A stretch of DNA of 64,000 bases from an uncultured Chloroflexia bacterium (GTDB lineage: Bacteria; Chloroflexota; Limnocylindria; Limnocylindrales; CSP1-4). A program made the translations under genes and the position numbers. Shown here piece after piece: positions 1 to 64,000 of the stretch. The notes beneath the pieces were generated by a model, which saw nothing but the letters and a program-made list of their open reading frames with translations, was not told the DNA's origin and searched no databases. The stretch lies in assembly GCA_963768655.1 (NCBI GenBank), contig CAVYIM010000004.1, positions 767,784 through 831,783 on the forward strand, read 5' to 3'. How positions within the stretch are numbered: the stretch's first letter is position 1; each line of letters begins with the position of its first letter.

Positions 1-171
1 CAGGAACTTGACCCTCTCCAGGAGCGGGTTTCGGTCGTCCCCGGCCTCGAACAGGACACGCCGGTTGAACTCGAGCGAGCTGAGCTCGCGATTGATGTAC
101 GGGAACTCGGGGCTCGCCTCGTGCGGGGGCGAGCTCTTCGGTGTCGAGTCCCTGCGAACGATTGCCGTCAC
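1..171 (-). CDS. ppk1: Polyphosphate kinase 1, N-terminal part (runs off the window start)
   Basis: Manual minus-strand translation from GTG at 171: [57 protein letters not shown], the PPK1 N-terminal signature (NRELS.LEFN.RVL...PLLER.KFL). Not in the ORF track. Confidence 0.9.
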
Positions 172-372
172 TTCACCCCGCGCACTCGTGGCGCCGCTGT
201 TTGCCCGGCGCCGCCGTTACCTGGCGCCGCCACCTGGCAGCGCGACAACTCATCTGGCCGCGCCGCGTATCGGCCCATTCTCGTCAGGCGCGCGCCGGGC
301 GCAATAGGGAGGCTCCCCGGCGCGCAGCGCGGGCCCATCGTGCCGCCGCGACGCGGACGCGGGTCGTCCCCG

Positions 373-720
373 TCAGCCTTCGGCGCGGTACCTCCGCTCC
401 CCGGTCCGTGGATCCACGAAGACCCGCATGCGACGGCGGCTCGTCGGGTCGAGGAAGACCTCGTTCGTCGGCAGGAAGCGCGGCTCGAGCAAGCCGTCCT
501 CGCCACCGCCCGGGCCCGGCTCCTCACGTGTGACATCGGCCGAGTCGGAGCGATAGCGCGAGCGCTGCAGAACGGCCACGATCATGATGGCCGCCCCCAG
601 GATGATCGCCTCCACGCCCGTGGCCACGTCCGAGCCGCCGGTCGAGGCGGCGGCGAACCCGCCGAGGATCAGCAGCGCTCCAATTCCAAAGGCGAGCCAC
701 CTTATCCACGAGGACAGCAT
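373..720 (-). CDS. Hypothetical membrane protein (two predicted TM helices, C-terminal PTNEVFLDPTS..MRVFVDPRTGERRY)
   Basis: ORF with AGGAGG RBS, two hydrophobic segments and typical codon usage. Confidence 0.75.
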   Translation of the reverse strand: MLSSWIRWLAFGIGALLILGGFAAASTGGSDVATGVEAIILGAAIMIVAVLQRSRYRSDSADVTREEPGPGGGEDGLLEPRFLPTNEVFLDPTSRRRMRVFVDPRTGERRYRAEG

Positions 721-834
721 TCAACCCTCCTGGCCCGGCTCCGGAGATCTCGGCCGCCTCTGTGCCGGCGGCGCCACTCCAGGCATGCGGAAGGGACGGC
801 GCCGTCGGCAGCTCGGACTCGCGAACGGGACCGA

Positions 835-1179
835 CTACTCGACGGCCGGCTTTGCGTTCGCGTCGGGGACGACGACGACCGCGGTCCCGTAGGCCACGAT
901 CTCGGACATCGACGTGCCGATCTCGGACGAGTCGAAGCGCATCGAGATGACCGCGTTGGCGCCCATCGTCGTGGCGTTCTGGACCATTCGGTCGAGCGCC
1001 TGGCGCCGCGTGTCCTCGAGCAGCTCCGTGTACTCGTGGATCTCGCCACCAACGAGCGAGCGGAGGCCGGCCGCGAAGTTGCCGGCGAAGCCGCGGCTTC
1101 GGACGACCAGGCCGAAGACCTGTCCCTTGACCTCGGTGACCCGATAGCCGGCCAGATAGGGTGTCGTGGCGACGATCAT
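835..1179 (-). CDS. YbjQ/UPF0145 family protein
   Basis: MIVATT...GQVFGLVVRSR...GLRSLVGGEIHEYTELL..TRRQALDRM...GANAVISMRFDSSEIG...EIVAYGTAV; GAAGGAG RBS before the ATG at 1179. Confidence 0.93.
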   Translation of the reverse strand: MIVATTPYLAGYRVTEVKGQVFGLVVRSRGFAGNFAAGLRSLVGGEIHEYTELLEDTRRQALDRMVQNATTMGANAVISMRFDSSEIGTSMSEIVAYGTAVVVVPDANAKPAVE

Positions 1180-1229
1180 GCGATCTCCTTCGATAGTCGT
1201 TTGGCCCACATTCCTGCGTCGAGGCTAGC

Positions 1230-1580
1230 CTAAGACCGACGGCGAGAAAGTGCGGTGCATTCGGCACAGGGACAGTTCTCGCGGAGCGATTCGAACGTGT
1301 AGTAGCCGGTGTCGTGGCCGTCGGCCCAGGTTGGGGCCAGCGCGTAGGCGCCGATCAGCCTCACGTCCGTGAGCTGGGTCTGGATCGAGGTGAGCGTCGG
1401 GTTGGTGTCGAGCCAGCCCGGCCGGCCGGCCTCGCCCTGGCAGAAGGCGCACGGACAGAGCAGGCGAAGGGTCTCCGCGTCGAACTCGCTGCGGTGGCCG
1501 TCGGCCCATTCGATCGTCAGGCGTCCCGCCGTCCGATCGACGTTGATGTTCACTGGCTTGCCCGCCGGGCTCAGACTCAT
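1230..1580 (-). CDS. DUF971 / gamma-butyrobetaine hydroxylase-like N-terminal domain protein
   Basis: LTIEWADGH.S.F....LRLLCPCAFC...GAYAL..TWADGHDTGYYTFESLR. Confidence 0.9.
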   Translation of the reverse strand: MSLSPAGKPVNINVDRTAGRLTIEWADGHRSEFDAETLRLLCPCAFCQGEAGRPGWLDTNPTLTSIQTQLTDVRLIGAYALAPTWADGHDTGYYTFESLRENCPCAECTALSRRRS

Positions 1581-1731
1581 GCTTCATTCTAGGTGCGGCG
1601 TCGTGGGGGACGCCGCGACGCGTGAACACGGGGCAGGGAGCGGTCCAGCCTCCTGGCTCTCACCAGAACAGACTTCGTCACGCTCGCGCCGGGTTCGGTC
1701 ACCGCTGAGCCCCACGGCCGCATGGCGGCCC

Positions 1732-1776
1732 TGTAAAGCTGGCTTGACAGTGATCGGTTGTCAAGCTAACTTGACA
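1732..1776 (+). promoter_or_regulatory. Sigma70-type promoter overlapped by two palindromic operators
   Basis: TTGACA (1744-1749), 17 bp, TAACTT (1767-1772), ATG at 1780. Palindromes TGTAAAG-N4-CTTGACA (1732-1749) and TGTCAAG-N4-CTTGACA (1759-1776). Confidence 0.85.
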
Positions 1777-1779
1777 GTC

Positions 1780-1980
1780 ATGCAGAACGACGTCCGAAAA
1801 CTCCGCGAGGATCGAGCCCTCAGCCAGGGCGACCTGGCCAGGCACCTGGGCGTCTCGCGCCAGACGGTGAATGCGATCGAAACCGGACGTTATCTGCCAT
1901 CTTTGCCGCTCGCGTTCGCCATCGGGCGGTTCTTCGGACGGGCGGTCGAGGAGGTCTTCCATGACGACAGGCATGAATAG
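1780..1980 (+). CDS. XRE-family helix-turn-helix transcriptional regulator (66 aa)
   Basis: MQNDVRKLREDRALSQGDLARHLGVSRQTVNAIETGRYLPSLPLAF..IGRFFG..VEEVF. Confidence 0.93.
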   Translation: MQNDVRKLREDRALSQGDLARHLGVSRQTVNAIETGRYLPSLPLAFAIGRFFGRAVEEVFHDDRHE

Positions 1981-2347
1981 GTGGCTCGTCCCGGCGGTCG
2001 GGTTCGTGATCGGTCTGCTGATGTCGGCCGCCTTGCTTGGCAAGCATGCGGCCCCGTGGCAGGCGGTCCTGACATTCGCGATCGTCGCCGGGTACGCGCT
2101 GGGCCTGCGTCTGCTGCAGTCGAAGAGCGAAACGGCCAGCCTGCTTTCCGGGCTGCCGGTGGACGAGCGCTGGGAGTCCATCAACGACCATGCTCTGGCA
2201 CTGGCGGCCCAGGCTGTAGCGGTGATCCTTTTGGTCGCGTTTCTGGTCACACAGTTCGGGGGAGGCGATGCGATGCCGTATGCCTGGGTCGGAGCGGCGT
2301 TCGCGATCGTCTACCTCGGCGGGATCATCTGGTACAAGTTCCGGTAG
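1961..2347 (+). CDS. Small membrane protein (DUF2178-like, DER motif)
   Basis: GAGGAGG RBS, four hydrophobic segments, PVDERWESINDHA motif; typical neighbour of this XRE class. Confidence 0.75.
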   Translation: MTTGMNRWLVPAVGFVIGLLMSAALLGKHAAPWQAVLTFAIVAGYALGLRLLQSKSETASLLSGLPVDERWESINDHALALAAQAVAVILLVAFLVTQFGGGDAMPYAWVGAAFAIVYLGGIIWYKFR

Positions 2348-2420
2348 CGAACGTCCGCAGGACGGTCGTCCCCGGGCCGGCTGGGCTCGTCCGGGCGGCG
2401 CGTCCCGATTGGGAGTGGCC

Positions 2421-3365
2421 ATGTCTCTGGTGATCGACTCGGTCTACAAGCGCTTCGGCGACGTCCAGGCCCTCGACGACGTGTCCCTGGAGATCAAGCC
2501 GGGCGAGGTGTTCGGCTTCCTGGGCGCCAACGGCGCGGGCAAGACGACCGCGATGCGGATAGTCCTCGACATCCTGCGGCCGGACTCGGGAACGATCGCC
2601 TGGAACGGCAGGCTCAACACGGAAGTCCCGCGCGACACCTGGGGCTACCTGCCCGAGGAGCGCGGACTGTACGCGAAGATGAAGGTCCTCGAGCAGCTCG
2701 TCTTCTTCGCCAAGCTCCACGGCGTGAAGCCCCGGAAGGCCGAGCAGGAGACGCGCGACTGGCTGGAGCGCTTCCGCATCCCGGAGTACGCCGACAAGCG
2801 CGCCGAGGAGCTCTCCAAAGGCAATCAGCAGAAGATCCAGTTCATCGCCGCGATCCTGCACGACCCGCAGGTGCTGCTGATGGACGAGCCGTTCACCGGC
2901 CTGGACCCCGTCAACGCGGCGCTTCTCAAGGAGGCGTTCCAGGAGATGAAGGAGCGCGGCAAGACCATGCTCTTCTCGACGCACCAGATGGACACGGTCG
3001 AGGAGCTGTGTGAGTCGATCGCCATCCTGGACCGCGGCCGCGTCGTCGTCGGGGGCACCGTCCGCGACGTCCGCCGCTCAACGGGACGCCAGGTAGTTCG
3101 GTTGGCCGTGGAAGGCGACTCCGACATCGATTGGCTCGGGACCCTGGACGGGGTTCGCGTCACCAGGCGCGGCCAGGACTACACCGAGGCGGAAGTTGCC
3201 CGGAGTCATGACCCCGCCACCGTCCTGCAAGCCGCCCTGGCACGGGGCTGCAAGATCCGCCACTTCGAGATCGCCGACCCATCGCTGGAAGAGATCTTCA
3301 TCGAGCACGTCGGCCAGATCGACACCAGTGAGCGAACGCTCGCTCCTCGGGGGACATACGCATGA
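2421..3365 (+). CDS. ABC-2 type exporter ATP-binding subunit (NatA/YhaQ-like)
   Basis: Walker A GANGAGKTT, signature LSKGNQQK, Walker B LLMDEPFTGLD. Confidence 0.95.
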   Translation: MSLVIDSVYKRFGDVQALDDVSLEIKPGEVFGFLGANGAGKTTAMRIVLDILRPDSGTIAWNGRLNTEVPRDTWGYLPEERGLYAKMKVLEQLVFFAKLHGVKPRKAEQETRDWLERFRIPEYADKRAEELSKGNQQKIQFIAAILHDPQVLLMDEPFTGLDPVNAALLKEAFQEMKERGKTMLFSTHQMDTVEELCESIAILDRGRVVVGGTVRDVRRSTGRQVVRLAVEGDSDIDWLGTLDGVRVTRRGQDYTEAEVARSHDPATVLQAALARGCKIRHFEIADPSLEEIFIEHVGQIDTSERTLAPRGTYA

Positions 3366-4660
3366 ACGGCTGGCGCACGCTCTTCCCCAACGCCTGGTAC
3401 ATCTCCGCCCGCGAGTTCCGAAGCCGGGCCAGGAGCCGGAGCTTCGTCATCGGCACCGTTCTGCTGGCGGTGATCGCCTTCGCGGCAACGCAGCTGCCGG
3501 TCCTGATCGATTTCGCGATGAGCACGAGCCAGACTCGCCTGGAGGTGGTCAGCGCCCCGGACATGCCGTCCGATTCGCCCGCCACCCTGACCGCGGAGCT
3601 CGATGGCCAGGCCACGTCGGCCACCCAGCCGCCGTTCGTCGTCACCTGGCTGCCGCAAGGAGACCTTTCGTCGGCTCAGGCGGACTTGAAGCGGGGCGAA
3701 TTCGATGCTCTCCTGATCGTCTCCCGTGATCCAGTCACCAGGAACCTCGGTTTCACGCTCCAAACCGACCTCGCCGCGGACGGACAGGTCGTGGGGACCA
3801 TCAACTCCGCGGCGGACTGGCTCGCGCTCGACGACGGCCTGGCCCGCGCCGGAACCTCTATCGGCGCGGTGCAGGCGACGCCGTTCAAGGTGGAGCCGGT
3901 CAATCCATCGGCCGGTGCCGCCAACAGCGTCAGCCAGGAGGTCTCCACCAATCTGCTGTCGACCGGGCTGATCGTGCTGATCTTCATGGCCATCGTGACC
4001 TATGGCATATGGGTGGCGATGAGCGTGGCCGAGGAGAAGGGCAGCCGTGTCATGGAGCTGATGCTCAACGCTACGACGCCGCTCCAGATGCTCGCCGGCA
4101 AGGTGATCGGGAACGGGGCGGCCGGACTGACGCAGTACGGCATCATCCTGGCCGCGGTGGTCGGCGGCCTGCTGGCCGAGGGTCCGATTCACCGGGCAGT
4201 TCTGGGCTCCGGATCGAGTGCTCCGTTCGGCGGGCTCGATCCCGTGACGCTGGTGGCCTTCGCCGTGCTGTTCGTGCTCGGCTTCTTGTTCTACTCGCTC
4301 CTGTACGCGGCTCTCGGGTCGCTCGTGAGCAGGCAGGAGGACGTCCAGAGCGCCACGTCGCCGCTGATGATGCTGATCTTCCTCGGCTACTTCATGTCGA
4401 TCTTCGCCCTTCAGGCGATCGATGAAACGTGGGTCAAGGTCGCGTCGTTCGTGCCGTTCTTCAGCCCATACCTGATGCTGGCGCGGGTCTCGGCCGGCCA
4501 CGTGGCTCCCTGGGAGTTCGCCCTGGCGGTCGTCTTCCTGCTGGCCGGCATCGCCGTTGCGCTCGTCGTGGCGGCGCGCATCTACAGCGCGGGCGTTCTG
4601 CTCTACGGCCAGCGCCTCGGGCTGCGCCAGGTCCTCAAGGCGGCCCGCGTCTCGCGCTAG
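3362..4660 (+). CDS. ABC-2 type exporter permease (NatB/YhaP-like)
   Basis: SVAEEKGSRVMELML...LAGKVIG motif, multiple TM helices, ATGA overlap with the ATPase. Confidence 0.93.
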   Translation: MNGWRTLFPNAWYISAREFRSRARSRSFVIGTVLLAVIAFAATQLPVLIDFAMSTSQTRLEVVSAPDMPSDSPATLTAELDGQATSATQPPFVVTWLPQGDLSSAQADLKRGEFDALLIVSRDPVTRNLGFTLQTDLAADGQVVGTINSAADWLALDDGLARAGTSIGAVQATPFKVEPVNPSAGAANSVSQEVSTNLLSTGLIVLIFMAIVTYGIWVAMSVAEEKGSRVMELMLNATTPLQMLAGKVIGNGAAGLTQYGIILAAVVGGLLAEGPIHRAVLGSGSSAPFGGLDPVTLVAFAVLFVLGFLFYSLLYAALGSLVSRQEDVQSATSPLMMLIFLGYFMSIFALQAIDETWVKVASFVPFFSPYLMLARVSAGHVAPWEFALAVVFLLAGIAVALVVAARIYSAGVLLYGQRLGLRQVLKAARVSR

Positions 4661-4735
4661 GAAGCGGGGAGCGGCCGGGCGGCGGCGCCGCCACGCTAGA
4701 CCGGCGGCCCCGAGCCCGAGCGGCGCGAGGCGACG

Positions 4736-5461
4736 TCAATCGTCGAACGGCAGCCGCTGGATGAGGGCCAGGACCGGCCGCGTCGGAGCGATCGGATCGG
4801 GCAACAGGTGGAGCGGCACTTCGCCGGGCTGCGTCGGAATCCAGCGCCACAGGTCGCTGCGGCGGCCGGGCAGATACGGGCTGCGCAAGTGGCGGGCCAT
4901 GACTCCGGCAAGTCCTTGCTGCGCGACTGCGGAATGCAGGTCGAGGCCGTCGCTCACGACGCCCGGCACCACGATCAGCTCGGGGCTGGGCGTCACGACC
5001 TTCGCCAGGTGCTCGCGGCGCTTCAGCAGCGGCTGGGCGACGAGCGGCCGCCCGCCGGCCCAGAGCAAGTCGAAGACGAGATAGACCGGGCTCAGGCCGG
5101 TGGTCTGCCCATCGGCCAGGCGTCCCGCCAGTGCCTCGTGGTCCATCCGGCCGGCCCGGTCGGGCACGACCAGCTCGCCGTCCAGGATCGCCGGCGGCTC
5201 GCCGACGAGATCAGCGATGTAGGCCAGCTCCGGAAGATGCGGCGCCAGATCGCGTCCCTCGGCATCCAGCAGTCGTAGGGTCGGCCTGCCCGGGCGCCCC
5301 GGCTCGATGAATGCCAGCGCCCGCCGGCCGCCCCAGCTCGGCTCGAAGACGTGGTCGACCGAGTCGAACGGCGCCTCCGCCGACCTGGGCATCATCGGCC
5401 GCAGTGTGCGCGGGAGGCGCGCCACGTCCCCGGTGAGGCTCAGGTTCAGCTGGTCGGACAC
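4736..5461 (-). CDS. ATP-dependent DNA ligase (LigD/LigC) adenylation-domain homolog with substituted catalytic motifs and no OB domain
   Basis: LRPMM..., FEPSWGGRRA (canonical FEPKWDG.RA), ILDGELV, YLVFDLLW, PLLKRRE.L, GLAGVMAR..SPY.PGRRS..WRWI (canonical GLEG.MAK...W.K.K). Confidence 0.8.
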   Translation of the reverse strand: MSDQLNLSLTGDVARLPRTLRPMMPRSAEAPFDSVDHVFEPSWGGRRALAFIEPGRPGRPTLRLLDAEGRDLAPHLPELAYIADLVGEPPAILDGELVVPDRAGRMDHEALAGRLADGQTTGLSPVYLVFDLLWAGGRPLVAQPLLKRREHLAKVVTPSPELIVVPGVVSDGLDLHSAVAQQGLAGVMARHLRSPYLPGRRSDLWRWIPTQPGEVPLHLLPDPIAPTRPVLALIQRLPFDD

Positions 5462-5612
5462 CTCTCGATGGTACGCCCCGGCGCCAGTGCGGCCGCCGGC
5501 GATCGGCCCGAGGCGCAGCGGCTCGGACGGCGGGCGCCTTGACGGGGCAAGGGGCCTCGCCCACGATCACGGCAGACCGCGCGGGGCGCACGGAGGGCCG
5601 TGTGGAGCCCGG

Positions 5613-5819
5613 ATGGGCTGGGAGACCAAAGACGCGGCGGCCGACTGGGTGCTCCCGCGCCTGCCTCCGGAGCACCGGCCGGTCCTCGAGCACGCCCGGG
5701 CGATCTACCTCGGCGACGCGGCAGACGAGTGGGGCGATTTGCGGCCGCGAGTTCGGCCGCACGTCGATCGCGTCCTCGGCGAGATACAGCGCCTGCGGGT
5801 ACAGGGCGACGAGGTTTGA
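5613..5819 (+). pseudogene. C-terminal fragment of an aminoglycoside adenylyltransferase (AadA/ANT, DUF4111-like)
   Basis: KDAAADWVLPRLPPEHRPVLEHARAIYLG...W..LRPRV..HVDRVLGEI resembles the AadA C-terminal helices; no N-terminal nucleotidyltransferase domain upstream. Confidence 0.7.
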
Positions 5820-5822
5820 GGC

Positions 5823-6809
5823 TCAGTACTCGTCCGGGACGAAGTGCTGGCTGAAGATCGGCGGGCGGATGTAGCCCTCCTCGGTCTGGCGGGGCGGCAG
5901 CTCGATCTTCGGCTCGACGATGTCCTCGTACGGAATCATGCTCAGCAAGTGCCGGATCGTGTTCAGGCGGGCGCGCTTCTTGTCGTCGGCGGCGACGACC
6001 CACCAGGGGGCTTCGGGGATGTCGGTCGCGGAGAACATGGCGTCCTTGGCCCGCGAGTATTCGACCCACTTGGCGCGCGACATCACGTCCATCGGCGATA
6101 GCTTCCAGTGCTTGGTGGGATCGGCGAGGCGGTCCTGGAATCGCTTCTCCTGCTCCTCGTTGCCGACCGAGAACCAGTACTTGAGCAGGATGATTCCCGA
6201 GCGCAACAGCAGCCGCTCGAACTCGGGGCAGGAGCGCAGGAACTCCGCGTACTCCTCCTGCGTGCAGAAGCCCATCACGTGCTCGACGCCGGCGCGGTTG
6301 TACCAGCTGCGGTCGAACAGCACCATCTCGCCGGCGGCGGGGAGCTGGGCCACGTAGCGCTGGAAATACCATTGCGTCTTCTCGCGGTCGGTCGGGGTGC
6401 CCAGGGCGACGACACGGCAGACGCGAGGGTTGAGCGGCGCCGAGATCGTCTTGATCGCGCCGCCCTTGCCGGCAGCGTCGCGGCCCTCGAACAGGACTAC
6501 GACCTTGAGACCGCGGGACTTGATCCACTCCTGGAGCTTGACCAGCTCGACGTTGAGGCGGGCCAGCTCCGTCAGGTAGAGCTTGAGCTCGAGCTTCTTG
6601 CGCGTCTCCTGGCGGTAGTCGCCTTCGGGGGTCAGCTCTGGGGCCGGGCGCGCGGCATGGGCCTTGGCGGCCGCTCGGGCGAGGGCGCGCTCCCGCGCCA
6701 CGACAGAGGCCGCGGCGGACACGGCCGCCTTGTTGAAGTCGCCGGGATCGGGCGGGGCCGGTGTCGGACGGACGCTCGCCCGGTGTTGTTCGTGTTGACG
6801 CTTAGCCAT
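5823..6809 (-). CDS. ppk2: Polyphosphate kinase 2 (class I)
   Basis: FEGRDAAGKGG, WYFQRY, FDRSWYNRAGVEHVMGF, WKLSPMD, DDKKRARLN. Confidence 0.96.
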   Translation of the reverse strand: MAKRQHEQHRASVRPTPAPPDPGDFNKAAVSAAASVVARERALARAAAKAHAARPAPELTPEGDYRQETRKKLELKLYLTELARLNVELVKLQEWIKSRGLKVVVLFEGRDAAGKGGAIKTISAPLNPRVCRVVALGTPTDREKTQWYFQRYVAQLPAAGEMVLFDRSWYNRAGVEHVMGFCTQEEYAEFLRSCPEFERLLLRSGIILLKYWFSVGNEEQEKRFQDRLADPTKHWKLSPMDVMSRAKWVEYSRAKDAMFSATDIPEAPWWVVAADDKKRARLNTIRHLLSMIPYEDIVEPKIELPPRQTEEGYIRPPIFSQHFVPDEY

Positions 6810-6942
6810 CGACAGCTCCCTGGTGGGCAAAGGAGACGTCGGCGACCGGTGCCGGCTTCCGTAGCGTAGCGCGACGCGGCGGCGATGCTCAAACGTCGTT
6901 CGCGTGAGTGAGCTGTGCGGGTGGCCGCTAACATCTCATCCA

Positions 6943-8190
6943 ATGCGCTGGCTGCGAGCACTGTATGTCTCCAACGGCCTGGCCATCGGCGCGCTGTACG
7001 GCTTCGTGCCCGTCCTGCTGCAGTCGAGGGGCTTCGACCCGGCCCTGATCGGCCTGACGACGGGTCTCGGCTCGCTCGCGTACGCGATCGCCCTGCCGGC
7101 CTGGGGCCACATGGGCGACATCGTCAGCGGCCCGCGCCGCACGCTGCAGCTGGCCTGCATTCCGGCGGCCATCTTCGCCATCGGCCTCAGCGCACCGATC
7201 CCGGCGATCGCCATCATCTTCTGCCAGCTGGTGATCAGCGCCGGCGGGGGGCCGACCCTGGCCCTGACCGATGCCATGGCCGTGCCAACGCTGGCGAATG
7301 CCTCGCGCGAGTACTCGAGGCTCCGGCTTCTGACAAGCCTGGGCGCGGCCAGCGCAGCCGTCGGTTGCGGTTTCCTCTACGCGCAGACGGGCTACCTGGC
7401 CGCACCGTTCGTGTACTTCTTCACCATGGCGGCGACCGTGGTCTGCGTCATGTTCGTGCCGCTCGGCCGCGACAGCGAACGCCGCCGCATGGCCCGCAGG
7501 GCCGCCGAAGGGCGCGCCCAGGCTGCTCCGGTGCGCGGCCGGTTCGGTTCCGTCGGGGAGGCCTTCAAAGTCGAACCGCGGCTCGTCGGCGTCCTGGTCT
7601 CGGTCACGCTCGTCTTCCTTGGCTGCATGTCCGCGGCCACCTACATCACCATCAGGATCGCCGACCTCGGGGGCGGGCCGGTCGAGGTCGGCCTCTCGAA
7701 TGGCCTCGGCTCGGTCGCGGAGGTCCCGGGCCTCATCCTGGCTGGCTGGCTCGCGAGCCGGATCGGGATTCGGATCGTCCTGGCGGTCTCGGCAATCGGA
7801 TTCGCGGCCTGCATGATGAGCTGGATCGTCCTCGTCGGAGCCGGCCCGATCCTGGCCACTCGCTTCGTGTCGGGGATCTTCTTCGGGGGGATCTTCTTCT
7901 CGTTCGTGTTGACGATGGCGAGGATGCTGCCGGTGCGCCTTCAGGCCACGGGCCAGACGCTCTTCCAGGCGGCGTGCTTCGGTGTCGCGGCCATCGTCGC
8001 GAATCTCGGCGGCGGGGTCCTGTATACCCTGGCAGGTCCGCTCGGGGTCTTCGGCGTCGGCGGGGTCTGCGCGATCGCGGGCGGGCTGGTGGGCCTGGCC
8101 GTCCTGCCCGGGGCCTCCGCGGCGAGTGCCAACGCTGGGGCCAGCGCGGCTGCGGAGCCGGCTCTTCCGCCGTCCCCATCGACGACCTGA
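6943..8190 (+). CDS. MFS transporter
   Basis: About 12 hydrophobic helices in two halves; WGHMGD motif; RLQATGQTLF. Confidence 0.88.
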   Translation: MRWLRALYVSNGLAIGALYGFVPVLLQSRGFDPALIGLTTGLGSLAYAIALPAWGHMGDIVSGPRRTLQLACIPAAIFAIGLSAPIPAIAIIFCQLVISAGGGPTLALTDAMAVPTLANASREYSRLRLLTSLGAASAAVGCGFLYAQTGYLAAPFVYFFTMAATVVCVMFVPLGRDSERRRMARRAAEGRAQAAPVRGRFGSVGEAFKVEPRLVGVLVSVTLVFLGCMSAATYITIRIADLGGGPVEVGLSNGLGSVAEVPGLILAGWLASRIGIRIVLAVSAIGFAACMMSWIVLVGAGPILATRFVSGIFFGGIFFSFVLTMARMLPVRLQATGQTLFQAACFGVAAIVANLGGGVLYTLAGPLGVFGVGGVCAIAGGLVGLAVLPGASAASANAGASAAAEPALPPSPSTT

Positions 8191-8271
8191 CCCGCCCGCC
8201 CTGACGCCCGGTGCGCCTCCGTGCCTCAGGACCCGGTACCATGCCGTCAGCGGCGCGACGGAGGAGGATCC

Positions 8272-9687
8272 ATGCGGCTCTGGGGCGGTCGGTTCGAAGG
8301 CACGACGGACGAGCGGGTGGCCGACTTCACCCGTTCGATCGAGCTCGACCGCGCGCTGGCGATCGACGACATCGCCGGCTCGATCGCCCATGTTCACGGG
8401 CTGGGGCGGGCCGGGCTGCTCGCGGACGACGAAGTGGCCACGATCGTCGCCGGCCTCGAAGGCCTGCGCGGCGAGGTAGAGACCGGCACGCTGGTCTGGG
8501 ACCCGGCGCTCGAGGACGTGCACATGAACCTGGAGGCGGCGCTGCGGGACCGAATCGGGCCCATCGCCGGACGCCTCCATACCGGACGATCCCGAAACGA
8601 CCAGGTCGCCACGGACCTGCGGCTCTGGCTGCGCCGCACGATCGATAACCTGGACGGGGCGATCCTGGACATGGAGCGGGCGCTCGTCGGCGTGGCGGTT
8701 CGTGACGGTGAGGCCGTCATGCCGGGCGCCACACACATCCAGCCGGCCCAGCCGGTGCTGCTGGCACATCACCTGCTGGCCTACGTCGAAATGCTCGAGC
8801 GCGACCGCGGTCGACTGGCGGACTGCCGGCGGCGGACCAACGTCTCGCCCCTGGGCTCGGGCGCTCTGGCGGGCGCGGGCTACCCGTTCGATCGCGAGAC
8901 GACGGCGAAGGAGCTCGGGTTCGAAGGCGTGACGGCCAACTCGCTCGACGCCGTAAGCGACCGGGACTTCGTCGTGGAGGCACTGGCCGCCATGGCGCTG
9001 TGCATGGTTCACCTGTCGCGGCTGGCCGAGGAGATCACCTGGTGGTCGAACCCGCGCTTCGGCTTCATCCGGGCGGCCGATTCGTTCTCGACGGGCTCGT
9101 CGATGATGCCGAACAAGAAGAACCCCGACCCGGCCGAGCTGGTGCGGGGCCGGGCGGCGCGCGTGATCGGGTCACTGACGGGGATGCTGGCGCTGCTGAA
9201 GGGGCTGCCGCTCGCGTATCAGCGCGATCTGCAGGAGGACAAGGCCCCGTTGTTCGAGTCGGCCGCGACGCTGGAGGCGTCGCTCGGCGTCATGGCCGGG
9301 ATGATCTCGACTCTGACCGTCGATCGCGAGCGGATGCGGGCCGCGGCCCAGGAGGGGTACGTCACTGCCACGGCCGTCGCCGACGCCCTCGTCCGGCGGG
9401 GAGTGGCTTTTCGGGCGGCCCACCATATCGTGGCCACGCTGGTCGCCGAAGCGGAGAGGGGCGGCGTCGGGCTCGAAGCGCTGGACGACGCCACGATCGC
9501 CGCGACGCTGGCCGCATCCGACGACGGCATGGCGGTCGCGATCGTGGGAGATGCCGCGCTCCCCGGGGAGCTGCGCGACGCCGCGGGGCTCGATGGCGCG
9601 CTGGCCGGCTGCGACGTCGTCGGCGGCACAGCGCCTCGTCGTGTGGCCGCGGCCCTGACCGCGGCGAGGGCTCGCCTGGGCGTGTAG
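8272..9687 (+). CDS. argH: Argininosuccinate lyase
   Basis: MRLWGGRF, LHTGRSRNDQVATD, GSSMMPNKKNPD; GGAGGAGG RBS. Confidence 0.97.
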   Translation: MRLWGGRFEGTTDERVADFTRSIELDRALAIDDIAGSIAHVHGLGRAGLLADDEVATIVAGLEGLRGEVETGTLVWDPALEDVHMNLEAALRDRIGPIAGRLHTGRSRNDQVATDLRLWLRRTIDNLDGAILDMERALVGVAVRDGEAVMPGATHIQPAQPVLLAHHLLAYVEMLERDRGRLADCRRRTNVSPLGSGALAGAGYPFDRETTAKELGFEGVTANSLDAVSDRDFVVEALAAMALCMVHLSRLAEEITWWSNPRFGFIRAADSFSTGSSMMPNKKNPDPAELVRGRAARVIGSLTGMLALLKGLPLAYQRDLQEDKAPLFESAATLEASLGVMAGMISTLTVDRERMRAAAQEGYVTATAVADALVRRGVAFRAAHHIVATLVAEAERGGVGLEALDDATIAATLAASDDGMAVAIVGDAALPGELRDAAGLDGALAGCDVVGGTAPRRVAAALTAARARLGV

Positions 9688-9937
9688 CCACGGCTGCGCG
9701 GGCCCGCGGTGACCGATCGCCGGCCCGATCGCCGGCAGGCCGCCTGACCGCTCGCCGGCAGGCCGCCTGGCCGCTCGCCAACCAGCCGGGCCGCTCGTTC
9801 GGCCGCCGGCGCCGCCATCGTCCCGATTTGTCACCGAATCTGCGCCGCTTCGATCTCGCATTCGGTGGCCGCACCGGCGTAGTCTGATGTCGCGCGGCAG
9901 GTGGGCCGCGGGTGCGCCGCGCCAGTCAGGTGGACGG

Positions 9938-10201
9938 ATGAAGCTGCACGAGTACGAGCCGGTCGAGGGAGAGTCCAAACCCCGCGCCGTGCACCGCGAG
10001 GGATCGTCTGTGCTGACCTGCGCCGCCTGCGGCTGCCGCCTCCTCGCCCGCGAATCTCTGCCGGACGGCGGCGGCTACGGCCCGGACGCGGCCTGGCGCC
10101 ATTACCACGGCAACACCCAGGAGACGGACGCCCGGGGCTGCCGGGTCGTGTGCGTTGATCGCCCGCACCGCACGATCCCGGTGGAGCAGCTCGCCTCCTA
10201 G
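9938..10201 (+). CDS. Hypothetical 87-aa Cys/His-rich protein (CxxCxC...H.H...CxxxC...H)
   Basis: Clean ORF with high GC3; upstream -10 TAGTCT at 9880-9885; no recognised family. Confidence 0.7.
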   Translation: MKLHEYEPVEGESKPRAVHREGSSVLTCAACGCRLLARESLPDGGGYGPDAAWRHYHGNTQETDARGCRVVCVDRPHRTIPVEQLAS

Positions 10202-10311
10202 CGCCACGCGCCGCGCCGCCACACGCCGCCACGCACCGGGCCGCCACGCCGGCACGCGCCCGGCCGCCACGCGCGCGCCGCGCCACACTGCCGGTCCCGC
10301 CACCCGAGCCC

Positions 10312-10399
10312 CGTCCTGAACGGCAACCGTCGCGCCACCGCAGCGCCACCGCCGGGTCACTCGACCGGTACTGATTCGGGCGAGCTCGCTACGTACGCT
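10312..10399 (+). promoter_or_regulatory. amt1 promoter with an 11-bp-periodic direct-repeat operator (copy 1 of 3)
   Basis: CGTCCTGAACG GCAAC-N6-GCCAC-N6-GCCAC-N6-GTCAC-N6-GGTAC TGATT; CTGATT-17 bp-TACGCT. Confidence 0.85.
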
Positions 10400-10458
10400 T
10401 CGGCCGGCCGCATCGACACGGGTCGTTTGCTGCGGCGTGGAGCGAAGGAGACAACAGC

Positions 10459-11700
10459 GTGAACCCCGCCTCGAGCGCCATCAACTCCGGCGACACCGCC
10501 TGGGTCCTGACCTCGGCCGCGCTCGTCATGCTCATGACGCCGGGCCTGGCTCTGTTCTATGGCGGCCTTGTCCGCCGCAAGAACGTGCTCAGCACGATCA
10601 TGCACAGCATCTTCATCCTCGCCCTGGTCAGCGTGACATGGGTTCTGGTCGGCTTCACGCTGGCCTTCGGCAAAGACGTGAACGGCTGGGGAATAATCGG
10701 CGGCCTCGACTTCGTCGGCCTGCGGGGCGTCGGCAAGGATCCGCTCACGCAATACGCGCCTAGCATTCCCGGTTCCGCCTTCATGGCCTTCCAGATGATG
10801 TTCGCCGTGATCACGCCGGCCCTCATCACCGGTGCCTTCGCCGAGCGCAAGCGCTTCAAGGCTTTCGTGCTGTTCTCGCTGCTGTGGACGCTCATCGTCT
10901 ATTCGCCGATCGCCCACTGGGTCTGGGGCGAAGGCGGTTGGCTCCGCAACCTGGGCGTCCTCGACTTCGCCGGCGGCACAGTCGTCCACATCAGCTCGGG
11001 TGTCGCGGCCCTCGTCGCCGCGCTGGTCCTTGGACCGCGGGTCAAGCGCGAGTCGGACCGCTTCGAGCCGCACGACGTCCGCCTGACGGTCATCGGCGCG
11101 GGCCTGCTCTGGTTCGGCTGGTTCGGCTTCAACGGCGGCTCCGCCCTGGCGGCCAACGGCACTGCCGCCAACGCGTTCGTCGTTACGAACACGGCCGCCG
11201 GCATGGCGGCCCTCACCTGGGTCACGATGAGCTGGCTGCACAAGGGCACGCCGAGCGTCGTGGGCGCCGTCGCGGGCGGCGTCGCCGGTCTCGTGGCCAT
11301 CACCCCCGCGTCGGGGTTTGTCGACGCGAGCGCCGCGATCATCATCGGCTTCGCGGCCGGTGCGGTCTGCTACAGCGCCATCCTGCTGCGCGAGCGGCTC
11401 AAGATCGACGACGCGCTCGATGTCTGGGCGGTCCACGGCGTCGGCGGCACGCTCGGCGCGATCCTGACGGGTGTATTCGCCGTGGCCGCGGTCGGCGGCG
11501 CGTCCGGCCTCGTCGACGGCAATCCCGGCCAGGTCGGAACGCAGCTGGTGGCTGTGGCCGCGACCTGGATCTACAGCGGCATCGCCACCTTCATCATCCT
11601 CAAGGTAGTCGACTTCTTCGTCGGGCTTCGCGTCGACGAGGCCGAAGAGGAAGCGGGCCTGGACTCCTCGCAGCATGGCGAGGTGGCCTGGCAGCTCTAG
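10459..11700 (+). CDS. amtB: Ammonium transporter (paralog 1)
   Basis: GDTAWVL, LMTPGLALFYGG, FQMMFA, DFAGGTVVH, LWFGWFGFN, DDALDVWAVHG, C-terminal EEAGLD. Confidence 0.97.
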   Translation: MNPASSAINSGDTAWVLTSAALVMLMTPGLALFYGGLVRRKNVLSTIMHSIFILALVSVTWVLVGFTLAFGKDVNGWGIIGGLDFVGLRGVGKDPLTQYAPSIPGSAFMAFQMMFAVITPALITGAFAERKRFKAFVLFSLLWTLIVYSPIAHWVWGEGGWLRNLGVLDFAGGTVVHISSGVAALVAALVLGPRVKRESDRFEPHDVRLTVIGAGLLWFGWFGFNGGSALAANGTAANAFVVTNTAAGMAALTWVTMSWLHKGTPSVVGAVAGGVAGLVAITPASGFVDASAAIIIGFAAGAVCYSAILLRERLKIDDALDVWAVHGVGGTLGAILTGVFAVAAVGGASGLVDGNPGQVGTQLVAVAATWIYSGIATFIILKVVDFFVGLRVDEAEEEAGLDSSQHGEVAWQL

Positions 11701-11837
11701 CGGGCGCACACGCCGGGGCAGCGGCGCGGCCGCGCCGCTCGAGCCGGCACCAATCGGCAACCTCGAACCTTTGAAGGGCCCGCCGAGAGGGCCCTCGAGA
11801 ACCGCCAGCCGAGCCAGCGGGCCCGGTCGCCACAACG

Positions 11838-11925
11838 CGTCCCGAACGACAACCCTCGCGCCACCAGAGCGCCACCCGAGGGTCACTCGGTCGTAACTGA
11901 TTCCCGACGCCTCGCTCCATACGCT
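11838..11925 (+). promoter_or_regulatory. amt2 promoter with an 11-bp-periodic direct-repeat operator (copy 2 of 3)
   Basis: CGTCCCGAACG ACAAC-N6-GCCAC-N6-GCCAC-N6-GTCAC-N6-GTAAC TGATT; CTGATT-17 bp-TACGCT. Confidence 0.85.
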
Positions 11926-11984
11926 TCCCCGGGCCGCTTTCGCGGCATTCGTCCGTTGCGATTGGGAAGCGAAGGAGTCTCGGC

Positions 11985-13211
11985 GTGATCAATGGTGGCG
12001 ACACCGCCTGGGTATTGACCGCCACGGCGCTGGTCATGTTGATGACGCCCGGTCTGGCCCTCTTCTACGGTGGCCTGGTCCGCCGCAAGAACGTCCTCAG
12101 CATCCTCATGCAGTGCATGTTCATCCTCGGCCTGGTCAGCGTGACCTGGGTGCTGGTCGGCTACACCCTGGCCTTCGGGCCGGACGTCAACGGCTGGGGC
12201 ATCATCGGCGGCCTGGACAACATCGGCCTCAAGGGCGTCGGTATCGCTCCGGGCCCGTACGCGGCGACCATCCCGGCGACCGCGTTCGCGCTGTTCCAGA
12301 TGATGTTCGCCATCATCACCCCGGCCCTGATCATCGGCGCCTTCGCCGAGCGCAAGCGCTTCAAGGCCTTCGTCCTCTTCGCCTTGCTGTGGAGCCTGCT
12401 CGTCTACTCGCCGATCTGCCACTGGGTCTGGGGCGAGGGCGGCTGGCTGCGCAACATGGGCGTGCTCGACTACGCCGGCGGCACGGTCGTCCACATCAGC
12501 TCCGGCGTCGCGGCCCTGGTGGCGGCGCTCGTCCTGGGCCCGCGCGTCCGGCGCGAGTCCGAGCGCTTCGAGCCCCACGACGTCCGGCTGACGGTCATCG
12601 GCGCCGGCATCCTGTGGTTCGGCTGGTTCGGCTTCAACGGCGGCTCGGCGCTCGCCGCGAACGGCCTCGCCGTCAATGCGGTCCTGGTGACGAACACCGC
12701 CGCCGGAATGGGCGCGCTGACCTGGATGACGATGAGCTGGCTGCACAAGGGTTCGCCGAGCGTCATCGGCGCCGTGTCGGGCGCGATCGCCGGCGAGGTC
12801 GGCATCACGCCGGCCTCCGGCTTCGTCGACCCAAGCTCCGCAATCCTGATCGGCTTCATCGCCGGCGTCGTCTGCTACAGCGCGATCCTGCTGCGCGAGC
12901 GCATGAAGATCGACGACGCCCTAGACGTCTGGGCTGTCCACGGTGTCGGGGGCACGCTGGGCGTCCTGCTCACCGGCGTCCTGGCGACGACCGCTGTGAA
13001 TACCGTGGGCCGGGGCTGGATCGACGGCAACTTCGGCCAGATCGGCATCCAGCTCGTCGCCATCGTCGCCGTGTGGGTCTACAGCGCGGTGGCGACCTTC
13101 GTGATACTCAAGCTCGTGGACGTGGCCGTGGGGCTCCGAGTCGGCGAGGCCGAGGAGGAGGCCGGGCTGGATGCCAGCCAGCACGGCGAGACGGTCGCCT
13201 TCCAGAACTGA
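11985..13211 (+). CDS. amtB: Ammonium transporter (paralog 2)
   Basis: Same Amt motifs as paralog 1; DYAGG and GAIAGEVGITP variants. Confidence 0.97.
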   Translation: MINGGDTAWVLTATALVMLMTPGLALFYGGLVRRKNVLSILMQCMFILGLVSVTWVLVGYTLAFGPDVNGWGIIGGLDNIGLKGVGIAPGPYAATIPATAFALFQMMFAIITPALIIGAFAERKRFKAFVLFALLWSLLVYSPICHWVWGEGGWLRNMGVLDYAGGTVVHISSGVAALVAALVLGPRVRRESERFEPHDVRLTVIGAGILWFGWFGFNGGSALAANGLAVNAVLVTNTAAGMGALTWMTMSWLHKGSPSVIGAVSGAIAGEVGITPASGFVDPSSAILIGFIAGVVCYSAILLRERMKIDDALDVWAVHGVGGTLGVLLTGVLATTAVNTVGRGWIDGNFGQIGIQLVAIVAVWVYSAVATFVILKLVDVAVGLRVGEAEEEAGLDASQHGETVAFQN

Positions 13212-13233
13212 GCCGTTCTGCCTTTCGCGAAGG

Positions 13234-13270
13234 ACGGCGCCGCCTTCTCCCCCTCGGGCGGCGCCGTTCT
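13234..13270 (+). terminator. Putative intrinsic terminator after amt2
   Basis: ACGGCGCCGCC-loop-GGCGGCGCCGT followed by a pyrimidine run. Confidence 0.55.
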
Positions 13271-13320
13271 CCTCTTGCGCGCCGCCCCGTTGCGCGTGAA
13301 GCCGATCTGCGAGCCGCTAT

Positions 13321-13512
13321 CTCGCCAGACTTGCCTGGAGTGGAAGTTGGGAGCGACAAGGGGCCGGCGTAAGGGGTGCGGGATCCGGTGCCGAGCAGGC
13401 GCCGTCTCGATTTCACGCTCGACGACCCCGACACCCGGACAGAGCCAGGGCTGACCCGGTCGAGTGAGGCCCGCAATCAGCGCCAACTTTCACCTGGGGC
13501 AAGTTTGGCCAG
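13321..13512. repeat. ~190-bp intergenic element bounded by ~28-30-bp imperfect inverted repeats (MITE/REPIN-like, copy 1)
   Basis: GCCAGACTTGCCTGGAGTGGAAGTTGG ... CCAACTTTCACCTGGGGCAAGTTTGGC; related ends at 26728-26936. Confidence 0.6.
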
Positions 13513-13621
13513 AAGTGGGCTCGCGAATGCGCCGTGCCGTGGTCGCGCCGCCGTCGCGCCCGGGTCGCGCCGCCGTCGCGCCCGGGTCGCGGGTCCGCGC
13601 CTGGGTCGCGAACGGGCGAAA

Positions 13622-13709
13622 CGTCCCGAACGGCAACTGTCGTGTCACCGGAGCGTCACCGAAAGTCCACCCTCGCGCTACTGATTTGGGCCGACTCCTT
13701 CCATAGACT
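13622..13709 (+). promoter_or_regulatory. Promoter with the 11-bp-periodic operator (copy 3 of 3), upstream of a small ORF
   Basis: CGTCCCGAACG GCAAC-N6-GTCAC-N6-GTCAC-N6-TCCAC-N6-GCTAC TGATT; CTGATT-17 bp-TAGACT. Confidence 0.85.
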
Positions 13710-13764
13710 TCCAGTCAATGAAACGGGACCGAGGGTCCCAGAGCTCAGCCGAAGGAGCTAAGAA

Positions 13765-13848
13765 ATGATCGTCGCAGCCGCTTTCCTCAGTTTCGGTCTC
13801 CTGGTCGTGGCCTGGTTCGTCGCTCCGTCCCACGCGGCGGCCGAGTAG
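13765..13848 (+). CDS. Unannotated 27-aa hydrophobic peptide MIVAAAFLSFGLLVVAWFVAPSHAAAE
   Basis: Own promoter; GAAGGAG RBS 7 nt before the ATG (same SD as both amt genes); one TM-length hydrophobic stretch; downstream terminator; below the ORF-track length cutoff. Confidence 0.75.
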   Translation: MIVAAAFLSFGLLVVAWFVAPSHAAAE

Positions 13849-13931
13849 CAGCGGTCGTTTCCGCGGCCTCGACCGGTAGCAGTGCCGGTCTCCCGGGCGC
13901 CTCGCCTCTGACGCGCCACCCAACAGGCAAA

Positions 13932-13988
13932 CCCACACGCCGGCCCGCGCACCTTTTCGGCAGGTTGCGCGGGCTTCGTGTTTGTGGG
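13932..13988 (+). terminator. Intrinsic terminator closing the small-ORF transcript
   Basis: GCCCGCGCA-CCT...AGGT-TGCGCGGGC stem followed by TTCGTGTTTG. Confidence 0.7.
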
Positions 13989-14316
13989 CGGCGGGGGACC
14001 CCACGGAATCCGGAGGCGCGGCGCCAACCATCCCGTCATTTACCAACGGGGGCAGCACGAGAATGACTTCTCGGGCAAGATCGCGGACCCACCCAAATCC
14101 TGCGGCGACGTCAGGGCCTCCAGGTTCTGGGAGCCGCCGCTAGGTTCGCGGGCCGGCCGGGCCCCGCGCCGCCGCCCGATCGCGCCAGTGCCGCCGCCCC
14201 GGCGCCCGATCGCGCCAGTGCCGCCGCGCCGCGCCCGCGCCACGCGCCAGTGCCGCGCCCCACGCAACGCGCCGCCGCCCCGCCCCCCTGCCGCCCCCGC
14301 CGCTCGGCGCCGCGCG

Positions 14317-15030
14317 TTACTCCACGTCTTCGAGCCGGTAGCCCACGCCGCGGACCGAGGCCGGCACCGGCGCGCCGGACTCCTCCAGCTTGGAGCGCAG
14401 GCGTGCCAGATGAGGTTTGAGCCACTGCGGATCGGGGTTCGGCTCACCGGGCCAGCCCGCGGCGAGCAGCGAGCTGTGCGAGACCACGTGGCCGGCCGCG
14501 GCGACGAGCGAGGCGAGCAGGCTGTACTCGGTGCGGGTCAGGACGAGCTCCGCGCCGGCGACGGAGGCTGTGTGGCGGCCGCGGTCGAGGACGATCGAGC
14601 CCCACCGCAGCTCCCCGGCGCCGCGTGGCTCCGCCTCGTTGCCGCGTCGGCGCATCACGGCCCGGATGCGGGCCAGCAGCTCCTGCTTGCCGAACGGCTT
14701 GACCACGTAGTCGTCCGCGCCCGTGTCCAGCGCCTCGACCTTGGCGCGCTCGTCGGCCTCGCCCGTGAGGACGATGATCGGCGTCTGCGACATGCGCCGG
14801 ATAGCGCGGCAGACCTCGACGCCGTCGAGCCCGGGCATGGCCAGGTCCAACAGCACCAGGTCCGGGCGTTCCTCGGAGAAGCGGCGCAGCGCGGCGTTGC
14901 CGTCGTACGCGGTGACGACGCGATGTCCGGCGCGACCGACCAGGGCCGACACGGCGCCCACCATGGCCGGCTCGTCGTCGACGACGAGGATCAGCAGGCT
15001 CGCCTCCGTCACCGGACCCGTGGTGCTCAA
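14317..15030 (-). CDS. OmpR/PhoB-family response regulator (receiver + winged HTH)
   Basis: VVDDE, LLDLAMPGLDG (phospho-Asp), GADDYVVKPF, LTRTEY, HLARLRSKLE..VRGVGYRL. Confidence 0.95.
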   Translation of the reverse strand: MSTTGPVTEASLLILVVDDEPAMVGAVSALVGRAGHRVVTAYDGNAALRRFSEERPDLVLLDLAMPGLDGVEVCRAIRRMSQTPIIVLTGEADERAKVEALDTGADDYVVKPFGKQELLARIRAVMRRRGNEAEPRGAGELRWGSIVLDRGRHTASVAGAELVLTRTEYSLLASLVAAAGHVVSHSSLLAAGWPGEPNPDPQWLKPHLARLRSKLEESGAPVPASVRGVGYRLEDVE

Positions 15031-15078
15031 CTTGTGGCCTCCGCTCCAATCTGCGCTGACGCGCTGAGCTGCCCTTCG

Positions 15079-16509
15079 CTACCCGTCCGAGCCGGCCTCG
15101 GACATGACGCCGGCCTCGGGGCCGTCGCCGTCCCCCGAAGTGTCGCGCATCTCGGGCACCGCAACCATAAAGCGACTGCCGCCGTACCCATTTGATTCCA
15201 ACCAGACACGTCCGCCCATAGCGTTCATGAGCCGCCGGGCCGCGTAGAGCCCGATTCCGGAGCCTCTCGGTCGCGTCGCCGTCCGGACATACGCGTCGAA
15301 GACCGACTGCCATTCGGCCTCGGGGATCCCGGGCCCGTCGTCGGTGACGTAGATCCTGACTTCGCCATCCCCTCGCGATGCCCCGACGCTGACCGACCCG
15401 CCGTCGGGCGAATACTTCACCTCGTTCTCCAGCAGATGCTCCAGGACCTGGCGGAAGCGCCCCTCGTCGCCCACGCCCATCAGCTCCTCCCAGGTGCCGG
15501 TGCGGCGCAGCGGATGCTCTCGCAGCAGCGGCGACATCTCGCCGATCGTGTCGTTCACGGCGCGAGCGACGTCGAACGGGAGCCGCGCCAGACCCGCCGC
15601 CAGTCCCTCGCCGCGGACCGATGCCAGGATCGAATCCACCAGCCGATCCAGGCGCGTCACCTGCCCGATCGCCTGGCTGCGCCACTCTTCGACGAGCGTC
15701 GGGTCGGGCCCGGCGCCGCTGCCCGCAGCGTCGGCGGCCGCGTCCGACAGCAGATCCACATACGCCCGCACGACCGCCAGCGGCGTCCGCAGCTCGTGCG
15801 TCACGACCGCCAGCAGCTCGGCCCGGGCGCCGTCGAGAGCCGTGAGGGTCTGGAGCTGCTCTTCCGCCTCGGCCTGGAGCCGCCCTTTCTCGACGATGCC
15901 GCCCAGGAGCGCCCCGATCGTGACCAGGAACTCGACCTCCTCCGGGGAGAAGAGGCGGGTTTCGATCGCCTGGACGTTGATGACGCCGATGATCGTGTCG
16001 TTCCACGGCAGCGGCACCGAGAGCATCGAGACGAACTGCGACTGGTCGAAGCCGGGCACCCACTTGAAGCGCGGATCGACCCGAACGTCGGGCGAGGCGA
16101 CCGGCCGGCCGAGCATCGCGGCGCGACCCGTCAGGCCTTCGCCCAGGCCCAGCGTGACGCGTCCGATCTGATCGCGGTCGAGGCCGTTCGTGGCGGCCAG
16201 CCGAAGGCACGACTCGTCGCGCTCCATGAGGTAGACGGAGCAGACCTCGACGTCCAGGGCGGTCGTGGTTCGATCCACGATCGTCCGCATCAGCTCGTCC
16301 CAGTTGCGCGCCGTGGTGAGCAGCTTGGCGAACTCGTGCAGGAACTCGAGCTCGCGCAGCTTGCGCTCGGCGTCGAACGGCGCGTCGACCTTCGGGCCCG
16401 AGAGTCCGGTCGAGCCCGGAGGTCCTTCCGGCTCGAGTCCCTGAGCAGTGGCAGGTGCGGGCTCGGGTCGCGGGCCGCGCTCGCTTTGCTCGCCTTCGGG
16501 CCCGTTCAT
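15079..16509 (-). CDS. Soluble GAF-domain sensor histidine kinase
   Basis: GAF (VCSVYL...LAATNGL...GEGLTG...DPRFK...MLSVPL..IGVINVQ), H-box THELRTPL, N-box LLENEVKYS, DDGPGI, GSGIGL; no TM segment. Confidence 0.93.
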   Translation of the reverse strand: MNGPEGEQSERGPRPEPAPATAQGLEPEGPPGSTGLSGPKVDAPFDAERKLRELEFLHEFAKLLTTARNWDELMRTIVDRTTTALDVEVCSVYLMERDESCLRLAATNGLDRDQIGRVTLGLGEGLTGRAAMLGRPVASPDVRVDPRFKWVPGFDQSQFVSMLSVPLPWNDTIIGVINVQAIETRLFSPEEVEFLVTIGALLGGIVEKGRLQAEAEEQLQTLTALDGARAELLAVVTHELRTPLAVVRAYVDLLSDAAADAAGSGAGPDPTLVEEWRSQAIGQVTRLDRLVDSILASVRGEGLAAGLARLPFDVARAVNDTIGEMSPLLREHPLRRTGTWEELMGVGDEGRFRQVLEHLLENEVKYSPDGGSVSVGASRGDGEVRIYVTDDGPGIPEAEWQSVFDAYVRTATRPRGSGIGLYAARRLMNAMGGRVWLESNGYGGSRFMVAVPEMRDTSGDGDGPEAGVMSEAGSDG

Positions 16510-16511
16510 CG

Positions 16512-17798
16512 CTACCTCGCGGCCGTGGCCGGCGCGTCGTAGACCTTCGTCGGCAGCTCGGCGAGCAGCGGCTCGGTCCACGTCCAGGCCGCGCCGTAGT
16601 GGCGACCCACGGCCCCGTGCCGGGCCGCCTCCGTCCGCAGCGGAAGCCCGAAGATCTCGATGAACCCGACGGCGCTGGCGTGGTCGAAGGCATCGTCCGC
16701 GTCGTACGTCGCCAGAGCCTTGTCGTACAGGGAGAGCGGGCTGCGCCGGCCGACCACGATGGCGTTGCCGTGGTCGAGCCGGACCCGGACGTCGCCGCTG
16801 ACGACGCGCTGGCTGCTGGCGGCGTAGCCGCGCAGGTCGCGGTGCAGGGCGCTGAACCACAGCCCGTCGTAGGTGAGCTGGGCCAGCTCGTCGGCCACCG
16901 TGCGATTGAAGCGGAGCGTGTCCTTGGTGAGAGTCAGCCCCTCCAGGGCGCGGTGGGCCCGGTGGATGACCGTCGCGGCGGGCGCCTCGTAGATCTCGCG
17001 GCTCTTGATGCCGACCAGGCGGTCCTCGACGTGGTCCACGCGACCGACGCCGTGGGCGCAGGCGAGGTCGTGCAGCTTCTCGACCAGCACGACCGGATCG
17101 AGCCGCTCGCCGTCGAGAGACACGGGGACGCCGCCCTCGAAGCCGATCACGATCTCGACCGGATCGGGCGCCGCCTCAGGGTCGACGGTCCAGCGGTAGA
17201 CGTCCGCTCGTGGCGCCGTCCAGGGATCCTCGAGGATGCCGGCTTCGATGGAGCGACCCCACAGGTTCACGTCGATCGAGTAGATCGAGTCCTTCGTGAT
17301 GGTGATCTCGATGTTGCGGGCCTTCGCGTACTCGATCTCCTGCTCGCGGGACAGACCCATGCCGACGCGCATCGGGGCGATGACGGCCAGCGATGGATCG
17401 AGGGCGTGCGTCGCGACATCGAAGCGGACCTGGTCGTTGCCCTTGCCGGTGCAGCCGTGGGCGACCGCGTCGGCCCCTTCCTTGTGAGCGACCTCGACCA
17501 GGAGCTGGGCGATCATCGGCCGGGCCATGGCAGTGGCCAGGGGATACACGCCCTGGTAGAGCGCCCCGGCCTGGACGTGGGGCCAGCAGAAGTCGCGCAC
17601 GAAGCGCTCGCGGCCGTCGACGACGTAGGCCCGGCTGGCGCCGGCGCTGATGGCCCGGCGATCGACGTCCTCCTTGAGCACGCCGCCGCCGAGATCGACG
17701 GTCAGAGTGACCACCTCGACGTTGTACTGCTCGCGCAGCCAGGCGACGGCGACCGAGGTGTCGAGTCCACCGGAATAGGCGAGCACCACCTTGTTCAT
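16512..17798 (-). CDS. argG: Argininosuccinate synthase
   Basis: VLAYSGGLDTS, HGCTGKGNDQVRF, SIDVNLWGRSIE, GIKSREIYEAP. Confidence 0.97.
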   Translation of the reverse strand: MNKVVLAYSGGLDTSVAVAWLREQYNVEVVTLTVDLGGGVLKEDVDRRAISAGASRAYVVDGRERFVRDFCWPHVQAGALYQGVYPLATAMARPMIAQLLVEVAHKEGADAVAHGCTGKGNDQVRFDVATHALDPSLAVIAPMRVGMGLSREQEIEYAKARNIEITITKDSIYSIDVNLWGRSIEAGILEDPWTAPRADVYRWTVDPEAAPDPVEIVIGFEGGVPVSLDGERLDPVVLVEKLHDLACAHGVGRVDHVEDRLVGIKSREIYEAPAATVIHRAHRALEGLTLTKDTLRFNRTVADELAQLTYDGLWFSALHRDLRGYAASSQRVVSGDVRVRLDHGNAIVVGRRSPLSLYDKALATYDADDAFDHASAVGFIEIFGLPLRTEAARHGAVGRHYGAAWTWTEPLLAELPTKVYDAPATAAR

Positions 17799-18337
17799 CG
17801 AGGAGCCTCCGAGTGAACGAACAGTCGTGCGTTCGGCCCGGCCGACGCGTCCGACGATTGGAATGTCCCGAAGCGGATCAGCCACCGCTCGAGGGCGGCT
17901 TCGGTCTCGAACAGGACCAGCACGGTGTTGTCGCCCGCAAGGGTGCCGACCTGATCGGCCAGGCTCGACTGATCGATCGCCTGGGCGATCGCGCCGGCCG
18001 ACCCGGGCGTCGCCACGAGCACCAGGCTCAGGCCGCTGCGACCTATCTGGACGGGGATGTCAGCGAGCAGCCTGCGGAGCCGGGCGTCGTAGGCGTTTCC
18101 CGTGGCGGCCGTCTCCGGAGTAGCGTAGACGTGGCGGTCGCCGCGCGGCACCTTCACCAGGCCCATCTCCGCGGCGTCTCGGCTGACCGTCGCCTGGGTG
18201 ACCTCGAAGCCTCTCTCGCGGAGAAGCTCGACCAGCTCCTCCTGGCTCCCGATCGGCGAATGCGAGATCAGATCGAGCAGGGCGCGCTGCCGGCGCTGCT
18301 TGACGTTCGGCTGGCTGCCGTTGATGGCCATGATCAC
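17795..18337 (-). CDS. argR: Arginine repressor
   Basis: SQEELV..L...GFEVTQATVSRD, TPGSA, GTLAGDNT. Confidence 0.95.
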   Translation of the reverse strand: MIMAINGSQPNVKQRRQRALLDLISHSPIGSQEELVELLRERGFEVTQATVSRDAAEMGLVKVPRGDRHVYATPETAATGNAYDARLRRLLADIPVQIGRSGLSLVLVATPGSAGAIAQAIDQSSLADQVGTLAGDNTVLVLFETEAALERWLIRFGTFQSSDASAGPNARLFVHSEAPR

Positions 18338-18346
18338 GATCCGATC

Positions 18347-19168
18347 TCAGGCCGTCGCGGGGGTTTCGGTGGCGGCGGGCGCCGCGGGCGCTGCCAGAGT
18401 GGCATGCCCCGCCGTGATGCGCGTGCCGAACGCCGCATCGTGCAGTGCCCGGCTCAGGGCGTGCGGATCGCCGGAATCGCAGATGACGGCCTCGGCTCCG
18501 GGCCAGCTCACGGCCTGGAGCGCGGCCCTGATCTTGGGCACCATGCCGCCCTTGATCACGCCGTCGGCGATGAGCTGCTCGGCTTCGTCCGCGGTCATGG
18601 TGGCGAGCTTCCGACCCGCCGCGTCACGGATGCCGTCGACATCGGTCATCAGCACCAGCTGGCGGGCGCCCAGGCCGGCGGCTATCCCGGCTGCGGCGTC
18701 GTCGGCGTTGACGTTGCAGACGATGCCCTGCTCGTCGCGGGCGAGTGGAGCGACGACGGCCACCTCTCCGGCCACGAGCAGCGCGTCCAGGAAGTCGCGC
18801 CGCAGCCCCACGACATGGGCCACGAGCCCCAGGCCGGGCACGCGTTCGGCGATCATCAGGCCGCCGTCGACGCCCGAAAGGCCCACGGCGTCCACGCCGC
18901 GGTCGCGCAGGTCCGAAACGAGCTCCGAATTCACGACGCCCCGGAGCACGGCCGCGGCGACGTCCAGCGCCGCCTGGTCCGTGACCCGGAGGCCGCCCTC
19001 GAAGCGGCTGGGCACGCCCAGGCGCTCGAGCCATTCGGTGATCCGCTTTCCGCCGCCGTGGACGAGCACGACCGGCCGCTCGCGCGCGACCGAGGCGACC
19101 TCGTCGAGGACGTGCGCCTGGTCGGCCAGCGTCGTGCCGCCGAGCTTGAGGACGAGGACTTCGCTCAC
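18347..19168 (-). CDS. argB: Acetylglutamate kinase
   Basis: VLKLGG, VHGGG, GLRVTD, NVNAD, MTDVDG, GGMVPK; GTG start overlapping the argJ stop. Confidence 0.95.
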   Translation of the reverse strand: MSEVLVLKLGGTTLADQAHVLDEVASVARERPVVLVHGGGKRITEWLERLGVPSRFEGGLRVTDQAALDVAAAVLRGVVNSELVSDLRDRGVDAVGLSGVDGGLMIAERVPGLGLVAHVVGLRRDFLDALLVAGEVAVVAPLARDEQGIVCNVNADDAAAGIAAGLGARQLVLMTDVDGIRDAAGRKLATMTADEAEQLIADGVIKGGMVPKIRAALQAVSWPGAEAVICDSGDPHALSRALHDAAFGTRITAGHATLAAPAAPAATETPATA

Positions 19169-20604
19169 GTGGTGTACTCCGCGTTCTCGATGACGTAACC
19201 CTCGGTCAGGTCGCAGCCGAATGCCTCGCCGGATCCCTTGCCCAGGCCGAGGTCCAGGCGGATGAGCACCTCCGGCGCGTCCATCGCCTTTCGAACGGCC
19301 TCGCGGTCGAAGGGGAGGGGAGCGCCGGCGGCGAAGACCAGGCACCCGGCAATGCCGATGCTCAGCCGCTCCAGGTCGAACTCGGGTCCGCGGCCGGCGC
19401 GCGGCATGGCCTCGGTGTGGTGCAGGCCGGCCGCCTCGAGGAGCTCCTCGTCGGGCAGGCGGGCGTTTCCGGCGGCGCTGGCCACGCGTCCCCAGTTCGG
19501 GTCGCGGCCGTGGACAGCGGCCTTGAGGAGGCTGCTGGCGACGACGGAGCGGGCGACCGCCCGGGCGTCGTGATCGTCGACGGCGCCGCTGACCTGGCAC
19601 GTGATGAGGGTCGAGGCGCCCTCACCGTCGGCGGCCTGCTGGCGCGCCAGGGATCGCGCCACTGCTTCGATCGCCGCGCCGAGCGCGGCGGCTTCGGGGC
19701 TGGCCGTTGCCACGGGCCTCGCTCGGGCCGCGCCCGACGCGAGCAGGAAGACGGTGTCGTTGGTGCTCGTGTCGCCGTCGACGCTCAGTTGATTCCACGT
19801 CCGCTGGACTATTGGAGTGAGCAGCCCGAAGAGCGTGTCCGGCGCGGCTGTCGCGTCGGTCAGGATGACGCCCAGCATCGTGGCCATGCGGGGGTGGATC
19901 ATCCCCACGCCCTTGGCGATGCCGGAGACGGTCACCCGTACCGGCGAGCCATCCGGGCCGGGCAACTCGACGCAGGCCGTGGCGAGCTTGATCTTCGTGT
20001 CGGTGGTCATCATCGCCCCCGCCACGGCCGCGAGGGCTTCGGCTGTCGCGGCGAGCTGCGGGACCAGCCGCGCGATCCCGTCGCGGATCTTCACCGTGGG
20101 CAGCCGTACGCCGATGACGCCAGTGGAGAGTGCAAGGGTCCGTTCGGCTCGCGTCCCGAGCGCGGCAGCGACCGCCTTGCAGACCTCGGCTTGATCGGTG
20201 TCTCCTTCCACGCCCGTGGCCGCGTTCGCTGCGCCGGCCGTCACGACGATCGCGTCCGCCCAGCCGAATCGGCCGCCGCCGCCGATCTCGGTGGCGTTGA
20301 GGTGGGCCTGAGAGACGCGGATGGGAGCCGCCACGACCTGGTTGCGGGTGAAGACGGCGGCCGCGGCCGCGGGCCCGCGGAGAGTGGCGATTATTCCCAG
20401 ATCCGGGCGCCCCGAGGCCTTGATGCCGGCGGCCGCGGCGCCGGCCCGGAAGCCGCCGGGCAGCACGGCCCGCTCTTCGATCGGCGGCAGCGCGACAGGA
20501 AGAGCCTCGAGAGCGGCGAGGTGGCCGTCTCCGGTGGCGCTGGACACGGCGCCGGACACCGGGCCGCCAACCGGGGCCGAAGGATCGAGTGCTCCGGGTT
20601 GCAT
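19165..20604 (-). CDS. argJ: Ornithine acetyltransferase / N-acetylglutamate synthase
   Basis: MTTDT, AKGVGMIHPRMATML, VDGDTSTNDT, DPNWGR, GCDLT.GYVIENAEYTT. Confidence 0.96.
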   Translation of the reverse strand: MQPGALDPSAPVGGPVSGAVSSATGDGHLAALEALPVALPPIEERAVLPGGFRAGAAAAGIKASGRPDLGIIATLRGPAAAAAVFTRNQVVAAPIRVSQAHLNATEIGGGGRFGWADAIVVTAGAANAATGVEGDTDQAEVCKAVAAALGTRAERTLALSTGVIGVRLPTVKIRDGIARLVPQLAATAEALAAVAGAMMTTDTKIKLATACVELPGPDGSPVRVTVSGIAKGVGMIHPRMATMLGVILTDATAAPDTLFGLLTPIVQRTWNQLSVDGDTSTNDTVFLLASGAARARPVATASPEAAALGAAIEAVARSLARQQAADGEGASTLITCQVSGAVDDHDARAVARSVVASSLLKAAVHGRDPNWGRVASAAGNARLPDEELLEAAGLHHTEAMPRAGRGPEFDLERLSIGIAGCLVFAAGAPLPFDREAVRKAMDAPEVLIRLDLGLGKGSGEAFGCDLTEGYVIENAEYTT

Positions 20605-20644
20605 GGGCTGTAGCTTCCTTACGCTCGGCGCGGCTGCGGCGTGG

Positions 20645-21814
20645 CTAGGGTGCGATCGGGTACTGTTCGAGCCCCGTTGTCTCGGGCAGGCCGAAGAGGA
20701 CGTTGAGGGCCTGGACCGCCTGCCCGGCCGCCCCCTTGACCAGGTTGTCGATGACGCCCAGCGCCAGGATGCGGCCGCTGCGCGGATCGACCCGGCACCA
20801 CACCCGGCACATGTTGCTGCCATAGACGTGCTTGGTGGCCGGCGGATCGGTGACGACCTGGACGAACGGCTCGTCGCGATAGGCCTCCGCGTACAGCGCG
20901 TCCAGCTCCGCCTGGGTGACGGGGCGGGTCGGCCGCACATGGCAGCTGACGAGGATTCCACGCGTCATCGGAATGAGGTGCGGCAGGAAATCAACCACGG
21001 CTACGCCCGGGTTGGCGTCGCGGCTGCCGAGCGCGCCGCGCTCTCCCTGCTGCTGGAGCTCCTGCTCCATCTCGGCGGTGTGGCGGTGGGTGAACATGCC
21101 GTAGGCCTTGACGCTCTCGTTGATCTCGGAGAAGAGCAGATCGGGCTTGGGCTCGCGGCCCGCCCCCGACACCCCGCTCTTGGCATCGACTGCGAGATCG
21201 CCGATCAGCCCGGCCCGGGCCAGCGGGGCGAGGGTCAGGATCGTCGCGGTCGGGTAGCAGCCGGGCAGCCCGATGACGCTCGAATTCTGCTCGGCGGCGG
21301 CGCGGATCTCCTCCCGGTGCAACTCCGGGAGGCCGTATACGGCCCGAGCCAGGAGCTCGGGCGCTGGATGGTCGAGCTTGTACCAGCGCGGATAGTCGGC
21401 CGGATCGTGGAGCCGGAAGTCCGGCCCGACGTCCAGCAGGGCGGAGCCGCGGGCCGTGATCTCGGCGGCCATCTCGGCGGCCACGCCGTGCGGCAGCGCT
21501 GTGAAGATGGCGTCGGCCTCGGGCATGGCCGCATCGATGACCAGGCCCGATGCGGCGAGGTGCGGATGAGACTCCGCGATCGAGACGTTGTCGCGGTTGC
21601 GGCCGTACAGGCCTGCCAGCCGGACGCGCGGGTGGTTCAGCAGCAGCCGAACCAGCTCGCCGCCTGCATAGCCGGTGGCGCCGACGATGCCGACGGTGAT
21701 CGTCCGGCTGCCCTGTCGAGCGCGGACCGTGCGAGCCCCCAGCGAGGCAGGCGCAGGCTTCTTCCCGGAGCTGGCTGTCGAAACGCCGTCGGGCGTGGGT
21801 CTGGTGGAGGTCAT
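20645..21814 (-). CDS. argC: N-acetyl-gamma-glutamyl-phosphate reductase
   Basis: GATGYAGGEL, YGLPEL, PGCYPT, SGVSGAGR, DNLVKGAAGQA. Confidence 0.96.
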   Translation of the reverse strand: MTSTRPTPDGVSTASSGKKPAPASLGARTVRARQGSRTITVGIVGATGYAGGELVRLLLNHPRVRLAGLYGRNRDNVSIAESHPHLAASGLVIDAAMPEADAIFTALPHGVAAEMAAEITARGSALLDVGPDFRLHDPADYPRWYKLDHPAPELLARAVYGLPELHREEIRAAAEQNSSVIGLPGCYPTATILTLAPLARAGLIGDLAVDAKSGVSGAGREPKPDLLFSEINESVKAYGMFTHRHTAEMEQELQQQGERGALGSRDANPGVAVVDFLPHLIPMTRGILVSCHVRPTRPVTQAELDALYAEAYRDEPFVQVVTDPPATKHVYGSNMCRVWCRVDPRSGRILALGVIDNLVKGAAGQAVQALNVLFGLPETTGLEQYPIAP

Positions 21815-21817
21815 GGC

Positions 21818-21851
21818 GCATGAGTATACGGTTCAGTGAATAGTCATGCAA
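21818..21851 (-). promoter_or_regulatory. argC promoter overlapped by ARG boxes
   Basis: Minus strand: TTGCAT-17 bp-TATACT-8 nt-ATG; ARG box TGCATGACTATTCA and a degenerate second box CGTATACTCATGCG 20 bp downstream. Confidence 0.85.
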
Positions 21852-21923
21852 GCTCGGCGCTCGGCGCTCGCGGCACCGCCACCCGCCCGCGACCCGCCGC
21901 CCGCGGCCCACGACCGGCGCCGA

Positions 21924-22598
21924 TCAGATGTAGCCGGCCGCGACCAGAATGATGCCCGCGACCATGAACCAGTGGAGCAGCCAGCCCCAGACGAACGAGC
22001 GCGTGCGCCAGGCCAGGATGCCGAAGAAGACGCCCCCCGCGATCGTCGACAGCACCTCGAGCTCGGGCTTCCAGACATGCATCAGGGCGAACGGGATCAT
22101 CTGCAGCCAGATCGCGTCGGTGCCGTACCTGGGCCGGAAGGATCCCAGCAGCCAACCCCGGAAGAAGAACTCCCAGGCGAACATGTCGACGCCGGAGTCC
22201 AGGACGATCCGCCAGGCTGGTCTCTGCCCCGCGAGCAGTGTGTAGAAGACGCGGAAGTCCGGCAATTGCCCCAGGATCGCGATGACGACCGACATGATGG
22301 CGATGCCGGCGATCGCCACCGGCAACCCGAGCCTCCAGTCGCCCAGGACCATGCCGTAGCGACGCGGACTCTCGCGCCAGACCAGGACGATGACGGTCAT
22401 CGGGACCAGCGCTTCGAGCACCAGGTGCGCGTACTCGGGCTGGCCGTAGGTGTTGTCGTACGCGACCAGCAGGACGAGCATGGCGGCCGTAATGGCCTGG
22501 ACCATCCTGGCATCGAAGTCCACCCCCCAGATCCGCCAGGTCGTCCCGGCTCGGACTTCCGGCGTGGCTTCGTCCCCAGCCGAGGCTGCCTGAGACAC
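21924..22598 (-). CDS. CPBP (CAAX/Abi) intramembrane metalloprotease
   Basis: WEFFFRG, FALMH, LLHWF motifs within TM helices. Confidence 0.88.
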   Translation of the reverse strand: MSQAASAGDEATPEVRAGTTWRIWGVDFDARMVQAITAAMLVLLVAYDNTYGQPEYAHLVLEALVPMTVIVLVWRESPRRYGMVLGDWRLGLPVAIAGIAIMSVVIAILGQLPDFRVFYTLLAGQRPAWRIVLDSGVDMFAWEFFFRGWLLGSFRPRYGTDAIWLQMIPFALMHVWKPELEVLSTIAGGVFFGILAWRTRSFVWGWLLHWFMVAGIILVAAGYI

Positions 22599-22850
22599 CG
22601 ACCATCCCTCCAGGGCTTGCGCACTCCTGGTCACTCGGTGGGCGGGCGCCTCAGCCGGGGCGGCGCGGTCGGAGCGTCCGCGTCGGCGGGGCGATGATAT
22701 CAATCTGCGCCCGCCCGAAGCCCGGCCCGGGCCGGTTTGGGGGGCGCCGACCCCGGCCGTGGCGCGCCACCATCTGGCGCCGCGCCACGGCCAGCACGCC
22801 GCGGCCGGGCGCCGCGGCCCGCCGCCCAACGGCCGGCCGAAGCCAGTAGG

Positions 22851-23342
22851 TCAGACCGACAGCACGTCCTTCATCGGCCCGGTGACGACGACCTCGCCCG
22901 CCTCCTCGGCCGGCCCGTTCGCGGCCCCGGCCCCGCGCCGGATCTGGTAGCGATGGCTTATCCGGGCCACGCCGGAGGCGAACTGCGCGCTCACGGTGCA
23001 GTACTTCGTGGCCGACAGCTCGATGGAGCGCCGGACGGCCTCAGTCTCGACGTCGCCGTCTACGACGTGGAGGACGATCATGTCGGTGAAGACGTTGGGT
23101 GCTTTGTCGCGCTGGACGCCGCTGACCTCGACGGTGTAGCCCGTGACGGCCTGCCGCTTCTTGGCCAGGATGTCGACGACGTCCATGGCCGTACAGCCGG
23201 CGATCGCCGCCAGCACGACCTCGGTCGGGCGTGGCCCGGTATTGCCGGCCGCGTTGTCCATGACTATGTCGTGCCCGGAACCGGTGGCCGCCACGAACCG
23301 AAGGCCGCCCTCGTGCCGGAGGCTGATTCGCTTCTCGCCCAA
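22851..23342 (-). CDS. OsmC/YhfA family protein
   Basis: GPRPTEVVLAAIAGCTAMDV...LSATKYCTVS. Confidence 0.92.
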   Translation of the reverse strand: MGEKRISLRHEGGLRFVAATGSGHDIVMDNAAGNTGPRPTEVVLAAIAGCTAMDVVDILAKKRQAVTGYTVEVSGVQRDKAPNVFTDMIVLHVVDGDVETEAVRRSIELSATKYCTVSAQFASGVARISHRYQIRRGAGAANGPAEEAGEVVVTGPMKDVLSV

Positions 23343-23368
23343 TCCACGATCTCCTTGCTGCTTGGCCG

Positions 23369-25321
23369 CTATGCCGGCTCCGCCGCCAGGGCTTCCCGCG
23401 CCGATGGCAGCCTGCCCGTCTCCGCGGTTCCCTGGCGCGCGAACTGCGTTTGGTACAGCTCTGAGTAAACTCCGCCGGCGGCCAGCAGGTCGTCATGCGT
23501 GCCCCGCTCGACGATGCACCCCTCCACGACGACGAGGATCTGATCGGCCTCGCGCACCGTTGAGAGACGGTGGGCGATGACGACGGAGGTGCGGCCGGTG
23601 AGCGCCGTCCGGAGCGCCAGCTGAACCGCTACCTCCGACTCGGAATCGAGGTGGGCCGTCGCCTCGTCGAGCACGACGATCGTCGGCGCCTTGAGCAACA
23701 GCCGGGCGATCGCGATGCGCTGCTTCTCGCCCCCCGACAGCCGGTAGCCGCGATCGCCGACGACCGTGTCCAGGCCGGCCGGCAGCGATTCGATCAGCGG
23801 CATGATCTGGGCGGCCTGGAGGGCCTCGAGCAGCTCCTCTTCAGAGGCTTGGGGCTTCGCGTACAGCAGGTTGGCCCGGATCGTGTCGTGGAACATGTGC
23901 GCATCCTGGGTGACCACTCCAATCTCGCGGCGGATCGAGGCCAGAGTCGCGTCGCGCACGTCCACTCCGTTGATGCGGATGGCGCCCGAGCGCACGTCGT
24001 ACAGGCGCGGGATCAGATGACTCATCGTGGTCTTCCCGCCGCCGGACGGACCTACCAGCGCCACCAGCTCGCCCGGCCGGGCCGTGAACGACACGTCGAA
24101 GAGAACCTGCTGCGAGGGGGCCTGGTCGAGCACCGCGACCGACTCCAGCGAAGCCAGAGACACTTCCTCCGCCCGCGGATAGCTGAAGTCGACGTGGTCG
24201 AATTCGATGGTCGCGGGACCGGTCGGGATTGCCACGGCATCCGGCTTCTCCGCGACCATGGGCTCGAGGTCGAGCACTTCGAAGACGCGATCGAAGCTGA
24301 CCAGCGCGGTCATGATGTCGACCTGCACGTTCGAGAGGGCGGTCAGCGGGGCGTAGAGCCGGTTGAGGTACGCCGTCAGGGCGACGACCGTGCCGACCTG
24401 CAGCGCGCCACCGGCGGCAAGCACGCCGCCCCAGCCGTAGACGAGGGCGGTGGCGAGTGACGCGGTGAGCAGAATGGCGGCCATGAACACCCGCGTGTAC
24501 ATGGCCTGCGTGACCCCGATGTCGCGCACCCGGCCGGCCCTGTCCTCGAAGCTATGGATCTCGCGCATGGGCTCGCCGAAGAGCTTCACCAGGAGCGCCC
24601 CGGCCACGTTGAAGCGCTCGGTCATCATCGAGGTCATCTTGGCGTTGAGGTTGTAGCTCTCGCGGGTGAGAGCCTGGATCCGGCGACCGACCCAGCGAGC
24701 CGGCAGCAAGATGATCGGCAGGAGCGCCAGCGCCACCAGCGTGATAGGCCACGACAGCAGCAGCATGGCGGCGAGGGTGATGGCCACCGTGATGACGTTG
24801 CCGACAACCGACGAGAACGTGTCGGTGAACGCCTGCTGCGCGTCCAGCACGTCGTTGTTGAGCCGGCTCACCAGGGCGCCGGTCTGAGTCCGGGTGAAGA
24901 AGGCGATGGGCATGCGCTGGAAGTGCGCGAACACCTGCGTGCGCATGTCGAAGATGAGGCCCTCGCCGACCCGCGCGGAGATCCACCGCTCCCAGAGAGA
25001 CAGTGCCGCGTCCGACACTGCCAGTACGCCGAGCAAGAGGGCCAGCTGCACCACCAGGCCGGAATCGTGGGGCAGGATGCCGTTGTCGATGATGGCCCGG
25101 TAGATGAGCGGGTTCGCGGCGCCCAACAGGGCGTCCAGGATGATCAGCACGAGGAAGATCGCCAGCATCCGCCGATACGGCGCCGCGAAGCGCGCGATCC
25201 GCCGCAGGATGCCGGGCGAGAGCTTCTGGGAGGTCACCGACTCGTCGCGACGGAATGAGCGCATCAGTCCCCAGCCGCCGCCTCCGCCACCCATGCCCCG
25301 GCGCATGCTCATCGAGCGCAC
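23369..25321 (-). CDS. ABC transporter, fused permease and ATPase (MsbA/multidrug-like)
   Basis: N-terminal TM domain, GPSGGGKTT, LSGGEKQR, LDEATAHLD. Confidence 0.95.
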   Translation of the reverse strand: MRSMSMRRGMGGGGGGWGLMRSFRRDESVTSQKLSPGILRRIARFAAPYRRMLAIFLVLIILDALLGAANPLIYRAIIDNGILPHDSGLVVQLALLLGVLAVSDAALSLWERWISARVGEGLIFDMRTQVFAHFQRMPIAFFTRTQTGALVSRLNNDVLDAQQAFTDTFSSVVGNVITVAITLAAMLLLSWPITLVALALLPIILLPARWVGRRIQALTRESYNLNAKMTSMMTERFNVAGALLVKLFGEPMREIHSFEDRAGRVRDIGVTQAMYTRVFMAAILLTASLATALVYGWGGVLAAGGALQVGTVVALTAYLNRLYAPLTALSNVQVDIMTALVSFDRVFEVLDLEPMVAEKPDAVAIPTGPATIEFDHVDFSYPRAEEVSLASLESVAVLDQAPSQQVLFDVSFTARPGELVALVGPSGGGKTTMSHLIPRLYDVRSGAIRINGVDVRDATLASIRREIGVVTQDAHMFHDTIRANLLYAKPQASEEELLEALQAAQIMPLIESLPAGLDTVVGDRGYRLSGGEKQRIAIARLLLKAPTIVVLDEATAHLDSESEVAVQLALRTALTGRTSVVIAHRLSTVREADQILVVVEGCIVERGTHDDLLAAGGVYSELYQTQFARQGTAETGRLPSAREALAAEPA

Positions 25322-25490
25322 CTCATGGTTCGCCGGGGGAGCGCATGTGCGGTTGATAGGGCGAAGCGGTGGCGATCACCGCCGAGGAAAGACATCAGGA
25401 CTCCACTGCGCAATGCACACGCTACCAGGGGTGCCCGCCGGTCGCCTGAACCGGCCCCGGCCGGCCGGCTCGCACGCCGTCCCGGTCTCG

Positions 25491-26579
25491 TTACCGAGCG
25501 GAAACGGCGCTCGCGGCCGCGCCGGCAGCTGCGTGCGCCTCCTCGGCCTCGAGCCAGCGCTCCGCGTCGATGGCGGCGCGGCAGCCTTCTCCGGCCGCCG
25601 TCACAGCCTGGCGATAGCGGTGGTCGTCGACGTCGCCCGCCACGAAGACGCCATCGATGTTCGAGGCGGTCGTCGGTCCTTCGGCCCGCAGATAGCCCTT
25701 CTCGTCGAGATCGAGCCAGTCGCGGAAGACCGCCACGTTGGGCCGGTGGCCGATGGCGACGAAGAAGCCGTCGACCGGCAGGATCTCTTCGCCCGCCCCG
25801 TCGGTCCTGCCGAGCCGCAGCCCCTCGACGTGCTCGGCCCCGAGCACTTCTTCGACCGTCCGGTTCAGGTGCAGCTCGATCCTGGGGTTCGAGGCGGCTC
25901 TGGCCTGCATGATCTTGCTGCCGCGAAACGCGTCGCGGCGATGGATCAGGTGCACCTTGCTGGCGAAGCGCGTCAGGAAGAGGGCCTCCTCGAGGGCGCT
26001 GTCGCCGCCGCCGACGATGCCGACCTCCTTGCCGCGGAAGAAGAAGCCGTCGCACGTCGCGCAAGCGCTCACGCCCCGGCCGCGCAGGCGCGTCTCGCTC
26101 TCGATGCCGAGCCAGATCGCCTCGGCGCCGGTCGCCACGATCAAGGCCTCGGCGCGGTACTCGACGCCCGCGGCCCACAGCCGGAAGGGGCGACCGCTGA
26201 GGTCCACACGCTCGACGTCCGCGTCGACGATCAGCGCCCCAAAGCGCTCGGCCTGTTTGCGGAAGAGGCCCATCAGCTCGGGGCCCTGGACGCCGTCTGG
26301 GAAGCCCGGGTAGTTCTCGACCTCGCTCGTGATCATGAGCTGCCCGCCGGCCGCGACGCCGCCGAGAACGATCGGCGCCAGGTTGGCGCGCGCGGTGTAG
26401 ATCGCGGCGGTGAGCCCGGCCGGACCCGATCCGACGATGACGATGCGCGCCTCGAGCGGTTTGCCGGTTCCGCCGGCGGGGGACTGGCTCACGGGCGCGC
26501 TGCCGTCTGCCGCGGGAATGAAGTTCAGGCTGATGCCGCCCAGCCCAGGCGTCTTGTTGGTGGTCTCGCCGTCGCTCAT
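25491..26579 (-). CDS. trxB: Thioredoxin reductase
   Basis: GSGPAGLTAA, VENYPGF, CATC active site, GGGDSALEEA, YRQAVTAAG.GC. Confidence 0.96.
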   Translation of the reverse strand: MSDGETTNKTPGLGGISLNFIPAADGSAPVSQSPAGGTGKPLEARIVIVGSGPAGLTAAIYTARANLAPIVLGGVAAGGQLMITSEVENYPGFPDGVQGPELMGLFRKQAERFGALIVDADVERVDLSGRPFRLWAAGVEYRAEALIVATGAEAIWLGIESETRLRGRGVSACATCDGFFFRGKEVGIVGGGDSALEEALFLTRFASKVHLIHRRDAFRGSKIMQARAASNPRIELHLNRTVEEVLGAEHVEGLRLGRTDGAGEEILPVDGFFVAIGHRPNVAVFRDWLDLDEKGYLRAEGPTTASNIDGVFVAGDVDDHRYRQAVTAAGEGCRAAIDAERWLEAEEAHAAAGAAASAVSAR

Positions 26580-26662
26580 GTCGTCATCGTAGCACGGGGC
26601 CGATACTCCTGGGGAGTATACCGCGGCACGGGGCGGGTCGGCCGACGGCGCGGCCGGTCCAT

Positions 26663-26723
26663 CCCGGGTCGTGACGCCCGGGTCGTGGCGCCCGGGTCGT
26701 GGCGCCCGGGTCGTGGCGCCCGG
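26663..26723. repeat. 14-bp tandem repeat (CCCGGGTCGTGRCG), about 4 copies
   Basis: Directly visible upstream of trxB. Confidence 0.8.
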
Positions 26724-26727
26724 CATC

Positions 26728-26936
26728 TGGTCAAACTTGCCTCAGGCGGGAGTTACGCCAGACGAGACGGCGCCTGGGCTGGCTCGAATCATCCTTGCGG
26801 CCCCGGACCGGTCATTGATCGCTCTCGCAGTCCGGCGCTCGAGCGTCGCCCTGCGCTCTGACGGCTCCGCGCCGCCACCCGGCCCGCTGAAGGCTGCGGT
26901 TGGATGGCTGACTCTCACCCCGGGCAAATCTGACCA
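26728..26936. repeat. ~210-bp intergenic element with 28-bp imperfect inverted repeats (copy 2 of the 13321 family)
   Basis: TGGTCAAACTTGCCTCAGGCGGGAGTTA ... TGACTCTCACCCCGGGCAAATCTGACCA. Confidence 0.6.
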
Positions 26937-26999
26937 TAAAGCAATGCCCCGAGCCGATCATCGCGCCGCCAGACAGCCGAGGGCAGTGGATCAGACCGG

Positions 27000-27893
27000 C
27001 TAGATCGTCTTCGGCTCCAGGGCGTGGACCGCCGGGATGACGTCCCGGCCGATGGCTTCGAGGTTCCGAATGTCCCAGGCGTTGGCGAGGTTGAAGATCA
27101 CGTGCTGGACGCCGACCCGTGCCAGCCCGCCGAAGCGATCGACCACCTGGGCCGCCGTCTCGCGGCCGAGGTCGACCGACTGGAGGTTCGTTCGCTCGAT
27201 CTCCTCGAACGGCCTGCCGACCTCCGCGCAGCGCTCGCGCAGGACCGCGAACTTGTGGGTCAGCTGGTCGGGCCCGCCGAAGACGTTGCACGCGTCGGCG
27301 TATGTGGCCACCAGGCGAAGAGTCTTGTGCTCACCGCCGCCGCCGATGAGGATCTTCGGGTGCGGCCGGCTGATCGACTGCGGGGAGTTCAGCAGGCGGG
27401 TCGCTTGATAGTGCTTGCCCTCGAATGCCGCCTGCGAGCCGCGTTCCTCCTTCCACATCTCGTGGCAGATGCGCAGCGTCTCCTCGAGCATCTCGAAACG
27501 GACCCCGAGAGGGGGCATCGGGAAGCCAAGGCCGTGGCTTTCCTCTTCGTTCCAGGCGGCCCCGATGCCCAGGTAGGCTCGCCCGCCGCTCAGGACGTCG
27601 AGCGTTGTGGCGGCCTTGGCCCACAGCGCGGCCTGGCGGTAGTGGACGCCGCCGACCATCAGCCCCAGCGTCGCCTGCTTCGAGTGGGCGGCCATATACC
27701 CGAGCGCCGTCCAGCCTTCGAGCATCGGCTCCTCGGGCTTGCCGACGCCGCGGATCTGGAAGAAGTGGTCCATCACCCACAGCGAGTCGAAGCCGGCTGA
27801 GTCGGCCGTCTCGGCGATTCGGGCGAGAGTCGGGCCGATGGCCGCGTCGCCGCCAGGCCAGGAGAACGAGGGAACTTGCAGACCGATCTTCAC
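27000..27893 (-). CDS. LLM-class F420-dependent oxidoreductase
   Basis: GFDSLWVMDHFFQI, EGWTALG, TLDVLSGGR..LGIGAAW, ILIGGGGE.KTLRLVA.YADACN. Confidence 0.93.
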   Translation of the reverse strand: MKIGLQVPSFSWPGGDAAIGPTLARIAETADSAGFDSLWVMDHFFQIRGVGKPEEPMLEGWTALGYMAAHSKQATLGLMVGGVHYRQAALWAKAATTLDVLSGGRAYLGIGAAWNEEESHGLGFPMPPLGVRFEMLEETLRICHEMWKEERGSQAAFEGKHYQATRLLNSPQSISRPHPKILIGGGGEHKTLRLVATYADACNVFGGPDQLTHKFAVLRERCAEVGRPFEEIERTNLQSVDLGRETAAQVVDRFGGLARVGVQHVIFNLANAWDIRNLEAIGRDVIPAVHALEPKTI

Positions 27894-28013
27894 AGCGAGC
27901 CTCCGAGGGCAATCGGCGGAGCCGGCGCGCGGGCCGTCGGCGTTGGTGGCAACGGCGACAGGTTAGCACCGGTGCGGTTCGGCGCCGATCCAGGGCGCGG
28001 TCCGAGTCCTCGT

Positions 28014-29037
28014 CTAGATCCCGGCGATGCGGCGGTGTGCGAAGCGGGCGCCGCGGCGAGGAATCGCAATCCCGGAGACCTCCAGCAGCCGAATCACCCG
28101 GGCGCGCTGGCCGGCGTACGGCGCCAGAATCTCGAGCATCCGGGCGTCATCGGCGCGGGGCTCACCGGCGAGGGCCCACGCGACCAGATCGGGGAGATGG
28201 GCGTCACCGACGCTGACGGCATCCGGGTCGCCGAACGCGGTACGGGTCGCCTCCGCCGCCGTCCAGGGGCCGATTCCTGCGATCGTCAGCAGATGGGCGC
28301 GAGCTTCCTCCGGTGCGAGTGCCGTCCACGACTCGATCTGCGCGCCCTGGCGGCCGAGGCGGCGCAGCACTTCCGCTCGACGTCGCTCCAGCCCGAGAGG
28401 ATGGAACTCGAAGTAGGGGAGTGCGGCAAGATCGGCGGCAGCCGGCGGCAGGAGCAACGCCACGGGCCCCGGGGCGGGCCTGCCCAGGCGGCGAGTCAGC
28501 CCGACGTACGCGGCGTGGGCTTCGGGCGCGGTCACCTTCTGCTCCGTCACGGCCGGGATCAACGACGCCAGGAGCTGGCCGGAGCGCGGCAGGCGCAGGG
28601 CGGAGAAGCGGCGTGCCAGCTCGTGGACCAGGGGGTGGTGCGGGACGAGCCGGCTCGGGTCGTCGAGCAGCCCGGCCAGGCCCGGCGCGGCCTCCAGGGC
28701 CAGTTCCGTGCCCGGGCCCCACGCCTCGGCCACGATCGCTCCAGCCTCCGCCTCCACTGCGGCCTCGGCCGCCAGCCGGAGAGTGGCGGGTCCGGCGGCC
28801 GTGGCCCGCGCCATCCACACACCGTCGGCCGCGAATTCGAATCGTCGGGTCGTCGCGCCCGTGGCGCAGGGGCGCGAGGGTCAGTCGCAGATCGATCGGC
28901 GAGGGGAGCGGGAAGCGCGCGACAAGAGACCCGGCCGCTCCGCCCGCCGCGGCGCCCGCTCCGCCCGCAGCCGCCGCTCCGCCAGCCACGGCGCCTGCGG
29001 CCGCCGCTCCGCTCGCCACGCCCGAGCGTCGGGTCAC
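28014..29037 (-). CDS. DNA-3-methyladenine glycosylase II (AlkA/HhH-GPD) family, frameshifted near 28830
   Basis: N-terminus (PIDLRLTLAPLRHGRDDPT) in one frame; VTEQKVT, GIGPWTAAE, GDPDAVSVGDAHLP in another. Confidence 0.85.
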
Positions 29038-29840
29038 TGGAAGAGGTCGAACTCGCGCGGCATCAGTAGGTCTGCGATGCGGCCCTCGCCCCGGGTCGGG
29101 CCCGCGCCGCGCACGACTGCCGCTGGCCGCCGGGCGGTCTTGCCGAAGGCCAGCTCTGCGGCCGTGGCAATCTCATCGGCCGTGGCGCGGATCGTGCTCC
29201 GCATGATCCGCCCGTCCGCGTCGGGCGTGCCGCGCAGGTCGTCGATCGGCTTCATGCCGCTCACGCCGATCGCCACGTCCGTGATTCCCCACCGCCACGG
29301 GCGCCCGAAACTGTCGGACACGATGACCGGTACATCGACGCCGAACGCGGCGCGGACGGCGGCCCGGATCCGGTCGGCGGAGGCATCCGGGTCGACCGGG
29401 AGCAGGGTCACGATGCTGCCACTTTCCGGGCCGACGTTCGAGGCGTCGACGCCGCCGTTGGCGCAGACGAAGCCGTGGGGCGTTTCGGTGATCAGGACGC
29501 CGTTCTGCCACCGAACCACACGGCGAGCCTGGCGGAGCACGACCTCGAGCTGGCGCGGGTCGCGATCCCAGCGTTGGGCGAACTCGACCGCCTCCGGGCG
29601 CGGCTCGATCGTCATCAGGTCGACGATTGCGCCTTCGGCCTTGGAGACGATCTTTTGCGTCACCACCAGAACGTCGTCCTCGCGCAGCGGCAGCGCGTCG
29701 GTCAGCCGGCGCAGCGCCGCGATGAGCAGCGCCGGCAGGTCGTCGCCCGGCCGGATCTCGGGAATGCCTTCGAGGGCGAAGACCTCCACATGGCCGCCCC
29801 CTCGACCGCCCGCTCGCCCGCCCACGACCCCATCGCTCAC
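29034..29840 (-). CDS. cofE: Coenzyme F420-0:L-glutamate ligase
   Basis: GIPEIRPGDDL, VVTQKIVSKAEG, GFVCANGGVDASN, VSDSFGRPWR, DEIATAAEL. Confidence 0.95.
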   Translation of the reverse strand: MSDGVVGGRAGGRGGGHVEVFALEGIPEIRPGDDLPALLIAALRRLTDALPLREDDVLVVTQKIVSKAEGAIVDLMTIEPRPEAVEFAQRWDRDPRQLEVVLRQARRVVRWQNGVLITETPHGFVCANGGVDASNVGPESGSIVTLLPVDPDASADRIRAAVRAAFGVDVPVIVSDSFGRPWRWGITDVAIGVSGMKPIDDLRGTPDADGRIMRSTIRATADEIATAAELAFGKTARRPAAVVRGAGPTRGEGRIADLLMPREFDLFQ

Positions 29841-30484
29841 CGGCCGGCCTCATGGTCCAGGCCCGTCTTGTCAGCCTCGAGCAGGTCTTCGGGCGTGTCC
29901 ACGTCGAAGGAGAGCGGCCCGTCCAGCTCCACGTACGCCGCCCCGGCCGCCGCGGCCTCGGCCGCGTGAGCCGCCCGGCTCCCCTCGCCGAACCGGAATG
30001 GGATGGCGTCGGGCGGGGTCACGAGCAGCGCGTTCGTGCCCGTGCCGTGTCTGTCCGAGACCAGCACCACCACCGCCCGATCGAGTGCGCCGGCGGCCGT
30101 CTGGCCGGCCACCTCGGCCAGCCGATCGATCTCCTCGGCGGTAACCCCCGGCAGATCCGCCGGAAGCACGAGCAGAGCCGTGGCCTCGGCGCAGGCCGAA
30201 TCCCGCGTTTCCGTCAGGCCTTCGTTCAGCCCGTCGCTCTCCTGCAGGAGAGACGCCGCGCCCATCGCCCGGGCCTGGGCCAGCAGGTCGGCGTCCTGCG
30301 ACACCACCGCGACTCCGTCCAGGCGTCGCGACGCCAGCGCCGCCGCCACCGTCCTTCGCAGCAGGGCGAGGACCAGGTCGGCCCGCTCCTCGGGGTCGAG
30401 CGGCTCCCCGAGGCGGGACTTTGCGCCGCTGAGCGACCGTACCGGCACGATGGCCACGATCCGGGAGAGATCCGCGCCGCTCAT
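29837..30484 (-). CDS. cofC: 2-phospho-L-lactate/PEP guanylyltransferase
   Basis: IVPVR...AKSRL, LPADLP, GTGTNAL, FRFGEGS, FDVDTPEDL. Confidence 0.93.
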   Translation of the reverse strand: MSGADLSRIVAIVPVRSLSGAKSRLGEPLDPEERADLVLALLRRTVAAALASRRLDGVAVVSQDADLLAQARAMGAASLLQESDGLNEGLTETRDSACAEATALLVLPADLPGVTAEEIDRLAEVAGQTAAGALDRAVVVLVSDRHGTGTNALLVTPPDAIPFRFGEGSRAAHAAEAAAAGAAYVELDGPLSFDVDTPEDLLEADKTGLDHEAGR

Positions 30485-31431
30485 GCCTGCGCCGCCGTCG
30501 CCGCGGCCAGAACGTCGCGCGCCAGCCGTATGCGAGCCGCGACGTCGGTCATGACCGTGTCCGTGACCACGACTCCGAGCCCTAGCGCTCTCACCTCGCC
30601 GGCCAGCGACTCGTCCAGCCAATCGATCACCAGCGTGTCCAGCAGCTGCACCGACGCATACCGCCGCGCGATCCCGAGCGCGCTCGCCTCCTCGCCCAGG
30701 CCGACCATCATCCTGTCGGCCGGTCCGCGCAGGGCCTTGCCGCCGACGATGCCCGAGACCCCCACCGCCCGAACGCCTCGACCCCTGGCCGCGGCGATCT
30801 CCTCGCGCATCCCGCCCACCGCCAGGATCGGGCCGATCGAGACGATCGGATTGGAGGGCGCCACGACGATCGCCTCGGCCGCCTGAAATGCCTCCGCGAT
30901 CTCGGGCGTGATCCTCGCGCCCGCCGCTCCGTCGAACCGAACCTCGTGCACTTCCGGTTCCTGGTGCAGGCGGACGAAGTAGTCCTGGAAGTCGAGCCAG
31001 CCTTCCTCCGTTCGGACCCGAGTGCGGACGGGCTCGTCGGTCATCGGCAGGATCCGGGATGGAACGCCGAGCGCCCGGCCCAGCGCGAGAGCCACCTCCG
31101 TCGGACGCTCGCCGCGTCGCAGCCTTTCGGTCCGATAAAGATGAGTCGCGATGTCCCGGTCGCCGAGGCGGAACCAGGTCCCCTCGCCCAGCCTGGCCAG
31201 CTCGCCCGTGACGTGCCAGGTCTCGCCCGCCAGCCCCCAGCCTTCGGGCCCGGCGATCCCGGCCAGCGTGTACATCACCGTGTCGTGGTCCGGGCAGATC
31301 GTCAGCGAGTGGCGCTCCAGGTCGTCGCCGGTGTTGACGATGACGGTCAGCTCGCCGGGCGCCAGCGTCCGCTGCAACCCATCGGCGAGCTTCGCTCCGC
31401 CGACGCCTCCGGCCAGGCACACAACGCGCAT
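30481..31431 (-). CDS. cofD: 2-phospho-L-lactate transferase
   Basis: LAGGVGGAKL, VNTGDD, CPDHDTVMYTLAG, WFRLGDRD, APSNPIVSIGPIL, GPADRMM. Confidence 0.96.
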   Translation of the reverse strand: MRVVCLAGGVGGAKLADGLQRTLAPGELTVIVNTGDDLERHSLTICPDHDTVMYTLAGIAGPEGWGLAGETWHVTGELARLGEGTWFRLGDRDIATHLYRTERLRRGERPTEVALALGRALGVPSRILPMTDEPVRTRVRTEEGWLDFQDYFVRLHQEPEVHEVRFDGAAGARITPEIAEAFQAAEAIVVAPSNPIVSIGPILAVGGMREEIAAARGRGVRAVGVSGIVGGKALRGPADRMMVGLGEEASALGIARRYASVQLLDTLVIDWLDESLAGEVRALGLGVVVTDTVMTDVAARIRLARDVLAAATAAQA

Positions 31432-31810
31432 CGTCTCCCCGCGATCCTTCAGCGAGTTCCTGCGCCGCAAGGTTAGCGCCGGCCGATGGCGGTGTCCTGG
31501 GTGGCGAAGAACTTGCGGACGTCGCTACCATTCGCAGGTGCCGTGCGGAGCGGCAGGGAGTACTCCGGCAGGTACCTCTGGTGGGCTGTCGACCAGTCGC
31601 CGCCCGCCTTAGCATCGCCAGGTTGCCGTGGCCTGCGGCATCGACGCGCCTGGGAGGGCCGTTTCACGTCGTCTGCATGCGCGTCGACACCATCCGAACT
31701 TGACCTCACGCCTCGAGGTTGGCTGAGGCGGGCAGCGTGTTGAAGCACAGGAGGGCCGCCACATGCGCGGTTTCGATCGAATCGCCCGAACCGGACGAAG
31801 GACGAGCTCG

Positions 31811-34800
31811 ATGACGGAGTCGCGCCAGCCGCGTCTCCGCGCACCCCGCGCCCTGCTGCGGCTGGGCCCCGCCCTCGCCGTCGCCGCCCTGGTCCTCGCT
31901 CTCTTCCCGACATCGGTGATGGCCGACGGCGGCAGCGCGACCCAGTTCTCGGTGACAGGGCCGACCGAAGTCACGGCCGGTGAGTCGAATTCGTACACGG
32001 TCACCGCGCTGGACGCGGACGATGGTGTGGTCTTGGACTACGCGGGCACCGTCGACATCACCTGTACCGACTTGGGCTCCGGTGTCTCGTGCCCGAGCCC
32101 CTTGGTACCCGATGACTTCACTTCGGGTGTCGCCACTGTCGACGTCACTTTCGTGACCGCTGCCTCGCAGACCGTCACCGCCACGGACGAGGCGGATGCC
32201 TCTATCACGGGCACGTCGGACCCAATCACGGTCGACGCCAACTCGGCGACCCACTTCGTCGTCGCGGATTACCCGGCCTCCGTCGTGGCCGGAGTGAGCC
32301 ACAACGTCACCGTCACCGCCACCGACGCCTACGGCAACACCGACACCAACTACGCCGGCACGGTCCACTTCAGCAGCACCGACTCAGCCGCCGTCGTGCC
32401 CTCTAACACCACCCTTACCGGGGGCACCGGCACCTTTGGCGTCACCCTCAAGACCGTCGGCTCAGCCTGGTCGATCACCGCGACCGACACCGTCACGACA
32501 TCGATCACCGGCTCCCAGACCGGCATCGCGGTGACTCCCGCCGCGGCGACCCACTTCGTCGTCGCGGATTACCCGGCCTCCGTCGTGGCCGGAGTGAGCC
32601 ACAACGTCACCGTCACCGCCACCGACGCCTACGGCAACACCGACACCAACTACGCCGGCACGGTCCACTTCAGCAGCACCGACTCAGCCGCCGTCGTGCC
32701 CTCTAACACCACCCTTACCGGGGGCACCGGCACCTTTGGCGTCACCCTCAAGACCGTCGGCTCAGCCTGGTCGATCACCGCGACCGACACCGTCACGACA
32801 TCGATCACCGGCTCCCAGACCGGCATCGCGGTGACTCCCGCCGCGGCGACCCACTTCGTCGTCGCGGATTACCCGGCCTCCGTCGTGGCCGGAGTGAGCC
32901 ACAACGTCACCGTCACCGCCACCGACGCCTACGGCAACACCGACACCAACTACGCCGGCACGGTCCACTTCAGCAGCACCGACTCAGCCGCCGTCGTGCC
33001 CTCTAACACCACCCTTACCGGGGGCACCGGCACCTTTGGCGTCACCCTCAAGACCGTCGGCTCAGCCTGGTCGATCACCGCGACCGACACCGTCACGACA
33101 TCGATCACCGGCTCCCAGACCGGCATCGCGGTGACTCCCGCCGCGGCGACCCACTTCGTCGTCGCGGATTACCCGGCCTCCGTCGTGGCCGGAGTGAGCC
33201 ACAACGTCACCGTCACCGCCACCGACGCCTACGGCAACACCGACACCAACTACGCCGGCACGGTCCACTTCAGCAGCACCGACTCAGCCGCCGTCGTGCC
33301 CTCTAACACCACCCTTACCGGGGGCACCGGCACCTTTGGCGTCACCCTCAAGACCGTCGGCTCAGCCTGGTCGATCACCGCGACCGACACCGTCACGACA
33401 TCGATCACCGGCTCCCAGACCGGCATCGCGGTGACTCCCGCCGCGGCGACCCACTTCGTCGTCGCGGATTACCCGGCCTCCGTCGTGGCCGGAGTGAGCC
33501 ACAACGTCACCGTCACCGCCACCGACGCCTACGGCAACACCGACACCAACTACGCCGGCACGGTCCACTTCAGCAGCACCGACTCAGCCGCCGTCGTGCC
33601 CTCTAACACCACCCTTACCGGGGGCACCGGCACCTTTGGCGTCACCCTCAAGACCGTCGGCTCAGCCTGGTCGATCACCGCGACCGACACCGTCACGACA
33701 TCGATCACCGGCTCCCAGACCGGCATCGCGGTGACTCCCGCCGCGGCGACCCACTTCGTCGTCGCGGATTACCCGGCCTCCGTCGTGGCCGGAGTGAGCC
33801 ACAACGTCACCGTCACCGCCACCGACGCCTACGGCAACACCGACACCAACTACGCCGGCACGGTCCACTTCAGCAGCACCGACTCAGCCGCCGTCGTGCC
33901 CTCTAACACCACCCTTACCGGGGGCACCGGCACCTTTGGCGTCACCCTCAAGACCGTCGGCTCAGCCTGGTCGATCACCGCGACCGACACCGTCACGACA
34001 TCGATCACCGGCTCCCAGACCGGCATCGCGGTGACTCCCGCCGCGGCGACCCAGCTAATCGTGACCGCTCCCAGTTCTGTGGGCGTGGGCACCGCCTTCA
34101 GTGTGACCGTCACCGCCGAGGATCCGTACGGCAACACCGACACCAACTACGCGGGCACGGTCGACTTCACGAGCACCGACCCCGCCGCGACTCTGCCCCC
34201 GGACAGTGCACTCACCGCGGGCACCGGAACCAAGACGTTCACCAACGTCTTCGCTTTCGGGAATAGCGGCACTCAGACCATCACCGCGACCGACACCGTC
34301 ACGCACTCGATCACCGGCACTTCCGCCGACATCTCGGTCACGGGTTCGGCGACCAGCAACACGGCACTGATAAGTGGAACGAACCCCTCCACCTACGGCG
34401 GCTCGGTCACCTTTACCGCGACCGTGACGGGTTCCGGAGCCACACCAACCGGAACCGTCCAGTTCCTCGACGGAACGACCGATCTCGGCTTGCCCGTCAC
34501 TCTGGTTTCGGGGGTGGCACAGTACCCGACTTCGGCTCTGACTGCCGGTCATCACTCGATCACGGCTGCATACGGCGGTGACACCAACTACGCCGGCAGC
34601 ACAAGCAATGCGGTCGACCAGCTCGTCAACAAGGGCAGCCAGACGGTCAGCTTCACCAGCACGGCTCCTAGCTCGGCCGTCGTGGGCGGCGCTACCTACC
34701 CCGTCACCGCAACCTCCACGGCGGGTCTGACGGTCACCATCACCGTTGACTCCTCCGCCACCTCCTACTGCTCGATCAGCAGCAACACCGTCAGCTTCAT

Positions 34801-37642
34801 CGGCGCCGGCACCTGCAAGCTCGACGCCACCCAGGCCGGCAACGCCAACTACAACGCCGCGACCCAGGCTCAGCAGAGCTTCACTGTTGGCAAGGGCAGC
34901 CAGACGGTCAGCTTCACCAGCACGGCTCCTAGCTCGGCCGTCGTGGGCGGCGCTACCTACCCCGTCACCGCAACCTCCACGGCGGGTCTGACGGTCACCA
35001 TCACCGTTGACTCCTCCGCCACCTCCTACTGCACGATCAGCAGCAACACCGTCAGCTTCATCGGCGCCGGCACCTGCAAGCTCGACGCCACCCAGGCCGG
35101 CAACGCCAACTACAACGCCGCGACCCAGGCTCAGCAGAGCTTCACTGTTGGCAAGGGCAGCCAGACGGTCAGCTTCACCAGCACGGCTCCTAGCTCGGCC
35201 GTCGTGGGCGGCGCTACCTACCCCGTCACCGCAACCTCCACGGCGGGTCTGACGGTCACCATCACCGTTGACTCCTCCGCCACCTCCTACTGCTCGATCA
35301 GCAGCAACACCGTCAGCTTCATCGGCGCCGGCACCTGCAAGCTCGACGCCACCCAGGCCGGCAACGCCAACTACAACGCCGCGACCCAGGCTCAGCAGAG
35401 CTTCACTGTTGGCAAGGGCAGCCAGACGGTCAGCTTCACCAGCACGGCTCCTAGCTCGGCCGTCGTGGGCGGCGCTACCTACCCCGTCACCGCAACCTCC
35501 ACGGCGGGTCTGACGGTCACCATCACCGTTGACTCCTCCGCCACCTCCTACTGCTCGATCAGCAGCAACACCGTCAGCTTCATCGGCGCCGGCACCTGCA
35601 AGCTCGACGCCACCCAGGCCGGCAACGCCAACTACAACGCCGCGACCCAGGCTCAGCAGAGCTTCACTGTTGGCAAGGGCAGCCAGACGGTCAGCTTCAC
35701 CAGCACGGCTCCTAGCTCGGCCGTCGTGGGCGGCGCTACCTACCCCGTCACCGCAACCTCCACGGCGGGTCTGACGGTCACCATCACCGTTGACTCCTCC
35801 GCCACCTCCTACTGCACGATCAGCAGCAACACCGTCAGCTTCATCGGCGCCGGCCCCTGCACGCTCGACGCCACCCAGGCCGGCAACGCCAACTGGAACG
35901 CCGCTGCTCAGCAGCAGCAGAGCTTCAGTGTTGGCAAGGGCACGCCGGTCATCAAATTCACCAGTACCGCCCCTAGCTCTGCGATCGCGGGCGGCGCGAC
36001 GTACAACGTGACCGTCAGTTCGCCCTCGCCGGCGGCCATCGTCCTGACCATCGACTCCTCCGCCACCTCTGTCTGCTCGCTCAGCGGCGGCAGTACCGTC
36101 AGCTTCCTCAAAACCGGCCCCTGTGAGATCGACGCCAACCAGACCGGCAACGCCAACTGGAACGCCGCTGCCCAGGCTCAGCAGAGCTTCGCTGTTGGCC
36201 CGGGCAGCGTCCCGGGCGCGCCCACGGGAGTAACCGGCGTCGGCCTCAACACGGCGGCCCAGGTCAGCTGGGCGGCCCCGGCCTCTAACGGCGGCAGCGC
36301 GATCACCGCCTACAAGGTGACCAGCTCGCCCGGCGGCAAGACCTGTAGCACGACGGGCGCCCTCACCTGCAAGGTGACCGGTCTCACGAACTACACGCCC
36401 TACACGTTCACGGTGACGGCCACCAACTACGCCGGCACAGGGCCGGTGTCCGCCCCCTCGAGCAAGGTCGTCCCGCGCGCCGGCGCCACGTTCGTCCCGC
36501 TGACGCCGAGCCGGGTGCTCGACACCTCCGCCCACATCCAGCTCTCCACTTCTCTGACCGCGAACGTCGGCGTCAAGTTCCAGGTCACCAATCAGTTCCC
36601 GAGTGACGCCACCAGGAACGTCCCCTCGACCGCCACCGCCGTCACCGGCGTGCTGAGCGTTTCGCATTCGACGGCCGGCGGCTTCCTGGCTCTTACGCCG
36701 ACCGTCGGGAACACGGCCGGCACCAGCACACTCAACTTCCCGAAGGGAGACGCACGGGCAACCGGCGTCACCGTTCAGCTGAGCTCCACGGGGTCGCTTG
36801 GTGTCCTCTTCAGCGCGGCGAGCGGCACGGCCGACGTCAGCTTCGACGTCACCGGCTACTTCGTCGTGGGCACTTCGAATGCCACCTACTTCGCGCTGAC
36901 CCCCGGTCGACTCCTCGACACGCGAACCGGGAACGGCGCTACCAAGGCCCCGCTCCCGGCCGGGACGCCCCTGACCTTCCAGGTGACGGGTCGCACGCCG
37001 AGTGTCCCGGCCCAGGCCGTGGCCGTCACCGGCACGCTGACCGTCACGGGCCAGACCAAAGCGGGCTACCTCTCGCTCGGCCCGGATGCGCTCGCTGCGC
37101 CGACAACGGCGTCTCTCTACTTCCCAGTTGGTGACACCCGCGCCACGGGCCTCACGGTCAAGCTCGGCACCGGTGGGAAGCTTTCGGTCACCTACACCGC
37201 GGCCGCAGGCGCGACCACAAACGTCATATTCGACGTCACCGGCTTCTTCGTGCCGGGAACCGCGGGCGCCATGTACGTGCCCCTGACCCCCGCCCGAATC
37301 CTGGATACACGCTCGAAGCTCGGCCTGCCGGGTTCGCTGCGGGCCAACATAGGCGTTGTGTTCCAGGTCACCGGGCGGGGCGGCGTCCCGTCCGGCGCGG
37401 TCGCAGTCACGGGGATCCTGACAGTCACGAACCAGAAGGCTGCCGGCTACCTCGCGCTGACCACGACCGCGACCAACAAACCCGCGACATCGACGCTCAA
37501 CTTCCCCAAGGGTGACAACCGGTCGACGGGGGTAACGGTCCCGCTCGGCTCGGGAGGCATCCTCGGGATCGTCTACGTCGCATCGCCAGCGACGATGACG
37601 ACAGACGCGATCTTCGACGTGACCGGCTACTTCATGCAGTAG
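31811..37642 (+). CDS. Large secreted Thr/Ser-rich surface protein: signal peptide, Ig-like repeats, FN3 domain, three C-terminal LTP.R.LDTR repeats
   Basis: Signal peptide ending ...TSVMA; 6x100-aa and 5-6x87-aa repeats; Big_3-like domain (TFTATVT...GTVQF.DG); FN3 (PGAPT...VSW..P...GGSAITAY...GLTN...YTFTVTATN); start codon uncertain (31763 or 31811). Confidence 0.9.
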   Translation: MTESRQPRLRAPRALLRLGPALAVAALVLALFPTSVMADGGSATQFSVTGPTEVTAGESNSYTVTALDADDGVVLDYAGTVDITCTDLGSGVSCPSPLVPDDFTSGVATVDVTFVTAASQTVTATDEADASITGTSDPITVDANSATHFVVADYPASVVAGVSHNVTVTATDAYGNTDTNYAGTVHFSSTDSAAVVPSNTTLTGGTGTFGVTLKTVGSAWSITATDTVTTSITGSQTGIAVTPAAATHFVVADYPASVVAGVSHNVTVTATDAYGNTDTNYAGTVHFSSTDSAAVVPSNTTLTGGTGTFGVTLKTVGSAWSITATDTVTTSITGSQTGIAVTPAAATHFVVADYPASVVAGVSHNVTVTATDAYGNTDTNYAGTVHFSSTDSAAVVPSNTTLTGGTGTFGVTLKTVGSAWSITATDTVTTSITGSQTGIAVTPAAATHFVVADYPASVVAGVSHNVTVTATDAYGNTDTNYAGTVHFSSTDSAAVVPSNTTLTGGTGTFGVTLKTVGSAWSITATDTVTTSITGSQTGIAVTPAAATHFVVADYPASVVAGVSHNVTVTATDAYGNTDTNYAGTVHFSSTDSAAVVPSNTTLTGGTGTFGVTLKTVGSAWSITATDTVTTSITGSQTGIAVTPAAATHFVVADYPASVVAGVSHNVTVTATDAYGNTDTNYAGTVHFSSTDSAAVVPSNTTLTGGTGTFGVTLKTVGSAWSITATDTVTTSITGSQTGIAVTPAAATQLIVTAPSSVGVGTAFSVTVTAEDPYGNTDTNYAGTVDFTSTDPAATLPPDSALTAGTGTKTFTNVFAFGNSGTQTITATDTVTHSITGTSADISVTGSATSNTALISGTNPSTYGGSVTFTATVTGSGATPTGTVQFLDGTTDLGLPVTLVSGVAQYPTSALTAGHHSITAAYGGDTNYAGSTSNAVDQLVNKGSQTVSFTSTAPSSAVVGGATYPVTATSTAGLTVTITVDSSATSYCSISSNTVSFIGAGTCKLDATQAGNANYNAATQAQQSFTVGKGSQTVSFTSTAPSSAVVGGATYPVTATSTAGLTVTITVDSSATSYCTISSNTVSFIGAGTCKLDATQAGNANYNAATQAQQSFTVGKGSQTVSFTSTAPSSAVVGGATYPVTATSTAGLTVTITVDSSATSYCSISSNTVSFIGAGTCKLDATQAGNANYNAATQAQQSFTVGKGSQTVSFTSTAPSSAVVGGATYPVTATSTAGLTVTITVDSSATSYCSISSNTVSFIGAGTCKLDATQAGNANYNAATQAQQSFTVGKGSQTVSFTSTAPSSAVVGGATYPVTATSTAGLTVTITVDSSATSYCTISSNTVSFIGAGPCTLDATQAGNANWNAAAQQQQSFSVGKGTPVIKFTSTAPSSAIAGGATYNVTVSSPSPAAIVLTIDSSATSVCSLSGGSTVSFLKTGPCEIDANQTGNANWNAAAQAQQSFAVGPGSVPGAPTGVTGVGLNTAAQVSWAAPASNGGSAITAYKVTSSPGGKTCSTTGALTCKVTGLTNYTPYTFTVTATNYAGTGPVSAPSSKVVPRAGATFVPLTPSRVLDTSAHIQLSTSLTANVGVKFQVTNQFPSDATRNVPSTATAVTGVLSVSHSTAGGFLALTPTVGNTAGTSTLNFPKGDARATGVTVQLSSTGSLGVLFSAASGTADVSFDVTGYFVVGTSNATYFALTPGRLLDTRTGNGATKAPLPAGTPLTFQVTGRTPSVPAQAVAVTGTLTVTGQTKAGYLSLGPDALAAPTTASLYFPVGDTRATGLTVKLGTGGKLSVTYTAAAGATTNVIFDVTGFFVPGTAGAMYVPLTPARILDTRSKLGLPGSLRANIGVVFQVTGRGGVPSGAVAVTGILTVTNQKAAGYLALTTTATNKPATSTLNFPKGDNRSTGVTVPLGSGGILGIVYVASPATMTTDAIFDVTGYFMQ
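32244..34053 (+). repeat. Perfect 300-bp tandem repeat, 6 copies (in frame)
   Basis: Sequence lines repeat identically every 300 bp. Confidence 0.95.
34630..36197 (+). repeat. 261-bp tandem repeat: five near-identical copies plus one diverged copy
   Basis: Units start at 34630, 34891, 35152, 35413, 35674, 35935; units 1-4 differ only at TGCTCG/TGCACG (CSI/CTI). Confidence 0.93.
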
Positions 37643-37664
37643 CCGCACCGCCAGCCGCACACAC

Positions 37665-37692
37665 GAAGGCCCCGGCGAATGCCGGGGCCTTC
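37665..37692. terminator. Hairpin between convergent genes
   Basis: GAAGGCCCCGGC-GAAT-GCCGGGGCCTTC, perfect 12-bp stem. Confidence 0.8.
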
Positions 37693-37763
37693 AGATTCGG
37701 GCGAATCTGCCGCGTCCGCAGTGACCGCGTCCGTCGCGGCCCGGCCGCCCGGCGGCCGCGAGG

Positions 37764-38753
37764 CTACGCCGTCAGCCCGGGCAGCACCTCGCGGCCGAAG
37801 AGGTCGATCCAGGCCGCCTGGTTTCGGCCGACGTTGTGCAGGTAGATCTGGTCGAAGCCCAGGTCGAGGAACTTCTGGATCTCGCGGCGGTGGACCTCGG
37901 GGTCGGCCGACATCAGCATCCTGCCGCTGAAGTCCTCGGGCCGGACGAGGCTCGCCATCTGCTCGAAGTCCTTGGGCGAACGGACGTCCTGCTTGGGGAA
38001 CCGCATCCCGCCGTTTGGCCATTCGGCGACGGCGTTCGCCACCGCCTCGGCGTCCGTTTCGGCCCAGGAGAGGTGGAGCTGCAGGATCTTCGGCATCGTC
38101 GCCGGATCCTTGCCGGCCTCGCGCGCTCCTTCGGCGAACTTCGCGAAGATGCCGTCGATCTTCTCCTCGGGGGCGCCGACGGTGATGATGCCGTCCGCGA
38201 ACTGCCCCGTCCGCTTCGCGGTCACGGGACCGGCCGTGGCGATGTAGATGGGCACTGGCTTCTCCGGCAGGGTCCAGAGGCGGCAGGTCTCCATCTTGAA
38301 GAAGCGGCCGTCGTGCTTGACCTCTTTGCCGCCGAAGAGCTTGGAGATGATCTCGATCGCCTCGAACATGCGGTTGATCCGCTCCGGCGCTTCCGGCCAG
38401 TAGCCGGCGACGACGTGCTCGTTGAGGGCCTCGCCCGACCCGAGGCCGAGCCACGTTCGGCCGGGGTACATGACCTCGAGCGTGGCCGCCGCCTGGGCCA
38501 CGATGGCCGGGTGCATCCGGAACGACGGGCACGTCACGCCCGGTCCAAGGTCGCCCCTGGTGCGTGCTCCGGCGACCGCCAGCACCTCCCACACGAACGA
38601 GGCCTGGCCCTGACGCGGTACCCATGGCTGGAAATGGTCGGCGGCCATGACGCCGGAAAAACCGGCCGCATCTGCCCGGGCGCAGAGATCGAGGATCTCA
38701 GCCGGCCCGAACTGCTCCAGCATCGCCGCGTAGCCGATCTTCGCCTGCGCCAT
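37764..38753 (-). CDS. F420-dependent LLM oxidoreductase (TIGR03557/G6PDH-like family)
   Basis: GYAAMLEQFGP, AADHFQPW, GVTCP..RMHPAIVAQAAATL, GLGSGEALNEH. Confidence 0.9.
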   Translation of the reverse strand: MAQAKIGYAAMLEQFGPAEILDLCARADAAGFSGVMAADHFQPWVPRQGQASFVWEVLAVAGARTRGDLGPGVTCPSFRMHPAIVAQAAATLEVMYPGRTWLGLGSGEALNEHVVAGYWPEAPERINRMFEAIEIISKLFGGKEVKHDGRFFKMETCRLWTLPEKPVPIYIATAGPVTAKRTGQFADGIITVGAPEEKIDGIFAKFAEGAREAGKDPATMPKILQLHLSWAETDAEAVANAVAEWPNGGMRFPKQDVRSPKDFEQMASLVRPEDFSGRMLMSADPEVHRREIQKFLDLGFDQIYLHNVGRNQAAWIDLFGREVLPGLTA

Positions 38754-38792
38754 CTCGTCTCCTTCGCTCGATCGCTCCGCTCGATCGCCTCG

Positions 38793-39233
38793 CTAGTCGC
38801 CTGAGAGCCGCTCAAACACCAGGCTCGGACGAAGCCGAAAGGTCACCCGCCGCTCGGTTGCGAATCCGGCGATCTGCCTCTCCGCCGCTTCCTTGTTCGG
38901 GTGGTAGCGGCGAGTCAGCTCGGCAATCACCGCCTGACCGTTCGCCGGGTCCTCATCGATCTCGACTTCGCCGCGCAGGTCGATGTAGTCGTAGCCGTCC
39001 GCAACGGTGATCGAGACCCGCCTGTCGCGCATGAGGTTGTTCGGCCAGTGACGTCCGACGCGGCTGTTGAAGACGATCACGTCGCCTTCGAGCCGGTACC
39101 AGACGACCGCCTGCAGCGGGCTGCCGTCGGGGTTGAGGGTGGCCACGACGGCGAACCTCGGCGCCTGCAGGAATCGGCGGGCAGCCGCCGAAAGAGTGGG
39201 GGAGGGCGGTGTTGACATATCGAATGCGGTCAT
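38793..39233 (-). CDS. PPOX-class (split-barrel) F420-dependent oxidoreductase
   Basis: FAVVATLNPDGSP...VWY...NL.RD.RVSITV. Confidence 0.88.
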   Translation of the reverse strand: MTAFDMSTPPSPTLSAAARRFLQAPRFAVVATLNPDGSPLQAVVWYRLEGDVIVFNSRVGRHWPNNLMRDRRVSITVADGYDYIDLRGEVEIDEDPANGQAVIAELTRRYHPNKEAAERQIAGFATERRVTFRLRPSLVFERLSGD

Positions 39234-39330
39234 CCGTCTCGCGAGATGCGTGGCTTGCGTCGCCCCGATGGTAGCGCCGACCGCCTTCGGTCGTACGGAT
39301 CTCGCCGAGGATGCTTCCCTCGTGCCGACG

Positions 39331-40494
39331 CTAGTGACCCGAAGCCACTCGCGGGCGGACAGCCCCGTCCCAGCCGGACGCCGTGGAAATGACCAGCGTC
39401 AGATCGTCGGCATCGCGCAGGTGCCGCGGCTGATCGGGGGTGATGGACGACCGACCGAGCAGGTAGCCCTGTCCGAAGTCGACCTCTCGATCCTGCAGAG
39501 CCAGCAGGTCCTTGCGGTTCTCGATCCCCTCGGCGATGGTCTGGGCGCCGATTCGGCGGCTGAACGAGACGAACGCCTCGACCAGGGCCTTCTTCGCCTC
39601 GGCGTCCTTGTTGCCGATGCCCTGGACGATCTCCTTGTCGATCTTGATGATCGAGGGCTCCAGCGCGGCGATGACGGTGAAGCTTGCGTAGCCGGCGCCG
39701 GCGTCGTCGATGGCGTAGCCGAAACCGAGCCGCCGGAGGGCGCGCACCTGCTTCTTGAGGCGAGGCACGTCCTGGACGGCCTGCTGCTCGGTGCACTCGA
39801 CGATTATCTGACTGGGCGACAGGCCGACCGTTCGAACCCGGTCGGCGAACGCCTCGGCCTCGAAGGACGGGGCCAGCAGGCTGGTCGGCAGGAAATTGAC
39901 CCCGAACCGCATGTGCCTTCCGGCGGGACCCGGTTCGACCACCTCGGCGATCCGATGCAGCGTTGCGTCGACGATGAAAGTGTCGAAATCGACCGGCCGG
40001 TTGGACTTGAGAGCCGCGTCCACGACCTCGGCGATGGACAGGGATCCCATCCCGGGGCTCAGGCGGAACAGGCACTCCCATTCGTCCGCCCTCAACGTCC
40101 CGAGGTCCACGATCGGCTGGAACTCGACGTGGTGCTCGTGGCAGGCGAAGAACAGGGACATCACCTTGCGGCTGGCGATCTCGGGCGTCTCGCCCATGCC
40201 GATCTTGTCGCCCAGGCCCGAGATCTGGACCGCGTGCCCGAGGGCGACGATGTAGCGCTCCATCGGCGACTCGGCAGGATCCACGTCCGCCAGGCCGCAG
40301 GCAACGTCAGGAGCGAGACGAGCGAGCAGTTCCTCGGTCAGGTCACTCGCGGCCGCGATGACACACCAGCCCGAGTCCGCGAGTGGGATCACTCGGGCTT
40401 TGGACAGCTGCTGGTTCAGCTGCGACGCGAGTCGACTGTCACGAGTCCACAGAAGCCGCTCGACCGCCCCATGCCGAGTTCTGAAGAGCCGCAC
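39331..40494 (-). CDS. EAL-domain c-di-GMP phosphodiesterase with an unknown N-terminal region
   Basis: FQPIV, ECLFR, GVNF, VECTE, IDDAGAGYAS, IKID, AEGIE, GQGYLL; catalytic residues appear intact; start uncertain. Confidence 0.9.
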   Translation of the reverse strand: MRLFRTRHGAVERLLWTRDSRLASQLNQQLSKARVIPLADSGWCVIAAASDLTEELLARLAPDVACGLADVDPAESPMERYIVALGHAVQISGLGDKIGMGETPEIASRKVMSLFFACHEHHVEFQPIVDLGTLRADEWECLFRLSPGMGSLSIAEVVDAALKSNRPVDFDTFIVDATLHRIAEVVEPGPAGRHMRFGVNFLPTSLLAPSFEAEAFADRVRTVGLSPSQIIVECTEQQAVQDVPRLKKQVRALRRLGFGYAIDDAGAGYASFTVIAALEPSIIKIDKEIVQGIGNKDAEAKKALVEAFVSFSRRIGAQTIAEGIENRKDLLALQDREVDFGQGYLLGRSSITPDQPRHLRDADDLTLVISTASGWDGAVRPRVASGH

Positions 40495-41015
40495 GCTGAT
40501 TCCTCGTCTACCTACGACCCTCATGGCGGGCACCTTGGCCGGGAGACGGAACCGGCCAAATGAGGGTCAAGAAGGTCTCATCTTGGCTCTACCTTGCGCC
40601 AGTCCTAGCAACCACTGGTACGGGGCATCGCCTGGGACATCGGTACCATACGATGAATTCGACGCTTCGAACACATCGTGCGTGCATATGTATCCCAGGT
40701 TTTCCACCGTTTGTCCACACGTAACCTCACAGAATCCGTCCCGACTCGCCTTAACCGTCCGAAGACACGCGCCGATTCCGTTGCGTCAGGTCGACGCGTT
40801 CACGGTTTGTCAATACGCAGGTAATCCAGGCGGAGCCTTCTCCGCCGCGTGTTGGGCCTCGAGACACGGATTCTCGGCGGTCCACGGCGGAGATCAGACA
40901 CCGGCGGACGGGCCATGCCCGGCGGCCAGGAGGTCGCGACCGGGTGCGGCGAACTGGCGCGCGAGCGGACCAGAGTAGACTCGATCGAGCCACCCAAGCC
41001 CAGCTGGAGCAAACG

Positions 41016-41762
41016 ATGCCGCAGATCCATCTCCGCGCCGAGGCCGATGATTACGCCCCGCTCGTGCTGCTCCCCGGCGACCCCAACCGGGCCACTTGGA
41101 TCGCCGAGAAGTTCGACGGCGGCCCCGGAGCCGCCCGTCAGGTTACGTCGCATCGTGGCCTGCTCGGCTACACCGGAACCTACAAGGGCGTCCCGGTGAG
41201 CGTCCAGACCAGCGGCATGGGCGCGCCGAGCATGGCGATCGTGGTCGAGGAGCTTCTCCGGCTCGGCGCCCGACGCCTGATCCGCGTCGGGACGTGCGGT
41301 GGCATCGGGCCCGGGATCAAGACCGGCGAGATCGTGATCGCGTCGTCGGCCGCGCCGGTCGACGGCGCCACCAGGACCTACCTCCACGGCGACGCTTACG
41401 CGCCTGCGGCCGACTTCGGCCTGGTCCGGGCGCTCACGGAAACGGCCGAGCGTCGCGGTCAGAAGCCCCACGTCGGCCAGGTCGCGACGGTCGACGTCTT
41501 CTACAACCCCGACCCGGACTACTTCTCCAAGTGGCGCGGCCGGGGTGTCCTCGCCTTCGAGATGGAGACCTCAGTTCTGTACTACCTGGTGTCGCGGGCG
41601 AAGGCGGCCGGGGCGACCGCGGCCGCGGCCACGATCCTGACAGTAAGCGACGTGCTTTCCGAAGAGGTCACGTCCGAGGAGTCCTACCTGCCGCTCGCCG
41701 AACTGAACCGATCGATCGAGAGGACGATCGAAATCGCCCTCGACGCGGGGATTTCGGCTTGA
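41016..41762 (+). CDS. deoD: Purine nucleoside phosphorylase (DeoD type)
   Basis: LLPGDPNRA, RGLLGYTG, GMGAPS, IRVGTCG, FEMETS. Confidence 0.9.
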   Translation: MPQIHLRAEADDYAPLVLLPGDPNRATWIAEKFDGGPGAARQVTSHRGLLGYTGTYKGVPVSVQTSGMGAPSMAIVVEELLRLGARRLIRVGTCGGIGPGIKTGEIVIASSAAPVDGATRTYLHGDAYAPAADFGLVRALTETAERRGQKPHVGQVATVDVFYNPDPDYFSKWRGRGVLAFEMETSVLYYLVSRAKAAGATAAAATILTVSDVLSEEVTSEESYLPLAELNRSIERTIEIALDAGISA

Positions 41763-42601
41763 TGGCGGCTCCGTCCGCGCAGGTCCGGGCCGAGGGGCGC
41801 GATCTCGGGCGGTCGGCGGCGTTCGGCCCCGAGCTCACGCTTGCGATCGAGCTTGCCCACCAGGCAGGCCGGATCCAGATGGACCGGTACGAGCGATTGG
41901 AACGCGTCGAGGCCAAGGGGCCGCGCGACGTCGTGACCGAGGTGGACCACCTGTGCGAGGCGCTGGTCATGGAAGCCGTCCGGGCGCGGTACCCGGACGA
42001 CGCCTTCTACGCCGAGGAGATCGGCGAAGTGGCGGCTTCGGGCGAGGGGAAGTCCGGCCGAGTCTGGATAGTCGACCCGCTCGACGGCACGATCAACTAC
42101 GCCAACGGCATCCCGTTCTTCTGTATCTCGATTGCCCTCGTCGCGGCCGGCAGGCCGGTCGTCGGCGTCGTGTACGACCCGGCGCGCGACGAGACCTTCG
42201 CGAGCTCGATCGACGGACCGTCGCTGCGAAACGGCGAACCGATTCAGGTCGGCCACAAGGAGCTGCTCGCGGACCTGGTCGTGACTCTGGCCGTCGGGGG
42301 ACGGGGTACGGTTCGCAAGCGGCGCGACGCTCTCAAGAGCGTTCGGGCGAACCGATCGATGGGGTCGGCGGCCCTGACCCTCGCGTACGTTGCCTGCGGT
42401 CGCTTCGACGTCTACGCCCAGGGCGCCGGGATATCCGCCTGGGACGTTGCCGCTGCGGGGCTGATCGCGGAGCGGGCCGGGGCGACGGTTACGAGCCTCG
42501 ACGGCGGGCCCTGGTTCGATCTCGCGCGGCCGGCCAGAAAGTGGTCCTGCCTCGCGGCCGCGCCCGACCACCACGTCGCCGTGCTGGGCATGCTCAGGTA
42601 G
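41762..42601 (+). CDS. Inositol monophosphatase family protein
   Basis: DVVTEVD, WIVDPLDGTINY, GSAAL, WDVAAAGLI. Confidence 0.92.
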   Translation: MAAPSAQVRAEGRDLGRSAAFGPELTLAIELAHQAGRIQMDRYERLERVEAKGPRDVVTEVDHLCEALVMEAVRARYPDDAFYAEEIGEVAASGEGKSGRVWIVDPLDGTINYANGIPFFCISIALVAAGRPVVGVVYDPARDETFASSIDGPSLRNGEPIQVGHKELLADLVVTLAVGGRGTVRKRRDALKSVRANRSMGSAALTLAYVACGRFDVYAQGAGISAWDVAAAGLIAERAGATVTSLDGGPWFDLARPARKWSCLAAAPDHHVAVLGMLR

Positions 42602-42640
42602 CGCGACCGTCGTTCGAGAGCCCACCTCGACGATAGGGCG

Positions 42641-43522
42641 TCAGTCCTGCCAGAGGTGCGGTCGTTCGGCCAGCGCCCTCGAGCCAAGCTCTGCGCACAG
42701 AGCCAGGAACGGGCCCCGTCGCGCCCCGCCCCAGCGCAGCTCGTCCGGGTCGGTCTGGGGGAGCGGCACGTCCAGGCGAAGCGTCGCCAGGCGCCGGTAG
42801 AGCAGGGCCTCGTCCCAGCGCGCTCGCAGGGTGGCGTTGAGGCCGGCGCCCGATCGCACGTCCACGTGCCAATCGCCCACCGCCGCCGGGATCGCCTCGA
42901 GGTGCCCGAACCGGGCCAGCACCGCGGCCGCCGAACGCGCCCCCCAGCCGGGCAGGCCTGGAAAGCCGTCCGCCGCATCGCCGACCAGGGCCAGGTAGTC
43001 TGGGATCGAGTCGGGCGACACGCCCCATCGCTCTCGAACGCCCGCCTCGTCGATCGTGCGCTCGCGCCGCCGGTCGCGCATGACCACTCGCTGGCCACGG
43101 ACGCATTGGGCGAGATCCTTGTCCGGCGTGCAGATCCAGATCCGTTCGAGCCCGGGACGGTCGCCCCATCGGGCGGCGGCGCTCGCCAGGGCGTCATCGG
43201 CCTCGAATTCGACCATCGGCCAGACGACGAGCCCGAGAGCCTCGATTGCCCGCTCGGCCAGGGGAAACTGCGCCAGCAGTTCGACCGGAACGCCGGCCTC
43301 GGTCTTGTAGCCCCCGTACAGCTCGTTGCGGAATGAGCGAATGACGTGGTCGGTGGCACAGCCGACGTGCGTCGCTCCTTCGTCACGGAGCAGCGCCAGG
43401 AGGGTGAACATCAGGCCCGTGACCGCCCCGACGTCCCGCCCGTCCGGGGCGCGGACCGGGGGGCGCGGGCTGTAGTGGGCTCGAAACAGCTCGTAGGTGG
43501 CGTCGACGAGATGGATCTGCAC
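42641..43522 (-). CDS. Stand-alone 5'-3' exonuclease / flap endonuclease
   Basis: LVDATYELFRAHY, FRNELY.GYK, FEADD, DKDLAQ, LALVGD.ADG.PG.PGWG. Confidence 0.92.
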   Translation of the reverse strand: MQIHLVDATYELFRAHYSPRPPVRAPDGRDVGAVTGLMFTLLALLRDEGATHVGCATDHVIRSFRNELYGGYKTEAGVPVELLAQFPLAERAIEALGLVVWPMVEFEADDALASAAARWGDRPGLERIWICTPDKDLAQCVRGQRVVMRDRRRERTIDEAGVRERWGVSPDSIPDYLALVGDAADGFPGLPGWGARSAAAVLARFGHLEAIPAAVGDWHVDVRSGAGLNATLRARWDEALLYRRLATLRLDVPLPQTDPDELRWGGARRGPFLALCAELGSRALAERPHLWQD

Positions 43523-43531
43523 CGGGAAGCT

Positions 43532-44191
43532 TCAGCGCCCTGCCGCTCGATCGCCCACGAGGGTGACCCCTGCCGCGGCGAGCTCGTCCAGGGCGCGCCG
43601 GCCATCGTCGGGCGCGAGATCCACGGCTCGAACCGCATCGAGCAGCACGGCCGTCTCGTAGCCCAGCCGCACGGCGTCGAGGGCCGTGGCCTTGACGCAG
43701 TAGTCCGTGGCCAGACCGCAGATCACGAGACGCTTGGCTCCGCCGCGGGCCAGCGTGGCGTCGAGCTCCGTCGGGATCGGATGACCGCCCGCCGGGTTCC
43801 GCATCGAGAAGCCCGAATACCCGTCTTCGCCGTGAGCGCCCTTGCGAACGATCGGCCCACGCACGGACAACTTGGGATGAAGCTGCGCGCCCCACGTTTC
43901 CTGGACGCAGTGGGCGGGCCAGATGCCTCCGTCGCCGGCAAAGTGGGGAGTGTGAGCCGGATGCCAGTCCTGCGTGTACACGACCGCTCCGCCGGCCTCG
44001 AGCGCTCGCTCGACTTCCGCGTTGACCAGCGGAACGATCTCCGCGCCGCCCTTGACGTAGAGACTGCCGGCGGGATCGGCGAAGTCGTTCTGGACATCCA
44101 CGACGACCAGCCCGACGAGCGGGCCGTACCGCGAGTCCGGATCTTCCACCGGCCACCGGCCATGCTGCGGAGATCCCCAGCTGTTCGACAT
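43532..44191 (-). CDS. pncA: Nicotinamidase/pyrazinamidase
   Basis: VVVDVQNDF, TQDWHP, WPAHCVQ, RKG...YSGF, GLATDYCVKATA. Confidence 0.9.
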   Translation of the reverse strand: MSNSWGSPQHGRWPVEDPDSRYGPLVGLVVVDVQNDFADPAGSLYVKGGAEIVPLVNAEVERALEAGGAVVYTQDWHPAHTPHFAGDGGIWPAHCVQETWGAQLHPKLSVRGPIVRKGAHGEDGYSGFSMRNPAGGHPIPTELDATLARGGAKRLVICGLATDYCVKATALDAVRLGYETAVLLDAVRAVDLAPDDGRRALDELAAAGVTLVGDRAAGR

Positions 44192-44464
44192 CTCCCTGCT
44201 GACCTCCTGCTCCGAGGGCGATCCCGAAGCTCATCTGGCGCGCCGAACTAACGCGACCATCAGGGTTTGTACGCGATGCTGATCGAACCCGCAAGCCGCA
44301 GATTTGGCGTTGCGCGGCGTCCGGACAGCTCGATCCCACTGCAACGAGGCTGCAATGGCCGTGCGTTCGAGCAGGACGCGCTCGGAAGGTCACCCTCGCT
44401 AGGATCTTGTCAGTGCCATTGGGCGACAGTGACTAACACGGAGACGCCGGTGACGGGGCGTCTT

Positions 44465-45271
44465 CTAAGTAAGCAAGCGGCCTGGGTCCCCCTCCCCGGG
44501 CCGCTTGTCTCGTTTGTGGGCAGAGACACTGCCGTCGCGCGATGCGTGAACGGCATCCCCGAGAAGACCCTCGGTTCTGGAGCCGTCAACGTCGAGCAGG
44601 TAGCCGATGCCCTGGAACGTCTTGATCCGGCCCGGCTCGCCCGGCTTGGCGCCGAGCTTGCGCCTGACGCGACTGACCCAGACCCGCAGGTACTGCAGGT
44701 CGTCGCGATACTCGGGACCCCACACTTTGGTCAGCAGCTCGGTGTGCAGAACCACCTTGCCGGCGTTCGTGGCCAGGTGCTGGAGCAGCAGCCACTCGGT
44801 CCGTGACAGCGCAACCAGCTCGCCGCCGCGGCTGACCTTGCGCCTCTCCAGGTCGATCTCTATGTCGTCGAAGCGAACCATGCCGCGCCCCGGCGCGACG
44901 CCCATGGCCCTGCGCAACACCGCCCGGACACGCGCCGCCAGCTCGTCCAGATCGAACGGCTTGGCGACGTAGTCGTCCGCCCCGAGGTCCAGCCCCTTGG
45001 CCTTGTCCGACGTGGAGCCCCTGGCGGTGAGCAGGATCACCGGAACGGGCCGGCGCTCGCGCAGCTGGCGCATGACCTCGATGCCGTCGATGCCCGGCAT
45101 GACGATGTCGAGGAGGATGATGTCCGGCCGGACCTCCTCAGCCTTCCGCAGAGCCTCCTCGCCTCCGGAGGCGGTGACGACACGGAAACCCTCGGCGTTC
45201 AGGGCCAGGGATACCAGCTTGGTGATTCGTGGCTCATCGTCGGCCACCAGAACCAGAGGTTGAGTACTCAC
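44465..45271 (-). CDS. Orphan OmpR/KdpE-like response regulator
   Basis: ADDEP, LLDIVMPG.DG, GADDYVAKPF, LLTKVWGPEY..DLQYLRVWVSRVRRKL..TFQGIGY. Confidence 0.93.
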   Translation of the reverse strand: MSTQPLVLVADDEPRITKLVSLALNAEGFRVVTASGGEEALRKAEEVRPDIILLDIVMPGIDGIEVMRQLRERRPVPVILLTARGSTSDKAKGLDLGADDYVAKPFDLDELAARVRAVLRRAMGVAPGRGMVRFDDIEIDLERRKVSRGGELVALSRTEWLLLQHLATNAGKVVLHTELLTKVWGPEYRDDLQYLRVWVSRVRRKLGAKPGEPGRIKTFQGIGYLLDVDGSRTEGLLGDAVHASRDGSVSAHKRDKRPGEGDPGRLLT

Positions 45272-45632
45272 GGCTCTCTCTGTTTGTTGTGATCGGCGAT
45301 GGGCGGTCCGACGGCGCCCAGGCTCATTGTCCAGGGTGCACGGCTACTTTGCACCGATTCCGCGCTCAACGCGAGACTCAGCCGGCGGCAGCGGGCCGGC
45401 CGCGGTGGGGCGCAGCGGCGCGGGGCTGGCCGCGGCGGGGCCTGGTCGGGCGCAGCGGCACCCTGGGCGCCCAGCGCCCCGGCGTCGGGCGGGCGGGCCG
45501 GCCGCCGTTCTCGTGGCCGGTCCGGCCACCTACCCGAACGACGCCCGGCGCTCAATCGGCTACCCTGGGGCTCAGGTATCTCGCGGCGCGGGCGCTTGCC
45601 CCGCGACAGTGGGCCTGGAGACGCAGCCGGCG

Positions 45633-48381
45633 ATGTACTTCGATCAGTTCAAGCAGCAGCTCGCCCGACACGGATCCTGCCGAGACGCAGGAATGGCTCG
45701 ACGCGCTCGACCAGATCCATTCCCAGGAGGGCGACGAACGCGCCCGATTCGTCCTGTACAAGCTGCTCAAGCGGTCGCGCCAGCTTCACGTCGGGCTGCC
45801 GCCGCTGACTCAAACCCGCTACATCAACACCATCAGCCCGGAGCAGGAGCCCTTCTTCCCAGGCGACGAGGAGTTGGAGCGTCGCATCCGCCGGCTGATC
45901 CGCTGGAACGCCGTGGCGATGGTCATGCGGGCCAATGAGCGGTTCCCCGGCATCGGAGGGCACCTGGCAACCTACGCCAGCGCCGCCACGCTGTACGAGG
46001 TCGGCTTCAACCATTTCTTCCGCGGCAAGGACGGCGGCGTTTCGGGCGACCAGATCTTCTTCCAGGGTCACGCGGCCCCCGGCATATATGCCCGGGCATT
46101 TCTGGAGGGCCGGCTCACCGAGGCAAACCTGGACCACTTCCGCCAGGAGGCTCTTTCCGGCGGCGTCGGTCTGCCGAGCTACCCGCACCCGCGCACGCTG
46201 CCGGACTTCTGGGAGTTCCCGACGGTTTCGATGGGCCTGGGCCCGCTGGCAGCCGTCTACCAGGCGCGGCTCAACCGCTACCTCGCCAACCGTGGCCTGG
46301 CGGACACGTCGGCCAGTCGTGTCTGGGCCTTCCTTGGCGACGGCGAGATGGACGAGCCTGAGGCGCTGGCCGGCATCTCGCTGGCCGCTCGGGAGGGCCT
46401 CGACAACCTGACCTTCGTCATCAACTGCAACCTGCAGCGGCTCGACGGGCCGGTCCGTGGCAACGGCAAGATCATCCAGGAGCTCGAAGGCCTCTTCCGC
46501 GGCGCCGGCTGGAACGTCATCAAGGTCATCTGGGGCCGCGAATGGGACGACCTCCTGGCGCGCGATGTCGACGGGCTGCTGGTCAACAAGATGAACGACC
46601 TGCTCGACGGCGATTTCCAGAAGTTCTCCGTTTCCGGCGGGGCCTACATTCGCGAGCACTTCTTTGGGCCGGACGAGCGGCTGCGCCGACTGGCGGAGAA
46701 CCTGACCGACGACGAGCTGGCCCGGCTGCGGCGGGGCGGGCACGACTACCGCAAGGTCTACGCCGCCTACCGCGCCGCGACCGAGTACCGCGGTGCCCCG
46801 ACCGTCGTCCTGGCCAAGACGATCAAGGGCTGGGCTCTCGGCCCCGGCGTGGAGGGGCGCAACATCACGCACCAGGCCAAGAAGCTGTCCGAGGCGGAGC
46901 TGCGCGTCTTCCGCGACCGCCTCGAGCTGCCGATCCCAGATTCGAAGCTCAAGGAAGCGCCGTACTATCACCCCGGCCCGGACTCAGCTGAGATCCGGTA
47001 CATGATCGAGCGGCGCCGGGCCCTGGGCGGGTTCGTGCCGCGCCGCGTGGTCCGGGTGAAGGCGCTGCCGGCGCCGCGCCCCGAGGTGGACGCCGAGTTC
47101 GCCTCCGGCTCGGAGATGGCCGTAAGCACCACGATGGCCTTTGGGCGGCTGCTGCGCAACCTGATCCGCGATCCGCAGCTTGGGCCGCGAATCGTGCCGA
47201 TCGTGCCCGACGAGGCGCGCACCTTCGGCCTCGATCCTCTTTTCAAGGAAGTGGGCATCTACGCCGCGCTGGGACAGCGTTACGAGCCGGTGGATTCGGA
47301 TCTCGTGCTCAGCTACCGCGAAGCCACGACCGGGCAGGTGCTGGAGGAGGGGATCACCGAGGCGGGCGCCGTGGCGTCGCTCCAGGCTGCGGCCACGGCC
47401 TACGCCACTCACGGCCTGAGCCTCATCCCCTTCTACATCTTCTACTCGATGTTCGGCTTCGGGCGAACCGGCGACCAGTTCTGGGCCCTGGCCGACGAGC
47501 GTGGGCGTGGTTTCGTCATGGGGGCCACGGCCGGCCGGACGACGCTGATGGGCGAGGGGCTCCAGCACGACGACGGTCATTCGCACGTGCTCGCCTCCGT
47601 CATCCCGAACATCCGCGCCTACGACCCGGCCTACGCGTACGAGCTGGCGGCCATCGTGCGGGAGGGGATCGACCGCATGTTCGCCCGAGGGGAGGACGTC
47701 TACTACTACATCACGCTCTACAACGAGAACTACCCGATGCCGAAGCGGGCGGCCGATCTCACGGACGAGCAGATCGTGCGGGGCATCTACCGGCTCCTGG
47801 CGGCGCCGGAGCTGGGCAAGGACATCCGCGCTCCGAATGCCGCCCGTGTGGGCGAGCGCGGAGCGCCGCCCGCGAAAGCCACGGCCGGCGCGCAGCGGGT
47901 CCGGCTCGTCGGCAGCGGCTCGATACTGCAACAGGTCGTCGCCGCCCGGCAGCTGCTCGCGGGGCGCGGCATCGCCGCCGAGGTGTACAGCGCCACGTCC
48001 TTCCAGCAACTCCGGGCCGACGGCCTGGCCGCCGACCGGTGGAACCGGCTCCACCCCGACGCCGCGCCGCGCGTGCCGATCGTCGCCCAGGTTCTCCCGG
48101 ACGGCGACCCGGTCGTGATCGCCACGGACTGGATTCGGGCATACCCGGACCTGGTGGCGCCGTGGCTGCCGGCGAACCGGCTGGTTCTCGGCACCGACGG
48201 CTTCGGCCGCTCGGATGCCCGCGACGTCTTGCGCCGGCTCTTCGAGATAGATCCACCGCACATCGCCGCGGCCGCGATCGTCGGCCTGGCTCGCTCCGGC
48301 CGGCTCTCCGGCGCGGAGGCCGCGGCCGCGATCCGTGAGCTGGGCGTCGACCCGGACGCGCCGGACCCGCGCGCTCTCTAG
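45633..48381 (+). CDS. aceE: Pyruvate dehydrogenase E1, homodimeric type (frameshift near 45663)
   Basis: MYFDQFKQQL in one frame continues as PDTDPAETQEWLD in the long ORF; YPHP, PTVSMGLG, GDGEMDE, NCNLQRLDGPV, GEGLQH. Confidence 0.95.
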
Positions 48382-49110
48382 CCCGGGCCGGCGCCGCTCG
48401 AGGCCGACTCCGTATCCGTGGCCATCGATGTAGCCCATGAGCCGGGCGCCCAGATCTCTATGACAACGGCCCCGGTCACGTTGACGACGGTCGTGGAGCC
48501 CCGCTGGATGTGCCACTCCGGGGCGGCGGCCGAGGGTGTGTGGCCGTGGAGCCAGAGCGGCGGCCGGAGGCGGTGCAGCAGCCACGAATAGCCGCGAAAG
48601 CCGCGATGGTATTCCCCGCCCGGCATGTCGCCGGCGCCGCGCGGCGGGACGTGGCTCAGCACGATGACCGGCTCGGGCCGGCCCAATCGGCGCAGGGCCA
48701 GCCGGAGCGCCTGGTTCCACGCTCCTCGTTCGCTGCGCGGGGCTCGCGGTCCCCGCTGTCCCGGCCAGGTCAGACCGGCGATCGACAGACCAGCCTCGTG
48801 GTGCACGGATGTCGATCGGATCGCGTCGGGGCAGATACGCCCGGCAGGCCTGCCAGCGGGCGTCCGAATCGTGGTTGCCCAGGACGTAGACGAGGGGTGC
48901 GTTGAAGCCGTCGGCCAGGAACGAGAGATCGTCGCAGTCCAGGTCGCCGCAGCCGACGATTAGATCGATCGGGCCCACGGCCCGGCGGCTGCGCTCGTCT
49001 TGGAGAACCGGGTCGATCTGATCCGAGACGGCCAGCAGCCGGATCGGCGCGCCGCCACGATTCCGAAAGGGGGCCGCATCAGGCCATTCGATCGACAGGT
49101 GCCTGGTCAC
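48378..49110 (-). CDS. Calcineurin-like metallophosphoesterase (frameshift near 48830)
   Basis: LAVSD, GCGDL, VLGNHD in one frame; LSHVPP, HRGF, WLHGHT, VVNV in the other. Confidence 0.88.
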
Positions 49111-49878
49111 ATCGACGCCTCGCCCCGATCCGCGGATCCGGCGACCTGCGCGGGTTCGTCCGATGAGGCCTGCTCCGAGTACCGCATCCCGATCGCCGGT
49201 CTTCGTCCCTGGGCCGCGGCCCGCATCTCCTGGGCCTCGCCCATCAGCTCAAGCAGGTGCGCTGGCCGCTCGCTCGCCTGGCCGTCGAGTGGCACCAGCT
49301 CCGTGACCATCGCGTCCACGCCCGCGCCATTGTCCTGGCGCACGGCTCCGACGCGGTTGTGTCCGTCGACGACCCAGTAGCCGTCCGCGAACTTCACGAG
49401 GTCGACTGGCGGCAGCGGCGCCAGGCGCTCGTTGGCCTCGAGAATCCGCCGCCAGCGAGCCTGCCAGTTCTCGCCGCGGAACTGACGCAGCGGCAGGAAG
49501 TCGCTGCCTCGTTGGGCGGCGCCGGCGACGGCCGTACCGAGGATCTCCTCGATGGGGACGAAGCGCATGCCGAGCTCCCGGGGCGACGCCTGGCGAGCCT
49601 CCGGGTGTAACTCGTACAGGTTCGCCAGCGGTTCCGGCGAGACGGCTCGGTGGATCCGGCCCGCCATCTCGGCGGGGCCCGACATGGCCTGGCCGGCCGC
49701 TTCGATGACCGTGCCGAGGGCGCTCGCGACCGGATCGGCGGCGGCCTGCAGGTGGCTGACGATGGAGCTGGCGAAGCTCTCCGATTCGGGCTGCGGCGGC
49801 TCTTCGGGGTCCTGTGCGCCCGGCTTGTCGGGCTCGATGGCGGCGTCCCCTCGGGGCGCCCCGTGCGTGTTCTTCCAT
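49107..49878 (-). CDS. ParB/Sulfiredoxin-like domain protein (probable frameshift near 49860)
   Basis: VPIEEILGTA...DFLP...RW..I......LPPVDLVK..DGYWVVDGHNRV; coding-like frame extends upstream of 49685 to about 49855; TAACCT-6 nt-ATG at 49878. Confidence 0.75.
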
Positions 49879-50250
49879 GACTTGAGGTTAGCATCGAACC
49901 GGCAGAAGTCGGGCCGGCTGGCCGTGAGGGGTTGCTCCGCGGGCTCATGATCGTCCTCACGAGGGCGAGGCGGCCAGGATCGCGTGAACGAAACACCCTT
50001 GCCGGCCCATCGTTTCGATCAGGATGGAGGATCTGGCCGGCGCCGCAGGGAGGATCGAGCTGGTCCGCCACGTGCTTTCGTCGGGGGCGTGTTCCTGACC
50101 GACGACGGCGGCCGCACCTGGCATCAGCTCGCTTTCTCGTAGACCGTCTCGGCCGCCCGCATCACGCCGTCCGCGACGTGGCCGGCGCTGGCGCGCTGTA
50201 GGCTACGGGGGTCGGCCTGCGCCGACCACACGACCACAGGTGATGCGCGC

Positions 50251-51513
50251 ATGACTTCTCCGGCCGGCCCCGAAGGCGAGTCCGTAGCCGCCCCGTCCGG
50301 GCCCACGATCAGCTGGTTCGGCGGGCGAGGGCGGCTGCTGGCGCTCGGCATCGCCGTCCTCGTCGTCTTGTGGCTGGCGCGCGGGATCATCGGGCCGTTC
50401 GTGGTCGCCGCCGTGCTGGCCTATGCGTTCTCGCCGGTCGTCTCCGCCATAGAGGACCGGACGCACGCGCCCCGGGCCTTGATCATCGGCGTCGGCTATG
50501 TGCTCGTGCTGGGTGCGATCGCTCTGGTGGCGGTGGTTGCCGCCGCGCGGGCCGGCGACGAGATCAGGTACCTGTCGTCGGGTGGGCGCGACGTGATCGC
50601 CACCGCGCTGCGCAAGATCTTCGGCGACTCCATCGTCGTTGCCGGCACCACGTACAACGTGACCGACATCGCGGCGCAGATCAGGGCCTCCCTGTTCGGC
50701 ATGATCCAGACACCGTCCAGCGCCATCCAGCTGGCTGAGCAGGCCGTCGACATCGCCCTCCAGGCGATCCTCGCGCTGATCGTGACCTTCTACTTCCTGC
50801 TCGACGGCCGGCGTTTCGGGCTGTTCGCTCTGCGCTTCCTGGACCGGTCGCAGCGGGCCGAGGCGCTGCGGATCGGCCAGCGCATCCACGTCGTTTTGGG
50901 CCGCTGGCTACGAGGCCAGCTGCTGCTGATCGCGCTCGTGGCGATAGTCCTCTACGTCCTCCTGGGGCCGATCCTCCACATGCCCTACGCCCTGGCGCTG
51001 GCCATCGTCAGCGGCGTGCTGGAGATCATTCCGCTGGTCGGGCCGATCATCGCCGCCGCCCTGGCAGGAACCGTTGCTTTCGCCACGCGTGGCACCGACA
51101 CGACCATCGTGGTGCTCGTCATCTACCTGGTTCTGCGCCAGGTCGAGGATCAGATCGTGATGCCGCTGGTCATCGGTAGGGCCGTGCACTTGCACCCGGT
51201 CGTCACGATCTTCGCCGTCCTGGTCGGCCTGAGCGCCTGGGGCATTCTGGGCGGCCTGCTGGGAGTCCCGGTGGCGGCGGCGCTCAACGTGACGCTGCAC
51301 GAGCTCTACCCCGAACAGGCCGGACCTGACACGGACGCGCCCGAAGGCCGGAGTCGAATCCCGGGTCTGATAGGCGGTCGTTTGCGTCGCGGCAGCCATC
51401 CGGCCGGGATCGGGACTGCGACCGGTCTGCCTGAGCCGGCCTCGGCGGAGCCGTTCGCCGTCGAGCCGCTCGCCGCCGAGCCCCTCGCTGCCGAGCCGGA
51501 AGGCCAGGCCTGA
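50251..51513 (+). CDS. AI-2E family transporter
   Basis: LAYAFSP, FYFLLDG, WLRGQLL, IPLVGP, QVEDQIVMPLVIG..V.LHPV, GLLGVPVAA. Confidence 0.93.
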   Translation: MTSPAGPEGESVAAPSGPTISWFGGRGRLLALGIAVLVVLWLARGIIGPFVVAAVLAYAFSPVVSAIEDRTHAPRALIIGVGYVLVLGAIALVAVVAAARAGDEIRYLSSGGRDVIATALRKIFGDSIVVAGTTYNVTDIAAQIRASLFGMIQTPSSAIQLAEQAVDIALQAILALIVTFYFLLDGRRFGLFALRFLDRSQRAEALRIGQRIHVVLGRWLRGQLLLIALVAIVLYVLLGPILHMPYALALAIVSGVLEIIPLVGPIIAAALAGTVAFATRGTDTTIVVLVIYLVLRQVEDQIVMPLVIGRAVHLHPVVTIFAVLVGLSAWGILGGLLGVPVAAALNVTLHELYPEQAGPDTDAPEGRSRIPGLIGGRLRRGSHPAGIGTATGLPEPASAEPFAVEPLAAEPLAAEPEGQA

Positions 51514-51516
51514 TAC

Positions 51517-52686
51517 GTGGACGAACGACGTACACCCGATTCGACCGGTATGGCGGTGCTGGCTCTCGACATCGGCGGCACCCAGATTCGTGCAGCGGCG
51601 ATCCTTCCCGATGGAGCCCGACTTGGCCGGCGCGCGGCCCCCACGCCCGTGGCCGCAGGCGCCGAGGCGATCTATCTCGCCTGTGCCGGGCTGCTCCGCA
51701 GCGTGGCCGATGGCCTGCCGGCCGAAGTCCGCGGGCGCGTGGCGGCGATCGGCATCTCCTCGATGGGGCCCGTCGATCCCTGGCGCGGCCTGGTCGTAGA
51801 CCCGCCCAACGTGCCGGCCCTGCGCGATGCGCCGCTCGCCGACGAGATGGAGGCGCGCCTGGGCCTGCCCGCCTTCCTGGACCGCGACACCAACGTCGCC
51901 GCTCTTGCTGAGAGCTGGCTCGGCGCCGCCCGCGACTGCCATGATTTCCTGTACGTGACCGTGTCGACGGGACTCGGCGGGGCCGTGATCCACCACGGCC
52001 GTCTGATGCTGGGACCCGACGGCACGGCTGGCGAGCTGGGCCACGTGACCCTGATGATGGACGGTGGGCCACGCTGCGGCTGCGGCGGGACCGGTCACCT
52101 GGAGGGCATCGCCGCCGGAGCGGGGCTGGCCTCGCAGGCCCAGGATGAGGTGGCCGGCGGCGGCTCGGCCTTCCTGCGAGACCGCGCCGATCGGGCGCCG
52201 CTGACCGCCAGAGACGTGGCCGAGGGTGAGCTGGCCGGAGATCGCGTCTGTCGGCGGCTCATGGAGCGTGCCCGGCGGGCCTTCGGCGTGGCCTGCGTCG
52301 GCTGGGTCAACGCCTTCAATCCCGAGCTCATCGTGGTCGGCGGCACGCTGGCCGAACGCCAGGGCGAGCGCTGGCTGGGGGCCGCGCGGGAGGCCGTCGA
52401 AAGCTCCGCATTTCGAGCGCCCGCTGCCCGGGTGAAGATCGTGCCCGCGCAGCTTGGCGATGACGTGGGTCTGGTCGGCGCGTGGCCACTGGTCGCGCAG
52501 CGCAGCGGCGACCCGACCTGGCGCGAGAGGCGGCCCGGGGGCCTCTCACGCGGAGATGGCTCCGGCAGCCACGTCGCCAGCGAGGTCCAGGGCGGGCCGG
52601 TCGCCGCCGAGGACCGGGCCGCCCAGATTGCCCCCGCCTCTACCGCTCCTGAAGCTCCGACTCCCGCCGAGGCTCGCGCCGGCTGA
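51517..52686 (+). CDS. ROK family sugar kinase
   Basis: LDIGGT, DTNVAALAE, TVSTGLGG, AGELGH, CGCG..GHLE. Confidence 0.92.
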   Translation: MDERRTPDSTGMAVLALDIGGTQIRAAAILPDGARLGRRAAPTPVAAGAEAIYLACAGLLRSVADGLPAEVRGRVAAIGISSMGPVDPWRGLVVDPPNVPALRDAPLADEMEARLGLPAFLDRDTNVAALAESWLGAARDCHDFLYVTVSTGLGGAVIHHGRLMLGPDGTAGELGHVTLMMDGGPRCGCGGTGHLEGIAAGAGLASQAQDEVAGGGSAFLRDRADRAPLTARDVAEGELAGDRVCRRLMERARRAFGVACVGWVNAFNPELIVVGGTLAERQGERWLGAAREAVESSAFRAPAARVKIVPAQLGDDVGLVGAWPLVAQRSGDPTWRERRPGGLSRGDGSGSHVASEVQGGPVAAEDRAAQIAPASTAPEAPTPAEARAG

Positions 52687-52689
52687 CCC

Positions 52690-53790
52690 TCAGCTCGGTC
52701 CCGCGGGGGCATCTGCGGCCGACAGCATCCCGAGATGCACGAACGTCTCGGTTGCCGCCTCGCCGACTCGACCACCGTTCCTGCGCCAGGCTGCCGCCTT
52801 GCCCCGCAGCCAGAGCGGCCACAGGCCGACGAGCACCGCCAGGCGAGTGATCGACAGGATCGGCATCGTCCCTACCGCGGCGATGAAGGCCAGCCAGTCG
52901 GCCCGCCATCGGATCGCCGCCAGCACGGCTACGATGGCGATTGCCAGCCGGATCGCGAAGTCCAGGCCGCCGTGGTCGGGGACGATGGCTACGACGTTCA
53001 TGGCCTGCAGCTCCGACGCGGCCTCCCAGCCGAACGTGCCCACGAAGTCGACCCACAGCCCCGGCGCCACGACAAACGAGACGGCGCATGCGGCGGCGAA
53101 GACCGCGCAGCCGATCGCGAGGGGGCGGCGGTAGTCCGGCCGCGTGAGCCACAGGTACGGGATCAGCAGCCCCGGCCCAACCTTGAGCGCCGCGAACCAC
53201 GGCAGCAGGTACGCGCCTCGCCGGTCGCGCAGGGCGAACAGGCACGCGGCTCCGAGCGCGAGAGTGACGTTGCCGAAGCTGAGCTCGGCCCAGACAGGCC
53301 ACTGGAGAGCCGCAATGAGGGTCAGCCGCCACGAACCGCACAGGTAGCGCAGGCACATCGTGCCGGCGATCCGCCAGGCCCAGTCGACGTACGTCTCGGG
53401 GATCAGCCCGATGGGCAGAGTGATCTGGGCGAAGATCGGAGGGTATTTATAGATGCCGCTCCCCCAGATCGTGGACTGCTGGTAGAGCGGCTGCCCGTTC
53501 AGGATGTGTTCGGCCGCGAGCCAGTAGGCGTTGGTGTCGTAGGCCGGCCACCAGCCGTCCAGGACTGCCGATGCCAGGTAGGCGGCCACCTGAACCCCGA
53601 CGACAAGCAGGAGGCTGACGGCGAAGAGCCGCCACAGCGCCTCATAGGTGGCTCGGCCCGGCAGAATCTGAAACGGGCCGCGCCAGGACCCGAAGGCGCG
53701 CGGAGCGTCTCGATCGGACGATTGGCCGGTGGAGTTCACGGCGAAAGAGTCTACCCGAGCGATCTGCCGCACAACCCGACGGCCGGGCAT
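52690..53790 (-). CDS. GT87/DUF2029-like membrane glycosyltransferase (start may be near 53739)
   Basis: YDTNAYW.AA...GQPLY, YKYPP, GNV, LKVGP in a multi-TM protein. Confidence 0.75.
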   Translation of the reverse strand: MPGRRVVRQIARVDSFAVNSTGQSSDRDAPRAFGSWRGPFQILPGRATYEALWRLFAVSLLLVVGVQVAAYLASAVLDGWWPAYDTNAYWLAAEHILNGQPLYQQSTIWGSGIYKYPPIFAQITLPIGLIPETYVDWAWRIAGTMCLRYLCGSWRLTLIAALQWPVWAELSFGNVTLALGAACLFALRDRRGAYLLPWFAALKVGPGLLIPYLWLTRPDYRRPLAIGCAVFAAACAVSFVVAPGLWVDFVGTFGWEAASELQAMNVVAIVPDHGGLDFAIRLAIAIVAVLAAIRWRADWLAFIAAVGTMPILSITRLAVLVGLWPLWLRGKAAAWRRNGGRVGEAATETFVHLGMLSAADAPAGPS

Positions 53791-53816
53791 GCCGGCTCAG
53801 GCGGCAGAGACTCCGA

Positions 53817-54905
53817 TCAGCCGGCGATCGGCGCACCCCACCAGACGCTCGCCGCGATGATGACGTAGAGGCCGACGAGGGCCAGACCCTCGAGCCAGGT
53901 CGACTCGCCGTCGATCACGACGAACGCGGCCAGCAACGTGGCCAGGGCGAGCGCGGCGATGAGCAGCGGCGAGACGACGAGCGTCAGCGTCGCGCCGCCT
54001 AGGAGGAGGCTGCCGAGCACGAGGATCGGGACGAGCGCCAGCGCCACCTGCAGGCTCGAGTTGAGGATGATGCTTACCGCCAGGTCGCCCTTGTTGGCGA
54101 GCATGGCCTGGACCCCGACCACGTTCTCGACGGCATTGCCCGCGATCGCTACGACCACCAGGCCCGCGAACGATTGGGACATCCCGAGGGTGTCCATGGC
54201 CGGCTGGAGGGCATCGACGAACCAGTCCGAGACGAAGGCGGCACCGACTCCGGCCGCCGCTAGAACCACCAGCGCCAGGCCGAGGGGCCACAGGCCGTCC
54301 AAAGGGACGGCGTCAGTCTCGGCCCCGACGTCCGGGCCTCCCTTACCGATCGAGAACGGGATGCTGGCCGCGAAGACGACCAGCAGGACGATCGAGACGA
54401 CCACCGAGATCTCCGTCTCGTGGCCGCGGTCCGGCCCGCCCGGGGCGGATGCGATCGTCGGGATCGCCATCGCCGCCACCGCCAGCAGCAGCAACGTCGA
54501 CATGGTCCGAGTCTGGTCGCCCCCGAACTTCTGGGCCCCATGGCGCAGGCCGCCGGCGATGAAGGCGAGGCCCAGCACCAGGAGCGTGTTGGCCAGGATC
54601 GACCCGATCAGCGCCGCTCGGACGACGTCCACCAGACCCGCCCGAAGAGCGAAGACGCCGATGAAGAACTCCGGCAGGTTGCCGAGCGCCGACTGGAGCA
54701 CGCCGGTCGCCCCTGGCCCGAACCGCCGGCTGAGCTGGTCGGTGCCCTCGCCGACCATCGCCGCGAGGCCGGCCAGCGCCACGCCCGAGAGGGCGAAGAC
54801 CGCAACCGGCGACACGGCCAGGGAGCGCCCCGCCAGTGCCGCCAGGGTCGCCGATATGGCGACGATGGTGATGATGCGCGTTCGGGTTTCGAGGTTGCTC
54901 AGCAA
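53817..54905 (-). CDS. Ca2+/H+ antiporter (CAX family)
   Basis: ALGNLPE, GSILAN, IAGNAVE, SSLQVAL, DGESTWLEG; TTG start after GGAGG. Confidence 0.92.
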   Translation of the reverse strand: MLSNLETRTRIITIVAISATLAALAGRSLAVSPVAVFALSGVALAGLAAMVGEGTDQLSRRFGPGATGVLQSALGNLPEFFIGVFALRAGLVDVVRAALIGSILANTLLVLGLAFIAGGLRHGAQKFGGDQTRTMSTLLLLAVAAMAIPTIASAPGGPDRGHETEISVVVSIVLLVVFAASIPFSIGKGGPDVGAETDAVPLDGLWPLGLALVVLAAAGVGAAFVSDWFVDALQPAMDTLGMSQSFAGLVVVAIAGNAVENVVGVQAMLANKGDLAVSIILNSSLQVALALVPILVLGSLLLGGATLTLVVSPLLIAALALATLLAAFVVIDGESTWLEGLALVGLYVIIAASVWWGAPIAG

Positions 54906-55098
54906 GGCATTGCCCTCCTGGCGCGATTGTGCCGAACGCCAGCGCACTTTGTGCGGCCGCCGGCGCCGCAGGCGCCCCGGCGAGCGCCAATGCACGGCGG
55001 CATGCGCCCGTTGTGCGGGTCCGGCCGCCATGGCGCCCTCGACTCGTGCGATGCTCTGGCACGACAGGTGGCGACCCGCGTGCCCCAGGAGGAATGCC

Positions 55099-55461
55099 GT
55101 GAGCGTGATCGTCGGGATCTCGGCCGACTGCGATTTCATGCTCGAGAACGCTGGCTATCGAGTCCTGATGGAGATCGCGTTTGCGCGGACCGATCGGCAG
55201 GAGGACAAGCGTGCGCTCGAAGCGGGGGCCTGGGCCCACTTCCTGGACCTGCCACGCCTCGACCCGGCCCAAGCCCAGCGGATCGCCTGGCTGCTCGACG
55301 AGGCCGCTCAAGTCAGGATCGAGGACTGGCGGGAGCAGGGCACGGAGGCGAGTCTGAGCGGCGCCGCCTACTACGAGACGTTCCAGGCTCTGCTGCAGAA
55401 GGTGTACGACCGCCCACCCGCTCCCGATGCGAGGCCTGGCGAGACGCCGCTCGAAGCCTGA
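55099..55461 (+). CDS. Hypothetical 120-aa protein
   Basis: AGGAGG RBS then GTG; high-GC3 coding pattern; C-terminal part of track ORF 53938..55461. Confidence 0.7.
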   Translation: MSVIVGISADCDFMLENAGYRVLMEIAFARTDRQEDKRALEAGAWAHFLDLPRLDPAQAQRIAWLLDEAAQVRIEDWREQGTEASLSGAAYYETFQALLQKVYDRPPAPDARPGETPLEA

Positions 55462-55546
55462 CCTCGACGCCGGCTTGCTCGATCGCGGCGGTCTGCCGGC
55501 GCCGCGCCGAGGGGACGCGAGGGGACGATTCAGCGGGGCGACGGTG

Positions 55547-55950
55547 CTAGAACGGGGGCCATGGGATGACTGGCCGGTCGCGGTCGGGTTGCGGGAAGCG
55601 CCGGCGCGCCAGCAGGGCGTCGAGGCGGCGCGCCGTGGCCCGAACTTCCATCGGTGCCAGCAGCTCGCGCAGCCGTTCTCCAAGGCCGGCCCCAAGGCTC
55701 TCGCGCAGGCGCGAGAGGACCGCCACCTCGTCCTCGTTGAGCGGCTCGCCGCGCCATCGCCACAGGACCGTTCGCAGCTTCGGCTCCACGGCAAAGCACA
55801 GGCCGTTGTCCACGCCCATGATTTGCCCATCCGGGAGCGGCAGCAGGTGCCCGCCCTTGCGATCCGCGTTGTTCAGCACCGCGTCCAGGAGTGCGATCCG
55901 GCGCAGCGCCGGCAGGTCGTCGCCCACGATCTCCGTCACGTCGATCCGAG
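55547..55950 (-). CDS. SCO1664-family (PI3/4-kinase-like) protein, 5'-truncated at the junction
   Basis: LDAVLNNADRKGGH, GVDNGLCF..EPKLRTVLW, IPWPPF; N-terminus missing. Confidence 0.85.
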
Positions 55951-55990
55951 GAGGGTCAGATGCTTCGGGAACGCATGAAGGCCCTTTCTA
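55945..55990. other. Junction between two unrelated sequences (contig concatenation or chimera)
   Basis: Abrupt, lasting drop in GC and change in codon usage; a gene is cut mid-frame; no integrase or att site. Confidence 0.9.
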
Positions 55991-56084
55991 TCGATGAAAT
56001 GAGTCTCCTTCAGGCCTTACTGGCTTTAAAGGAGTTGAAGGATCTCCTTGGAAAAGAATAGAATTCAGAATAACATTAATATAA

Positions 56085-56180
56085 GGATTCAAGGAGTCAA
56101 GGGGCCAAGGACCCAGGGCGGAGTGAAAGGCGTGGAAGTAAAACCATTTGAACCCTGGAATCCTGGAATCCTTGAACCCT
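56085..56180. repeat. Inverted arrays of 8-bp repeats
   Basis: GGATTCAA GGAGTCAA GGGGCCAA GGACCCAG ... TTGAACCC TGGAATCC TGGAATCC TTGAACCC. Confidence 0.7.
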
Positions 56181-56198
56181 ATTTTTAAACTAAAAAGT

Positions 56199-57966
56199 AT
56201 GAATAGTAATTTCGCCCAACGCCGAACGACCAAAGCTGAACGTTATTTTTATATTCATCTGTTCCCATTTAGCTTGATCCTCATACTGATCGTCATGAGT
56301 TGGGTTTTTGAAGGAGCGTTCCACAAGGTCTGTTCCACTTCGGTGGACCAGGAAATAGAGACTAAATACAACCAGACCAGAGAGGCCTTCTTTGCCCTCG
56401 ACAAGTCTCCTCAAAGGAAACAGCGCCAACATTGGCAGCCCATTATCGAGGGATTTAAGGAGATCTACAAACAGCATCCTCAGACCCCCTGGGGAGAAAA
56501 ATCCATGTTCATGGTGGGCCGGGTTGCCTATGTCCTTTTTCAATGGTCAGGGATGGAACCCGATCTGGACCTGGCCCTCGATCATTTTTCACGCTTCGTC
56601 AATCATTATCCACAAAGCCCCCTGGCGGACGACCCCTCTTTTTTGCGCAGAAATTTATTTTCTACACAAGAAAGACCTGGAAAAGGCCCGTCAAACCATT
56701 TTGACTTTGATCAAAGAGTATCCGAAAGGAGATATGAAAAAGCGGGCTGAAGAATTATTAAAGGCCATAGACAAGAGCAACCTTTTATCCGAAGCGGATA
56801 AAACCGATCTGTTCAAAGAAGACTCTATTGAAAACAATAAGGCTTCGGAAGGAACAGAGCGCCTGTGGAAAACTTACCCGCAGGTTACCGGCCTGCGTCA
56901 TTGGTCCACTCCTTTTTATACCCGGGTTGCCGTGGACGTTGAAGGTAAGATTGCCTATCGTCAGAAACTGCTGAAAAAGGATCCGTCAATCGAGAAACCG
57001 GAAAGGCTGTATCTGGATCTATATCCGGCCCGCTTGGCCTTAGGCACTTCCCCTTTAACCATTCAGGATGGACTGCTCAGGGGGGCCAGAATAGGTCAGT
57101 TCAACGGATCAACCGTTCGACTGGTCCTGGATATCGAGAGCATCAAAGGATATAAAATATTTTTCCTGGAAAATCCCTTCCGGTTGATCGTCGATGTTTC
57201 CGGCAAAGAAAAAATCGTTGCCCAACCTGTCGAACCTCCCAGCCGGGAAAAGAAACTTTCTTTGGCCCAGCAGTTGGGATTGGGGGTTAAACGCATTATC
57301 ATCGATCCCGGGCATGGAGGTAAGGACAAAGGGGCCATCGGCAAGAACGGCCTGTACGAAAAAGACCTGACCTTGAAAATAGCCCAAAAATTATCTCAAC
57401 GGATTAAACAGGACCTGAATATTGAGGCCTTGCTGACCCGGGATTCGGATCGCTTTATCCCCCTGGAAGAGAGAACAGCTATTGCCAATACCCGGCATGC
57501 CGACCTGTTTGTCTCCATTCATGTCAATGCCAGCCCCAATTCTCAGGCCGGAGGGATCGAGACCTACTTCTTAAACCTGGCCACCGACGAAGAATCCATC
57601 CGGGTGGCGGCCTTTGAAAATGCCACCTCGACCAAGCGAATCAGCGACATGCAAAAGATACTCAAGGATCTGATGCTGAATACCAAGATCGATGAATCTT
57701 CCCGTTTGGCCGGTCACCTTCAACAAAACGTTATTCAATCCTTGAATGAAAAATATTCCCCGATCAAAAATCTCGGGGTCAAGCAGGCCCCGTTCTATGT
57801 CCTTATCGGGGCCCAGATGCCCGCTATTTTGGTGGAAACCTCTTTTATCTCCAATGACCGGGAAAGAGAACTCTTAGGTCAGGAGGATTATCTGGATCAT
57901 ATCGTCACTGGTCTTTTGAAAGGGATCGAGGGCTATATCAAAGAAATGAAATTGGCTGGGTTATAA
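56199..57966 (+). CDS. N-acetylmuramoyl-L-alanine amidase (TPR-like + AMIN + Amidase_3), frameshift near 56640
   Basis: IIIDPGHGGKD.GA, EKDLTL, LEERTAIAN, FVSIHVNA, APFYVLIGAQMPAILVE; N-terminal YPQSPLADD in the preceding frame. Confidence 0.92.
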
Positions 57967-58001
57967 GGAAAGGAAATTGAATTTCCTGGATTCCGGCTGG
58001 A

Positions 58002-58142
58002 GAGACTGTGTCGTAATAGCGGACAGCGCCATCAAAGCCGTCATGCCGGCGAAAGCCGGCATCCAGAACTTAATGAAAATACTGGATTCCGTGTCGCCTT
58101 CGCTTGCACGGAATGACAAAAATATAATTGCGACACAGTCTC
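58002..58142. mobile_element. 141-bp MITE with 16-bp TIRs and a 3-bp target duplication, carrying a REP pair
   Basis: GAGACTGTGTCGTAAT ... ATTGCGACACAGTCTC flanked by GGA on both sides; internal GTCATGCCGGCGAAAGCCGGCATCCAG and CTGGATTCCGTG...CACGGAATGAC. Confidence 0.8.
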
Positions 58143-58172
58143 GGAGCCAGAATGACCAAAAAGGAATGGGGA

Positions 58173-60154
58173 TTATTTGCCTTCTGGAAGTTGAGGCAGC
58201 AAAGATTTAAGATTCTCTCCCCTATGTTTGGGACAATACTCAATCGGTTGAGTCCCGGCCACAAAGAATTCTTCCTGTTTTATTGGACAGTCCGGAGCCG
58301 CTAAATAGCCAGTGGTGGGATCAATCAAGGCCGATACGACTGTATCCGGCTTAGGGAAGTCCATAACCGGTTTGTCGGCCAAAACCGAGCGCATAAACCG
58401 GGCCCAGATGGGTGCACAGATTGCCCCTCCGGTAAACCCTTTTCCTCCGGGTCCGGGTTTGTCATATCCCACCCAAACACCCGCTATGACCTGGGGAGTA
58501 TAACCGATAAACCAGGCATCCCGATAATCATCGGTGGTGCCTGTCTTGCCGGCGGCCGGTCGTTCTTGGCTGAAGCTGTTGATGGATTTGGCCGTTCCAT
58601 AAATCAGCACATCCTTAAGCATCTGAGTCATAATAAAGGCGATGGCCGGAGAAAGGACGGGATTAACAGCCGGTGGATTTTCAATCCAGGCATTATGGTT
58701 TTTATCAAAAATACGGACAATCGTTCTGGCCTCAGGATGTAAACCCCCGTTGGCCAGAGGAGTGTAAGCCAATACCAGATCATTTAAAGTCACTTCTTCG
58801 GTTCCCAAGGCTAAGGAGAGGTCATTGGGGGAACGTAAAGAAAGGCCCAGAGTCCCGGCAAAGTTAACGAAATAAGGGACCCCGATGTTCTCCAGCAATT
58901 TAACCGTGATGATATTGTTGGAATAAGCCAGGGCCTGCCGCAGGGAAAGCGTTCCATAGAGCTTTCTTTCATAGTTCAGGGGTTTCCAAATTTCATTATT
59001 GCCTCGGTTATAACCCACCGGTGTATCATTCCACAGAGAGCTGGGAAGAATCCCTTTATCCAGGGCGGCGGCATAGATGATGGGTTTAATGGCCGAGCCG
59101 GGCTGCCGCTTGGCCAAGAAGGCACGATTGTAGGGATTCTGTTTAAAATCGACCCCACCGACGGCCGCCAGGACATCCCCTGTATTGGGATCCAAACATA
59201 TCAAAGCACCCTGCAGCCCTGAGGAAATTTTTCTGACCCCTTCGCTCAAGACCTTTTCAGCCAGCCTTTGCATGGGCAGATCCATGGAAGTGGTAACTTC
59301 CAAACCGCCTTGTTCGATGATCTCCGGCCCATATCTTTCGATTAACTTGTTCCGAACATGGCCCAGATAATAGGGGCTTCCCCGGGTTTTATAACCGAAA
59401 TAGGACGGCTCCTTAAATGGTCTCCCTGGTGCGGCGAGATCATCTTGAGTTCCACCATGCGTTGAATAACCAAATTTCTCCGGTCCCGGATCTTGGCCGA
59501 TTCGGCTAAGGGATTAAACTTTGATGGGGCTTTGGGAACCCCGGCCAGCAAGGCGCATTCGGCCTCGTTTAATTCCTCCGGATTTTTATCAAAATAGAGT
59601 TGAGCGGCCTGGGCAAGACCCCAAGCCCCATTTCCAAAAAAAACCTCATTGAAGTACATTTCCAAAATCTGAGGCTTGGTGTATTTACGTTCATATTCCA
59701 AAGCCAGGAGACTTTCCTTGACCTTCCGCTGGAAGGTTTTCTCCCCGGAAAGGAGCCTATTTTTAATCAACTGCTGGGTGATGGTCGAACCCCCTTGGGC
59801 TATTTTTCCTTTAACCACATTTTTAACCAACGCCCTGGCAATCCCTCGAATGTCAATCCCTTTATGTTCGTAAAAACGGGCGTCTTCAATAGCTACCAGG
59901 GCCTTTTGCAGGAAAGTGGGAATCCGGTCGATGGGAACCCAGTATCTTTTTTCCGGAAGGATCCGGCCCACAAACCTTCCCTGGTTGTCAAAGATTTTGA
60001 TGGTGATATAACGGGGCGGCAGAGGGGGAAAGTTGGCCGTTTTTTCCTGGGCCCAGGTTAAAGATCCGGAGGCGACAATAAAAAACGAAAACATCAAGGC
60101 GAAAAAAAACCATTTTTTAAAAATAGCCATAACCTTGGCGAAAAAAGCGACCAC
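58173..60154 (-). CDS. Class A penicillin-binding protein (PBP1A-like), frameshift near 59360
   Basis: Transglycosylase EDARFYEH.GID, GGSTITQQL, RKVKE; transpeptidase RQPGSAIKP, SNN, GKTGTT. Confidence 0.92.
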
Positions 60155-60207
60155 GCCTTCCTAAGTAAAATGGATTTAATTTGAAATAAAAAATTATAAC
60201 AAATTTC

Positions 60208-60236
60208 TTGACAAAACAACTAAAAAAAAATAGCTT
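60208..60236 (+). promoter_or_regulatory. Sigma70 promoter of the tRNA pair
   Basis: TTGACA-17 bp-TAGCTT. Confidence 0.75.
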
Positions 60237-60249
60237 TATTTCTTTTGTT

Positions 60250-60325
60250 GGGCCGTTAACTCAGGCGGTAGAGTATCTGCCTTTTAAGCAGAGAGTCGCT
60301 GGTTCGAGTCCAGCACGGCCCACCA
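60250..60325 (+). tRNA. tRNA-Lys(UUU)
   Basis: GGGCCGT/ACGGCCC acceptor stem, anticodon arm TCTGC-CT TTT AA-GCAGA, GGTTCGAGTCC, ACCA end. Confidence 0.97.
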
Positions 60326-60330
60326 TGCGC

Positions 60331-60408
60331 GTCCCCATCGTCTAGCCTGGCCCAGGACACCGGCCTTTCACGCCGGCAACACGAGTTCAAATCTCGTTGG
60401 GGACGCCA
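60331..60408 (+). tRNA. tRNA-Glu(UUC)
   Basis: GTCCCCA/TGGGGAC acceptor stem, CCGGC-CT TTC AC-GCCGG, GTTCAAATC, GCCA end. Confidence 0.97.
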
Positions 60409-60419
60409 AAGTATATCGT

Positions 60420-60453
60420 AGGATTAGTCGATTTAGCTAACCCTTTATTTTTT
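60420..60453 (+). terminator. Intrinsic terminator after the tRNAs
   Basis: GGATTAG...CTAACCC stem followed by a T-tract. Confidence 0.6.
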
Positions 60454-60480
60454 CCCGGTGACCAAAAAAAGTACTTATTA

Positions 60481-60693
60481 ACAGGTTGCTGAAAAAGGCC
60501 CATCTATCCCGCCAACGGCGGGATTGCCCTCATCCTTCCCCGCCTTTCGACGGGGCAGGCTTATTACGACGTACTTCTGTGTATTCCTCATTCTTCAGAA
60601 TTTCTTCGCGTAAAAGCAACGCTCAGTCCCACCCCTTCGTGGCGGGTTCCCGGTTTAGGGCGCCTTGTATCTGAACCTTTTTGAGCAACTTGT
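60481..60693. mobile_element. MITE-like element with 18-bp TIRs and internal palindromes
   Basis: ACAGGTTGCTGAAAAAGG ... CCTTTTTGAGCAACTTGT (16/18 match); internal ATCCCGCCAACGGCGGGAT. Confidence 0.75.
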
Positions 60694-60728
60694 AAAAATG
60701 AGTTTTCCCGCAAACCTATTAATTCAAC

Positions 60729-61892
60729 CTATGCTCTTTTAAGGATAGTAAAAACCGCATTGGGACCGGCGCCGCTGCTATGGCAAATGCCGATCCGGGC
60801 TCCTTCAACCTGCCGCGGCCCGGCTGTCTCCCGCAATTGTGTGATAACCTCGGCGATCTGCCGGGCCCCCGTGGCTCCCAGAGGGTGTCCGCACCCGACC
60901 AAGCCTCCGTCGGTGTTGGCCGGAAGCTTCCCGTCGATGTCAAAGTAGCCTTCCTTAAGCAGGCGCGGCGACTCGCCGGGTTGGCAGAAACCCATGTCCT
61001 CAATGTCCGTAAGAAAGGCCGGCGCCATCGCTTCATAGACTTGAATAAGGTCCATATCCTCCGGCCCGTAGCCGGAGATTTCCCAGGCCTGTCTCACGCC
61101 CTCTTTGACCAGGTTGGCGGTCGCCTTGAACTTTACGCTCCCCTCCCCGTAAATTCCGGTGGTGTGCACCGAGGCCGCCACCTCGATCTTTTTGGTCCGG
61201 GAAATGCTGGATTTGAGTTTGTCCCCGCTGCAAAGGATGATGGCCACCGCTCCATCCACCATGGCTGCGGCGTGCATCAGGCGCACCGGAGCAGCCACGA
61301 CGCGGGAATTGATGACATCTTCGACAGTCACCTCTCCGCCCTGATACCACCGGGCATACGGGTCCTGATTGGCGTTCTTGCGCTCCAGCACCACTACCCT
61401 GGCCAAATCTTCCTCCGTGGCCCCGTAGTTTTCCATATAGCGCACAACCCCCTGGGCATAGTTGGCCGGCTGAACGTTGAACCCCAGCGCCAGTTCCCAG
61501 GGTTTGAAGGCGGTGCTGGCCAGCAGGCCGCGGCCCATTTTTTCAAAACCCAAAACAGCTACCACATCATAAATTTCGGTCGCCACCATCAGATAGGCAA
61601 GCCGAAAGGCAGCCGAAGAACTGGAGCAGGCCTGCCCCATATTGATGATCGGGATGCCGGTAAGCCCACCTCGGCAATCACCTGATGGCCCTTTCCGGTT
61701 CCGGCATAGACGTTTCCGCAAAACGCCGCCTGGATATCCTTCCATTCCATCTCAGATTCATCCAGGCAGATTAAAAGGGCCTGACTGGCGAAGTCATAGT
61801 ATTCCTGGTCTTCATAGCGCTGAAAGCGGACCCGGCCCAGTCCTCCAATATATACCTTCCGCCATGGCTCTTAATTCGTTTATGGATTTCAT
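60729..61892 (-). CDS. Thiolase family protein (SCP-x type), with frameshifts near the 5' end
   Basis: GLTGIPIINM.QACSSSS, LGFEKM, DGAVA, NTDGGL..CGHPLGATGARQ; N-terminus MRKVYIGG.. split across frames. Confidence 0.88.
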
Positions 61893-61911
61893 TGGCGTAA
61901 GCTCCTCTCTC

Positions 61912-62340
61912 CTATTCCTGTACCGGCCTGAATTTATGGGCCAGGACTTTGTTACCCTCTTCATCGACCCCGAGTTCTTCAATCACCAATTCCACGGGCA
62001 TGCCGATATGCAGTTTATTGAAATCGCATCCCGTAAACAGGGCTTGGACCCTTACGTTCGGCAGATTGATCCAGCCGTAAGCGTAGGGGGCCTACCCAGG
62101 AAGAATTTCGCGGGTTGCTGCATGATGACGCTGAAGCTGTGGATTTTCCCCTGGCGGTCAAGTTTCACGTCTTTCAGGCCCCGATGGCCGCAGCGAATGC
62201 ATACCCCTCTTTCTTTTGGGGAAGAACACCTCTCCGCAGGCGGTACACTCGCTTCCGATCAATTGCGGCTTCTCATCAGGAGAGGCTGGGGTGGTCCACA
62301 ATCCCTCCCGGACTGGTATGGTTTTTTGAACATCAGTCAT
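61912..62340 (-). CDS. DUF35 Zn-ribbon/OB-fold protein (thiolase partner), frameshift near 62200
   Basis: LIGSECTACGEVFFPKR; downstream frame GKIHSFSVIMQQP...PPYAYG...LFTGCDF..L.IGMPVELVIE. Confidence 0.85.
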
Positions 62341-62474
62341 CTGTTATGATTCTCCTTCCTTAATATGTGATACCTTCAAAGCCAAATGATGTTGTTGGTA
62401 TTTGGCAGCAGGTTCGACGGTATAAGGTTTAAGGTTTCCTCGGAACCGTAAACCTTGGACCTTGAACCTTTCTT

Positions 62475-63639
62475 TTACGCAAACGCCCTCATCCCCAGGG
62501 TTTCACGGCCCACGATCAACTGTTGGATCTGAGTGGTCCCATCAGGAATCGTATAACAGCGGGCGTCCCTGAAGTAGCGCTCCACAGGATATTCTTCCGA
62601 AAGTCCGTAGGCCCCGTGAATTCGAATGGCCTTGGAGGTTACCCTGACCGCAGCCTCGGTACAAAAGGCCTTGGCTAATGAGCATTCCTTATAGCAGCGG
62701 ACCCCTTCGCCCAATAAAAAAGAAGGCCCGATAGGCCAGAAATCTTCCGGCATCGATATCGGCCATCATATCGGCGATCATGGCTTGGATCAACTGAAAC
62801 TGGCCGATGGGTTTGCCGAACTGGGTCCGTTCCTTGGCGTAGCGAATCGAGGCATCCAGGGAGGCCTGGGCCACACCGACCGCTGATATGGAGGCATTGG
62901 CTCTGGCGAGTTTCAATGAATCGAAGGGCTCACCCGTACTGTTTTCTTTGGGTCTTAGAAGATTTTCTTTGGGAACTCGGCAGTCTTCAAAGATAAGCTC
63001 GGCCGTAGGAAAGGATTTGACCCCTAATTTATGGATCTCCCGGGAGGTAAAGGGAGATTGGGCCTTTTCTACGAGGATCTGTGCCGGACGTTGTTTGCCG
63101 GAGGAGGGATCGGCAATCTTCAGTGTCACAACGACATAATCGGCAATCGTTCCATTGGATATCCACATTTTTGTTCCATTGATCACATACTGGTCTCCAT
63201 CCAAGACGGCCTTGGTCTCTATTGTGGCCGCGTCCGAGCCCACGTTGGGTTCGGTAATGGCGCTGCAGATAATGGTGTCTCCATTTAAAAGACCCGGAAG
63301 GATCCTTTTTTTCAATTCCAGGTTTCCCGAATTGGCGATCCGGCCGGCCGAGGCGGAGGTGATACCCACTATGCCCCCCAGCGAAGCATAACCACGTCGG
63401 AGTTCTTCAAAAAGGATCGGCCATTCCATATGGGTCAAGCCCGGCCCTCCGTCTTCCTCGGACACCAGGGTGCCCACGTATCCAAACTCCTTGAGGTCTT
63501 TGAGGAAGCGATGGGCATCCTCCTTGCTCATCGGGCCTTTGCGGTCATATTCATCGGCGATAGGCACGATCTTTTCATTGATGTACCGCCTGACGGTTTC
63601 CTGTAACATCTTCTGTTCATCAGTAAAATCAAAATTCAT
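62475..63639 (-). CDS. Acyl-CoA dehydrogenase, frameshift near 62715
   Basis: AITEPNVGSD, INGTKMWISNG, RTQFGKPIGQFQ, IHGAYG, YFRDAR..TIPDGTTQIQ. Confidence 0.93.
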
Positions 63640-63780
63640 TGTTTTTCTCCTTTTTAGAATAGGCCATTAGGCTAAAAGACCAAAGGTAAGTCAAATGCAT
63701 TCCCTTAACGTCCTTCGTCATTCAGCCTGCATTTCTGTATTGCCATTCAGTCTAATACCCGTCAGTCTTCAGTCTGCCTT

Positions 63781-64000
63781 TTAATTAATTTTTCTTCCCT
63801 TTCCTTTCCAGTAAGGTTCTTTAAGGTCTTTTCTGAGGATCTTGCCGTTCTGATTTTTCGGAAGCTCCTCGATAAAATCCACCGAGGTCGGTTTCTTATA
63901 ACCGGCCAGATGTTTCTTGCTGAATTCGATGATCTCTTCTTCTGTGGCAATCATTCCCTTTTTCAAAGAGACGGCGGCCTTGACCGTCTCACCCCATTTT
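63781..64000 (-). CDS. Acyl-CoA synthetase (AMP-binding), C-terminal part (runs off the window end)
   Basis: KWGETVKAAV, LAGYKKP.SVDF.EELPKN.NGKILRKDL. Confidence 0.88.
   Translation of the reverse strand, partial: KWGETVKAAVSLKKGMIATEEEIIEFSKKHLAGYKKPTSVDFIEELPKNQNGKILRKDLKEPYWKGKGRKIN

Follow-up and report, generated by a model that had tools for sequence, protein, structure and literature searches.

Three matching promoter segments with direct repeats phased at 11 nt precede two ammonium transporter genes and a gene for a 27-aa peptide in an uncultured Limnocylindria (Chloroflexota) MAG from peat (3.37 Mb, 88.6% complete). Genes for a cytoplasmic GAF histidine kinase and an OmpR-family response regulator lie next to them. 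We propose, with a probability of roughly 45%, that this kinase and regulator activate the amt1, amt2 and peptide promoters according to nitrogen status, which would be a plausible new form of two-component nitrogen control. The window referred to below is the whole stretch of 64,000 nucleotides that was analysed. All genomes compared are related MAGs, and counts across them are not independent.

The promoter segments are located on the forward strand at 10312..10399 (CGTCCTGAAC, before amt1), 11838..11925 (before amt2) and 13622..13709 (before the peptide gene). They align without gaps over 88 nt; 54 of these positions are identical across all three, and the pairwise identities are 68, 62 and 61 of 88. 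The 88 nt 5' of each copy show a mutual identity of only 21-34 of 88. In every copy, NNNAC pentamers at exact 11-nt intervals (five phased boxes before amt1) are followed by CTGATT-N17-TA(C/G)(G/A)CT, the −10 element reading TACGCT before amt1 and TAGACT before the peptide gene. A GAAGGAG Shine-Dalgarno sequence comes next, ahead of GTG (amt1), GTG (amt2) or ATG (peptide). The −35 element (CTGATT) is weak, is overlapped by the last box and is separated from TAnnCT by an exact 17-nt spacer. All of this agrees with the three gapless matching promoters described in the sequence-only reading, and the elements look, in line with that reading, like promoters that depend on an activator and carry direct repeats phased at 11 nt. 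A genome-wide search with the strict pattern (3.37 Mb) returns only these three 88-nt copies, each of which has counterparts in related loci. When the genome is scanned with a profile derived from 47 copies, these three receive E-values of 9.5e-21, 3e-18 and 4.7e-18, while the next-best match (E 0.89, or 0.47 with a box-only profile) falls within long open frames. We infer that the three segments are nitrogen-regulated, activator-dependent promoters, the control acting through activation.

Within the genus, the strict pattern occurs in 2-3 copies per genome in all 10 sampled genomes, and every copy stands before amt1, amt2 or the 27-aa peptide gene. It is absent from 141 other class genomes, the reversed-pattern control gives 0 matches, and the full five-box module is limited to one genus among 151 class genomes. 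Copies are found at most 8 kb downstream of the regulator gene in 30 of 47 genus loci (54 copies, each oriented so as to converge with the kinase gene); in 17 of 47, no copy lies inside the fetched flank. Across 47 aligned copies, information is maximal at CG..ACC every 11 nt, the commonest box word being CG(C/T)(C/A)ACC. Because the boxes are kept and 11-nt phased while the spacers vary, and conservation sets in abruptly at the element's 5' boundary, the alignment indicates that the boxes are under selection.

The transporter genes amt1 (10459..11700, forward strand, 413 aa; PF00909, E 1.2e-130) and amt2 (11985..13211, forward strand, 408 aa, 79% identical to amt1) both encode Amt/Mep/Rh-type proteins, scoring 479 and 472.5 bits with TIGR00836 (cut-off 343.3). 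No glnK linked to either gene was found, and thus no Amt-GlnK pair. The earlier statement that the window contains no PII gene (PF00543) holds and extends to the 88.6%-complete genome; across the class, a PF00543 search finds PII in 1 of 151 genomes. The third promoter serves a gene for a single-helix membrane peptide (13765..13848, forward strand, 27 aa; hydropathy 2.53), which matches no Pfam or NCBIfam family. It is conserved in the genus, with 25 orthologous ORFs in related loci, and its variability at codon positions 1, 2 and 3 is 0.109, 0.076 and 0.259. Its leader (13725..13759, forward strand; z −3.1) can fold into two short hairpins, the latter of which base-pairs with the Shine-Dalgarno sequence, and in relatives the pairs are maintained by two-sided changes, as judged by eye. 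Downstream, a terminator-like hairpin with a U-rich tail (13942..13985, forward strand; −28 kcal/mol, z only −1.9) has counterparts in relatives and may end the peptide transcript ahead of the convergent regulator gene. The single RNA run examined contained only amt fragments that are ~90% alike.

The regulator (14317..15030, reverse strand, 237 aa) consists of a receiver (PF00072, E 1.8e-32) and a C-terminal winged helix (Trans_reg_C, PF00486, E 2.2e-14), as is typical of the OmpR/PhoB family, and falls below all NCBIfam equivalog cut-offs. Compared by eye with the Pfam match, its phospho-acceptor pocket is canonical (VVDDEP, LLDLAMPG, VLTG and VKPF in 16/16 aligned members). All 16 aligned rows, which comprise both paralogue types and family f4, share the family-specific recognition helix WLKPHLARLR without a change. 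RegX3, MtrA, PrrA and PhoP lead the 60 matches listed for the full-length protein against solved structures, and no GlnR chain is among these 60; with the DNA-binding domain alone, RegX3 comes first and Mycobacterium tuberculosis GlnR (8HIH, 8hih_O) second (E 4.3e-8). By these rankings, the regulator stands no closer to GlnR than to other members of the OmpR family. The kinase (15079..16509, reverse strand, 476 aa) combines a PtsP-like GAF domain with HisKA (PF00512, E 9.9e-12; H-box THELRTP) and HATPase_c (PF02518, E 8.5e-23), and has no membrane segment (top 19-residue hydropathy 1.29). Both genes are co-linear with argC, argJ, argB, argR and argG; the last of these (16512..17885, reverse strand) ends argCJBRG, and the kinase start codon follows its stop codon by 2 nt. 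The gene calls made from the letters alone, namely two Amt proteins, a GAF kinase lacking transmembrane segments, an OmpR-family regulator and argCJBRG, were therefore correct.

The kinase gene lies directly upstream of the regulator gene in 45 of 47 genus loci. Outside the genus, 21 regulator-bearing loci were hand-picked from the best kinase matches, and in 17 of these the pair is convergent with amt and/or gltB (8/9 in family f1, 6/6 in f4 and 3/6 in f3); the remaining 4 show neither gene. Distant homologues outside the class adjoin amt and/or gltB in 2 of 2 cases. The expected synteny between the pair and nitrogen genes is thus found class-wide, in three families.

Related boxes also occur beyond the three promoters. 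CGCAACC- or CGCCACC-type repeats with 11-nt spacing precede amt in genera g3 and g7; upstream of amt in genera g2, g4 and g8, box spacing is not cleanly 11 nt. In the genus, the gltB promoter reads GTTAC-N6-GCAAC, with the first CGCAACC-type box present in 30/30 rows and the second in 21/30 (manual count). Boxes of the CGCAACC/CGCCACC type are likewise present before gltB in g3, and in 5 of 6 family f4 loci they occur there in inverted orientation. A further pair precedes an SBP_bac_3 amino-acid ABC transporter gene, its boxes being seen in 22 and 23 of 24 rows. Because related CGCAACC box pairs precede them, gltB and the amino-acid ABC transporter gene probably share a regulon with the amt promoters. 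The prediction that the motif would recur at nitrogen genes was accordingly borne out for gltB and amino-acid uptake, but not for glutamine synthetase, since no boxes were seen upstream of the sole glutamine synthetase gene of the genome.

In the PhoR-PhoB system, 11-bp direct repeats replace a poor −35 element and the phosphorylated regulator contacts sigma region 4. The layout here, with 11-bp direct repeats at a poor −35, would be of the same class II type, and the PhoB model TIGR02154 gives the regulator 169.5 bits, below the PhoB cut-off of 296. The kinase, however, is soluble instead of membrane-bound and carries a GAF domain, the targets concern nitrogen instead of phosphate, and with five to six units the array is longer. 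PII exerts the control over NtrB, whereas NtrC belongs to the sigma-54 AAA+ activators. Like NtrB-NtrC, the present pair would be a two-component system for amt and nitrogen-assimilation genes, but its regulator has only a receiver and a winged helix and no AAA+ domain, PII was not found and the promoters are of the −35/−10 type. When nitrogen is limiting, NtrB-NtrC turns on amt along with genes of nitrogen assimilation, according to textbooks and to a section of PMC10235972, in which the PhoB-sigma4 structure 3T72 is also cited.

A close parallel in promoter logic is with GlnR, itself an OmpR/PhoB-family nitrogen regulator of Actinobacteria (Streptomyces and Mycobacterium) whose 5-nt words plus 6 nt give the same 11-nt phase. 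The Streptomyces amtB promoter, as described in part of PMC5826061, contains three 22-bp GlnR boxes, i.e., six sites, of the form gTnAc-n6-GaAAc; the five to six NNNAC-N6 boxes reaching the amt −35 have the same architecture. Four head-to-tail GlnR protomers are placed around the −35, and GlnR acts as an orphan without Asp phosphorylation, in the account given in part of PMC10235972. Phasing and NNNAC match GlnR sites, as in the gltB promoter, whereas the commonest word CG(C/T)(C/A)ACC differs, and an alignment of DNA-binding domains sets the GlnR recognition helix TVDVHVRRLR against WLKPHLARLR. Moreover, the receiver is canonical and a cognate kinase is encoded next to the regulator, which belongs to another phylum and has no PII, GlnK or GlnD operon partner. 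The claim that the circuit is distinct from GlnR therefore stands for its signalling input (canonical receiver, GAF kinase, other phylum) but not for its promoter logic, because the array shares the architecture of the Streptomyces amtB promoter.

Under the proposed mechanism, an OmpR-family regulator would bind the five or six CG..ACC boxes head-to-tail at 11-nt spacing. With a start site placed ~7 nt after the −10, box centres would lie near −36, −47, −58, −69 and −80, with a degenerate box near −91. Because the promoter-proximal box overlaps the weak −35 (CTGATT), the regulator, once bound, would bring in RNA polymerase in the manner of PhoB and GlnR, switching on amt1, amt2 and the 27-aa membrane peptide. 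The binding regulator would most likely be the neighbour-encoded one, phosphorylated by its cytoplasmic partner kinase, whose PtsP-type GAF would read the nitrogen status of the cell directly. If the domain responds as it does in PtsP, phosphorylation would be promoted by 2-oxoglutarate and counteracted by glutamine, and the circuit would replace the PII-based relay missing from the lineage.

GAF domains bind many ligands, and the circuit could operate as proposed with a ligand other than glutamine or 2-oxoglutarate, such as an arginine-pathway metabolite, another amino acid, a nucleotide second messenger or redox state. We consider this rather unlikely. The 2-nt distance to argG is in its favour, as is the position of argG adjoining the kinase gene or within ~2 kb of it in 39 of 47 genus loci, a proximity that family f4 and other genera share; co-linearity with argG might reflect a signal related to arginine. 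The best solved match of the kinase GAF, moreover, is not PtsP but an uncharacterised protein (3e0y, E 2.1e-21). Yet the solved PtsP GAF domains (3trc, 6.5e-17; 3ci6, 7.7e-16) are far ahead of other named classes, for instance a cGMP phosphodiesterase GAF (2.8e-6). The PtsP model NF008283 (E 5.6e-29 over model positions 5-171) is the sole non-kinase NCBIfam family among the 25 matches listed for the kinase, which upholds the resemblance to PtsP first noticed by the sequence-only reading. This model covers the GAF part only: the kinase has no PEP-utilising enzyme I domains, its output is HisKA/HATPase, and its phosphate would reach a DNA-binding regulator instead of NPr and EIIA-Ntr. Glutamine and 2-oxoglutarate are also the textbook signals for the targets, ammonium uptake and glutamate synthase. 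In PtsP (EI-Ntr), the N-terminal GAF, of the same sequence type as the one predicted to bind ligand here, binds glutamine (inhibitory) and 2-oxoglutarate (stimulatory) and sets autophosphorylation, as outlined in part of a review (PMC13104625), where the model is also said not to be validated in all bacteria, a point that favours another ligand.

It is unlikely, in our estimation, that another OmpR-family regulator binds the boxes while the adjacent pair controls something else, e.g., arginine synthesis. The genome has 16 Trans_reg_C matches, 13 of them other regulator-sized OmpR-type proteins, any of which could bind. Candidates include an atypical, orphan-like regulator at C4:749974-750798, which lacks a normal receiver and whose relatives of solved structure include GlnR (E 3.2e-14), the regulator at ~44.5-45.3 kb of the window that the sequence-only reading named, and PhoP/MtrA-like proteins, whose actinobacterial TCAC/GTCAC-type boxes we take to resemble CG..ACC. 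At the Streptomyces amtB promoter, GlnR faces competition from PhoP, as described in part of PMC5826061 (compare PMC3561978), and the 17 of 47 genus loci lacking adjacent copies also suit a different binder. On the other hand, all 13 stay below the NCBIfam equivalog cut-offs, so that no specific name attaches to any of them; the adjacent family, the sole one examined for synteny, is syntenic with amt/gltB in three class families, and its unusual recognition helix is invariant over the same range in which the box words recur. That the array is instead a repressor or roadblock site, or duplicated promoter sequence without nitrogen control, seems very improbable. The promoters would have been duplicated along with the genes because amt1 and amt2 are tandem paralogues of high identity, but the third copy precedes an unrelated peptide gene, and in up to 47 species-level genomes the orthologous copies retain their boxes despite drifting spacers and flanks. 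A box-overlapped weak −35 is, furthermore, typical of activation, PhoB and GlnR (part of PMC10235972) being precedents.

Activation of the three promoters by the adjacent kinase and regulator thus remains our preferred reading. A wider extension, in which a one-step GAF kinase-OmpR circuit replaces PII/GlnD/NtrBC or GlnR in Limnocylindria, and perhaps in other PII-less Chloroflexota, and the peptide gates Amt, is decidedly improbable. If it is true, the kinase would read glutamine and 2-oxoglutarate directly, and a regulator with a lineage-specific recognition helix would turn on amt, gltB and the uptake of amino acids by oligomerising on the phased CG..ACC boxes. The 27-aa peptide would then be a new small Amt subunit or gate, restraining ammonium entry as GlnK does.

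The window lies at the end of contig C4, part of a Limnocylindria genome of 3.37 Mb (68.7% G+C, 9 contigs, 88.6% complete). Three genes lie on its forward strand: amt1 (10459-11700), amt2 (11985-13211; 79% identity to amt1) and a 27-codon ORF (13765-13848). Convergent on them, on the reverse strand, are argC, argJ, argB, argR and argG, a gene encoding a GAF histidine kinase (15079-16509) and a gene encoding an OmpR/PhoB-family response regulator (14317-15030), with 2 nt between the argG stop codon and the kinase start codon.

The sequence-only reading had aligned three 88-nt segments without gaps, at 10312 (amt1), 11838 (amt2) and 13622 (the 27-codon ORF). This alignment was reproduced, with 54/88 positions identical in all three copies and a pairwise identity of 21-34/88 in the flanks directly upstream. 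The proposed anatomy is likewise present in each copy: NNNAC words repeating at exactly 11 nt, then CTGATT separated by 17 nt from TA(C/G)(G/A)CT, and finally GAAGGAG before the start codon. Strict patterns recover only these three copies from the whole genome. The expectation of additional full arrays at nitrogen genes did not hold, as nhmmer and position-weight scans of the source genome returned none. Using a profile of 47 copies, the known elements score E 1e-18 to 1e-20, while the next match (E 0.5-0.9) lies within long open frames, as does C9:128595 (contig C9), the best extra match, which was rejected as a further full copy.

Of 47 related loci searched with nhmmer, 30 contain copies, 54 in total, and every one of these lies on the kinase-convergent strand. 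The 47-copy consensus is CGTcCcgAAC /.gCAACCc..g / CG.cACC.gag / CG..ACC.a.g / g..cACccg.. / cGcTACTGATT / N17 / TA..CT TC., with information maxima at CG..ACC every 11 nt and variable spacers, a pattern that shows the boxes to be under selection; the rule for choosing these copies demanded the AC dinucleotides, not the flanking CG and C. The 5' element, a degenerate CGTCC in the window, reads CGTACC in many peptide-gene copies, thus representing a sixth in-phase box, and the sequence 5' of it is unconserved among related loci. In a scan of 151 sampled class genomes, the strict pattern (1 mismatch allowed) occurs in 10/10 genomes of the source organism's genus, source genome included, as 2-3 clustered copies each; it is absent from the other 141/141, and a reversed control pattern gave 0 matches.

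An Rfam search of 10000-14400 returned only two sub-threshold, chance-level matches, both outside the promoter elements. An RNA element was ruled out by the periodicity of the boxes without paired stems, together with the lack of an Rfam family. Since the boxes are periodic and conserved and find no match in Rfam, their sequence argues that the copies are protein-binding promoter DNA, neither an RNA motif nor a mobile repeat. GC-rich tandem arrays at 10202-10284, 13541-13591 and 14164-14261 (periods 23, 22/11 and 30), located directly 5' of copies 1 and 3 and 3' of the regulator gene, were considered as extra boxes and ruled out because they are unconserved in related loci; the array at 13541-13591 consists of inverted CGCGACC units 11 nt apart. 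In a soil metatranscriptome (X1; contigs only, share 0.05), related amt fragments, mostly 88-95% alike, were found; such contig fragments are uninformative as to starts, strand and the source organism.

The kinase is composed of GAF, HisKA and HATPase_c domains and has no membrane segments. The resemblance of its GAF domain to that of PtsP, originally noted by eye, is confirmed by a match (E 5.6e-29) to positions 5-171 of the PtsP model; the domain spans about residues 50-215 of the kinase. Solved structures that match it include an unnamed GAF domain (3e0y, 2.1e-21) and two PtsP GAF domains (6.5e-17 and 7.7e-16), with the next named GAF classes at only about 1e-6. The regulator combines a canonical receiver with a winged helix and stays under every NCBIfam equivalog cut-off, MtrA being the top model among the matches listed (190/300 bits). 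Among the listed matches to solved structures, the full-length protein is nearest to RegX3, MtrA, PrrA and PhoP; its DNA-binding domain alone places RegX3 first and, at 4.3e-8, M. tuberculosis GlnR second (8HIH, an entry named in PMC10235972). All 16/16 aligned regulators, covering both paralogues and family f4 of the class, share the unusual recognition helix DPDxxW(L/A/V)KPH(L/V)ARLR(A/S/F)K(L/V).

Kinase homologues (E <= 1e-30) are found in 109/151 class genomes, and full-length homologues (E <= 1e-50) in 4/180 phylum genomes outside the class. The relatives retrieved by the kinase search are MAGs from fens, peat and soils, labelled Chloroflexota or Candidatus Limnocylindria. Loci were hand-picked from the best kinase matches, favouring long contigs, and constitute a non-random sample. 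In the genus, the argG-kinase-regulator order is near-universal (argG in 39/47 loci, the regulator in 45/47), and motif copies occur within 8 kb in 30/47 loci; cydABCD-like genes intervene where the copies lie further away. Several species have such an insertion, as in locus L015 (10336-16182): the regulator gene is separated from the peptide/amt genes by a cytochrome bd oxidase cluster with two ABC-transporter genes.

Elsewhere in this family, genera carry two kinase paralogues. The argG-side paralogue with a regulator (genera g3 and g7) is convergent on amt-gltB or amt; the argG-side paralogue without one (four loci, in genera g2 and g4) has no amt or gltB nearby. The second paralogue forms a kinase-regulator pair that is convergent on an amt-gltB operon in 5/6 loci. 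From the gene content of L055-L058 (g2 and g4), two kinases may feed one regulator. Conserved synteny of the pair with amt, a point raised from the window, is thus borne out across the class: amt and/or gltB accompany 8/9 regulator-bearing loci in these genera in total, the pair adjoins gltB in 6/6 loci of family f4, and in family f3 an amt occurs within 6-8 kb in 3/6 loci. These counts overstate independence, since the loci were chosen by hand from MAGs that are all related. Outside the class, amt is found 2-3 kb from two distant kinase homologues (33-36% identity). One of them is the GAF histidine kinase of L172 (5709-10706; genome G284, of another Chloroflexota class), a locus whose genes run along one strand in the order amt, Na/H exchanger, stand-alone receiver, CBS protein and kinase.

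It is this synteny with amt and gltB that makes the adjacent kinase-regulator pair probably the controller of the promoter copies. The boxes would have to be bound by another protein if one of the 13 further OmpR-type regulators of the source genome were responsible, which we consider unlikely. One of these (C4:749974-750798, L141), located about 17 kb before the window, is an atypical, orphan-like regulator with GlnR among its solved relatives; its receiver is degenerate, without the usual acidic pocket, and at E 1e-40 no NCBIfam family matches the protein. The regulator at about 44.5 kb in the window is an ordinary family member. Annotation cannot discriminate among these proteins, since none of the 13 reaches an NCBIfam equivalog cut-off. 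As to the input, the co-linearity of the kinase gene with argG means that the signal could be related to arginine; the match of its GAF domain to PtsP points to glutamine and 2-oxoglutarate as putative ligands.

Nitrogen sensing is generally taken to centre on the near-universal PII proteins, with glnK as the usual partner gene of amt. The absence of a PII gene from the window extends to the source genome (88.6% complete), in which PF00543, the PII family, was not found. It is present in 1/151 class genomes, with the search control positive in 13/14 reference genomes, and in 62/201 genomes of a Chloroflexota sample, with 0 among the 21 class members included. Because of this low count across the phylum sample, PII loss, and with it a PII-less nitrogen metabolism, seems common in Chloroflexota and not unique to Limnocylindria. 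The class tallies (strict pattern, kinase homologues and PII) include five genomes flagged as unpublished (G123, G112, G067, G106 and G091) and the phylum PII tally includes one (G340); no other claim depends on flagged genomes.

We then turn to the third promoter target. Its 25 orthologous ORFs encode MIAAAF(I/L/V)SFG(V/L)LVV(A/G)WF(V/I)APSR... peptides of 26-27 residues, one extended to 39. Variability at codon positions 1, 2 and 3 (0.109, 0.076 and 0.259) is as expected of a translated gene, indicating from sequence comparison a genuine micro-gene. The 27-aa product is a single hydrophobic helix matching no Pfam or NCBIfam family. Its leader (13725-13759) contains two small hairpins, the second of which pairs with the Shine-Dalgarno sequence; this pairing is kept in relatives via two-sided changes (AGCUC/GGAGCU versus GGUUC/GGAGCC), which hints at translational control. 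A terminator-like hairpin at 13942-13985, which scores only z -1.9 and has similar counterparts in relatives, would end the transcript before the convergent regulator gene. The co-regulated micro-peptide is an undescribed candidate component of the putative circuit.

Boxes had also been predicted at glutamine synthetase, gltB and transporter genes. Related pairs were found at gltB and an amino-acid ABC transporter, but the only glutamine synthetase gene of the source genome (PF00120; C3:~21311-22734) has no boxes by eye or pattern. In the genus, the gltB promoter, at C5:168700-168780 in the source genome, reads GT(T/A)ACCGATTCGCAACC-TT-CGCAACC-TTGACC-N17-GACACT, with conservation starting exactly at the first box; by manual count, the first CGCAACC is present in 30/30 rows and the second CAACC in 21/30. 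The gltB promoter of g3 has three phased boxes and that of 5/6 f4 loci has CGCAACCGATTCGCAAT on the opposite strand. Amt promoters contain CGTCCCGATT / CGCCACC.... / CGCCACC.... in g7 and CGCAACC.... / CGACACC in g3; those of g2, g4 and g8 have these words too, though in no clean 11-nt phase. The SBP_bac_3 amino-acid ABC transporter operon is preceded, at C5:204725-204800 in the source genome, by YGCAACC-N4-YGCAAC (22/24 and 23/24 rows), then CTTGCRC-N17-TACGCT. Further candidate sites precede genes resembling those for APS kinase (C6:260730) and aldo-keto reductase (C9:40975). On the reverse strand, C4:54190-54310 contains a CGCAACC pair plus three CGC(T/C)AC boxes at 11-nt intervals and precedes a rhodanese-like gene, itself followed by one resembling GMP synthase; judged by these words, this rhodanese/guaA pair (C4:54309) may be a further regulon member. 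Separately, the gltB leader (C5:168780-168860; L067 and L069) includes a stretch strongly conserved over 30 genus loci, TTTCCGC-GACGG-..GGGCTCCTGC....GGAGCAGG, which may be a structured leader RNA.

Boxes over a poor -35 are the promoter logic of PhoB at pho boxes. Assuming a transcription start about 7 nt after the -10, which would be near 10406, 11932 and 13716 in the three copies, box centres in the window would fall near -36, -47, -58, -69, -80 and -91, the proximal box overlapping a poor -35. Because phased boxes in this position follow PhoB and especially GlnR logic, the array would serve as an oligomerisation platform through which phosphorylated regulator would bind and activate. According to PMC5826061, the Streptomyces amtB promoter has three 22-bp GlnR boxes, i.e. 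six 5-nt sites with 6 nt between them, and an extra GlnR box leads to prompter activation. PMC10235972 describes four GlnR protomers arranged head-to-tail around -35, with contacts to the beta flap, to alpha and to region 4 of sigma. For the PtsP GAF domain, a review citing Lee et al. 2013 (PMC13104625) states that glutamine binding inhibits autophosphorylation and 2-oxoglutarate stimulates it. If the kinase here responded with the same sign, amt would be on under nitrogen limitation.

The putative circuit would therefore work like GlnR at amtB, and the proposed distinction from GlnR holds for the components but not for the promoter logic: the regulator is not a GlnR, as it has a cognate kinase and a canonical receiver, differs in its recognition helix and comes from a different phylum. 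Its distinctness from NtrBC stands, there being neither an AAA+ domain nor PII. With PtsP the kinase shares the type of sensor domain (GAF), although it is not a PTS enzyme. The known kind is two-component nitrogen control via phased OmpR-type boxes, and what may be new is its input, a PtsP-type GAF domain fused to a histidine kinase. Full-text literature searches yielded no prior account of the kinase-regulator pair or of how Limnocylindria control nitrogen.

This abundant, uncultured class of soil, peat and freshwater Chloroflexota thus has Amt and almost never PII, and retains, closely linked to amt and gltB, genes for a PtsP-like GAF kinase and for an OmpR-type regulator of unusual kind. 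If our reading is true, it would provide a direct metabolite-to-kinase route for nitrogen control, and would offer an explanation, concrete and testable, of nitrogen sensing in bacteria without PII. The proteins are small and soluble and the promoters 88 bp long, making synthesis and assay possible without cultivation. The marker regulon of amt, gltB, the amino-acid ABC transporter and the micro-peptide would then read nitrogen limitation in peat and soil metatranscriptomes.

Follow-up and report, generated by a model that had tools for sequence, protein, structure and literature searches.

Results

In the window, meaning the whole stretch of 64,000 nucleotides that was analysed here, a short open reading frame lies on the forward strand at positions 13765-13848. 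It consists of 27 codons and a stop (ATG at 13765, TAG at 13848), and its translation, MIVAAAFLSFGLLVVAWFVAPSHAAAE, is predicted to cross the membrane once as a helix and to end in a short C-terminal tail; the Kyte-Doolittle mean of residues 1-20 is 2.5, and 22 of the 27 residues are uncharged. A Shine-Dalgarno sequence, GAAGGAG (13751-13757, forward strand), is situated 7 nt before the ATG within the near-invariant block UCAGCCGAAGGAGCC. Directly upstream on the same strand is amt2 (11985-13211; PF00909, E 6.5e-129), the likely partner, preceded by its paralogue amt1 (10459-11700, forward strand; PF00909, E 1.2e-130), a second possible partner. An OmpR-type regulator (14317-15030) and a GAF histidine kinase follow downstream in convergent orientation.

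The micro-protein gene has a promoter/operator module (copy 3, 13629-13709, forward strand), which was aligned with the regions upstream of amt1 (copy 1, 10319-10399, forward strand) and amt2 (copy 2, 11845-11925, forward strand). The three copies align at 75% mean column identity. The complete architecture was found exactly three times in the 3.37-Mb assembly, at amt1, amt2 and the ORF, and the predicted common regulatory module is therefore exclusive to these genes. Copy 3 contains direct repeats with a period of about 11 bp (GGCAAC 13632-13637, GTCACC 13644-13649, GTCACC 13655-13660 and TCCACC 13666-13671), which are followed by ACTGAT (13680-13685), an 18-nt spacer and TAGACT (13704-13709), and its core is kept in 20 of 20 loci of the genus. 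From this arrangement we infer that transcription may start near 13716 and that the gene may be co-induced with the amt genes.

In the 5' untranslated region, the stem-loop GGGACC-GAG-GGUCCC (13725-13739, forward strand) is placed directly upstream of the ribosome binding site, and the region folds at -17.1 kcal/mol (z -3.0). The pattern GGGA...UCC(C/U) was present in 30 of the 32 distinct genus sequences, in which the fifth pair was C-G in 15, U-A in 9, U-G in 2 and unpaired in 4. A 15-nt block around the Shine-Dalgarno sequence is near-invariant in the same 32-sequence alignment; among the 20 genus loci the motif itself reads GAAGGAG in 19 and TAAGGAGG in one. At the 3' end, an intrinsic-terminator-like hairpin, GCCCGCGCACC...GGUUGCGCGGGC (forward strand; stem 13942-13975, U-rich tail to 13985), folds at -28 kcal/mol (z -2.67) and occurs once in the genome. 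Its stem core and loop are nearly invariant, 3 of 20 loci differing by one base each; the outermost pair covaries between G-C and A-U. Thus the third promoter copy, the GGGACC/GGTCCC hairpin, the Shine-Dalgarno sequence, the ORF and the terminator of the original prediction were all located. The structured 3' region that was also listed there is weaker than stated: the stretch from stop codon to terminator varies in sequence and length among relatives, and the full 273-nt predicted transcript folds no better than its shuffles (z -1.2). Searches with Rfam 15 returned two tRNAs and nothing else at gathering score in the 64-kb window, and no meaningful match between 13600 and 14100 at E up to 1. 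The terminator loop was also considered as an anti-Shine-Dalgarno element and rejected, as its duplexes with the three Shine-Dalgarno regions were no better than those of shuffled loops (109 to 418 of 500 shuffled loops reached energies as low).

The ORF is a real gene under purifying selection. It is uninterrupted in 20 of 20 genus loci, with start, stop, Shine-Dalgarno sequence and length all kept, and in a second collection, whose genomes partly overlap the first set, 38 of 38 genus-type loci carried it intact; the disruption looked for in orthologous loci did not appear. An open frame alone carries little weight, since two of the five other frames over the ORF are likewise open in at least 17 of the 20 loci. 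The stronger evidence comes from the kind of changes. Pairwise differences at codon positions 1, 2 and 3 were 0.19, 0.18 and 0.39, and dN/dS was about 0.19 for the helix (medians 0.125/0.661) and about 0.8 for the tail. The GC contents of the three codon positions (0.70/0.48/0.81) resemble those of the amt genes. Two antisense ORFs (13678-14058 and 13758-14039) were put down to the high GC content: it is the third codon position of the forward frame that varies most, and the 3' region that they cover is rich in indels among relatives. The possibility of a third amt copy remnant was also ruled out, as the ORF does not resemble Amt N-termini and the small ORF of distant relatives sits inside amt operons. 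A few 27-aa entries that equal the peptide or nearly so exist in public protein collections, unnamed or labelled as hypothetical protein. Most annotation pipelines skip the 27-codon ORF.

The micro-protein belongs to a family of single-pass proteins of 27-50 aa that has no existing name. The 27-aa peptide matched no Pfam or NCBIfam family at E up to 10 (a lone Pfam match at 0.38 is chance), 28 relatives gave nothing above any cut-off at E up to 1, and a sequence profile search of the PDB gave no match at E <= 1. A word-based homologue search with a 44-aa relative returned 3 proteins only, and the exhaustive profile search was the informative one. Matches to the family HMM reach E 1e-11 to 1e-17 per genome. 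A length-unrestricted search gave no fusion of Amt and peptide among its 55 matches, of which the two long ones were repeat artefacts.

The link to amt is consistent. In the genus, a same-strand amt lies upstream of the ORF in 20 of 20 loci, and the downstream regulator and kinase pair is kept in 10 of 20. The synteny that had been anticipated in relatives was confirmed far beyond the genus: in the phylum sample, 30 validated genomes have the small ORF immediately after amt on its 3' side, and inspection added 10 more. For HMM-matched loci outside the genus, amt adjoins in 18 of 23, mostly 15-60 nt upstream; the other five are not beside amt, some of them on short contigs, and five further amt-linked loci were confirmed by coordinates. 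In most lineages the small ORF is inside the amt operon and is without the untranslated region or terminator of the genus. One genome (G023) has an amt1 orthologue with its own small ORF 41 nt downstream.

In a tree built from tblastn segments, a 37-row Amt clade (SH-aLRT 98) held all Amts from small-ORF loci, the products of amt1 and amt2 included, and none of 22 GlnK-linked Amts. We also examined 20 amt loci from genomes that lacked a small-ORF match near amt. Divergent family members were present at 10 of the 14 loci of the same clade, and these took the 10 highest scores among 177 downstream segments; loci of other clades carried none (0 of 6). Three Amts inside the clade (L113, L115 and L122) have no small ORF, and in other genera of the host's taxonomic family amt is present and the small ORF absent. 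The partner is therefore dispensable in some lineages.

The small ORF was predicted to occupy the place of glnK, and in position it does so: it shares the 3' slot that glnK takes in loci L074/L075 and in another 20 loci linked to GlnK. The two genes were never at one locus among the loci examined and almost never in one genome of the Chloroflexota sample. P-II (PF00543) was detected neither in this genome nor in the 51 genomes of the genus, with the control positive in 13 of 14 reference genomes. Across the phylum sample, strong P-II was found in 0 of 30 validated small-ORF genomes versus 102 of 260 other amt-bearing genomes (Fisher p ~1e-6, uncorrected for phylogeny). Within one genus, the genomes G370 and G510 show the same contrast. 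The exclusion is not absolute, because strong P-II does occur in 2 of the 40 genomes whose small ORF was validated (G375 and G496, which also have the small-ORF-linked amt). Furthermore, P-II is rare throughout the host's taxonomic family (4 of 121 genomes), also in genera without the small ORF, and 163 of 290 amt-bearing Chloroflexota genomes have no recognisable P-II at E <= 0.001.

Column conservation along the helix peaks at exactly 100 degrees per residue, a power reached by 2 of 5000 shuffles, with the conserved columns owing in part to the HMM-based collection of family members. The conserved face comprises A5/F6, F9, L12/V13, W16 and A19/P20 in family numbering. A co-fold of one Amt monomer with the 44-aa homologue of locus L073 gave a median ipSAE of 0.76 (runs 0.25, 0.76 and 0.81) on a single chain of what is natively a trimer. 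The best control gave 0.00, as did the control with an unrelated large protein. Among solved complexes 58 of 80 attain that mark, and among mismatched pairs 2 of 110, a calibration that is roughly valid here, own alignments having been used; the lower bounds were 0% for agreement between runs and 52 for partner pLDDT. In the model, residues 1-2, 4-5, 8-9, 12, 15-16 and 19-22 of the small protein make the contacts, which are those of the conserved face, and the peptide lies against M7 in its cytoplasmic half and against M9 in its outer half. The most confident Amt contacts (M243, L246, T247 and T250) are fixed in the small-ORF clade (31-34 of 34) and variable in GlnK-linked Amts, in a comparison chosen post hoc. 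The 18 predicted interface positions, taken as a set, are no more clade-specific in their conservation than random sets (1592 of 10000 reach the value).

Discussion

In the present study, we describe a micro-protein that we regard, with a probability of roughly 60%, as a single-pass, dedicated neighbour of one Amt clade and an accessory subunit which docks by its conserved face. Judging from its conservation and its association with one Amt branch in Chloroflexota, most of which have no GlnK, it is probably an Amt subunit that has not been described before. The helix would be inserted in the predicted topology, N-terminus outside and C-terminus inside, and its conserved face would pack on membrane-exposed Amt helices, M7 and M9 in the model. 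As a stoichiometric accessory subunit it may then stabilise or tune Amt, for which KdpF, AcrZ and the fused M0 helix of Rh proteins could serve as models. In most lineages the small ORF would be co-transcribed with amt; in the genus, the copy of the amt promoter module that the small ORF has to itself would allow one peptide gene to be on together with both amt paralogues. A more daring version is that one Amt clade forms a two-gene channel, with a separate twelfth helix that would sit at the lipid-facing M7/M9 groove beside the monomer junction, set activity or stability and be dosed from a copy of the amt promoter for GlnK-independent control of uptake in bacteria lacking P-II. We put this forward tentatively and think it rather improbable in its full form.

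Several single-pass micro-proteins bind transporters, such as KdpF, AcrZ and MgtS/MgtR. The family described here resembles this class in having fewer than 50 aa, one hydrophobic helix with one conserved face, a gene that across taxa lies within or next to the operon of the transporter, and a predicted co-expression with the transporter. It differs in showing no sequence relationship (the micro-protein had no match to the NCBIfam or Pfam models of KdpF) and in its putative partner, an Amt channel, to which it is modelled to bind. GlnK is a soluble trimeric sensor of 112 aa whose T-loop plugs the cytoplasmic exit (PMC10710835). The genes of both lie directly 3' of amt and both are linked to particular Amt clades, but the micro-protein is a membrane helix of 27 aa that lacks a PF00543 domain and any plausible ligand site. 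In Methanosarcina mazei, the small protein sP36 takes part in nitrogen metabolism and is reported to bind AmtB1; it has 61 aa, is cytoplasmic, moves to the membrane on nitrogen upshift and acts through GlnK1 (PMC10714827). It differs from our micro-protein, which is predicted to be an integral helix in a genus where no P-II was found. A search of an open-access library for a membrane micro-protein partner of Amt returned sP36 and P-II only.

An architectural parallel may be the M0 (TM0) helix found in Rh proteins, human RhCG for example. It is a twelfth helix on an 11-helix core, proposed to stabilise the trimer, at a membrane-facing junction between monomers that binds lipid in AmtB and NeRh50 and whose cleft is lined by M7 in NeRh50 (PMC10794816; bioRxiv 10.64898/2026.09.17.752382). 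Both cases add an extra helix to an Amt/Rh core, ours being modelled on M7/M9; M0 is an N-terminal fusion, whereas the micro-protein is a separate ORF with its own Shine-Dalgarno sequence. The Amt proteins studied here begin at Pfam position 1.

The original prediction also raised an inhibitor in the place of glnK. On a reading of this kind the micro-protein would functionally replace GlnK, shutting or gating Amt on ammonium upshift in bacteria that have lost P-II. The position in the glnK slot, the failure to find P-II in the genus (0 of 51) and strong P-II in the validated genomes (0 of 30 versus 102 of 260), and contrasts within lineages such as that of G370 and G510 agree with this idea, and the modelled C-terminus would face the cytoplasm, where GlnK docks. 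A helix of 27 aa, however, has no domain to sense 2-oxoglutarate, ATP or glutamine, and the tail in the genus is of about 5 residues and evolves nearly neutrally. Sharing a promoter or operon with Amt, the peptide would be expressed with it and not opposed to it. Moreover, other genera of the host's taxonomic family lack both P-II and the ORF (P-II being found in 4 of 121 family genomes), G375 and G496 have both strong P-II and a small-ORF-linked amt, and a simpler account of the exclusion is that each partner goes with an Amt clade of its own. We therefore consider such a replacement unlikely, and somewhat less so than a peptide that is co-regulated with amt and serves another membrane target, namely the GAF kinase (as MgrB does on PhoQ) or membrane stress. 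Small single-pass regulators of kinases do exist, MgrB and SafA among them, and this precedent, together with the regulator and kinase pair that converges on the gene in half of the genus loci and adjoins amt in another genus, gives the latter proposal its appeal. Synteny nevertheless tracks amt in 20 of 20 loci and the kinase pair in 10 of 20, no kinase was found at the distant loci examined, and the co-fold with Amt passed where the unrelated large protein scored 0.00; we hold this second target to be quite improbable.

The remaining proposals concern whether the peptide matters at all. That the transcript of about 270 nt is mainly or additionally a regulatory RNA, with the ORF secondary, would fit the conservation of the terminator hairpin with its loop and of the 15-nt Shine-Dalgarno block, which exceeds that of synonymous sites in the ORF, and the one covarying pair in the 5' hairpin. 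But dN/dS and the codon-position pattern point to selection on the peptide, the ORF in most lineages sits within an amt operon without the untranslated region and terminator of the genus, and neither Rfam, nor the fold of the whole transcript, nor loop pairing at the level of shuffles lends the dual-function sRNA that had been suggested any backing. We give it very little credence. Still further from the evidence is a non-functional ORF, either a chance high-GC frame or a decaying remnant. The two alternative open frames and its neglect by annotation pipelines would suit this reading, but start, stop, Shine-Dalgarno sequence and length are kept in all 20 loci under selection specific to the ORF frame, and homologues occur across the phylum with the same gene neighbour, so that it is scarcely credible. 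A type I toxin of the Hok or TisB kind is likewise disfavoured, since the best hit, HokA in one relative only, scored 15.7 bits where the cut-off is 89; the fixed amt neighbour also argues against a toxin. An accessory subunit of Amt thus remains our preferred reading.

Amt/Mep/Rh channels are universal, and to our knowledge GlnK (P-II) is their only well-established protein partner. A conserved, clade-specific micro-protein in the glnK slot is a concrete candidate for control of Amt without P-II, and a cheap one, since a 27-mer can be synthesised. The finding also means that a conserved gene in Chloroflexota has been systematically overlooked by gene callers. The modelled position hints at a connection with two other features, the M0 helix of Rh proteins, itself unexplained, and the lipid site by which AmtB is tuned. 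If the proposed association is true, Amt would join the transporters that have single-helix subunits.

Results

The 27-codon open reading frame (ORF) at 13765-13848 on the plus strand (product MIVAAAFLSFGLLVVAWFVAPSHAAAE), which sits in a 1.1-kb gap between amt2 and a regulator gene, is almost certainly a real gene. All sequence elements of the original prediction (the ORF, its Shine-Dalgarno sequence, the hairpin, the terminator and the upstream alignment with the amt promoters) were present, and the expected conservation of the ORF in relatives was also found. Searched at the DNA level, 23 of 24 further genus genomes contained the region, as opposed to none of 16 sister-family genomes. In all 20 fetched genus loci the frame is intact and the Shine-Dalgarno sequence is in place; the start codon is ATG in 15, GTG in 4 and TTG in 1, and 19 loci have 26-27 codons, one has 39. 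A second collection, whose genomes overlap partly with those of the first set, gave 38 intact genus-type loci out of 38. An open frame by itself is weak evidence in such high-GC DNA (67% GC in the window), because two of the remaining five frames likewise stay open in at least 17 of the 20 loci; the decisive evidence for the gene is the substitution pattern. The mean pairwise difference at codon positions 1, 2 and 3 was 0.19, 0.18 and 0.39, and the Nei-Gojobori medians (190 pairs) were dN 0.125 and dS 0.661 for the helix, and dN 0.665 and dS 0.824 for the five-residue tail. Judged from these sequences, the helix is under purifying selection and the tail is nearly free to vary in the genus.

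A promoter-like module (copy 3, 13629-13709, plus strand) aligns with the regions upstream of amt1 and amt2. All three upstream regions have four G(C/T)CAC(C)-type direct repeats about 11 bp apart, followed by ACTGAT, 17-18 nt and TA(C/G)(G/A)CT, and a pattern capturing this architecture has exactly three matches in the whole assembly, which are amt1, amt2 and the small ORF. Since a consensus sigma-70 scan gave no match in this region, we regard the module as a putative promoter, on the basis of its position and conservation. Across the genus there is almost no variation in the promoter core or in the 15 nt surrounding the Shine-Dalgarno sequence (GAAGGAG, 13751-13757, plus strand), which precedes the ORF. 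The 5' hairpin GGGACC/GGTCCC (13725-13739, plus strand; fold z -3.0) is kept in 30 of 32 distinct genus sequences, with a fifth pair that is C-G in 15 and U-A in 9. On the minus strand (13740-13724), this 5' UTR hairpin together with the TTTCATT behind it scores as terminator-like, which may be chance.

About 90 nt after the ORF, there is a terminator-like hairpin with a U-rich tail (13942-13985, plus strand; -28 kcal/mol, z -2.67), and the stretch from stop codon to terminator is variable in sequence and length among the genus loci. The hairpin (13942-13975) is unique within the genome, almost invariant in the genus including its 7-nt loop, with an outermost pair that covaries, and more conserved than the synonymous sites of the small ORF. 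The further suggestion of a dual-function sRNA was not supported, as the whole transcript folds no better than its shuffles (z -1.2), the terminator loop and hairpin match no Rfam family, and complementarity of the loop to the three Shine-Dalgarno regions is no greater than that of shuffled loops.

The paralogous genes amt1 (10459-11700) and amt2 (11985-13211), both on the plus strand, are ammonium transporters by Pfam. Convergent to them on the minus strand are an OmpR-type response regulator (14317-15030; Pfam Response_reg and Trans_reg_C, with a weak sub-threshold GlnR_1st match) and a GAF histidine kinase (15079-16860, by Pfam). Ten of the 20 genus loci have this pair downstream, and amt adjoins an OmpR-type regulator in another genus too (locus L108, genome G072). 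Given its position, and given that each of the three promoter modules contains four direct repeats at 11-bp spacing, the response regulator is a candidate for controlling a putative amt/small-ORF regulon. In distant amt-small-ORF operons (loci L073, 1600-1700, and L086, 120-150) the direct-repeat module is absent upstream and TGCAC/GTGCA-type palindromes are in its place, which points to control of the gene pair by another regulator in those lineages.

Arginine-biosynthesis genes lie on both flanks of the island, namely argininosuccinate lyase upstream (8221-9687) and argininosuccinate synthase, an amino-acid kinase and ArgJ downstream on the minus strand (16512-20961). GC-rich tandem repeats with periods of 11-30 (9718-9815, 10202-10284, 13530-13610 and 14164-14281) border the island's promoter modules and terminator. 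Upstream of amt1, a 104-codon ORF (9887-10201, plus strand) encodes a predicted Cys-rich (CxxC ... C) protein with no Pfam match. The source assembly is 3.37 Mb and 88.6% complete, and in a named collection its closest relatives are MAGs from peat and soil, labelled Chloroflexi or Candidatus Limnocylindrales.

The peptide matched no Pfam or NCBIfam model, and none of 28 family members tested reached a curated family cut-off; the named members are all annotated as hypothetical protein. Two MAGs labelled Thermomicrobiales have longer homologues of 44 and 50 aa, starting 25-38 nt after the amt stop codon. Searching 1.84 billion representative proteins with a profile gave 55 hits at E <= 0.001, of which 53 are 27-79 aa long; two of the 55 were discarded as repeat artefacts. 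The family motif is M-x3-A-F-x2-F-x2-L-V-x2-W-x2-A-P, then a variable tail. The family HMM matched 50 of 401 Chloroflexota genomes at E <= 0.01. Among the 23 best non-genus loci, amt is adjacent in 18 (17 directly upstream on the same strand, one downstream), and five further amt-adjacent loci were validated by coordinates. One genus species (G023) has two copies, one behind each amt; the second (L150, G023:C5:19600-20110) is divergent, has 32 aa (MLIAAFASFAALVAVWVMVPSS...) and begins 41 nt after amt1.

We also inspected 20 amt loci from genomes without a family-HMM small ORF beside amt; the one weak match in this set (genome G482), not beside amt, was judged false. The Amt was of the same clade in 14 loci (62-71% identity to amt1), and 10 of these have a divergent small ORF with a W-x3-P motif directly behind amt. 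These ten were the top ten of 177 HMM-scored downstream segments (E 5.6e-5 to 0.08; next 0.45), and none of the six loci with a distant-clade Amt carries such an ORF. The family HMM thus misses many members. In a tree of 66 Amt proteins (IQ-TREE quick search, LG+C20+F+G4), all 33 Amts from small-ORF loci fall within one 37-row clade (SH-aLRT 98), which includes none of the 22 GlnK-linked Amts; its other four rows had been labelled 'none', and one of them (L126) turned out to carry the ORF.

Discussion

From the comparative evidence, it is well supported that the peptide would be a functional partner of the small-ORF-linked Amt clade. The open-access literature searched yielded no account of a membrane micro-protein that partners Amt, and P-II is given as the sole Amt partner in the accessible text of a review (PMC10710835). 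The protein sP36, as described in the accessible part of its report (PMC10714827), is soluble, has 61 aa and acts with GlnK, whereas the present product is a 27-aa predicted membrane helix in a genus without detected P-II. The P-II domain (PF00543) was not found in the source genome itself, nor in 51 genus members, 20 of which are at least 90% complete, with a control positive in 13 of 14 reference genomes; across the family, just 4 of 121 genomes had it. At two family loci with P-II (L074 and L075), glnK is directly 3' of a different amt (47% identity).

In the phylum sample, whose 401-genome counts include the unpublished G288, G417, G467, G507 and G574 (none among the validated small-ORF genomes), amt was present in 290 genomes and a P-II match in 142; 163 of the 290 have no P-II match at E <= 0.001. 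Strong P-II (E <= 1e-15) was found in none of 30 validated genomes with an amt-adjacent small ORF (two have weak matches) versus 102 of 260 other amt-bearing genomes, a class that still includes undetected small ORFs; the Fisher p of about 1e-6 is overstated, as relatives are treated as independent. The ten additional small-ORF genomes identified by inspection included two with strong P-II (G375 and G496) and one with moderate P-II (G554). Because G375 and G496 have both strong P-II and a small ORF, the exclusion is a tendency at the genome level. No amt with both partners at one locus occurred among the loci examined, and the simplest reading is that each partner would belong to its own Amt clade. 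Same-family genera with amt and neither partner also exist: amt abuts the regulator gene in G072 and precedes a glutamate-synthase-like gene in G076. A GlnK-like regulatory role of the peptide is possible but less likely, since the peptide has no sensing part and is predicted to be expressed together with amt.

The best explanation, to which we give a probability of roughly 0.6, is that the peptide is an accessory subunit that binds Amt inside the membrane. Helix conservation is periodic by column, with a peak at exactly 100 degrees per residue (2 of 5000 shuffles match that power); collecting members by profile favours conserved columns, though not their periodicity. The conserved face comprises A5/F6, F9, L12/V13, W16 and A19/P20 (family numbering). 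As the window peptide falls below the 30-residue minimum for co-folding, we co-folded the L073 Amt (410 aa, 24-row alignment, as monomer) with its 44-aa neighbour (46-row alignment). The median ipSAE was 0.76 (runs 0.25, 0.76 and 0.81) and that of the best of three controls 0.00; of 80 solved complexes, 58 reach the ipSAE mark, as do 2 of 110 mismatched pairs, counts that are only rough because custom alignments were used. Contact agreement between runs was at least 0%, and partner pLDDT at least 52. The co-fold supports, and does not prove, peptide-Amt binding.

In the best run, the peptide contacts (1-2, 4-5, 8-9, 12, 15-16 and 19-22) correspond to the conserved face, and the Amt contacts are 243-259, 283-292, 335 and 349. 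From alignment to solved Amts, the nearest being Archaeoglobus Amt-1 (2B2F), and from the helix boundaries of Amt, we assign these stretches to M7 (inner half) and M9 (outer half). Amt proteins have an N-out, C-in topology, and the peptide would accordingly sit N-out, C-in, which is consistent with the Arg/Lys just after its helix. As a set, the 18 interface positions have clade-specific conservation no higher than random (1592 of 10000 random sets score at least as high). The most confident contacts on M7 (M243, L246, T247 and T250) are fixed in 29-34 of 34 small-ORF-clade Amts and variable in 16 GlnK-linked ones, a post hoc pattern as would be expected of a lipid-exposed face with an acquired partner. 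In the accessible parts of two sources (bioRxiv 10.64898/2026.09.17.752382, PMC10794816), NeRh50 has, where two monomers meet, a cleft facing the membrane and built from M2/M4 of one subunit and M6/M7 of its neighbour; in AmtB the corresponding region binds functionally important lipids, and in human RhCG it is masked by a fused M0 helix. In the genus, the peptide gene would be transcribed from its own copy of the amt promoter rather than co-transcribed with amt, and perhaps one peptide gene serves two amt paralogues.
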